From positions 37,386,001 through 37,450,000 of the forward strand of contig NC_135759.1 in NCBI RefSeq assembly GCF_052425735.1: a stretch of 64,000 bases of DNA. The letters are read 5' to 3'. The translations under genes were made by a program, and so were the position numbers. How positions within the stretch are numbered: the stretch's first letter is position 1; every line of letters starts with the position of its first letter. Positions 1-64,000 of the stretch are shown here, piece after piece. This DNA is from Oculina patagonica. Lineage: Eukaryota. The notes below the pieces were generated by a model. The model had not been told where the DNA came from. It ran no database searches and worked only from the letters and a program-made list of their open reading frames with translations.

Positions 1-13257: not shown

Positions 13258-14007
13258 GGCCCGGGTCGCACTTGAGACAAACATTTGAAATGTTGCAAGA
13301 TGTTGAGGACAATGTTTGTCTCGGAACTTGTCCGAGACAATTTAAATTGTTGTATTTAGGTTCGCACTTGGACACACAAAATTACCCGTCACTTGATACT
13401 GTGTTAATTTTGCAGCAAAAATAACATTCAAAAGGGAGAGACAAACCGGTCGCATTAAATCAAATCAACACAAATTTTTGTTTCTACCTTCTTAATGGGA
13501 GCGTTCATAACGATGTCGAAGCTCATATAAATGAAAGCATGCTGCCGTATAAAGCGGAAAATTTGATGAGCAAATTGCTGTGCATCATGATTCAGACTGC
13601 GGCTACAAAACAGTTGCCCTAGCCTATACCGATCTTTCCTTTTATTTGAATTATCTTGGCGAGGTTTTTTTTCCCCAAATAATGGAAATGTTCGGTCGAA
13701 AACTGCTTGAATTCGTATTCATCAGACTAGACAGTAAAAATATGTGAAGCGAACAATTTTTTAAGGATCACTGAACTGATTGATACTTTTGTCACAAGAA
13801 AAACAATTTTTGTTCGTTGTTCATAAAAAGTCCTGCGTTAAGGCAGGATGACGGCTTTTTTGAAGATTTGTTTCTGTGGACAAGTTTTTGTCCGCGTAGG
13901 GACAAGTAGGTCGCACTTGGCGTGGTCAACGGATGACAGGAATCTGACAATTTTTTTGGGTTTCAAAATAAACTTGTCCTGATTTTGTCCCAAGTGCAAC
14001 CTGGGCC
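13258..14007. mobile_element. PIF/Harbinger-like MITE
   Basis: TIR GGCCCGGGTCGCACTTGAGACAA / TTGTCCCAAGTGCAACCTGGGCC, TTA TSD and internal GGTCGCACTTG repeats. Confidence 0.8.
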
Positions 14008-14785
14008 TTAGTATAAGGTCAGATCCATGAATCACTTTATTTATAGGTTGGTTAATTAATTACTTAAATAAAGGTGCATACAATGTGAGTCAAGGCATAT
14101 TATGTGCATCACCAATCTTCACTTCTGTCAAGATTCAAATGGTTGTGATTAATTTTATGGATATAATTTTCACACACACATTGTTCCAGAACTGTTTTTC
14201 ACACATGACGATTCCATGATGATCTTCCATTCACTATTTTCACCGTTCCCATACACCTTGTTTACCCCCACTTGGGATTTGCAATGACCTGCAGTCATCC
14301 CAAGAGAAATTAAAAACAATGCTTATGCAAAGATTTTTTTTGGTAAACAAGTTGTATCATGGGATTGTGAAAAAGTGAATAAAATTATATAATTATACAG
14401 AAAATTATTCGGACTGTAGAAAATAATGATTTAGATGAAGCGGGAACAAGTACGTGGGATATTTAATCAAGGATTATATCCAGTTGTCATCTTATAGGAT
14501 GGGGGGGGGGGAGGGGGGGCAGTTAAATGTATTATTAAAAAACCATGATGTTAGGAAATTCCAATAATATGTAAAATTAAGCATGTTTACTAAGACTCAT
14601 CCAATCCAATGGAATGGCTACCAATTAAAATAATAGAATTCAGAAGCGATGACCAACTCTTGAGTAGCATATTTCTTACTTTGTCACAGCGTATAATGAT
14701 GTTACTGTACTCATCACCAATGGTGTCTTTTCTTTGAAATTTGCAGGCTTAACAATTTTGCCCAGTTCATCTTATTTGAGTTAAT

Positions 14786-17700
14786 ATGGCAGAAAATGGT
14801 ATGTGCCCAGTAAAAATATTTTGGTGCAGTTCACATAACATTTAATAGTTTATCAGATATCCAGTAAAGTTTAGACTTAAAATTACTGTTTTTGCCATTT
14901 TTTCAAACTCTATTCTAAGTTCTTTGTTCTGGCTTGTGCCAGGTAATTATTCAGGGGGACATATCCATGGAGGTTTTTGGTGTTGGGGCGTTCCCATTTT
15001 TTTAGTGCAGAATGCACTATTGTGATGGTTTGTTGGGGCTGTCGTCGGCTAAACCCCTAATGCCCTAAACCCCTAAAGCGCAATGGTGTAAACTTTAATA
15101 GTCAATTAATTAATTAATATCAATTAATTAATTATTCCTTGTGAAGGGGGTGGGGGTGGGGAGCACCTGACCGTACCCCTAGGTAAAACCTGGAGCACAT
15201 CTACGTTACTTTCATATGAAGATCTCAAACGTATATATTTGTTTCAGAAAACCCTTTGCTCTCCTTGTGGTACTACTCAACGTAATGTACACCAAACGCA
15301 TGCGCAGATTAGTCTACGTTGTTTTCTGGAACTATCATGAACATCACTTGTATTGCGTGTTTGCGGTAGGCTTCCTGCAGACTTCTTGGCGCCAAGTAAA
15401 AACCGCAAATTAATTAAATTAGATTTTGAGACTTTCACAGTGCTTTCGTAATTATGTATGCAAAAACTTGCACCGGGATTTTCGGCGTGAACACCTGATA
15501 ACCAGGAAACAAATATCCTAGCTGTACTGCGTTTTAAAAAACCTGTCGAAAAATATGTTTTTTGATTAGATTTGTTTCTATTGTTTTTGAGAATCGTCTT
15601 TCGTGCAGTCTAAACCGTAACTTAATTAAATTAAACAAATGTCATCGATGCCGCTGTAAAACAAACAAAAAACAAAAGTTTCATGTTATCGCATTTTCAA
15701 GGAAGACAAAAGTATTTTGTTACAAACGAACAAAAGTGTTGTGTTACGTTTGCAAAGATTAGCGTAAGGAACACCTGGGAAAGAATACAAGTAGCCTGTG
15801 AACAGTTTTTCCGAAAGTAAAATAAAGCAAATAAACACGAACATATATAAAACATCATACTTTCAATTGTTCCATATTGCATTCTGCACTTACCAAATCA
15901 TCAAGATTTTTATGCGGTGTTGTGGTAAATAAAATCCCATTTTGAGGTGTTGTGATGATCTCAAACCCCACGTGCGATGTTTGTGTTTTTAAACCTATGG
16001 TGTTCAGTGAAACAAATATTTTTAGCGGGGTTACGAGACTTAACATAGCTCTTATATCCGTCCTTGTTTGTTAAAAGAACGTAATGTGTTAATTTGTAAC
16101 AAAATACAGTAAAATATTGTCTAGTTAATCATTAATACAGTCCGTTTCTAGCTGCCAATACCTAGTCATTTTAATTGAAAAGTAACTTGACTATAATTAT
16201 TACGATGACAGTTTTTCATCAAATTTTCCTGCGGTGATGTGGTGTTTGTGTAAATATTGTTTTGTGGTGTTCAGGGTCCCCCCCATGTCCCCCTCAGTAT
16301 AGTAGTATAGGAATTTGTTGTAGAGTCATAAAATTAATAAATTTTTGTCCAACGCTACATGGAACTTTTCTCTCCAGAAGTGGGTTGGGCTTTAGCCTAT
16401 ATGTTTTTCCATCTGAAAGATATAAGGTCTTATTTTATATATTATTTTACCAGTTAACATTTCTACATCGTTCTTGTTTCTATAAGTTTTTAAATTATAT
16501 ACTGTGTAGTTTTAGGCACATTCACTAAGTTACATGTCTGCAAGGATAAGGATTGTTTTGCAAAATGCACCTGCAAACCTATTCTGTATATAAATTTTAA
16601 ATCAATACTCTCTCCCTAGATTCCAAGCCTCCTCCGTATGCACCCCCAGCGTACCCTGGTCCTGGAGATGCATCTGCTCAGTACCCTCCCCCAGGGCAAG
16701 GTTTTGGCTGGCAGCAACCACCAACAGCCTACCCAGGACCACAACAACCCTATGCTGGTGCCCCACCAGTGACACACCCCCCAGCCCTGGGGGGTGCTAC
16801 ACCAGACAAGTCAGCTGGTTACCCAGTTCAGCCTGGTTACCCTGGACAACCTCCTAATTACCAAGCTGGTTATCCTGCACAGCCTGGTTACCAAGGATAC
16901 CCAGCTTATCAAGGTTATCCGGGTTATCAAACTGGCCCGATGACAACACAGACTAACTCTGTCACAGTAGTGGTGAGTTGGAGTAGTGTTCTTGTCTTTT
17001 GCTTGTTTGTTTGAAAATCTTCTATTTTTAAAGAGTTTTTCAGACCTGGAATATGAACTGTTAGTAATAATTAACGTTTTAATACAATAACAGGGTTCGT
17101 ATGGGTCATGGAAAACCTGGAAAGTCATGGAATTTTAGAATTTCATTTTCCAGGCCTTGAAAGTCATGAAATTTATGTTTGGGTCATGGAAAGTCTGAAA
17201 TGGAAAATGGAACTGATTGTACAAAATAAATTAGGCAGGTTATTTTTGTAAAGAAAGGGTTAAAAGTACCCGAAATCAAGATTATTATTGAAAATTTCCA
17301 AGAAATATGGTCAGATCTAGGTCATGGAAAACTTTGAAAAGTCATGGAAAAGGTCATGGAAAAATTCTCAAAAGAGTACGAACCCTGAATAAAGCTGATT
17401 TCTAGTCAGTACTGTACAGTTTTGGGGTTTGTTGTCATTTTTTTTTAATTGGTTGATTCATTATACTTCAGTAATAGTGTACATGAAGTTTTTTAGTCCG
17501 CCATTATGGGTTGTTTTGTTCAGGAATGCTCAATAAGCTGAAGCATCGGTTGGAGTAGCCTCCGGGTTTTTCTAGTCATTATTTTTTGTTTACATGTATG
17601 TGTAAATTGCAAGTTATTTTTCATTGTTTTATTCTGCAGGGAGGTGTTGGACCCAGTGTTATTTTGGCTCCACAGATAGCTCCTCCTGATTACTGTGGGC

Positions 17701-18624
17701 TGGCCTGGTTTGCTTGCCTCTTCTGTTTCTGGCCTGTAGGAATTTGTGCCATTCTAAAATCTAATGAGGTGAGAGAGACAGAGAGAGATAAGAAATACAG
17801 TAAAGCATGCTGTATAATATCCAAGGTTATTGTAAGCAGTAGTTAAACGTGTTGTTTTGGTTAATCCAGCCTATGTGTATGACTGCACTAAGACAGCCAA
17901 CAGTAGGAGTGATGAATGGTACAGTACATTCAAGACTTAGTGAGACAGCGAGACCAATATCGTTAAAGTGAACCTTAGACTTTCTTAGCCTTGCAAAAGA
18001 AATTGAGAATCTGAGAAAGCTTTGCAAAAGAAATTAAGACAGCTAAGCCTGTGTAAATTGACTAAAATTTTGTCAGACATGTATTTTTAATTTAAAAATT
18101 TTGTTCCACATCCCCAAGATGAACCCTAGCTGAACATTATATACACATGTTTAACTAAAATAAAAGGGGGTGTCACAGGTCATGAAAACATTTCAATGTC
18201 AGTGAAAAGTCAAGAAATTTTGTGTCTGGTCAGACAAATTTTAAGTCTTCTTGTCAAGGGCACTATCGGTTTTGATAACAATCCTCTTATAAAATATATA
18301 AGTGATCAATAATTAATTGACAAAGTTAAAATCCTTCCAGTCAAATTTAAATTTTTGTATTTCAACTGTTGACTCTGGAGTTCAAACAAAACTGTGATAA
18401 GAATAACAGCTTAGCATTAGCCTGTTCCAGACTGAAAATAATAAAGTGTGAATTGTCTTTGTTTTTGCCTGCAGACCCGTCATGCCATTAACCGCGGAGA
18501 CTTGATCACTGCCAATCAACTGAGTATGGAGACAAGGAAGTTGGCAAACATGACAATCGGCATTGGAATCACCATCATCGTTGTTTGCATCATTATCCGT
18601 TTTGCACTCATTGCAGTTTACTAA
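14786..18624 (+). CDS. CD225/dispanin family (IFITM/PRRT1-like) proline-rich transmembrane protein, 214 aa
   Basis: Coding exons are 14786-14798, 16620-16972, 17640-17768 and 18475-18624, all GT-AG and in phase. The N-terminus is P/Y/G/Q-rich. It is followed by the CD225 signature PPDYCGLAWFACLFCFWPVGICAILKSNETRHAINRGDLITANQLSMETRKLA and a C-terminal TM helix. A possible upstream non-coding exon ends at the donor near 12501 (g|gtaagt). Confidence 0.9.
17091..17387. mobile_element. hAT-like MITE with 5-bp TSD
   Basis: TIR CAGGGTTCGTA, TSD AATAA and internal GTCATGGAA repeats. Confidence 0.8.
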
Positions 18625-18996
18625 CAATGTTGTGGTGTTTTCCATGTTTATGTGCCTCAAATTTTCACTTGAAATAATTTGGGGTTTTCACGATTCATCA
18701 AACTTATGTTTGATGGATAGCTGCAAAAAAAACATTTTCCATTTTGAGACATGTAAAATGGAAAGCTACCACTACATTTCTTTGATTCATCTCTTTTGCA
18801 CTAGAAACTACATGTAGTTGTATACTTGCCATGGATTAATTTAGTAGAGCTGTCATCAAAAATGCTGTTTTGTGCAAATATGGTACAAGTATAAGTGAAA
18901 CAACAGTAACTTGAAGTCCCCTGTTTCTCTTTAATGTTTGTGTATACTCACTTTTGTTTGACTGACTGCAGGTGGATCTTTGTTTACATCTTTTAA

Positions 18997-19148
18997 GGTG
19001 GATTTCCACTGACGCGTAATTTTTTACGTGCGTGAAAAAATAGAGACAATGTATGAACGACTTGCGTACACGTTTACGTAAGTCGTTCATACATTGTCTC
19101 TAAATTTTCACACGCACGTAAAAATTTACGCGTCAGTGGAAATCCACC
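18997..19148. repeat. 152-bp near-perfect palindromic MITE downstream of the dispanin stop codon
   Basis: GGTGGATTTCCACTGACGCGTAA...TTACGCGTCAGTGGAAATCCACC, with arms that pair almost to the centre. Confidence 0.9.
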
Positions 19149-19598
19149 ATTACAGTATTAGGTGTGCTACACACACATTCAAGAATACTTAACTTTTAAA
19201 CTTAAAACATAGCATTCTAAATGCAACATTTTTGGTAAGGTTCCACGTCTTCCACCCCTACTTACCGGTAATTCTCTTTTCGATTATGATCTTTGTTTAG
19301 TGAGTGCTATTTTGTATTATTTTTTCCTAATTAAGCCAGATGTAAACAATGATGTCACAAAACATCCACCAATACAGTAATAATTATGATTTGCACGTTA
19401 CACAGACTGCAGTGGTCAGTTTGTGTAACTAGAAAGTAAGTTGCAGAACACACCTCAACTAACTGGACATTAGTTGTAGTAATTACCAATTTATTAAGCT
19501 GACACTGTAATGTAGGTAGAAGTGTCTTCATTGGCTGTATGATTCTGGCAGAACAAAATGCAAGTAATCGACTGCAAAGCGATCACTTTTTCCTTTCT

Positions 19599-19670
19599 GG
19601 CCTTGTAGCTCAGTGGTAGAGCAACGGAAAGTTAACTCCGAGGTCGTGGGTTCAATTCCCACCGAGGTCA
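19599..19670 (+). pseudogene. tRNA-like sequence (SINE head or tRNA pseudogene)
   Basis: The acceptor, D (GCTC/GAGC) and T (GTGGG-TTCAATT-CCCAC) arms are intact. The anticodon arm is irregular (CGGA-aagttaac-TCCG). Confidence 0.65.
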
Positions 19671-21275
19671 AAGGGGTTTAATCCCTCGTAAAAATTTGGA
19701 GGGTTCAAAAATTGTTTGGAGAGAGCTCCAAGCACCAATTTGTTTTGTTGCGGTTGTTTTACAGTCCATACAAGCAAAATGTGTAATATTCTAGCCATCA
19801 CAGACTGTACAGGTGCCTTTGTGCATTTGTGCTGTGTTCTGCCCATGGATTTGTTGTAATTAAACGTGAAGCCCCCTTAAGGAGGGCTGTTTCAGTAGTA
19901 TTAGAAAGTATTGTTAGAAGAAAAACACTTACTTATAGATAGTTATAAACATTTACACTCTTATGAAGTTGTAAGTATAGGCACAGGTTGGATGTTGGAT
20001 TTTAACAAAGTTGGCTTTTAAAACAATTCATTTGTCCTTACAAAAATGTAATGGCTAATTTATCAGCAGAATCCATGCCAATGTATGACTTGTTGTAAAA
20101 TGAGAAGTAAGGTATCTAGCAAGGTCCTAGGTTGAACGTATCTGTGCTTGTATATTGAAGCATTTGTAATAAATTAACGTAAAGCATCATTTGCAACTGT
20201 GTATTTTATTGTGGAGGGGTGTTGTCAACGCGTTACACTCAAGTTATCACTGATATCTTCAGTCAAGTTTTATTTGCAACCAAACTACAAAACAAGAAGA
20301 AATAACAGGACACAGCCTGATAGTAGATTAGAAGGTCAATCTTGTTACTTTTTTCTGCCATTGTTAAAAAAATATGTTGCTTTCGCACCTTGACATTACA
20401 ACAAAAAAATACTTGTTGAGGCTAATGGATTGTACCCCACCTACGCTGGTATCTTCTGTATTGGAGGTGAGAAATGCATTATCAAGGGTCCAAAAAGAGA
20501 AATACTGTGTTGAAAATACCAAGTGTAGCCACATTGTACATATCGGGGACAGAATTATAGAAAGGCCGAGAAAACTTGGAAGAAATTATGGGTTGTTAAA
20601 ATTAAAAAAATGTTTGTAATTAAGACCTGCAACTTTACAGCACTCTTAGTAAAATATGCTACGCTTCTCTACATCCACGAGTCTGCAGTATTACCTGCGA
20701 CATTATGTTACAGTGTTGCATATCTGATATTCCAGACCTGATGAGAAACTATCGCACGCTCTCTAAATGTGCAGCGGCTTTTTCAGCTTTGTAATCCTTC
20801 TAACATCCTCAAAGGTGTGGGGAAAATATTAAGTGATACTTAGTTCACAGTAAAATATCTTCAGCACAATGGGAACAAGCACCAGTTCAGAAAGTTCGTT
20901 TGACACAACTCTTAACTACGAGCTGGTTAACTTGAATCCTGTATTTTCAAAAAAAAAAAAAAACATGCAAGTTCTATACAAAATAGTCAAGTTGATAGAT
21001 TTTGGAGATGTATTTACCTGTAGTGCAAATGAAGCTACTAAACGAACGGCACTGTGACTGAAAATGATCTTTGCACTACGCAGATTTAAAAAGGGCAGTT
21101 TATTTACAAAACCGTCAGAAATTAGTTCAACTCCTCTTAATAGATAGCATAAAATAACTCAGACGTGTCTATTTTTGTGTTCTTTCTTCTGAAAAACAAC
21201 ACAGCGGATCGTTTCTCGATAAGCATCTGATCTCTGTCTGTGTAACAGTCACGGAGCTTCATGTGCAAACATTTT

Positions 21276-24200
21276 TCATGGCTGCCATAGTTTAAGCTGT
21301 CCGTCTTCACTGTATGTGGAGATCAGATTGTTGTGCGGGTGATGTTCAACGCCTATCACGTCTTTGTCGTGAACCTACATTTTCGAAAGGAAAAAAACAG
21401 TTAGTAATTATCGTAATTTTTCCTGGACAATTATGTCCAAGGGGGAAACGCGCAATGAGGTTAACCCTATGTGAAGCACCAACACGTGAAACAAGGCCAG
21501 ACCACGACACCGGGAACTCCGTGCCCTACTCTTTGCGATAAGTGTGTGGGTTCTTTAACGTCCCCTGTTGACCATATAACACTGAAGATGTAGGAGACGG
21601 GTCCCTACGGTTTATCGCCCTTTAATATCCGAGAAGACTAGAAAATCTAACCATTTGCAGAGGATATATTGCAAAGGCGGCACGTTTGTCATGTACCAGC
21701 GTTGCAGTTACATGTACTGTAAGGCAGGGCCCCTTGGAAAGCAAGCACGAAGGAGGAGGGTAGGGTCGGTTAAACAGAGCTGCCAAGGACAGACAGATGG
21801 ACACGCCAATCAACATTCAGGGTTTAAAAGAAGAAACAACTTCTAGAAGCCAAGAAATCTTTTTACATTTAACATGGAGAAACTATCAAAATGAGGTTTA
21901 AGTGCGTCCTTTGAAAACACGCTCACTCAAGGCCATACAGAAAATTTCAAAACGCAAAACGCTTTATCTCTAAAGCAACAAAGCGATAACAGCAACAGGA
22001 AACTTTTGGTAAGGGGATATTAGAAAAGTATGTTGCAGTGCTGTGCGCCGTAATGTTGCCACGTGACAAAGTTTTTGATGTAATATGTCAAAAATTTATC
22101 TTAAACTTCGTCAGAAGATAACAGCTTAGTTGACTACACAGTTTAGATTTTGTTTTTTTATGATGCCCGATGCAAAACATTTAATATATGGGAATTACCA
22201 CACATACCTGTAAGGACTGCTCTAGTTTTCCTGTCATGGTACTAAAACAGTACATGACCATGTCCTCCCCTACACAGTAAACCCATTCTCCCCTGGGGGA
22301 GAGGGTACAACACACAAAGTCGCCACCGTCTCTTTTACCACTGGTGAAGCTACGTACAATCTAAATAAAAGTAAACAAACGAAAAACAGTATTCATCATT
22401 AATGGATTTGACAAAATAAAGATGAGTAAAGATCGCATCAATAATCTACCATCATTAGAAGTGCTCTTGTTGCATTTGTGCTCCCGGGACCCTGTCCTGG
22501 GACAAAATCTATCTGGAGGTATGACTCGAGAGGTTCTAAATTCACCAGATAATTCGGTCAACTCTCGTTGATTTTACTTAGCAGGGTCGTAACCAGGTAT
22601 ATGGGATCAGGGATCACAGCCTTGGGATCGGGATCACAGCCTCGGGATCGGGATCCGGGTCACAAGTCATGGGATCTGGATCGGCCAATCAGATGGGATC
22701 AGAATGGAATCAGGGATCAACGTTGCCACATTTTGGGGATCAGGGATCAAAATTTAGAGCTAAAATTTGGGATCAGCGATGAAAAAATATACCTGGTTAC
22801 GACCCTGACTTAGCGCACTGCAACGGTTTAATAAATGGGCCAAATCAAAACAAGAACAAAGGCATCATGTAGGGAGGAGAGGGGGGGGGGGGGGGAAAAC
22901 ATGTTTATCGAAAAGGACTGCATCTCCCAAAAGACGATTCCTGACATGGTTTCGATCAGTTTCCAGTATATGTTGCCAAATTCTAAAGTACCAGAATTGC
23001 AAATTTACCACATGCTGAAGTAGCCATTCGCTAAATATATGTTGAAAGACAAACATGTATAATACATCTGACACATCAAGATAAGTACGGAAATAAGAAA
23101 GACGTCTCATTCGTTTTCCGAGATGAAAACGGCTATTTTCCGTATACAGTAGAACCTCGATATAACGAAGGGCCAAGGGACTGGCAAAATGCATTCGCTA
23201 TATCGAGGTTTCGTTATATCGAGGTTCTTTTCCATATATTTTGCTATTACTGGGACGAAAAATATCGTTCGTCATATTGAGGACTTCGTTATATAGAGGG
23301 GGGGTCCACTGTAATACATCACAGCAAGTTACACATATTCACCCTCCAAGCCGGATAAATTCAGCCATTTGCTTTTGCTGCGGGGTTTTTTTGTCCTTTG
23401 ATTTTATAATTGTTATTTTTCTTTTGTTGTTGTTGTTATCATTGTTTGTTGTTGCTGTTACTGTAACAGTCATAGTCCCTACCATTGCTGCAGCTACAGC
23501 TGTTATTGTTGTTGTAGCCTGTTCCTGGCGTTCGGTTAGTTGGGGACAACACGAAAAAAGGCGAGCAAATAACAAACCCCTCGCCATTATTTTCACTTGC
23601 CGTTCTTTGCGCTAATCCCGTTTTTTCGCGCTGCTCCTTAGCTAACCGTATGCCTGAAACAAGCTATTGTAAGTTGTAGTTGTTGTTTACTCTTACTAAC
23701 CTGTCCCTGCATGTTCATGACGAGTACAGTGCTTGTTCTGTTGCACACTACAAACTGTTCAGGATTCCTCGGCATTACGTGTACTGAGTTGACCGTGATG
23801 TCAGTCGCAACACTTCCCACTGATGGCTTGAACGTATGAAGACACTCGGTTGTTTTTATATTCCAAAGCTGACAACAAAAACATACATGTAAGCATAAAG
23901 TTACGAAGGGACTTCAAATAAAAGAGCCTACTGTAAATCCTAGAAACAAAAGTAGTGGGTGGGTGACTAAGCGCAAAAAGTAGTGGGTGACTAAGCGCAT
24001 TTTGAAAGCGGTAATCATTCTCAGCCAGGGAAACAAGTGGCGCGTTAGGGGCTCAGCCTGGCTTTCGCCATCAACTAGTACTTGTGCCCCCACCTTACTG
24101 TTCTACGGAGATGGCCGAAAGTGAAGGCTCAGAAGCAATCAAGGTTAGTCTTGTCACTATACGAGACGTGTCCTGAAAGGGGGAAAAAAAGCCCCCCGTG

Positions 24201-27200
24201 TTAAATAAAAACTAACGTATAGTAATTCTACCGCGATTTGAACAAGTCATAAGCACCTCATACCTTAACTGTTCCATCACTACTCGCACTGATGATGTTG
24301 TGAGCATCTGTGGTGAATATTGCATCATTAACAAACGATGTATGTCCACGGAATTCCTTTAACGTCTTTCCAGACTTCAGACCATGCATTCTACAAAAAA
24401 ACACATACAAGTGGTTTCAAAATAGATTGGCAAACGAAACAATTGCTTAGGTAAAAAGGTACACCAAGAAAATCGCCAGGAGATAGTTCTCTGTTTGCAA
24501 TGTCATGCACATAACCACCAAATAATAATGAATATTGTTTTAAGTCGTAAAGACCTGGGCTGGACTAGCTGGAATGAGGTGGAACAGCGAGCAAAAGACC
24601 GTGAAGGATGGAGGACGTTTCTGGGTAGCCTTATGCTCGAGTTAGAGGAGCGTAGAGGATGAGTGATTGTTTTAAGTGCACTTGAAACAAATAAGAAATG
24701 TCTCGAGAGAACCGAAACGCGTCATACGAGACGGTGGTAACTCACTTTTTTAGCTCAGTACTGTACACATAACATACACATAAGTTTTGCATACCCTGTA
24801 CTGCATGCATGTAGCTTCTTATACAGTGTACCCACCTTATTGTCATGTCAAATGAACCACTCAGAAGCTGGCTAGCATCACGAGAGAATGTTACACACGT
24901 TACTCCTTTGGCATGTGCCTTTTCAAACCGCCGCAAACATTGGCCAGTTTGTAACTTCCATACCTAAAAAATATTCGAAATTGTGAGCCCTTTTTGGATT
25001 GGCTCAAGGTGGTCCAAAAAAAGCCATCACCTACAGTATACACACTATTTGTAGCATTTCCGAAAAGTTTAGTTCAGACTGTTCCCACAACATGGATGGG
25101 CAGACAGCGAGACTGACACATATTTTAAAAGCAATATTGCTCCTGTACTCTTTTTAAGCAAGCCCTGAAGAATGTAGTTTTTAGCTAAATGTTTTATCCT
25201 ATGCCTTTTATTGTGAACTTTAATACTATACATTTTTTATCATGTAACTTTTTTAATTCTTAAACTATTTTTTAATCTTTTAATTTTAAATTTGAACTAT
25301 TATTTTGCAGGGCCTCACTGAATAACACCTTTGGTGATGTGAGCTCCCTGGGTAAAGAACATTATTATTATTATTATTATTTTATTGTAGAGGTGAACGG
25401 GCATTTGTCAGATTGCCAAATCAATTCGCCAGTTTAAGTCATTTATATCATTGATTTGTACGTATGAATGGGCAGAGAGAGCCACTGTGGAAGTAAAGTG
25501 CTTTATCCAAGACCGCACTAAAAGGCCCCATTATAAACTCTTGAGCACTGGGCACACCTGCCGTAGCCTCATGATCTGTACTTGGGAGTGCAGTTTACAA
25601 GGACCTGCCCTGTGCAACATTATGAGGACAAATTATTGCAGCACAGAGCTATACCTTTAACTTTCCATCCTGTCCTCCAGAAGCTAACATTTCACTGTCA
25701 CGACTAAACGTTAAACAAAGCACAGAGTCATCCATCATCATGAAGTTATCTTGAGCTTGGTATTTCAGATCCTTTCTGATCTTTCCTGTTGTGAAATTCC
25801 AGACCTCAATAAAGCCATCAACACTTCCAGTCACCAAGTACTGTCCATCAGGAGAAAACTTCACGCACTCAGGGTGAGACTTGGATCCAAACTGAGGGAG
25901 GAATATCATACATGATTGTATTAATATAACAAAATTATAAATAACATGCTTTGCTTTTATAAATAAACACGCAGTTGAATTCACTGTAAGACCATTTCTC
26001 ATAAGTGACAACCTCCCATACTGTAAGTGGCCAATTTTCCAAAAAAAAAAAAAAAATTCCCAGTTAAATCGCTTAAGTCAGAAACTCTAATAGCAACCAC
26101 CTCTCGTAAGTGACTGCGACTACTTTTTATTTATATATCAAAGAATGATGATGATGTCACAAGTGGAACAAAGAGCAAGGTTTGTCACGGTCGGTTTTGG
26201 TTGGCGCGGAGCCAACGGGCTAAAGAGGTTTTGGGAGATTACACATCCCTTGCAGGACAACAGAAGGGGTGTCGAATGGTAAATGCGAGACTTTGCGAGA
26301 CGGCGTGACTGGTATCTTTTCTGCGAGCCCGAGACCTTTCTAGCCTTGCAAAAGAAATCGAGACTCCAAGAAGGTGTCAAAGAAAAATTCGAGACGACGA
26401 GACCCCTGAAATTTGGCTAAAATTTTGCGAGACACACATTTTTTGAAGGACCATTCACCACCCCTAACAGGATGTTTCATCCTTTCAAGCTAACAGCTGG
26501 AGTGTCAGTGCATTAATTTTGTTTTTTATCTACAGTCTGGCAACAGCAGAGTACCGGTATATTTCACATGCATGTCAACACAGCTGTAATACCTTGATTG
26601 TTCTGTTCATTTGTGTAGGATATTTCTCCTCCTCTTCATCCTTCACTGCTGCTTTACCACGGAATACATCAATGGTAGTTCCCGGTGGGAGTAGACCCTG
26701 ATACTGCTGCCATTTGAGTGCCTGACTCAGCAGGGCCAGCAGACGAGATGGTGGTACTACTGACACCTCCCCTGATAGAGCTGAGAAAAAAGACCAAACT
26801 TAATCCTCCAAGAAGAGACAATCTCTTCTTTTTATTTATTTAAAAGCAAATATTATAGTGGAAAATTCCAATTCTGCAGAGCTGAAAAAATAATTGAGTG
26901 GTTCCAGAAAATGTCCACACTACCGGGCCACAGAAGGGATAAGAAATTCCTGCGGGTGGGAGGGGTCTCAAAGGCAAAAAAACGTTAAAGTGTATATGAC
27001 ATGAAAAATATTTTCTGCTAATTTGAAAGGCCTTTCGAAATACAGAAGAATGGCGTTTTTCTTTTCGAAATATCTTTTTTCGTTTCAGAGATATTGACGT
27101 TTTTGTATTATGCAAATTAGATGAGTGATGACGTCACAAGATTTGACTCTAAAAATGGTAAAATACTGAATAAACAATATCTCTAAAACTATTAAAGCAG

Positions 27201-30200
27201 TGTTCTTGGAACTTGGCACCACAAATGTGCATCACAAAAGAAACAAAATGTTACTCTTAGGGCTGTTGCCATGACAACAGTTTTGCCGCTGGTGCTGTCT
27301 CAATAAAAACTAAAATTCCCAGTTTTTGTCTTAAACCAAGAACCATCTAGCGCAGCTAAACCAATGGTGGGAATTAAGGCAATATGGGAACTATGTCTGT
27401 TCTAAGCTGGACCCTTTGTCTCACTTTAGAGGTTTAGGGGATATTTGTCTTTTTAACAGAGAGAGACTGGAGCTGAAAGAGTTGCTATGGCAACAATACA
27501 AAGGGTATCATTTTGTTCCTTTTGTGATGCACATTTGTGGTGCCAAGTTTCAAGAACACTGCTTCAATAGTTTTAGAGATATTGTTTATTCAGTATTTTA
27601 CCATTTTTAGAGTCAAATCTTGTGACGTCATCACTGAGCTAATTTGCATAATACAAAAACGTCAATATCTCTGAAATGAAAAAAGATATTTTGAAAAGAA
27701 AAACGCCATTCTTCTGTATTTCGAAAGGCCTTTCAAATTAGCAGAAAATATTTTTCATGTCATATACACTTTAAGGAAATGATTCAAGCTTTATTGGAAT
27801 TTCCAGAGGGGAAGGGGTTCTTTAAAAAAAATCCCTTTCGTGGGGGAGGTATGGATAATTTATGGAAAGTTACACATATCAAAACAGCACTGAGCCCCTC
27901 CCAAATAATTTCAAAGTAGGGGTTAGCCAACCTACAGCTGTATGACATCCAAATAATAATAATGTTTCTTACTCAAAGAAAACAAATTAAAACCAATGAT
28001 AACCTTGTGCAATGGCTGCTCTCCTGCGTTCTTTACTGCCACCTTCAGGGTATGCCTATGAGAAAAATGTACTAGATAATGTTACAACTATTTGGCGCAT
28101 TATGAAAATTTATTGTAAGTATTATTTTTACAAAAATTCTGCAATGTGGTCCAGCACTAGAGTGGATAAGGATACTTAGGTAGTCAAACAAGCTAGGAGA
28201 AAATAGACATTGATCTCTTTTGTTGATCAATACTGCAGTGAACTAGTTTATAAACAGTGACTCACCTCTCTGGGATCAAAGTATGAACGTGCCAACATGT
28301 TTTCCAGATGAAGATATCGATCAGGTTGTTGTTGCTTTAACATGATCATAGGATCTGTTTGGCGCAGCAATGATCTTGCAGCTCCCAGTTCACGCAATTC
28401 AATCAACTCCAGCACAATCTAAATGCATGAACATAATATACTGTATACGTGTACACAAGGAACAGATGTAAATTTTCATGTCTGAGTTAACTAGGGTACA
28501 ACATGACTGCGTGTTATGACCAATTTTACCCTTGGAACAATGCAAACTGGTATTCTCCTTTGTTTTTTATGAATCATATGTTCCCACATACCAGAACAAA
28601 GGAAAATACATTGTACCAAATTATACCAAGGGTGAAATTGAACCACAACATATTCTATGTAAAAATGTACAGGTGAAGATAGACTAAGTGCTTTAAATGA
28701 GATCTGAAACCCACTGTCCGAGCTCAAGTTGGTATTTTGTCATAAATTACTGGCTAAAATTTGGGCAGCTCCCCATAAAGGGGAGATTTTTTGAGCTTCT
28801 TATATTCTCCAGCAGGTGTAGCCTGTTCCAGGCTCTCGGTAGTTGAAGGGGAAAGCGAAAAACGCGGGCGAGCGAGAAAAAAATGAGGGGGGACGAAGGC
28901 GAGTGAAGGAAAGAGAGCCTGTAAGAATTTCTTTAACAACCTCTTCCGATATAGCAGGAGCTGCTATACCCTCTGATTGGCTGATTTTGACAGTAATGTC
29001 AACACCTCGGAACTAGCGTCAGTGAGAAAGATATGCGAGCACGGTTTACGCGCGTGATTTCGGGGAAGCCGAATTGTGTTCCAGTTTAGAAGGTTGTCTT
29101 TGAGATTTTCTTGATATTCAAACGTTTACAAAGGAACAAGAAATCTGCATGAATTGTGAACCAAGCTTTATTGTGGAAAAGAAGTTTTCTCTATTTTGCC
29201 AACTGGATTCAGGAAAAGTTTAATCTTTCAGCACTTTCCACGACGACTGCGATGAAATCGGAAATAGGTCTTTTGTGGTTGCCTCTCCTTTGGTTTCGGT
29301 GATAAGTTGAGCAGCTGAAACAGCTTGGATTGTCAGCGGAACTCAATCATATAGAAGCAAATATAACGGGTAAAACAGGCAACAAGCTTGTGCCTGTGAA
29401 AATCTATATTTGAATCATGCGGTGCCAGAATGTAACCCAACAAACACGGGAGGTAAAACCTTGACATCATCGATCTCAAGAGACAAAGCGCTCGATCAAA
29501 TTAATGCAAGAAGCATATTAACCTTTACAACACAGAGTGTCTCTCTGAAACCAACTTTAATTTTTCTCGAAGTAAAGCCTCAACAGTCTCTGGAGAAGCC
29601 GCACAAGGATTTACTTAATTGTCATCCGTGATATGATACAAACAAACAGGCCATGCATCACAATTATTAAATGCAAGTAATCACGGATAAATTACTGACC
29701 CTGTCCTTCCAAAACAAACATCTTGAGAGCTTAAAGCATATCTTGCAAATAGAAATGAGCCAAAACAAACCGCACAAGCGAAACATGTAGCAAATATACC
29801 GGTAATTCATTACTCAGTACTCTACAAACAGGAAACCATGCGGCGCAGACCTTTGGCCTCGCTCGAGAAACAGGAGAACATCTCTAGCTAATTGACAGAA
29901 TGTCACTTTTCAACACCTCATTATCTGAAAAGTGGGCGGAAGAGGGTCATTAAAGAAATTCTTACAGGCTCTCCTTCCTTCGCCTTTGTCCCGCCTCATT
30001 TTTTCCTCGCTCACCCGCGCACGTTATTCACTCTCCCATGGAACAGGCTACAGCAGGTGCTGCACAACATAAGGCAGCCATCTACATGTACCTCTACCTG
30101 AGATAAGGGACTTGAGGGATTGTACATGTAATTAACTAACACAAAATTTTAATACCATACATTAAAATTACAAATGTAGTCAATCCTATTGTAAAGTACA

Positions 30201-30917
30201 CTGTAAACAACCAGGGCTTCACAAGTTTGTAACTTGTAGAAATGTTTATATAAGACATTCTGTTCACTGGCTACTCATACCTGTTCATACAAGTCAATAA
30301 GTTTCTTGTCTGGCAACTTGAGTGGTTGAATAGCTTGCAGCACTGTGTCCCAATGTCCATTGTTTATTTCACCAACAAAACTTTCTACACTATCTACAGT
30401 ATTCAAGGTGATTCCAGTTTCTTCCTGCAACAAGAAAATACAAGACATATTTAACTTTTCCTATGGCAATCAGTTTGAAAATTTTAAATACTGGTGTACT
30501 CTATCTCAAAGAATGATCTCCCAAAACTTGTGAAAGATCTTATCTATACTGTATGTCTATGTATTAGAAACAAATAGACACAAAATTCTATGAGAAGGAG
30601 AGTAATATTTAAACTAAGGTCTTTTCATTTCTTAGAATGATTCGGAGTCACTGTTCCCAAATTAAAATTAGTGCCAAACCAGAAGGAGAGCACACACAAT
30701 GCATATATTTAGCTGAAAAAAATCTTGCTGGCCTGAAAATCTTGCACACTCTCATTAAGTCTTGTTACATGTACATTTTATTCAAATTTTCACGGGAGGT
30801 GAGGAGAGTTGTCAATCACACCTTGTACAATTTTTGTCATCTCTCATTAACTCTCTTCCTCATTATACTTGCCCAGGTTCGAATGTAAGTCTGAATGACA
30901 GTTTAAAGTTCCCAGTC

Positions 30918-30949
<32 letters not shown>

Positions 30950-32819
30950 TACTAAATAATATACCTAATTGACCACTCCAGCAATGGGGTTTTTCAGAGC
31001 CAATGTGAAACAAATATTGTAAATGAACTGGGCTATTACAAACGTAGCCGAGGAGTTGAACTCGGGCCTACCAAGAACAACACCAGCTAGTGGTCAGAAC
31101 GGGATTTGAACCCGCGACCTCCGGATTACAAGTCTGACGCTCTAAACACTCGGCCACGCTGTCTACTCTAACTCATTCTCGTTTGGAGAGTTTTTAAATA
31201 CTAGCTGTACCAGGTTTACATGTAGATTCACAAATTCTACCATCACATGAATTATCATTTAATATCCCTGTTAACTTCAAGCTGTATGTTACCTGCAAAG
31301 TTGCAAGGGTTCTTGGCAGACTGTTTTCTTTAAGAAACTGCTGGATAAGTCGGATCACACTGTCATACAAATCAACACACAATTACATTAGTAAGCAATA
31401 AAACACCTACAGTATAGGATGGTATAGAGCATTACAATTTAAAAGGGACAATCTGAAGTCTCTTTTAGTAAGGTACAATTCCAAGTTTGTCTTTTACAGA
31501 TGCTATTAACTTAAGTCATCATAATAATGTATCAGTCAAATCGAAGGTTCAACATCCCCCCCCCCCGGGCAACCCCCCGGGCATTTGAATTTTTGGAAAA
31601 TTTGTGTTCAAATTCCCGCCTCCCTGGGCCAAAAAGCCGTTCAAATGCCCTACTATAAGCCTATTTTTAGTGATCAAATGTCCCCACCCCCGGGGAAAAT
31701 TAATAACTAAACAGATAACTGTTTTAACTGTGTAGCTTTTTATGCTCGTAAAATTCTGTCTGCATACCGACTTTATAAATAGACCACACAGTTTTTTCCT
31801 CTATTGTGTAATAAATACATAGAAGATAACCAATACATAGAATATAATCTATCTCCACCATGATTAAAAACCCACGTGCGTTTACTGGGACACGTATAAC
31901 CAGAAATCAAGTCTGCGTTCAAATTCCCCACCCTATGTGGTCGAATCAAATTCCCCACCCCCGGGAAGGCTTTGATTATCAAATTCCCCTCCTCCCGGGA
32001 CAGCAGAGGTGTCAAATGCCCGGGGTATGCCCGGGGGGGGGATGTTGAACCTTCGATTTGACTGATACATAAGAATATAGAGGATAATTTGTTTTCAAGT
32101 ATTCTGTGAGTCTTCAGATTTCATAGAGATCTTCCTGTATTTTTTCCTCTTTTTATAGGGACGAGGGTGGATTGAGCAGTACACAGGCTGAGAGGCCTGC
32201 TGATTTCAGCTGGTCCGAAGAAAACATCCCTCTCAGCTCGCGATCCTCACTAGCAGCTGACACTTACTGTACTACACCCCATGGGCAATAAAGTCAGTAA
32301 GACCATGATGCTAATGCAACTGAGCAATTCCGTCCTGTCACTACAGTATAGTAGAGATGTTGTAAATATGATCACACAATATAGTGTGAGGTAGTGTGCA
32401 TGTAAATTAATTTCATTGAAAAGATAGCTAAATTAGCATGATGAAAACACTTTTACTGTATAAATGACAAGAGATTTTTTAAATTAACTATCATTGCCGT
32501 TTTCACCTAGAGAACGAACTTTCAGTGACATAGTAAAGAGATACTTCTTCTAAATTCTACCAAAACAGAAATGCTTTGTTTACAGCTGGCGTCTCTGATC
32601 TGCAAATTTTGCATTTTTACGTATAAGATTAATACACGTGGCTACCTCAAGTATGTTTCCACGAAGTATTTAACCATTTCAAAAGAATTGACCGCTATAG
32701 GAGATACCACAAGCGACCTATAAATTGTTTTACGATTGTGTAGGAAGTATCAAAGCTTCATATTCACAAATAACAACAATAAACTCTACTCACTCAGCAG
32801 ACTCCACTTCGAGCGCCAT
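21276..32819 (-). CDS. SMU1: WD40 repeat spliceosomal protein SMU1, 513 aa, 12 exons
   Basis: Exons are 32819-32794, 31359-31293, 30424-30281, 28418-28266, 28055-28004, 26780-26593, 25891-25655, 24963-24836, 24390-24264, 23868-23701, 22360-22208 and 21374-21276 (sum 1542 nt). Peptides are near-identical to SMU1, e.g. [21 protein letters not shown] and [44 protein letters not shown]. Confidence 0.98.
21475..21660 (-). mobile_element. SINE central core resembling the Deu/Nin-DC domain
   Basis: The minus strand reads CTCGGAT...TAAACCG...TTAAAGAACCCACACACTTATCGCAAAGAGTAGGG...CCCGGTGTCGTGG. This matches my recollection of the AmnSINE1 Deu domain. Confidence 0.6.
22582..22807. mobile_element. hAT-like MITE with 6-bp TSD
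   Basis: Perfect TIR CAGGGTCGTAACCAGGTATAT, TSD ACTTAG and internal GGGATC repeats. Confidence 0.85.
23147..23311. mobile_element. pogo/Tigger-like MITE
   Basis: CAGTAGAACCTCGATATAACGAAG...CTTCGTTATATAGAGG..CCACTG with TA TSD. Confidence 0.8.
24546..24665 (+). mobile_element. 120-bp 3' fragment of an RTE-like LINE
   Basis: It translates to [24 protein letters not shown] (RTE ORF C-terminus style) and has a perfect 12-bp TSD ATTGTTTTAAGT. Confidence 0.7.
26989..27770. mobile_element. Kolobok-like foldback MITE (TTAA TSD) with roughly 300-bp TIRs
   Basis: TTAA|AGTGTATATGACATGAAAAATATTTTCTGC...GCAGAAAATATTTTTCATGTCATATACACT|TTAA. It is inserted into an older repeat spanning about 26895-27876. 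Confidence 0.85.
28819..30050 (+). mobile_element. Non-autonomous AcademH-like DNA transposon with degenerate RecQ-type helicase remnant
   Basis: The termini are TAGCCTGTTCCA...TGGAACAGGCTA with a perfect 9-bp TSD CAGCAGGTG. Internal 29130-29340 translates (broken) to [17 protein letters not shown]...VASPLVS, resembling RecQ motifs I/Ia. Confidence 0.75.
30918..31165 (-). mobile_element. tRNA-derived SINE with (ATT)n tail
   Basis: Minus-strand A box TGGCCGAGTG and B box GGTTCAAATCC, followed by a body and an (ATT)n tail. Confidence 0.8.
31528..32069. mobile_element. MITE with 3-bp TAA TSD (Harbinger-like)
   Basis: Perfect TIR TGTATCAGTCAAATCGAAGGTTCAACATCCCCC and internal CAAATTCCCC repeats. 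Confidence 0.85.
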
Positions 32820-33093
32820 CTTGGAATAACGAAACGCAAGTAATGCTGGGTATTATTACAAAACCAACTAACGGGGTGGGTGATGGGTTGACAATCTTCT
32901 ATTGAGAAAATGCCCAGAAACCCTTAATTATCTGGTATTAAAGAATATTTAAGTATATTTTAGCTTTTATTAAGCATATTAGTTGAACTTAATGACACGC
33001 TAGTGCATTCAGTCGTTAGCAAGTAAAACGAAAGTGTTTCGCCATATTGACCCTACCCCTGCTAGGAGTGTTTTATTTCGCTTGGTGTTCAAG
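32820..33093. promoter_or_regulatory. Bidirectional promoter region SMU1 / MIF4G gene
   Basis: The two divergent ATGs are 274 bp apart, and both sit in AAGATGGCG (YY1-like/Kozak) context. Confidence 0.7.
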
Positions 33094-36000
33094 ATGGCGT
33101 CCGTTGCAACACGAGGTCGTGGAATCGGAAGGGGTAGAGGTTTTGGAATACCAAAGGCCGGGAGACCAGGAGAAACTCAAACGGCAGCTCAGCAAAATAA
33201 TTCTTCAATCGAAAAATCGTCTGATGAATTTGATTTGGGAAAAGTGCTAAACGATTTGAAGGAGGACACGTTGTCTACGCAAGTCGAGAAAATCTCGCAG
33301 TACATTTCTGACTCAAACTCTTCCACGAGGATCAAAGAAGTCGTTGACCTTTTAACTCAACGGACTATCAAAAACAGCGAGTTTGCACCTCTAGCTGCAA
33401 AATTCGCCAACAAGCTCTGCGTGGAGGAATCCTTTGGAAACGCATTTAGAGCTGATCTTTTGAAAAGCACTCAGGAAAATTACAAAAAGAGAGAGAGCAT
33501 TCGTGAAAAGTCGACAAGCGACTGGATTGGATTAGTTGGTTTGATATGCGAACTTTTCAATCATCTTCGTACCGGTGGAGCGCCGTTAAAACCCTTGGCA
33601 GGAGCAGTACACCAGACAATGAGTGAACTACTCAGAGAAGGGCCTGCTGGCAGTAAGGGAGAAGAGGAGGTGGATGAAGTTGATTGCTTTTATGAGCATT
33701 TTAAAACGGTGGGACAGCTTTTGGAGAATGTTAATCAGGTAAGGATAATGTCGTAATAAACTGGAGATAAGGTAAAGCATAGTTAGTACAACTACATGTA
33801 ACGGCGATAGCGATGGGTAAAGACACCCATTTCTCACAATGCCCCCCTCGACGAGCAAGAGAAAGGTATGAAATGAAAGGCCCAAGTTGTTCGAAGAGTG
33901 GGTAACTGGACAGCAATTTATCTGTTTGATAATGTTATCCACCCTTTGAACAACCGGGACCAGGAGTATGATAGACATGGTAAATTGTCATGGCAACTGG
34001 ACAATGTGATGTGGGGGGGGGGGGTGACTGTAATGGATCAGCATCCTGTCATGAAGAATAGTGACATCCCTTGTCACTTCATGCTACAGAAGCTAAAGCC
34101 AAGCATGGCAAGCCACGTGTCAGTGCCACCCCACGGACACACTACTGCTGCCTCACCCAGACTACCATTGAGTTGACCAATGCACCATTATACATTGTAT
34201 ACACATACTTCCTTGTGAGTTAAATTTCTTGGCACAACATACATGTAAGAGATAATGGATCTGTCACCCACCCACACAAACACTAACATGTACCTGTTAC
34301 CATGACAAAATGACATTAAGTCAAAGTCAGGGCTCGAGACTAATGGTAGCCAACTAGCCATAGACTAGTGTGCGTTTGCGCAAGTCGTGTCGCACAAAAT
34401 ATTATGCTTCCAAGGTAGAGCACTTGAGGAATTGTGACCCGCACACATGGTGGAAAGAAGTGAAGACCCTTGGGGGCACAAAGTCTGCTACTCGATCAGA
34501 TCCTATGTCTGTCCTAAGGCACATTGACACAGGACTTAATTCTGGTCCTACTACCCTTGCTAACACGATCAACAAAGCTTTCCTTGATCCCATGAGCATT
34601 TTCGTGCCTCTGGCCCCGGACGCTATCACAGATGACCGCCACCCCAATCCACCTTTGGTCTCTGTACACTGCGTATTCAAAAAACTCTCCACACTAAACC
34701 CAGCCAAGGCTTTAGGACCGGACATAATACCATCCTGGCTGCTGAAGGAAAACACGGATTTGTTGGCCCCAGTTGTTACTGACATCATCAACTGTTCTTT
34801 TGCCGAGGCCCGACTGCCACTGACCTGGAAGCATGCCAATATTGTACCGATACCCAAACAGGTGCCTGTGTACAGCTGTATGACGTAAACAGGCATTTGC
34901 GGCCAATTTCCCTAACACCTGTACTATCGAAAGTGGCTGAAGAGTTTGCAGTCGATCAGCACATAAAACCTGCTGTGCTCGCGAAAGTGGACCCTCAGCA
35001 GTTTGGTACCATTCCAGGTTCAAGTACCACAGAGGCACTCATCAGTATGACGCATGCGTGGAACTGTGCCACCGACGGAAACGGGGCTACTGTGAGGGTA
35101 GTGCTATTCGACTTCAAGAAAGCATTCGATCTTATTGATCATGAAATCCTGATCCAAAAGCTTCGCCTCTTTGACATTCACGAGGCCGTCATCGCTTGGA
35201 TCGTCGACTTCCTGTGTTGTCGCAAACAACGAGTGAAACTTGGTCAGGATTGTTTTTCAGAGTGGTGTGATGTCCTAACAGGTCTCCCCCAAGGGACCAA
35301 ATTGGGCCCCTGGCTCTTTATTATAATGATCAACGACCTTGATGTCCCTGGAATTGAGTTATGGAAGTATGTCGATGATACCACGACCTCTGAAACAATA
35401 CTCAAGGGACAAGCAAGCAACATCCAGACCGCTGTGGACACTTTTGTCTCGCACGCTAACTCTGACAAGTTCCAGCTAAACGAGGCAAAGTGCAAGGAAC
35501 TGAGGATTAGTTTTAGTACCAAGGAGACTCTCGAGCTTGATCCTGTTGTTATTAATGGCAGGCAAATTGATATTGTTAAGTATGCTAAGATTCTGGGCGT
35601 AACCGTTTCGAGCGACCTCAAATGGAACCATCACATCGCTGAAGTTGTAAAGAAAGCTACAAAACGCCTGTATTGTCTTTCTCAGTTAAAGCGTTCAGGC
35701 CTAGGTCCTAACGAGCTAGTACAGTTCTATCGTACCTGCATTCGCCCTATCACGGAATATGCCTGTCCAGTTTTCAATGATAGTCTACCTGCGTATCTTT
35801 CTCGTGAGCTAGAAGCAGTGCAAAAGAGGGCGATGCACATCATTTTTCCGTTTTTTACGTATGAAGAAGCGCTCAACAAGGCAAGTCTAGTCACTCTGTC
35901 AGGTCGAAGACAAGCCCTGACGGAAAAATTGTTTAACATCATTTTAGAGAACAATGGCAGTAGGCTGAGGAATTTATTGCCCCCACCGAATCTTAGTAGT

Positions 36001-36768
36001 TATAACCTCAGAAAGTCACGCCAGTTTAACCTTGTTTTTAAGACTAATACCGGTAGATTTAGAAATAGTTTTATTGTCTCTAATGTACTTAAGTTTGGAT
36101 TTTAATCACTCTTGTATAGTTCTGACTTTAAATATTTTTACATTTTATCGTTAGTTTTTATCGCTTTATAAATTTGTAAATATGACATAATTCAACCTTT
36201 TAGGTTGCGAAGTTGTATTAATAAACTATCTATCTATCTATAGGTTTTGGCTACAAGGTTTAACATTCCTACAAGCCACTTTGGCTAGTCAAAAACTCAG
36301 AAAAGTCAACAATTCTTGAAAGAAATTGGTAGATCTGACTAGTGAAAATTAGTTTTGGCAAGTAAAATCTGTCATGTCACTAGCCATTGACAGTGGATGT
36401 AAAATTGAGTACACTAAGTATGCACTGTATATATTTGCTTGAAAAAGCTGTCAAGTAAAAATAAAAAAAAAAATAAAAAATTACTGGTAATAATGATTTA
36501 CAAGCTTTCTTAGTATTCTTTTGGGACCCACAAGACGTACTTAGCTTGCAAGCCACATTTAATACATTATGGCGATTTTTTTTGGCAGGAAAAAGCAGAT
36601 GAGCTTGTTGGAAAGATGCGAGATACCATTCTTGCTGACAATACAACTGCCAAGACAAGATGCTTGTTGATGGAACTGCTTGAGCTGCGAGCTTGTCAGT
36701 GGAATATGAATCCAGATGTGGAGCGTTCCTACAGTGATATGTTAGCAGACATCATGGCTAGAGAATGA
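33094..36768 (+). CDS. MIF4G-domain protein (MIF4GD/SLIP1-CTIF-PAIP1 family), 274 aa, 2 exons
   Basis: Exon 1 is 33094-33738 (aagATGg start; cag|gtaagg) and exon 2 is 36589-36768. The protein is a helical HEAT-like domain ending in the family-typical RCLLMELLELRACQW motif, with an N-terminal RG-rich tract. Confidence 0.85.
34369..36243 (+). mobile_element. 5'-truncated CR1/L2-group non-LTR retrotransposon (RT ORF2 remnant) in the MIF4G gene intron
   Basis: RT motifs are RPISLTP, FDFKKAFD, GLPQGTKLGP and YVDD. There is one frameshift at about 34873-34880. The 3' end is AATAAA plus a (CTAT)n tail. Confidence 0.92.
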
Positions 36769-37641
36769 TAAAGACATTTTAAAGTAATATGAATTCTATG
36801 TAATACATGTATAAGAAATTTTGTCGACTGTTGTAGAAGTAGATAGGTATGTTACATGTAACTTACACAGTAAATCTGTTATTCGGGGAAAGGGAAATTA
36901 GTTGTCTCTTAGGAGTAACTTTTTTAAATCCTTAATCTCTGTCTAAACATAAATTTTGTAATAAATTATATACTATTCATTCATTGGTGCATTGAGAATT
37001 TTCAAAAGAAATATTCTCAATGGTGTATGTATGAATTAGTTTTTTTCTTGTGCAAAGTGATCTAATGAGTAAGACACCACTGGCATAAACATGTAAACTA
37101 TATTTTATCTGACAAGAAATTTTATTTAAATATTTGATAAAATGTCAAGTTCATGTGTAGGGTAGTATACTCCAAGCAGCGTTTCGGAGAACCCAGTTTT
37201 CCTATAGCACCAAAAACATGGAAAAGTGCAGGTCAAGTGAAGAGAACTGTAGGCAGTCTATGTGGCTATTGGAATTTTTCATCCGTGTTAGTACACAAAT
37301 GGCTTGAACTTTGTATAAGTTATCTCTAAGATACGTTCTAGTTCATTTTTCTTTTTTACCTTTTTATTTTAGAGTTGTTTTATTTACCAGTTAATTTACA
37401 TGTACTCAAAGGGCAACTGCTAATGCATCTCTGTCATTCCTAATGAGAAATAGAACCAATCACTTGAAAAAGAACTGAGTACAAGATTGATTAACGCCAC
37501 AATGAGTGTCTTAAATCAATGAATTTCTCTCAATTAGTCTAACCCCTGGAATTCCAAATGAAATAAATCAATCCTCAAGTTTTTTTGAGATTTAACATGC
37601 AGGTAAAATTCTAATTTAGAACTTGGTCTCAGAATTTTGAT

Positions 37642-37701
37642 TAGCCTGCGTCGCAGATGTAATCTAACCCCGGGGTTAAGTTTTGTCTGCGGCATAGGCT
37701 A
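37642..37701. mobile_element. 60-bp palindromic mini-transposon (Academ-like)
   Basis: TAGCCT...AGGCTA with a perfect 9-bp TSD AATTTTGAT. Confidence 0.75.
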
Positions 37702-40700
37702 AATTTTGATGCAAACAGGGTATAATTGTACAAACAGATGTCAGAGGGATTTGTCATTTGTACAGAAACTGTAAAGTTGATAGATTATAGGAAACATCTT
37801 GTTGATAGCCTGTAACTAGTAGTTAGAATTCTGCACTGTATATTGTTTTAAAGTTTAGACTCGTTAGTTTGTCAAATTGTTAGAAAACCAATCTCTTTTT
37901 AGGTACTAAGTTATTTAGGCGTTTATTGTATTTGCTAAAATGTGCTTCCATTAAAAAATTAAAAAATAATAAAAATAATAATAAAATACTTATCAATAAG
38001 TAAGTAAATAAGTCCGAAATGTTAGAATATGGTTCTGGTCATGTTATCATATGAGATTGCCTTTCCTTCTTTAGAAATAATGTGGATTAAACCAAGATTA
38101 TATAGTTTTGGATTAAAAAGAGATTTTCCATATGTAGAATGCAAACCGTTTCTCGATTAATCACCGTGTACCGAATAACCGCCGGGTCTTCAAGGTGGAG
38201 TTGAAAAAAAGCCACTCGGGTACTTATTTGAGGTATAATAAACTGTAGGTATTTATTAGACGGATACATTTTTGTTAAGAATAATGAATAAAAACCTTTG
38301 CTTAATGAACACCCAGTTACAAAAAAAACTGCAGGATCTGTCTTGTACTAACTGATTTACATTTAAATTAAAATTACCAGCATAAAGCTCATTGGTTAGT
38401 AACTAATACCCTTAACCAAACAATTTTAAAATGTTTTCCTTTCTTTTTTTAAAAAAAAGCTAAAGAAGGGAAGAAAATAGTGCACTTCAAATAAACAAAT
38501 AGGTCAACCCGTGAAACATCTGGGGAAGAAATTCACACCTCCGATGTCACAAATTTGAGACTAAACAAACAACTATTAGTGGAACAGCGTCCATTGACGT
38601 AACAAAAAAACGTCTTATTTGGTGCATGGATGTGCATTTCTCTGCCGTTACATGGGAGTCCAGGTTACTTTTACAAGAAGAATATTATTTATTTTTAGCT
38701 TGTTTTAGACGGAGCCTTGAAAGTTTCTGCACTCCATTTCAGGTTTGTCAGTAGCTGGTTGTCAAGCTATGTTTATGGTGTTGCGAGAGCTAATAATACT
38801 AAGAGTTTTAAGTAGAACTTCTCTCACCTGTGGATGGTTTTCTGGAAGATTCTACAGAGCAAAATTTAAAAGGTCAATTAAAATACACCTAAAAGTATAT
38901 CTAAAAATTAAACACATTAAAATATATGAGTTGAAATTTAAAGCTGTTGGAAAAAAAGCTTTAAAACATTTAAACTAGATGATTGTCTTAAGTGCAGATT
39001 GTTCGCTGACCGCGTGAAAGATACATAAGTGCGCGGTATAGATCCAATCGGTGACTGAAAGTCGAAATCCACGAAATTGTTAAAACATTTATTAATAGCA
39101 ATGCAGCGACGCACGGTTCAGCTAAAGGAGTCCACTTCAACTGATCCGAACCTGGTTACCAGTGAAATATTTTGGTAAATCCAATCATACTTTCAGCATT
39201 ATTCTGGGACACTTGGCCTTCCTGCATGATAATTTCAATGTTCTAGTCGCCCCAAACTATGTCAGCACAGTGGAATAATGGTAAAATGAGACTGTTATTT
39301 GGACGTTTAGAGGTAATTAATGTTTAAAAGGACGCAAAACGCCGAGTCTCTGGAAGACCTTCTTGGTCAAAGCATCAACATGATTGCACCAAGTGATATC
39401 GTAATAAAGTTTAACACGTAGATACTTAATGAATGTTTACGTTCCAGTGAGTTCCATGCAGTGTCCAGGGCCGTAGCAAGGGGAGAAAAAACTGGGAGCC
39501 TTGACACCGCATCACCCCCCCCCCCCCTCCCCCCATTTCCCAGACATTTAAAACAATAAAAATATGCTAACAATTCCAAAAGGAAATAATTGCTGATAAA
39601 CTAAAATATTCATTTCGCCAATTATCCACTTTTGGAGCACTTTAGAGAGATTGTCTTGAAGCACACAGACAATTTAATCAGTCGCCCATTGGATAGCGAA
39701 TAGCTGAGGAAGGACGTATGCCGGCAAGACTCTGTCTAGGGATTAACGTGAAGCCGCGTTTGATTTGTTTTGGACGAGCTTGTTAAAGAGAAAAGCAAAG
39801 TCAGTGGATACCGTGACCGAGCCACAGCTGCCAAGAAAACGGTAAGCTCTTGCGCGAGGAGAAGTAGCTAGGAGACAGTGGTACACATAACTAGCTTTGT
39901 TTCTACACAACAGAGTTTTGAATTACCTTCGCCTTCTACCTCACTAAGGAGTTTTTTCGCAGGCTATTCACAATGAAGTGAGCTCTCTAGCAAGAATAGA
40001 TGTTTTCGAAATTATTTATGGCTGTTTTATGTGTTTTACAAAGAAACTCGCACTCGCCATACGCAGACATAGGTCGCATGGCTTACTGCCTAATAGTGGG
40101 CGTGGCTAAACTGATAGATTGCTACATGGAAACAAATCTTTTTCCCTTAGATATAGCCGCACCAAAAACATGTGTCTAGAAACAAATCTTGCTTATCTAA
40201 AGCAACCAGAAAATGTAGTTGAAGCTTTTCACTTTTTTATTTAAATGTTATTGAAGCTTCCAAAACAGATGTTGTTTCACATTCTCTTCAAAAGAAACAG
40301 AATGACTGGCTATGATAAATTAATGAGTGTCAGCCGCAATAATGTTAGAAACAAAGTTTCCGAGACAATGTTTCCTTGTTTAGCAGACATGAACTGAAGC
40401 AGTTCAGTCAATTATAAAAAGTGCTCTTCAGACATATCGCTTCTATTAAGGTTTTTTTCTTGAGTGCTTAAGCGACATCTTGTAACCGGTAAAAAAACGA
40501 GATTAATAGACTCTAATGAATACGTGCATTTACCTCGTTTAATTTTGTTATTAAGTCTTGGCAGAAAACGCCAACGCGTACGAGCTAAAAGAGAAAACTA
40601 AAGACCTCATTACTTTCATGAATCACCTGTTTTTATTTGCAGTATGATTTGTAGTAATATTTTAGACACAGCGTCACTTTGAGATTATCTTAGAGTTCAA

Positions 40701-41466
40701 GATTTAATTTAAATATGAATCTTAGCAATAATGACACCTGTCTGAGCGCATTATCTCTAAATTCAAGATGGCTGCCATTAGGACGCCTGAATTTACATAA
40801 CGAAGGAGACTACTGATAGTGTAATGTGTTCTTGGGAAAACCACTCACTTACAAACGGCTGCATCTCCTCTCCATCTAAACAGCCTAATACGGGCAAAAT
40901 TATTGGTACATACTGGGATTTTTATTTATTGGAGAACCTTGCACAATAATGGGGCCGAATTAAGGCAACATGCAATAATTATTGACCAGCTAGCAACTTG
41001 TGCTCTCTCGTGCATTTTACAGCTGGAGTTAATTAAAACTCGGAATGCAAAAGTCTTTAACACACCCCGAAAGTCCCCAATGCCCTTACAGTATTCGCTT
41101 CACGACATCAAAAAAGAGAGATGACACTTCGATTCGTCCCTTTGCTTGTTGGAAGGTCAAAACTGAGTGGTGAACTGGACACGAGTTAAATTCGTTCTGT
41201 TTAGTCATGGAAACGAGTCATTTGAACGTGATGACAAAACGTGACAAGAAATTACAACTCCCATCAATTAACAATATATTGTTGCGTTTGAAATAAAAAA
41301 AGCTTGTGCAAATATAAAGAAAAGGAAATGAGTTTCGCGTACTCAGCGGATGAGTATTGGACACTTCCGATGTATTTTGGCTAATGGTTATGCTTTTTAT
41401 ACGATTCACAGATCCTACGATTTTGCAAAGATCTGCATCAGATTAACAATTAAGAGTGCGTCGAAA

Positions 41467-44400
41467 ATGCCCTTTCAAGAAAGCAGAGCGAACCAAGTTA
41501 TTTGTACAGGAATATCACAGATCATCTTGGGATGTTGTGTGTTTACCTTGAGCTTCATTCTGAGTAAAAGGAGGGACGACCTTGGAGATATTTTTGAGAT
41601 CGGCGTGGAATATTGGACAGCTATTCCGGTAGGTTCTAGACCAATGGCGTCTGTTTTTTAAATAATTTCGATTTCAGGCGCGTGTCTGTGCGTGTCCACA
41701 GGTCCTAACAAAACTGTGTTTATTTCCACATCTGGATTTCTTAATAAAAAGAGCAACAATTTTGTTTTCTTTTTAATTTTGGAACATTTCAAAACAAGTT
41801 TATTTTTCTCAATGACAGCTGCGCGGTTATATTTATATCGGAAAAAAATGTATTTTTAATTTGAAGCGTACTAAGTCAATGTGACTTTCATTTCATTTTA
41901 ATGTTCCCTCTAAAATCCCTTACTAAAACGTTTGGGTGAGTCTGAAAGAACATGGCTCAGAAACGTGTAGACACGTATTTTAAAAGCAACTTTTTTAATA
42001 CAACAAAGTCATGGGATAAATTGAGCTGATCGATCGCCGTTTAACGCGCGTAATATTTCTCCGCTCTGTTCGCCACGGTTACTAACTTTCTTCAGTTTGT
42101 TTTAAAAGCCGTTAGAGTCTCTGATGCTGTACTAATTTTCACGCTTCTGTTCCAGCCGTAAAGTTGACAAATCTGGGTTGAAAGTATTGATGGATAATTC
42201 ATTTTACAGTTATTTTTCTATCAATTTTCGATTTGAGCGATTTCATTTCGGCTTTCAAGTTCATCAAGTTACATACTGAGGTTTATTCATTATTAATTTA
42301 TCTCCAATTTTTAAACACCTTGTATTCAAAACTAGTGACTCCGTCCTTCCAGCCATAAAAAAGCTACTTTTTTTTCATTGGGCGGAATTGATTGTATACT
42401 GTATTTTTCATATCGATTTAACTTTTAAACACTGTTTTCATTTTTTATGCTCACATGTCGTTAATTCCCTTACAGCTTAATTCACCAAGATCACAAAGCT
42501 TTATTTGAAACGTACGGCGTTTACAGCTGAATTCTTTTTTCTCACTAACTTCGGCTTTCGATCATGTCTTTGATGCCTTTGTTCCTGAGCAATTTTGTTT
42601 ATTTCATTTTTTTATAGCAGCTTGTCGAGTTTCGTCTAGGTTCATTTATTAACAATTGCAAACAATGATTCTAAAAGGGTTAAATCCGAATTTATTATGT
42701 TTTAAAAAGCGGCAGTTAGAACTGCTTTCTAGCAAGGCCACAACAAATCTGTTCTTAATTGCCAGCTAAGAAAAAATAGTGACTTTTTTGTTAAAACTCA
42801 AAACCATGAAAGAAGGCAAAAGTCCGCAGGCGCCTTGAGAGTAATATCTTGCATATTGAAAAGAAACATTTATGCAAAGCACGGCGTGAAATTGAACATC
42901 GCAGAGGACAAATACACCTCTAAGCAAACACATTAGTGTCTGTGAGTAGATAATGGATTTGAAACTGAATAAATTACCACAGCTTCGAATGATTGACTGA
43001 TTCCATTTTTTTGCTCTCTGCATTAATTGTTATCAAATAAACCCAAGTCTATGTATTCATTCAGTTAGAGACTTGTACTTAGAAATATTAAAGAAGTACC
43101 GGCAGAAAATGTTTCTTGCTTTGATTCGTCTGTTCCGCCGATTTATTTCGTAGAAAAGCGTTAAAAGCACGGTTGGAAAGCAGAAGTTCATTTTTCAGGA
43201 AACGATATAAAAAAAATTGTTTACACAAAGAGAGAGTTTTAATACATCAGGAGAACAAAAACATTGCGCAATTATAGAAGTATATTCCAAGAGCAGAAAA
43301 ACTGACCATACAAATTTCTGTGCTATTCAGCTTTACAAAACAAGTAAAAATTAAAAAAAAAAAACTGTCTACATTGCACGAACCTTAAGGCGAGCTCAGT
43401 AGAATATTAAAATATCTCAGGTATACGTAGTGTAAATACTTAATTGTCCAAACAAATCATAACATTAAAGATTATTAATTGGCCATGAACCCCCAGGGCT
43501 GACAAAATAACACAGCTCTGATTGGTCTTCAGAGCTTGAACATGTCTAAAAATATCCTTAGATCGCATTCAGTCTAAATGTCAAAAATCTATGGAAATAG
43601 TCGAAAGATGTCGGTTGTCGTTGCGCTTTTTCCACTGTATCTTTATCGAAGATATTAGTATATCCACGTATTGTCAGATGTTTTATTTAGCCACTGGATG
43701 CTAATCATTGTTGTCAAACGCACATGTTCTCGACCAATAAGATTTGAATAACTTTGACAGTCATATGAATGTCGTCATGAAAATATCTTCGGCTCTTTCT
43801 GTTTTTGACTGCTGGTCAAGGAAAACAAAGGCTCTGATGGTAAATACAGTGTTTATGCTGAAAAACGTCTATTTGTTCAGTGAGGGTCCCCAATAGGGTT
43901 TTTGGATCCCGCCATTCCGGCTAAAATTTTTCCTCAATCCCGCAATCTCGAAGGTTTTTATCGGCTTATCCCGATCCCGACCATTTATTGTTTCTTAATC
44001 AGTGGGTGTTACTGTGTATTCCCTCCAAGCACTGGTCTTGAAGTCTTTGGTCATTGACAATTAATGAGCTGATTTCTTTATTTCGGAGTAACTGGCAAGT
44101 GGAAAACACGGGTAACTTGTGTAAGTCAAAATAAACGCTTTGTGCGGCTTTTTGCAATGTTCACGAAGATTGCAACTTGATTTTTTATACAAGTACATCA
44201 TTTTTTTTGTCACTGGACTTTTCTGATCTCGTTTCTTTTAAGTGGCATTTCCCGAATCCCAAATCGTAAAATCGCCAATTCACGTGTCTCGTTGATAATT
44301 TCAATCCCGAATCTCACTCCCTTTTCCATCTAAAATCCCGGATCTTAGACTTGCTACAAGTCGATTCTTTTGAGCGACGAATTTCGAAGTCGCGATAGCG

Positions 44401-47397
44401 AGTGACGAAGACGCGAGACCTTCGAATAAGCCAAACCCCGGATCCCGAAAACCTATTGGGGACCCTCTTCAGTGTTGTTATGAGAGAAAACTGTAACTAT
44501 TGAGCTGGAGCGAGCCCCTAAAATTCGTGATATTTCAGCGCTTGACGCTCAAAGGTCCTCAAAGCATTGTTGAGTTCCTCTTAGGATAACTCACAAACTT
44601 ATTTTAGGGATAAGGGATAAATGTTTAAATAATTATAGGGATAAGGTATAACAAGTCAACTTTAGGGATAATAAAATTGAAACTTCTTTGATTGGTTCAG
44701 ACTCAGTATTACTACCCATGTTGATTGGCTGAGTAAAAAAATAAGAAGCTAGTTCAGTGTTGGCTCAGTGCTATAAACAAAACACGCTTCTCAGAACAAT
44801 TCTCACGTGTTGAGTGAGTTCAATTTCTTTTCTTGATTTTCCGATGTTGAATACTAAACAGGACAAATTATTTCAGATCGTCATCGCTGGAGTCCTAGGA
44901 ATAACAGGAGGGTTTACTGGGAAATTTACCGTGGTAAGATCTGGTAAAAACTATTCTTGTTGTTATTGTTTGTTGTAAGATAGCTCTAAAGCTCTAACTT
45001 AACTCATCATGCTAGTAAACTCAACAGTAAATCTTAGTTGACATGTTCAAAGTCAACTCACTTGGCCGCATAACTGTGGGACGACCCACAAAAGTCAGGG
45101 ACTCCTTAGAGGGGGTCCCCACAAGTTCATATTATAACAACTTGTTTTTTTTGTTGTTGTTCACTTTCAAATTACATAATTCACTGCAGGAAATATTCTA
45201 CTCGTAATAGTCCTTCCTTCCTAAAGCATGATTGCTAATACGAATATACAACAAACATCCAGCACCATTGACCATTGCGTTCTCCGATTTAAACCATCAC
45301 CCAAGGAATTAGGAGTCCTTTGTGCCTCGTCCCCAGGCGTCCTCGTCTTTGGTCGTGCCGTTTCTTTTTGTTTTTGGGTGTTTTTTTTTTTGGTTGGGGG
45401 GGGAAAAAACCATCACCCCCCCCCCCCCCCTTTTCCCCCCCCCCCCCCCCCACCCCCCCCCCCCCGCCGGGGGGGGGGGGGGAGCCCCACTGCCAACAAA
45501 GTCGGGGCGTCGATTATCCTGCCTCGTCCCCAGGCGTCCTCTTCTTGTGTTTTTTTTTTTGGCTTGGGCCGGGGGGGGGGGCGGGCCCGCCCCCCCCCCC
45601 CCCCCCCCCACCCCCCCCCCCCCCCCCCTTCCCCCCCCCCCCCCCCCCCCGCGCGGGGGGGAAATTATCTTTGTCAACATTTCCTGTTACGACTATTTAA
45701 AATGGCCACAGTTTTGTAAAGCAAAAGAAACACCATTTTTAAAAGAGAAACTTCTTTCTTTGATACTTTTGTCACCAGACAGGACTTTTCTTCGCTTCTT
45801 CCTTTATCTCGTGTGTCCTTGGAGGAATCGTGGCCGCGTACGTGGGAATCGCGCTGACTGCGTGGAGATCCGTGGGTGAATGTGAACACGGTGAGAGCTA
45901 GCTTAAAGCAGTAGTTTTGTTCTAAGTGTAGACACTCCTTATCGATAGTACCGTATTTACTCGAATAAGCGCTTATTAAAGTTTTCACGCCTCAAGTGCG
46001 GCGCTTATTTAAAATTTCGACGCCACAAAGAATCTAATCTTTTACAGTAATTGAAAATAGCGCGTTTTGATTGTCAGTATTCATCTTTTGATGATGACTA
46101 GCTGTCCTGGCACAGTTCGCGGCCTTCACAACATTTACAGAACTACGTATTGTAGGATGTTGGATAGAAAACTAATGGGCGAGTGGTAAAACAATTACTT
46201 TGAACTGCAAAACATCGCTTTTTTACGGAAAGAAATGTCCAAGTTTGTGTAAGAGTTGCTTTGTAGTGCTGCTTTAGTTAAACGCAATTCCTAGAATAAG
46301 CGCTGCATCGGGACTGCGTCGGTTATAAACTTTTTTGTCGCAAATGCAGCGCTTATTCGAGGGGGGGTTATGGGGGCGGCGATTATTCGAGTAAATACGG
46401 TAGTCGCCGATTTAATTCTGATATGGTTACAAGCATTATTTTTACTAAGTCCGTTCTTCGTCTCTCGTCTCGTCTCGTCTTGTCTTATGTAAATTTGTAT
46501 ACCTAAATAGAGTTTTCTGCAAGAAGCAGTGTGTATTGTAATGAGTGGTGACCCCAATGTACATGTATTTGTGTAATTGCCAGTGTATGAGAAACATGCC
46601 TGAGAAATAATTAAAGATAGAATTATGGCTTAAAGCTGACCATTGTCAATATTTATGCCTGCATGATGTTTTGACTTTCAGTGCACTGTCCATACGATTT
46701 AGAATCTATCCTGATGATCGCCTTGATAAGCATATTGATTCTGGAAGCGGCCATCTCGCTATCTGGTGTGATAGAGTCGTCACAGTTGCTTTGTTGTGCT
46801 GTTTCGGTAAGTTTCTATATGTTTAAGTATTGCCCCAAAGAAGACTGACTGATGTTCTAAGAATAACACGAAACCACCGACGCACAGAGTTCCAAAAGTT
46901 GTAAATTTGAGCTATACACCATACTGTCACACGTCACAATGTACTGTTAGATAGAGCCAACCTCGTTCCCACGGCTTTTTCTTATATATTGTACGCCTTG
47001 GGTACGACATGTAATTGGTAAAAAGCCACCCTCCCCAGCCCTCCTAAGCATCCACTTCTCCTCCACCACCTTACCTCCCTCACCCCCCCCCCCCTTCACC
47101 ACCCTCCATCTTTCGGACTAAAAGCAGTAGCTTCATACTGCTAGCCTATAGCTAGCCAAAACTTCAGTACTCTTTCTCTGTGTACAGGGCGGTGATCACG
47201 TCTCCATCGTATCCTTGGGAAACTCGTCTCGTATGGAAAGAAAACCCATGTTAAGATCGGAAAGGATCAACCGAAAATGTCAATCAAAGAACAACGATCT
47301 ATATTCTACAGACTACGACACTTCAAAGACACGGGAGTATGGGTTCGGGAACAGCAGACAAAGCTACAGGATCAGTGAAATAGGGACCATAGTGTGA
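41467..47397 (+). CDS. MS4A/CD20-like four-pass membrane protein, 221 aa, 5 exons
   Basis: Exons are 41467-41628, 44877-44933, 45779-45890, 46682-46806 and 47188-47397, all in phase with GT-AG. There are four hydrophobic segments with MS4A-like motifs (GISQIILG; YWTAIPIVIAGVLGI; LILEAAISL...LLCC) and a Cys pair in the loop before TM4. Confidence 0.8.
43882..44467. mobile_element. MITE with 6-bp TSD
   Basis: TIR GAGGGTCCCCAATAGG, TSD TTCAGT and internal ATCCCG repeats. Confidence 0.8.
45951..46400. mobile_element. Tc1/mariner-pogo-like MITE
   Basis: TIR CCGTATTTACTCGAATAA with TA TSD. Confidence 0.85.
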
Positions 47398-48646
47398 TCG
47401 GCGAGAAGTGAAGAGTTTGAAACATATGTTCATAGCAAAGTACTGAACTTTGGCATACTTTGTGTTAAAACTCGTGATCAAAGAGTCAAGGATACAGTGT
47501 ACGGATGCAGCGAGTAAAACACTGTGCGCCGATTATTTAAACAAAGATTATCTCAAGTAAGTAGCGAAGACATGACGAGAAAGACCGAGATGTAATGCGT
47601 ATATAGTAACATCAGTCAATAGACGCAGGAATAGGCGCCGTATTGGCCGTTTACCCTCAGAAAGAAGAGCCGCAACGTAGAGAGAAAGGCCTTGGAGTAC
47701 AACTCTCGATAGACGAGAAAAGAAGGTCGACCTAGACACAACTGAAGGCAGTTCATGCTGCAGGAGTTGAAAGGAGTGGGCCAAAAACTGAATTGAATTG
47801 TTTTACATAACCATCTTTTTTAAGTAAGGAAACTTTTTCCACGATCAAGTGGAAGCAGTTGTATTACCATAACTGATCAGCCGCAGATGGTAATAGTACC
47901 GTATCTAAATAAAGATTTGTTTCCGTGTATACCTAATTGGTAAAACAAGTGTGACTGCCTAGCTAAGACCAGATGGTCATTTGGATGGAAGGAGAAAAAT
48001 AAAACAGTTTATTTTTTACTTTTGTAATGAAGTACTAAAAATATGAAGAAACTCTTAAATGACAAAACTTCGTACTTTTAATTTTATTCTACAAATTTGA
48101 CATTTAATAAGCATCGAAAAGTAAAGCACGTGTGACCACGCCCAATGTCAAGGCAGACTTTGTTGGAGACTTTTCAAAAAACTCTTTTATACAACATCGA
48201 GCTTAGAATTATTCGAGCAGCTCAATTTGCTGTCTTTCTTTCATGTGAACACTGAAACTGACTTGTATTACTAAGTAGATACTCCTTCGAAGTTTTAATA
48301 TACTTCTCCTCTTTTCCAAGAGCCGTTCGAAACTAGCACCCATTTTTATGCAAACGAGGTATCTGTAGTGTTTGATATACCCCGCTGTAGTCTCTGACCA
48401 GGTGGTGGTATGTGACTCTCCTGTATCGAGTTTTTCTGTGCTGCTATGATAAATGGCAAGTTTCGTTGTTGATATAGCTGCCTGTAATGTCTGTTGTGTT
48501 CGGGATGTTTATTGTTTGAAGCTTGTCTGTGATTGGGCGGAACTCGCAAATTGCCATGATAGTTGTAATAGTTAGGTTGCCGGTGGCTCTGTTGTGGTTG
48601 AGCATTAATTGCGTGATTCGTTTTAGCTTGATCACTACCTTTTTTA

Positions 48647-48850
48647 GCTTGTTGGGGTGGATGCCGGCCATCTGTTTTTTTTGGTTGCGTGGTTCGTTGG
48701 AGGTCGTTTACAAGCTATTTTAGCTTGCTGAGGTGGATGCCGGCCATCTGTTCTCTCTGGCCTTGCGTGATTCGCTGGAGGTCGTTTACAAGCTTCAGCT
48801 TGTTGCGGTGGAGGCCGGCCATCTGATCTCTTTGGCCTTGGTGGCGATTC
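48647..48850. repeat. About 2.6 tandem copies of a roughly 75-bp unit
   Basis: The unit GCTTG..G.GGTGGATGCCGGCCATCTG...GGAGGTCGTTTACAA is repeated. Confidence 0.8.
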
Positions 48851-48939
48851 TGGATCGCGACGTCCGTCAAATGTTGGGTTGTTTGCCTCCTTTGAAAATC
48901 AAGGATTAAAGAATTTTAAAAGTAATGATGGCTGTTTAA

Positions 48940-49629
48940 AGGGACAGTATCATCAAGATTTAGCGCAATAGGCCTTATTGTCTCGGATGGATGGAACTAG
49001 GCCACAAGTCGATTCCAAGTGCCCGACCAAAGTGCCAGCTCCACCAAGGGGTGCTCAGTGCCCGCCACAAAGAAGGGGCACACGAACTTGATGACGATGA
49101 GGAGACCGCCCGGGGATGCGGGAAGAGAGCCGAGGGGGGAGGGAAAGGGGAGAGGGAACGAAAGGCAGGCCGAGGGAGCGGGGAGGAGGCGCGGGGATCA
49201 TAAAACGCTCAAGTCATGCATGAAAAGAACCCGCAGAGCCTCCATTGCAAGCAGTTCCAGTCCAATACCGAGAATACGAATAAGGCCTATTTGAAAAACC
49301 CATGAAGGTGTTGGTATGAATTGTAAATCAACTCATATGCCTGGCCTTGTTAAAACGTCCTTTGCTAGTCCTGGAAGTTGTTAAAACGTGGTTTGGGCAC
49401 ATATTGGTAGAAAAGAAGTAGCGTAAAACTTGAAAACGTTTGACAGTTTTACTTAGAAAAAAATTTTTTAAAATCCATTGATCGCGGTTTATTTACATCT
49501 TGGAGAATGATTTCATGCCCTTCTTTTGTTGTTCTATAAAGGTTATGTTGCTAAACAGTGAGTGCACCCTCGTAATACAGGAATATCTTACACGAAAACT
49601 TAGAAGATTTCTCACGTGACACTGTCCCT
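48940..49629. mobile_element. Kolobok-like MITE with a nested element (48967-49291)
   Basis: The outer element is TTAA|AGGGACAGT...ACTGTCCCT. The inner TIR is AATAGGCCTTATT / AATAAGGCCTATT. Confidence 0.65.
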
Positions 49630-50037
49630 TTTTGAGCATGCAATCTACTTTTACATTATTTTAATAAACTATTGTTTAATACAGAGTAGAGTGAATAGTG
49701 TACTATGGAATGTCCAAATAAATAAATCTAGCTAGAGATAAACCAAAAACCTTGAAGGTATTTTATGGGCAAAAATTTGAAAGATCGAGAAAAATTCACC
49801 ATACACTTCAGTATCAGTATTATTTAGATTATGATCTTGCCATAATAAGTTAAAACCTTACACTCTAATTCTTGAAAAATGTAATTAGCGTAATGTTGTT
49901 TATTTGATTTAACAGAAGTCCTCTAGAATTTGAAGAATTAAACAGTTTAAAAGTTTAAGAGTCTCTGTTGCTGTTCGAAAAAACTTCCTGCGGCATGCCT
50001 TGAATTACATTTAGGTTTACCTCGTGCGTACTGCCCT

Positions 50038-50188
50038 CCCCAGTTGTTCAAAAGATGAATAACGCTATCCACCAGATAAAATCACTATCCGGTGGATAGC
50101 GCAGTGTACTTCAGTTTGCTAACACGTGTCTACTGGATAGCAACTTATCCGGTGGATAGCGTTATGTACCCTTTGAACAACTGGGCCC
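50038..50188. mobile_element. Short MITE (related degenerate copy at about 33880-33961)
   Basis: CCCAGTTGTTCAAA...TTTGAACAACTGGG with internal TATCCGGTGGATAG repeats. Confidence 0.7.
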
Positions 50189-50919
50189 TGATTGGTTTAT
50201 TATGCAACACTGCACGGCTGTTGTGATTAGGTAGTTTTAAATGATTGTTAGTAAAACGTAACCAAAGTAATTACCGTCTTGCCAATCACAAAAAGAAAAG
50301 AAAATCGCAAATAACGGAATAAACCAATCAAAAATCGAAGCAAAAACATTTGACTAGTGCCAAAGGCGGGAAACACTCGTCTGCCGCCAGTGTCACGCCA
50401 CATAATTCCTGATCCCTGATTGGTTGAAAATTCAGCATGTTCGCTCATTGGTTAGCGCACGGTGCAAGACTTTTCTTAATCAATCAGAGATAAGTAAACG
50501 CAAAACTATCTTACCTGCACCTCGTTGACGTTATATCCAGACATACGCCTGATGACGACATGAGATAGAATTCCCAAGGGAGCTAGAGTGATTGCCAAGA
50601 CTGACAGCGCTGACATAGCAATAGTCGCCGCATATCTGTGACAAAAAACTGAAAAAGAAAACGACTGAACATGTAACTAGCTTTCCTGCTATATCGTTAT
50701 CTATCATTTATCATTATCTGTTTAACAGATTTTCTTTGGCTGCAACAGGCTGTAAGCTTGTGTAGCGGTCGATGTTCGTTGGCAGTCGCATGTTCGTTGC
50801 TAGCGGGAAAGGGTTGAATTTCTACTGTCGAACGATAGAAGTTAAATTTTCTTCTCTTTTTTCTTTTTTTTATCAGTATTATTATTCGCGGTGTAGAGAA
50901 AACACGAAGGAGGAGTTCG

Positions 50920-51197
50920 GAGGAGGCAGCGTGACCGTGGTTTAGGGATTAGTGTTGTAATTCGAAGGTCCTGGGTTCGATCTCTCCACCCTACCACTAG
51001 TTGGATTTGTTTTTGGTAGTCCCCAGCTCAAATCCTCGGTCACGCTTTGAATACAGCCAACTGGTCTGCCACTTAGGATTTTTAACCATGTAATGTTCAT
51101 TAAAAATATTTCTTTCCTCTGTTTCAGTGGCATGCCTGTAAACCGGCTATCTCGAAGCTAAGTAAATGACTACTATAAAACAACATTTACATTTTTT
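50920..51197 (+). mobile_element. tRNA-derived SINE related to 30918-31165
   Basis: B box GGTTCGATCT, the shared body ACCACTAG.TGG..TTGTT.TTGGTAG..CC, and an ACATTT tail. Confidence 0.7.
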
Positions 51198-52065
51198 AAC
51201 ATTAAGCCAGTACACACTCACATTCTCCTTTAAAGTTTGATTGACACTTGGCTCTGTGCTTCTCTCTTGAATCAGCCTCTCGTCCCAGGAATAAGAACAT
51301 AAGATGAAGACTAAGTACACTTGCTATTAAGCAAAGGACCGTGTGAACGGATATCTGTTGAAAAACAACAAAAGGCCGGATGACATTACTGAATACTTTA
51401 TCGTTGTTTTGAAAGCTTAACTTCTCGATTCAATCATATATTGATCATTTTTTTTATTTGTTTACTTATTTTTTTATTTATTTTTGCGAGATAAAGCATG
51501 CGTTATCAAGTTATTCATTGTGCCAACCCAAATGTTCACCTCAGTTCTAATATGCCATCTTGGAATTGTCTTTTCCTCATAGACCCACTGTTCGTTGAGA
51601 GACTAATTAACCGACAGAGATGGCCATTAAAGCGCACATTTTGATCATTTTTGTCTCTTCTCAGGCAGTTAGGCACCTTTTGTCGTTCTCCTTCTTTTTA
51701 TTTTTGGAAGACGGGGAAAAAAGGATGAGGCCCAGGGGGAGCCTCTAGAAAAGCGCAGGAAAATGAGTTGTTGCTCCATTAGCTAAGCCGTGATAACGAC
51801 AAAAAGTCCAAGAAAGCTGCACATTTACATTTTAGTCAATTCCAAGGGAAATTAAACTCGAAAATTTAATAAAACGAGGTAAAAGTCGTTGGGATACAAT
51901 TCATTTCTTCCCTACCAGCCATCGTTTTCTCATTCGTCCTCCTGCCATTCCCGCTATTCCTGCGCCGAGCATCTGTGAAGGAAGGAAAAAAATGCTCTTG
52001 TGTGAAGACGGATGCCGATGAGACACCTTTACCCACATTTAAGACCTGTTTTCCGCTGGAACATC

Positions 52066-52530
52066 AAAACGTATCAACTTGTTATAAGTTAAGTGCTTCT
52101 CAGCTTGATAGCAATACTGATCCCTCAGTTCCAGGATGTACTTCGCATGCGTTTCATCACGATAAAAAAAACAGTCGATTGGCGCCCTACCATTTATTTT
52201 TTTCCGTCTCCTTAAATTCGTTACATGAGCATCTTCACAGTGGCAACGTTTCCTAAGGAGTATTTTACATCTTGTTTTCCGGGGAAAATCAAAACGTATC
52301 AACTTGCCGGTTTTGAACGGTTATAAGTGCCACTCGGCTTGATCCTTGATAGCAATACTGATCCCTCAGTTCCCGGATGTAATTTGCATGCGCTTCATAA
52401 AAAAAAAATCGATTGGCGCCGCGCCCTTCCATTCAATTTTTTTAAATTTAATTTTTTTTTTCGATCTCCTTAAATGCGTCGCATGAGCATTTTTACATCG
52501 ACAGTGTTTTTTAAGAAGTGTTTTATATCC
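52066..52530. repeat. Diverged tandem duplication of about 225 bp
   Basis: AAAACGTATCAACTTG...CTTGATAGCAATACTGATCCCTCAGTTCC..GATGTA...TCGATTGGCGCC...TCTCCTTAAAT occurs at about 52066 and about 52291. Confidence 0.8.
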
Positions 52531-54194
52531 TTGGAGCCTTCTTGTCTTCCGTGTCGCGTACCGCTTGTCAAATTCAATTTCAGCCAATTCATGGCGTTTT
52601 GCCCAGCAAATATCAACCCGAGACACGACATTTCGCCTAGCTAAAAAAACGTGCATGACAGTGCAGTGGTGAACAAAACATTTAGTTTGTGATCAGTAAG
52701 AAGTCAAATTGTTGTTCATGTAACTGATACAAAGTCGGTATTTTTATATTCATTCTAGTGCTATTTGTTTTTCTGTTTTCGTCTGTGCACGGATGGACCT
52801 ATACAATTTCCATTGCAAATTCAGTAATAAATATTTTTAAATCGCTTTTTAATTTATATTAAATTTTACGCTTGGCTCTCGGTTAATTAAAGTGGACGTA
52901 TCAAAACTTAGCGTTAGAACCGTAGCAAAATCGATAATTTTGAAGAAGACACTTTAGAGAAACATGAATTTTAAAATTCTGCCGTGCTAAACATTTTAAA
53001 GGTGAAAAATGCAAGACGCAATATCTCTACAGTACATTTAGTTTCACAATGCACGTACAAACACTGTGAAAACAATTAACTTCTTTTTTCTTAACTTAAT
53101 AGCTAGAGAGTCGATCATCGATTTCTTCTTTAAGAATACTTACTGGAATTCCAGCCAGCAAAGGAGGAAGGCTTGGGCTGTTTTTATATTCCGTCAGCTT
53201 CATTGCTACACCAAAACAAGACATTCCCAAAACGAAACCAAGCACTCCGGATGACATAGGAATCCGCCAAGCGTTTTCTCCTCTTATTATGCTAGCGAGC
53301 TTGGTCTTAATGCACATTTTTCTTAGGTTCCCTTCAGTTGTAATGTTTTCTTTGTGTCTACCAGTAATCTCGTATTTTCACATTATTTATAGTGCTCGTA
53401 GCCACTCGTAACTTCAAAAGGAAAATATTTTAAGTCGGCACAAGTGCTGCGTTCAAGCGTATATTACCCCAGGCTATATTTATCTACAAATTGTAGTATA
53501 TTTAATATATACAACTCTACTTCACAGTCAAAAGGCGGATATTAATCCAAACACCTTGTTGATATCGTTTCGAGGTCACCATTTTGCCCCCTTAAACTTT
53601 TTTCCAGAGGTGCTTTTAGTTTTGGCGGCCTTAGGCAAATCTGCGCAAACAAGTCAGCAATGCATTCAACGCGCACTGATCAGCGGTCAAAAAACCTCTG
53701 GCCAATTAGCATCGGCAGGATCTCAGACAGGACATAACGTCATTACTGTAAGCATTACAACATACAAAATGTCAAAATCTTTAACCAGTCTTTAAAGAAA
53801 GCGTGCGAGGTTGCTACACTTCTTCTATTTTTTGAGAGGGGATGGGAGCTGCTTGTTTCCTTCAATTTAGTGGTGACAGAATCTAACACACAAAGTCGCC
53901 AAATAGGGATTGGAATTACTATCTCTAACGAAAAAAAAAAAGATTTGTCATACTGTAACGAGACTACTTATATTCCGTGTTGATAACCCGAGGGAGGACC
54001 TCCCTTGTTAAACAAACGGGGATGCCCGTCGTACCATTTCGGGAGGTATAAAAATGTACGGCCGGGATTGGCACCTTGTGTGCCAAAAATTAAAATGACC
54101 ACTATTAGAATCACCGCGGTACCTTTTAGGGTATTGAGCCGGAACATATCGCAGCAATACGAATAGAAGGCCGATTCGGAAGAAGCATCTTTTA

Positions 54195-54490
54195 AGGAGG
54201 CGCGGTGGCCCAATGGTAAACGCGCTGGACTCTGGATCGAGCGGTCTGGGTTCGAGCCCCTGGCTGGGGTGTTTGTTTTGTTTTCTTTTGCAACACTTTT
54301 TTCACTTTCCCCCCCTCTACAGGTGGCTAAATGGCTACAGGTGAATTTAATGCTAGGGTGCGACCATGCGATGGACTACCATAACATCCAGGGAGGAGTT
54401 GTAGAAATACTCCTAGTCGCTTCAAGCTACGGAAACCGGGATTTGTTTCGGCCTGATAGGCCACTAGGCACTGTATGCAGACTTTACCCG
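54195..54490 (+). mobile_element. tRNA-derived SINE
   Basis: A box TGGCCCAATGG and B box GGTTCGAGCCC, with a body ending GACTTTACC. Confidence 0.75.
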
Positions 54491-55623
54491 TAGCCTAGCC
54501 TTAGAATTGGTATTTTTTTTTAAGATATGCAAAATTGAGTCACGCCCATCAAACGAGATTCTGGTACGAAACATTTCGAGAAATAATAAAGCTTCGGCCA
54601 TCAACATTTCCGCAGTTGGTACCCCACGTGAATTGAAACGCTTCTTTCGAATGAACGAAAAGTGGACCGGGCTATAAATAACAAAACGCCTAATAACTGG
54701 TCCTAATTGTAACAAGTAGTTTAATGTTGTTTCCCCTTGTTAACCAAAGATCCCTTTGGCTCTCAGAATATCAGCTCTCGTAGGCTTGCAACTCCGACGG
54801 TCCTCTAGTTTGTAGCAGGTGCTATTGTTTTTTTTTTTTTGTTTTGGTTTTTTTTTTTTTTGGGGGGGGGGGGGGTTGGGCATTATTTCTGTTGTTTATT
54901 CTATTGTTCTTTCGAAGGGTAGCGAGCCATTCACGTAAGACCATGCAAGAGACGCTGCCTGACCCTTAGGAGATTCTGGGGTCTCGATGGCACAAAGCCC
55001 ACTGTTCTTAGAGTTCCTTCTCTGGAAATGTTGAGATAGATGCAACGGAAAGCAAGTATTTCCAGTCATCAAAGAAAGTCTGAAAAACGGTACATGGCCG
55101 CCCAGCAAACAGTTTGCTGAAAAAGAGTAATAACGAGGGAAATAAGTTTTTCAAATTACGATTGCTCAAATTACACACATAATAATCAAGTAAGCAAAAT
55201 AATGCTTTGAGCCGGCGCCCTAGCCCCCCACCCCTCCATCTGATACCCGACAGGATTGACGCTAACAGGTAGGAATTTCCACTACAAATTGAACAATTTA
55301 AGTACTTTTTATTTCAAAATCTGAAGAGAATAGAGAAGAAGTGCAGATTTGATTACGGTACACTTAAACAAGAAAAAGAAACAATTAAAAACTTTAAAAG
55401 ATAAATAAACACTTAAACTATTTTAACACCATCAAGATAGACTGCTCAACAGAATGAAAACCACAACGGCAACAGAAAGAAGAACTACATTAAACAGAAA
55501 GTTTTATGAGCGTGTACATTAGCTCTGCTCGTGCGCGATACCTCTTGCTGCATTTATTCTCAGCCGCAATCTACAAACACAGGAGGACAAAACGGAGCTT
55601 TCCGATTTTTCCCCGGAAACCTT

Positions 55624-55657
<34 letters not shown>

Positions 55658-56392
55658 CTGGAAAACAACAACGTAAAATATCTAAATTCTGCGTTTTGAC
55701 TTTCAGTGTAACTATTTACGGTACATGGAACGCTGTTTTTGCACTTTCACTAGATGACAGTTTTGATACAGATGGACAAAATGAATAAAATAATCTAGAC
55801 TACTGCGAGAATGATTCTCAAGTAAAATGTCAATTTATTTCTTTTAGAGACTTTGTCCTCGGCGTTGGCGTCGTGGTTTCTTGTACTCTCTATTGGTATA
55901 CTATATCAACTTAGCAACAGTGATTCATTATTTAAACCATTAACAAGTATGTACATCAAAAGTAACGAACACACTGAGGAAATACCCATAAAATATTTTT
56001 TTACCTAAGTATGATGAATGGCGTGTTATAAATGTACATTCTCAGAATGACTGGTTTAAAGCAGTCATACTTACGGTAATATGCATAAAGTTTAATTTGA
56101 CGAGTATTTCAAGGCTCGAGATTAACATGGGAACTTCATGGTGAATTCTAATCAAACGTGGTATCAACATGGTTACTATAGCATGCCGGTACAACATGGT
56201 GCCAATACGGTTACTATACTATTCAAACATGAAAACATGGTAACTATACCAGTTCAACAGGGTACCAATACTGGGCAAACATGTTTACAACAATGTAACT
56301 ATACTGATTACGACCACTCCCATGCAACTTATGACAAATGGTTGCACGTTACTAACTGTACTTTCCATTGTTGGCAACTTTTTCGAAGATTA

Positions 56393-56848
56393 CCTAATTA
56401 CATGAAATTTTCGCGACACTTTAATTTCGCGAATTTCACGATTCTAAAATAATCGCGAAATTAAAGTGACGCCAACAATAAGTGTCGCGAACATAACATG
56501 ACGCGAATATTAAGTGACTCGCATATGTCAGTAATCAATGTAAATGGATGTTGTCGTCAATTGACTCACTTGTAGACATTCTGAGAACTGCTCTATTGAG
56601 ATTAAGTCCCCTCCTGCGTTTTTGTTAATTTTGACGTTATTGTTCCTTCGATGAAGTCGTTTTATATAATTCAAAGGCATGTCAAAATATATTGCTAAGA
56701 AAATGTAAATTGTGTCTCACTCAAAAACGCGAAATTAAAGTGATTCAAAATACAAAATTTTCGCAAAATTGCGAAATTTAAGTGTCGAGAAATATGTGCA
56801 CCTCAAAATCGCGAAATTAACGTGACGCGAAAATTTCATGTAATAAGG
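56393..56848. mobile_element. Tc1/mariner-like MITE
   Basis: TIR CCT(A/T)ATTACATGAAATTTTCGCG, TA TSD and internal CGCGAAATT repeats. Confidence 0.8.
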
Positions 56849-57131
56849 TAATCTGAAGAGGTTAGTTTAACTAAATACCCCAAATAATTTTACATCTGAA
56901 GAAATTCCCTACCATAAATTGGTCATTTACAAGCTGTGGTTTATACTTTTGTAATGCTACAGAAGCACTTACATGTAATGCCCTTGGGTGTATGCCGCAT
57001 GGTTTTATCATGTCATTGAAAGAAGTTAAATTCGAGCTTTAGCTGAATAATAATATTGTTATGAATGTGTATAAAATGGCAAAACTACTTGTTAGTAGTA
57101 ACAATGTTCAGGTCCCTGTGAGCTGGATTTG

Positions 57132-57455
57132 TTATGTGCTACTCTCTGTTTTGTTGAAGAAGCTATTTGATGCAAACTCTTTGTTTTCAGTTTTTTCAAG
57201 TGCCTGTTCAGCTTCCCTAATGTCTGAGTGAATGGCCTCTATAAGGGATTCTGAAATAAAAGCAGAGGAGAAAAAAATTAGTGATGTTAGACGTTGCAAG
57301 TGGTTTAAACATTCAGGACAGTCATTAATAGCCTGCGAACAGGCTCTATCGTGAGGAGCTCTACCCCTCTCTTCCCCTCCTCAAACAGATCCTTGAGTGG
57401 AGAGCCTGTTCACAGGCCAAGTCATTACACTAAACACTACAGTAGGTGGATAATA

Positions 57456-57494
<39 letters not shown>

Positions 57495-60368
57495 AATGTG
57501 AAAACACTTCCTAGAATATGGAAATAAAGGTAAGATTTTAATCTTAAAATTCAAAAATGATTTGAAAAAAGGTGAAAATCTAGTGATAATGTTTCAGCAA
57601 CCCTGCAAACTACAGTGCACTATAGTTGTCTCTCTCCTCCACAGAGGCTCCATAATCAGAAAACAAAAAGAAAAAGGAAAAAAAAACGACTAATGAAAAA
57701 AAAGGGCTGTGCACGTTTTTTTCTCTCTTCAGGCTCTACATGCTTACATGTACTTTTCACCTCTCCCCATTTCAAAGCAATAAAACAAATTAGAAAAGGC
57801 CTCTGCGGAGGAGAGAGCTAGCATGTGCAAACACAACAAATGTTGTTTAGTGAATGAGCAAAACTGTAAGTACAAGTCATGATATGAAACAACTAATAAT
57901 TACCAAAATATGTGCTAACCTAATGATGGGAAATTCTTTTCGGGTCGAATAAAACCTAAAATGACAACACTAAGCTCTGATCCATAAAAGTCATTTTCAA
58001 ATGAATGAATAATGTGAGTCTCCTGAAATGAAAACAAAAGAAAGAACTGTTTAGTTTGAAATCACAACAGCCACATTTCATTAATATTAATTTACCGAAA
58101 TATTTACTGACTTGTCATCAGGATGGCTTGACATCGCAAATTTTTACAAAATTTTCACTTGATTACTTTTCGAGTCACATACTGATAATATATAAATTGG
58201 CTTTCTTCACGTTCATTAGCAGATAGTTACCCACCATTGATTTTTTGGTGTTATTATAAAATGGATTCCATCCTATACTCATGACCATCTTGTACACAGG
58301 CCCTCTGTTGACACTTGCCCAACCATAGTAAATTCCAGTACTAACTGCCTCTGGTAAATTATCCACTACATTCACTGGGAAGTTTGCTGCAAGGAAAAAC
58401 GTGGAATGAGTGGATAACAAACAATTGTTTTAAATAATATATCCTGCGCATTTGGCCATCCACTTGTGAACAAAAGTTTAACCTCAGCAGGGTGAAATTA
58501 TACCTATTCCCAAAAGTATTGAGATGCTTGCCTCTTCTTGAGTAACTTGGACACATTTCACCCCACACTTCTTCAATATATCCACCCCCCCCCCCCGAAA
58601 CAATGTTGGATTTGCTATCTAGAAGACTTGTTTTGTTTGTGTACAAATTACACTGAAAAGGGGGAGGGGGAGTGGTTGACAATCTACAGGTACATCAGAT
58701 TTGAAGTGGAAAAATGGAAATATTAAAATAAGAACTTATTTCCACCATTCGTCTCAACTACTTTTGACACCCATTGTAGCTAAATAATATTCTCTCATTA
58801 AACTTATTTGAAGCTTGATTGGTTCCATAAAAATTTCAAATGTTCTTATCTCTCCCTTATGTTCCACAGGTTACAATCTAGGTACTGTCATCACCTAAAC
58901 ATTTTGCTGACAGACAACTGTCAGTGTTTGATAGAACAGCTTGCTGGCAGACTAAATAACCTTGCCAAGGTTTGGTTATTTATCCACAGATGTTAGCTGC
59001 TAGTTGAGATTCAGCTGCCTCTACAGTCAAGAATGTTTGTCCATGGCAGACCTGTTTGTTAGTCTGAGCCAACAGATGTCTCCGAACAACATGCACAAGA
59101 ACGACAAGAAGCACTTCTGAGATTCAAATTGTGATTTTTTTGTTTTGCTGTTGTTGTTGCTGTAATTGTTGTACCACAGTTCATTCAGTTTAAACTTTTG
59201 TTTGGTCTGTAAGATTAAAAAAAAACTCAAATTGCAAAATTCAAGGTTATGAGATCAGCTTTTTTTTCGAGCATGAGATTCCGAGAAGGGAAGGCAAGAT
59301 TTCGAGACTCGCCTAAAATTTGCCGTGATTTATAATATCCCAATGACCATTCTATTCCCTTCATGTATACACCCATGACTCTTTGTTCTTAAAATATGGT
59401 CCACATGAAGTGTAATATTATTGAGATTATAAGAGATCTAAAGGAATTTTTAAGATTTGTTTGGAAATATCCAAAGCATTAGGATCGCCAGAGATTTTCT
59501 GAATCATAAAATTGTTACAGATCTTTGGGATCATTAAGATACAGAAGTAAATTATCTTCAATACTTTCTTTGGTATCCAGGAGTCACCATACAGGAGTCG
59601 GGGTGATTTGGTCTATCCAGGAGTGTTGCCCTCAATACACAATGACATGTAATTTTGTATACACTTCTTTCTTTATCATCAAAACAAAAGTGGACCTACT
59701 GTGTGCCTCTTTTTCAAAGACATATTTCTTAAGTCAGAATGTATCTTAGCAAACATAACAGAACAAAAACACAATTAACTCTTTCAAGAAACTTGAATTG
59801 TCAATTGCAATAATTTGCATACCGTATCTCTTTTAAAAAAATAATTTTCATTGCTGTTGTGTTAAGATATGTTATATGTTATGAGTGAATTGACATCTTC
59901 ATATATAAAAATAAGGGAACCATAGAAAATATGACTAGATAGGGATAATTTCAACCAAGAAGATAACCCATTACTTGAGGTTGAAACAACTTTAAGCATG
60001 AGTCAGATTTGGTTCCAATAGAGTCAATGAACATGATTACATACTATATACAAAGGGAGATGACGAATGAGAATCGCTAGAATGGCTCAAAGCAATAGAT
60101 AAAAAATCGTTTTGACGTGGTAAACTTAGAGCACGAACACAGTTCTAATAGCTTCAACAAATGTCTCGATTGGTCTCTCCGTACAACACGGAAAAACGGA
60201 TTAGAAAATGTTCACAAATTATGAAGATCCGGTTTATGAACATTCATTATCAACCTGTAACAACTCACCCGTGGGAATGCCTAACTCCTTGCTGCCTCTT
60301 CCAAAACCCTTAACTACCTCTCCTCGACAAAAATACGGAAGGCAACTTGTAACCAGGTCTGAAGGCAT
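57132..60368 (-). CDS. RFK: Riboflavin kinase, 157 aa, 4 exons (canonical exon 1a)
   Basis: Exons are 60368-60269, 58386-58235, 58022-57920 and 57250-57132. Recognisable motifs are [34 protein letters not shown] and SIGWNPFYNNTKKSMETH. Confidence 0.97.
57329..57419. mobile_element. 91-bp palindromic mini-transposon (Academ-like) in RFK intron 3
   Basis: TAGCCTGCGAACAGGCTCT...AGAGCCTGTTCACAGGCCA with flanks AGTCATTAA/AGTCATTAC. Confidence 0.65.
57458..57493. repeat. (TGAT)9 microsatellite
   Basis: Read directly from the sequence. Confidence 0.95.
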
Positions 60369-60699
60369 CTCGGCCACCACAATAAAACGAATAACTAGAG
60401 TTCTCAAAGCAAATGTAAAGAGTTGTAAAGCGGATGTTCGTGACGATAATCGGATGTTCGTTTCACGTGCGCGAGAAACCGCAGGCCAGAAAACACGAAA
60501 GACAAAGTATTACGCAACACAAAACTAGCCGCCGGCGTTTTGTGTCGAGTCTGCCAAATAATTCGGAAAATAATTCGAAAGAATGCGATAGTAGTGAAAG
60601 AAAGTGCTAACATGTAAAAGAAAAAAGCTGAGAAATGAAAGCTCGGAAAGATTTCCGCAGAGGACCCTACATTAATTATGTATGCAACTATTTCATACT

Positions 60700-61328
60700 A
60701 TCCCTATAAAAGATTGCATCTGGCATTGGCATCCTAAAGCGTAGCAGGTCTTTTGTTCCATTTAAGACATTACTATGTATCTATAACTCTTCAGTACAAC
60801 CCCATTTTGATTTTGTAGTGTCGTTTGGGGAAATTGCAGTAAAACTCTGGCATAACTACAAAAACTGCAAAACCGTGCTGCGCGTATCTTGACCTCTTCT
60901 TCCTACGATGCCAATGCTGATGATCTTATTGCAAGACTTGGCTGGAATAAACCGATTCCATTATTTAAAACAGCCGTGATGTCTATAATCACTCAATGGT
61001 CTTGCACCTGACTACCTTAGGACAATGTTTTCTATAGAAGCGACGTCCTACCGAGAGGGCCGCGGGACTAACTGTTCCGCTCCCCCACACTATTCAAAGT
61101 TTTAGTATAGAGGCGGTGTTGGAAAGACCTGCGACCGCGCACCCATCTTTCCGGCTGCAGAGTGTAAAATCAATTTTTAACATCACCGCATATGGAAAGC
61201 AGGTTTCTTTTTATTTACTTTGTAGACGATAATGTAATTTAAATTTATTATGTAAAATAGGTATTAAGTATTTTAAATAAGTATTATGTATTTTAAGTCC
61301 TGATGATTTTTACCGTGTTGAAATAAAG

Positions 61329-61393
<65 letters not shown>
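60700..61393 (+). mobile_element. Decayed CR1/L2-type LINE 3' end with long (ATT)n tail
   Basis: The broken translation LQKLQNRAARILTSSSYDANADDLIARLGW...NGLAPDYL is typical of the post-RT region. AATAAA is followed by (ATT)n at 61329-61393. The 5' boundary is approximate. Confidence 0.75.
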
Positions 61394-61394
<1 letters not shown>

Positions 61395-61733
61395 CATAAA
61401 CAGCAATCATGAAAAGAACGAATCAGTCAGAAAATTGTATGCATAATTAATGTAGGGTCCTGTGCGGAAATCTTGCCGAAAGCTCTGATCCTCGAGGTAC
61501 TCTTGTCCCAATTCGGGTACCTTTAGAGTTTTTGTTGTTGTCCGATCGAGTGAGTCGAGTAGCCTGTCGTAGGCCAAATAAAAGATCAAATTTGTGAACA
61601 TGATCTTTTTAATCAATGATTTTAAATCTATATATCTTTATGTTCGATTATGAAAATTTTGTTTTGAAGCTCCCACAGTGTCAGAGCCCCTGACCGGCTT
61701 CGTGTAAAACAAACGTATGCCTACTTCTCATAC

Positions 61734-61857
61734 CTGTTGGAATGCCTAACTCTTTTCCTCCCCTTCTCTTTCCTTGCACAACTGGAGCGCGTAGAAATAA
61801 AGGCAGAAATGGCAAAACCGAGGAGCTAACTTGTCCACTGTGTATTGTAAGCACCAT
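61734..61857 (-). CDS. RFK: Second (alternative) RFK first coding exon 1b
   Basis: The start is atcATGg. It encodes MVLTIHSGQVSSSVLPFLPLFLRAPVVQGKRRGGKELGIPT and ends at acag|gtatga, with the same codon position and phase (1) as exon 1a. I found no separate downstream exons 2-4 for it. Confidence 0.75.
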
Positions 61858-62083
61858 GATTATTTTTGATCTTGCGAAATGAAATGACTGTCGTCTTTTA
61901 AATTTTGTCACGTCTCCGATGGCTCCTTTAATAAAGGTGCTCAAAACGTGGTTTATCTCTGAGTCCGGCTCATTCTGAAGGCCAATGGGGGCCATGGCCA
62001 GGTGGCGCAGCCAGCCGCTAGTTGTGCTACTTTCACTTTCACGACTTTCACATGGACAATATTTTGAAAGTCTGTAGAAAATA
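61858..62083. promoter_or_regulatory. Putative bidirectional promoter RFK exon 1b / TDRKH
   Basis: There are 226 bp between the divergent start codons, with a GC-richer core near 61975-62020. Confidence 0.55.
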
Positions 62084-62570
62084 ATGCCTTCCCTTTCCAA
62101 CGAGCAGAGAGCAGCAATTGCTATTGGCGTTCCTGTAGTAGCATTATTGCTATATCTATGGTACAGAAGACGCCAAAATTCTCATTTTCTAGACGAAGAT
62201 GAGGAATATACTCACGCGGAAGAAGGCGAGGAGGTTGCGTCTGCAAACCAAAGAACTGTGGAAGTCAAAGTCCCTCGTGCGGTAGTGGGCGCTATCATTG
62301 GCAAGTCTGGAGCGAATATTAAAAAGATAGAAAAGGATAGCGGAGCTCGGATAAATCTAAAGGATGAAAATGAAGGAAATGAAAGCGAAGAAAGAATCGT
62401 GCTCATTCAAGGTGAACGCGAGAAAACGAAGCGAGCGGAAATTTTGGTGAAGAAAATTATCGCGGAACAACCAGTTATTAAAACGGAAGATATTTTCGTT
62501 CCTCAGCGTGCTTGTGGAAGAATTATTGGCAAAGGAGGACAGACAATACGTCACATGTGTTCAGTTTCAG
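62084..62570 (+). CDS. TDRKH: Tudor and KH domain-containing protein (TDRKH/Papi-like), first coding exon; gene continues beyond the window
   Basis: An N-terminal TM anchor (AAIAIGVPVVALLLYLWYRRR) is followed by KH1 (VGAIIGKSGANIKKIE) and the start of KH2 (CGRIIGKGGQTIR). The donor is cag|gtgggt. The Tudor domain is not in the window. Confidence 0.85.

Positions 62571-64000: not shown

Follow-up and report, generated by a model that had tools for sequence, protein, structure and literature searches.

Can a single gene for riboflavin kinase (RFK), a small, single-copy and highly conserved enzyme whose ATP-binding loop shows nearly the same motif throughout the animals, offer a choice between two versions of that loop? 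This is the question raised by the RFK locus of the coral Oculina patagonica, which lies on the minus strand of the 64,000-nucleotide stretch of DNA analysed here (the window; contig NC_135759.1) and is the sole Flavokinase locus of its genome, as judged from a search of all 529 Mb. We consider it very probable that this is one RFK gene with two tandem-duplicated alternative first exons, giving rise to two isoforms with different ATP-binding loops, and that this arrangement is both ancient and selected.

One gene with two first exons

The upstream first exon, exon 1b (61734..61857, minus strand), is 124 nt long and consists of 41 codons from an ATG plus one nucleotide, ending in a phase-1 G/GT donor. 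Its 41 residues comprise a disordered basic N-terminal peptide, strand β1, the sequence GKRRGGK as a variant form of the L1/FlapI loop, and 'PT', the first half of PTAN; the C-terminal part reads LPLFLRAPVVQGKRRGGKELGIPT before G/GTATGA. Exon 1a (60269..60368, minus strand) is 100 nt long, with 33 codons plus one nucleotide between its own ATG and a donor of the same phase, G/GTGAGT; it encodes the canonical metazoan loop GFGRGSK together with the 'PT' of PTAN, and matches positions 4-29 of the Pfam Flavokinase profile. In a six-frame search of the genome, exon 1b alone did not reach E<=1 with the same profile; the whole 1b isoform matches it well.

What follows is common to both isoforms, and is present as a single set of exons whose AG acceptors and GT donors preserve the reading frame. 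Exon 2 (58235..58386, minus strand; acceptor ...ccttgcag/) begins with the 'AN' of PTAN, continues into the flavin-binding strands, and has joints with either first exon as well as with exon 3. Exon 3 (57920..58022, minus strand; joint 58021>58234) holds METH... and the catalytic Glu region, and like exon 2 has a Pfam match, whilst exon 4 (57132..57250, minus strand; joint 57250>57920) supplies the C-terminal helix and the stop codon, with a 3'UTR that extends below 57132 and contigs that run on to 56900. The resulting proteins would be 165 aa (1b) and 157 aa (1a) long, and both read GIPT/ANFP over the exon 1/exon 2 junction, such that PTAN is present in each. A sequence-only reading of this DNA had already proposed the two first exons with their joints to exon 2, the two ATGs, the matching donor position and phase, and the single copies of exons 2-4, all of which were confirmed by a check of the sequence.

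Of 24 aligned residues, the two first exons have 16 in common. Different synonymous codons encode 11 of these (the pairs listed in the earlier reading are exact) and the same codon the other five, at a nucleotide identity of 44/73 over the 24 homologous codons. Across the genome, the exon 1b peptide matches only itself and exon 1a. On the strength of the sequences this resemblance is not due to chance, because the two exons are each other's sole genome-wide matches and all related genomes examined contain such a pair, with its members in the same order. In their tandem homology and their equal phase and donor position, the two match tandem-duplicated alternative first exons.

Either first exon is spliced to exon 2

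How would one gene deliver the two proteins? We posit that an upstream promoter, head-to-head with a KH/Tudor gene, would produce a transcript carrying exon 1b from which exon 1a is skipped, that a start inside the first intron would produce a transcript carrying exon 1a, and that either first exon would be spliced directly to the common exon 2. Under this scheme each first exon would have a separate promoter.

The spliced contigs fit both routes. The RNA runs available are Logan contigs labelled 'RNA? (a guess)', and so provide joints at the level of contigs, without strand, expression level or transcription starts. The joint between exons 1b and 2 (61734>58386; GT..AG, minus strand) was found in runs X3, X25 and X26, representing three studies and two organism labels, and that between exons 1a and 2 (60269>58386; GT..AG, minus strand) in run X25 only, on one contig with 39 nt on its shorter side and the entry 'between: not known'. 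Both junctions predicted for two flavokinase isoforms with swapped N-termini are hence present. A joint from 1b to 1a (61734>60368) is not listed in any of the four runs, a result at contig level that rare forms could escape; in these runs both variable exons connect to the common exon, and neither to the other. We also considered splicing of 1b into 1a, for which an AG stands just before the Oculina 1a ATG, and rejected it: the corresponding letters are GAA in five corals, and no such joint was seen.

In these assemblies the junction from 1b turned up more frequently than that from 1a, and the NCBI gene model for Oculina (P0001) uses exon 1b only. The description of 1a as the canonical exon is consequently apt for its motif, but not for its usage. 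Full-length spliced proteins of both the 1b and the 1a type are present on Logan contigs of 1-2 kb and in RefSeq, and full-length 1b mRNAs are found in several species. The RefSeq models, annotated as riboflavin kinase or riboflavin kinase-like, come as X1/X2 pairs in Orbicella faveolata, Montipora foliosa, M. capricornis and Nematostella vectensis: the 1b form is X1 in Orbicella (P0008) and Montipora and X2 in Nematostella, and the 1a form is X2 in Orbicella (P0022) and Montipora and X1, the canonical one, in Nematostella; Desmophyllum also has a 1b form. These are the same two isoform types as in Oculina, but they stand as uncommented pipeline predictions, in which the paralogy, age and selection of the exons go unrecorded. 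The earlier reading knew of no description of such isoforms; this holds for the literature, where our search found no paper describing two cnidarian RFK first-exon isoforms, but not for the databases, since the RefSeq models already contain both forms. Here lies a caution for coral genomics: single-isoform gene models miss a conserved protein, and that of Oculina represents 1b only.

Both first exons are old and under purifying selection

In all eight coral genomes compared, a 1b-type exon is followed by the canonical exon and then by exon 2, and in all eight loci both first exons are free of indels and retain their ATG and phase-1 GT donor. Beyond the corals, Nematostella has a GKKRGG exon ~440 bp upstream of its canonical exon, and in a taxon that is probably actiniarian a GFQRGG exon precedes a canonical one by 505 bp. 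When the Nematostella variant exon was searched against its region, it matched only itself. In one Nematostella assembly, the PTAN of this variant exon has His for Pro.

Using the Nei-Gojobori method over the 28 pairwise comparisons of the eight corals, we obtained an omega of 0.16 for exon 1b (core 0.11) and 0.09 for exon 1a (core 0.04), next to 0.10 for exons 2 and 3. Within organism C, the only two differences in exon 1b (61768 and 61786) fall on synonymous third positions. Between 1a and 1b, the proportion of synonymous differences (pS) is 0.57-0.97, which is saturated. Judged by these substitution patterns, both first exons are maintained by purifying selection, and the duplication dates back at least to the ancestor that stony corals share with sea anemones, because the same exon order is found in corals and anemones and synonymous sites have reached saturation between 1a and 1b. 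This bears out the original proposal of an old duplication under purifying selection rather than a dead copy. In a tree that rests on 24 columns, a branch with a support of 75/98 sets the 1b-type exons apart, lending moderate support to a single origin.

Could exon 1b nonetheless be a decaying or unused pseudo-exon, with its transcripts amounting to noise from the neighbouring promoter? Some upstream transcription does overlap, given that the 1b contig of run X3 is fused with the divergent KH/Tudor transcript. However, the ATG, frame and donor are intact in eight corals and two anemone-type taxa, with no indels and an omega of 0.16, and precise splicing of 1b to exon 2 was seen in three studies, alongside the full-length 1b mRNAs of several species. 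This explanation, which we regard as extremely improbable, is already contradicted by the data.

A subtler possibility is that the two exons serve expression control only, through promoters specific to tissues or stages, and that the difference between the proteins is neutral. Exon 1b does sit at a conserved, putatively bidirectional promoter shared with the KH/Tudor gene in corals, exon 1a has an upstream region of its own, and regulation is a common role of alternative promoters. Yet a neutral difference would not hold the 1b coding sequence at an omega of 0.11-0.16, nor would it preserve, in corals and anemones alike, the derived R-G-G signature and the FLR strand despite saturated synonymous sites; moreover, a second promoter could come with a leader exon that is non-coding, and no coding sequence would have to be duplicated. 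We consider this explanation quite unlikely.

A variant loop in a conserved fold

The isoforms would be identical from the 'AN' of PTAN onwards, and would differ in the N-terminal peptide, in strand β1 and in the L1/FlapI arch, which is expected to cover the ATP phosphates and Mg with GKRRGG in 1b and GFGRGS in 1a. In the PTAN motif of RFK, Thr and Asn ligate Mg and Pro stacks on the adenine (PMC1079889), in agreement with the earlier assignment of the Gly-rich flap and PTAN to the ATP/Mg site. The exon 1a loop is exactly the metazoan consensus GFGRGSK; that of exon 1b, GKRRGGK, retains the first G, the R-G and the K and has lost the middle G. The pattern G[FYL]GRGS was found in 110 of the 120 best metazoan RFKs, and all 9 exceptions are cnidarian 1b forms. 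Among 1b forms, that of Montipora keeps the middle Gly (GMGRGG), and most replace it with Arg, Lys, Gln or Asn, a change that is absent from the solved RFKs. Parts of the 1b loop do have counterparts in solved structures: the T. brucei RFK (3BNW; GKGRGG) has Gly for Ser and Lys for Phe, as in exon 1b, and the RFK module of the C. ammoniagenes FAD synthetase (5A88; GAGRGGKELG) likewise has Gly for Ser. Both of these, however, keep the middle Gly, and they are single-form enzymes, unlike the 1b isoform.

Family membership is well supported for both proteins. Against Pfam PF01687 (Flavokinase, EC 2.7.1.26), the 1b isoform P0001 scores 131.3 bits over profile positions 4-123 (cut-off 19.6), compared with 137.3 bits for P0022, the 1a isoform of Orbicella. 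The AlphaFold model of 1b has a pLDDT of 80.7 and superposes on human RFK (1Q9S) with a TM of 0.93 and an rmsd of 1.0 Å, the loop being predicted with the same confidence as in the 1a model; both predicted structures contain the same secondary-structure elements, namely those of the six-stranded β-barrel RFK fold. As modelled, the 1b isoform is compatible with a normal RFK fold. Both isoforms are presumably active kinases; for 1b, kinase activity is not assured, because its replacement of the middle Gly is absent from the solved RFKs.

It is here that another alternative has to be weighed, in which exon 1b gives a catalytically dead or strongly impaired protein with the RFK fold, acting as a flavin-binding, scaffold or regulatory isoform. 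Exon 1b breaks the near-invariant metazoan GFGRGS at three positions, most 1b forms carry a bulky basic residue in place of the middle Gly, a Nematostella allele carries His instead of Pro in PTAN, and modelling suggests that human RFK has non-catalytic partner interactions via FlapI (PMC10086132). On the other hand, coral 1b retains Thr and Asn of PTAN as well as the loop's invariant R-G and the Lys that follows, and the whole downstream part, including the catalytic Glu region, is common with 1a. In addition, RGG and GK are found in solved RFKs and Montipora 1b retains the middle Gly; the contacts of the L1 arch with the nucleotide are mostly made by the main chain (PMC1079889); and the 1b model superposes at 1.0 Å on a closed ternary complex. 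On balance we think a dead or strongly impaired 1b unlikely, and prefer two active isoforms.

If both are active, in what would they differ? Perhaps in the behaviour of FlapI, i.e. in nucleotide or product handling or in the hand-over of FMN to client proteins, or perhaps in localisation. For the latter, the longer, acid-free and basic N-terminus of 1b could possibly direct the protein to mitochondria: in robust corals its first 35 positions are free of acidic residues, the model shows it as disordered, and the net N-terminal charge is +5 to +7 for 1b versus +3 for 1a. Mitochondrial targeting is nevertheless a weak idea, because acidic residues are present in the 1b N-termini of Montipora, P0030 and Nematostella, the last of which has a short one.

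We tentatively suggest, as a possibility short of an expectation, that for several hundred million years one hexacoral gene has supplied two flavokinases with distinct biochemistry, promoter choice being coupled to a swap of β1 and L1 (FlapI). If so, 1b would be a specialised enzyme, perhaps mitochondrial, or with altered nucleotide preference, product inhibition or FMN hand-over, and in corals its regulation might be shared with that of the adjacent KH/Tudor (TDRKH-like) gene.

Relation to other systems

Tandem homologous variable first exons, each with its own promoter and spliced to shared downstream exons, are known from UGT1A and the clustered protocadherins. As in those systems, the RFK first exons lie in tandem, have their own starts and same-phase donors, and the downstream variable exon is skipped. 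Unlike them, RFK has only two variable exons, both very short (33 and 41 codons), which encode the catalytic nucleotide-binding part of a small metabolic enzyme and not a substrate- or ligand-recognition domain.

Human RFK (PDB 1NB0, 1NB9, 1P4M, 1Q9S) belongs to the same family and fold, with P0001 aligning to it without gaps (E 2e-58), and its GFGRGSK..GIPTAN segment is the one encoded by Oculina exon 1a. In humans there is a single first coding exon, whereas the hexacoral gene swaps the whole segment of β1 and the L1 arch by means of a duplicated exon. An alternative upstream start codon in human RFK gives an N-terminal extension with a mitochondrial targeting signal (bioRxiv 10.1101/2025.03.27.645657); the exon pair described here would be a second route to N-terminal RFK isoforms. 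It also offers a natural, evolution-tested pair of variants with which to probe the role of L1/FlapI in nucleotide binding, product release and cofactor delivery.

The flanks of exon 1b

The interval from the 1b ATG to the ATG of the divergent KH/Tudor gene (61858..62083, no strand assigned) is a putative bidirectional promoter region that would hold the 1b transcription start. The 1b contigs end at 61866 (X26) and 61893 (X25), the contigs of the KH gene begin at 62037-62051, and in X3 the two transcripts are merged into one contig, as noted above; the head-to-head arrangement is kept in all corals fetched. A start further upstream for the 1b protein was also considered, as 81 open codons precede the 1b ATG and include a further ATG in the same frame, at 61995. 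It was ruled out by the +2 and -1 indels of an organism C transcript (61905, 61906, 62007), which break the frame, and is also disfavoured by the two contig ends just given.

On the other side of exon 1b, the interval to exon 1a contains a MITE-like (non-autonomous DNA-transposon-like) insertion of ~837 bp (60643..61479, no strand assigned), bounded by terminal inverted repeats of 45 nt (60643-60687 and 61435-61479) that are 91% complementary, and covered by many high-depth repeat contigs with loose ends. The 1.4-kb spacing first noted between the two exons is correct for Oculina and specific to it, the interval measuring 272-1245 bp in other corals and 272-625 bp in related ones. The insertion explains this wide spacing and nothing more, having no role in the mechanism.

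Two first exons of the riboflavin kinase gene

A riboflavin kinase (RFK) gene of four-exon type lies on the minus strand of the window and has two candidates for its first exon. Exon 1b (61857-61734, 124 nt) has an ATG, 41 codons plus 1 nt and the donor G/GTATGA; exon 1a (60368-60269, 100 nt) has an ATG, 33 codons plus 1 nt and the donor G/GTGAGT. Either can join the common minus-strand exons at 58386-58235 and 58022-57920, each with an AG acceptor and a GT donor, and the last exon at 57250-57132, with an AG acceptor, the frame being kept throughout. The spliced products are 157 aa (1a) and 165 aa (1b) long, and all their differences lie before the 'AN' of the motif PTAN. Over 24 homologous codons, the two exons share 16 residues, five via the same codon and 11 via different synonymous codons, exactly the pairs that the sequence-only reading had listed. 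Only one flavokinase locus is present in the 529-Mb assembly, where exon 1b matches nothing but itself and exon 1a. Among proteins, the best match to exon 1b is the Oculina gene model P0001 ('hypothetical protein ACROYT_G007587, partial'), which is 100% identical and uses this exon rather than 1a.

The 1.4-kb spacing between 1b and 1a is inflated by a MITE-like element of ~837 bp (60643-61479), bounded by terminal inverted repeats of 45 nt (60643-60687 and 61435-61479) and absent from the 1b-1a interval of the other corals compared. Related copies form high-depth contigs in all four sequencing runs aligned, with loose ends at the repeat borders, and the element encloses a long (ATT)n/(AAT)n microsatellite (61318-61406). 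Elsewhere, the window has 134 consecutive N at 5566-5699 (an assembly gap or masked stretch).

Both exons occur in spliced contigs

Fourteen runs contain only 13-20% of the words of the 5-kb gene stretch, the pattern expected of intron-less transcript contigs, and exon 1b is also present in several. We aligned contigs of four of these runs (X1, X3, X25 and X26), from four studies, to 56900-62700; the transcript evidence thus consists of contigs from runs that the index guesses to be RNA, and from which no levels, strand or transcription starts can be read. Canonical splice joints, together with the single-locus genome, argue for the contigs being RNA. Both junctions that had been proposed from the sequence were found. 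That between exon 2 and 1b (58386>61734), which skips 3347 nt and reads CT..AC on the plus strand, hence GT..AG on the minus, is present in X3, X25 and X26; that between exon 2 and 1a (58386>60269) is present in X25 only, in a single contig with a shorter side of 39 nt. The exon 2-3 and exon 3-4 joints are also present, and no 1b>1a joint is listed among the contigs of the four runs. One X26 contig (record 19) runs from exon 3 through exon 2 into exon 1b and terminates at 61866, and another from X25 (record 14) terminates at 61893. Within exon 1b, organism C, the source of X3, differs from the window at 61768 (AAG>AAA, Lys30) and 61786 (GCT>GCG, Ala24), both synonymous third positions by codon arithmetic. 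In the 3'UTR, contigs of X3, X26 and X1 carry a 4-nt deletion at 57018, which could be allelic or a matter of assembly.

In X3, the RFK-1b contig extends into a divergent KH-domain gene with its ATG at 62084 on the plus strand, so that the two genes abut or overlap at their 5' ends, which would suit a bidirectional promoter but is no proof of a single transcript. The first exon of this gene (62084-62578, continuing beyond 62573) encodes an N-terminal hydrophobic segment and KH_1 domains (89 bits), and the Tudor domain added in orthologous loci makes it TDRKH-like. It lies head-to-head with exon 1b, ~225 bp from ATG to ATG, in every coral locus fetched, and is not next to RFK in the Nematostella loci. 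Upstream of the 1b ATG (61905-62007), the organism C contig departs from the window by two 1-nt insertions and a 1-nt deletion; these break the open frame into which NCBI's 'partial' Oculina model extends, and a 1b start further upstream was therefore rejected.

Conservation and selection in corals

Of 19 proteins recovered by a region search with exon 1b, four are full-length spliced 1b forms (Oculina, Orbicella faveolata 'isoform X1' and two from Logan contigs of 1-2 kb), the rest being genomic ORFs that run on from exon 1b into the adjoining intron. Searching with a profile of the full-length 1b proteins further recovered Desmophyllum, Montipora foliosa X1 and Nematostella vectensis X2 (GKKRGG), as well as canonical partners from Orbicella (X2), Porites and Acropora (X2), and later Montipora (X2) and Nematostella (X1). 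We annotated the loci of eight distinct coral genomes with the window's exon peptides. Exon 1b is present in all eight, with 41 codons, an ATG and G/GTA, and so are the upstream KH/Tudor gene and, 272-1366 bp downstream of 1b, exon 1a, with 33 codons, an ATG and G/GT(G/A)AG. Neither exon has an indel across these genomes, and the exon 2 acceptor context is unchanged.

Nei-Gojobori estimates over 28 coral pairs give a dN/dS of 0.16 for the whole of exon 1b, 0.11 for its core (codons 15-41) and 0.27 for its N-terminal codons 2-14, against 0.09 for the whole of exon 1a, 0.04 for its core and 0.10 for exons 2 and 3. Within each genome, the proportion of synonymous differences between 1a and 1b is 0.57-0.97, i.e. 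saturated. On these figures, exon 1b is an old coding exon under selection, and the old duplication under purifying selection suggested by the sequence-only reading is borne out, the reading frame being intact in all eight corals. In the closest relative (locus L007), exon 4 was not found by tblastn, and hAT-type transposase ORFs (Dimer_Tnp_hAT, DUF4371; L007:12570-14671), ~0.5 kb downstream of RFK exon 3, occupy its expected place.

What the exon swap changes

Among the best 120 metazoan RFKs, 110 have a G[FYL]GRGS loop, and each of the nine exceptions is a 1b form from a cnidarian. RefSeq also lists 'riboflavin kinase isoform X2' models for many decapods and stomatopods among the crustaceans, and those of P0031, P0034, P0037, P0041, P0055, P0071, P0086 and P0112 carry the canonical GFGRGS. 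This loop (L1), with a 3-10 helix, arches over the ADP phosphates and Mg; nucleotide contacts are mostly main-chain, and in PTAN, Thr and Asn ligate Mg whilst Pro stacks on the adenine (PMC1079889). The same loop, as FlapI, is treated as mobile, opening the nucleotide site, and takes part in the contacts modelled with a client protein of FMN (PMC10086132). Exon 1b retains the first Gly, Arg-Gly, Lys and PT, and in Montipora the middle Gly as well. Two of the three departures of 1b also occur in the loops of solved RFKs, those of T. brucei (GKGRGG) and C. ammoniagenes (GAGRGGKELG). The AlphaFold models of the Oculina 1b and Orbicella 1a isoforms (pLDDT 80.7 and 82.2) have the same secondary-structure elements and an equally low-confidence loop block (58); the first 14 residues of the 1b model are disordered, and it matches the closed human ternary complex 1Q9S with a TM of 0.93 and an rmsd of 1.0 Å. 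With loop residues retained or precedented and the fold matched, we infer that both isoforms are probably kinases.

How, then, might they differ? The 1b N-terminus is eight residues longer than that of 1a and under some constraint (dN/dS 0.27). In robust corals, its first 35 positions lack acidic residues and its net charge is +5 to +7, compared to +3 for 1a. Dual localisation of RFK has a precedent, since an alternative start codon in human RFK yields an N-terminal extension with a mitochondrial targeting signal (bioRxiv 10.1101/2025.03.27.645657). However, acidic residues in the 1b N-termini of Montipora, P0030 and Nematostella, the last also a short one, count against a conserved targeting role. 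No feature of 1b is more conserved than the loop itself, which points to FlapI behaviour as a second candidate difference, be it in the handling of nucleotide or product or in contacts with partners.

Genes built with duplicated alternative first exons are already known. For RFK the finding is real, and raises a testable enzymological question. The sequence-only reading knew of no description in animal RFK: our literature search found no paper on duplicated first exons for RFK, although both isoforms are already in RefSeq pipeline models of several cnidarians.

Depth of the duplication

Both Nematostella assemblies have a variant exon ~440 bp upstream of the canonical one, with an ATG and G/GTAAGT, and in one more taxon (L018-L020) a GFQRGG exon precedes an Exaiptasia-like canonical exon by 505 bp. 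Coral and anemone 1b-type exons have derived states in common, namely F-L-R in beta1 and R-G-G rather than R-G-S, and usually a basic or polar residue instead of the middle Gly. A tree built on the 24-residue cores sets the 1b rows apart on one side of a branch (support 75/98, 74% of bootstrap trees), a support that is only moderate because the columns are few. Of 1.84 billion representatives searched with a profile, 21 matched below 1e-10; those inspected are nearly all of 1b type, one (P0145) has two canonical GFGRGS segments, and canonical RFKs otherwise score ~10 bits lower. Between the two Nematostella vectensis assemblies, the variant first exon shows a single C/A difference (L016:5473-5553 versus L017:6001-6081), by which its PTAN motif reads PT in the assembly of 2007 but HT in the later one; at the adenine-stacking proline there is thus either a Pro/His polymorphism or an error.
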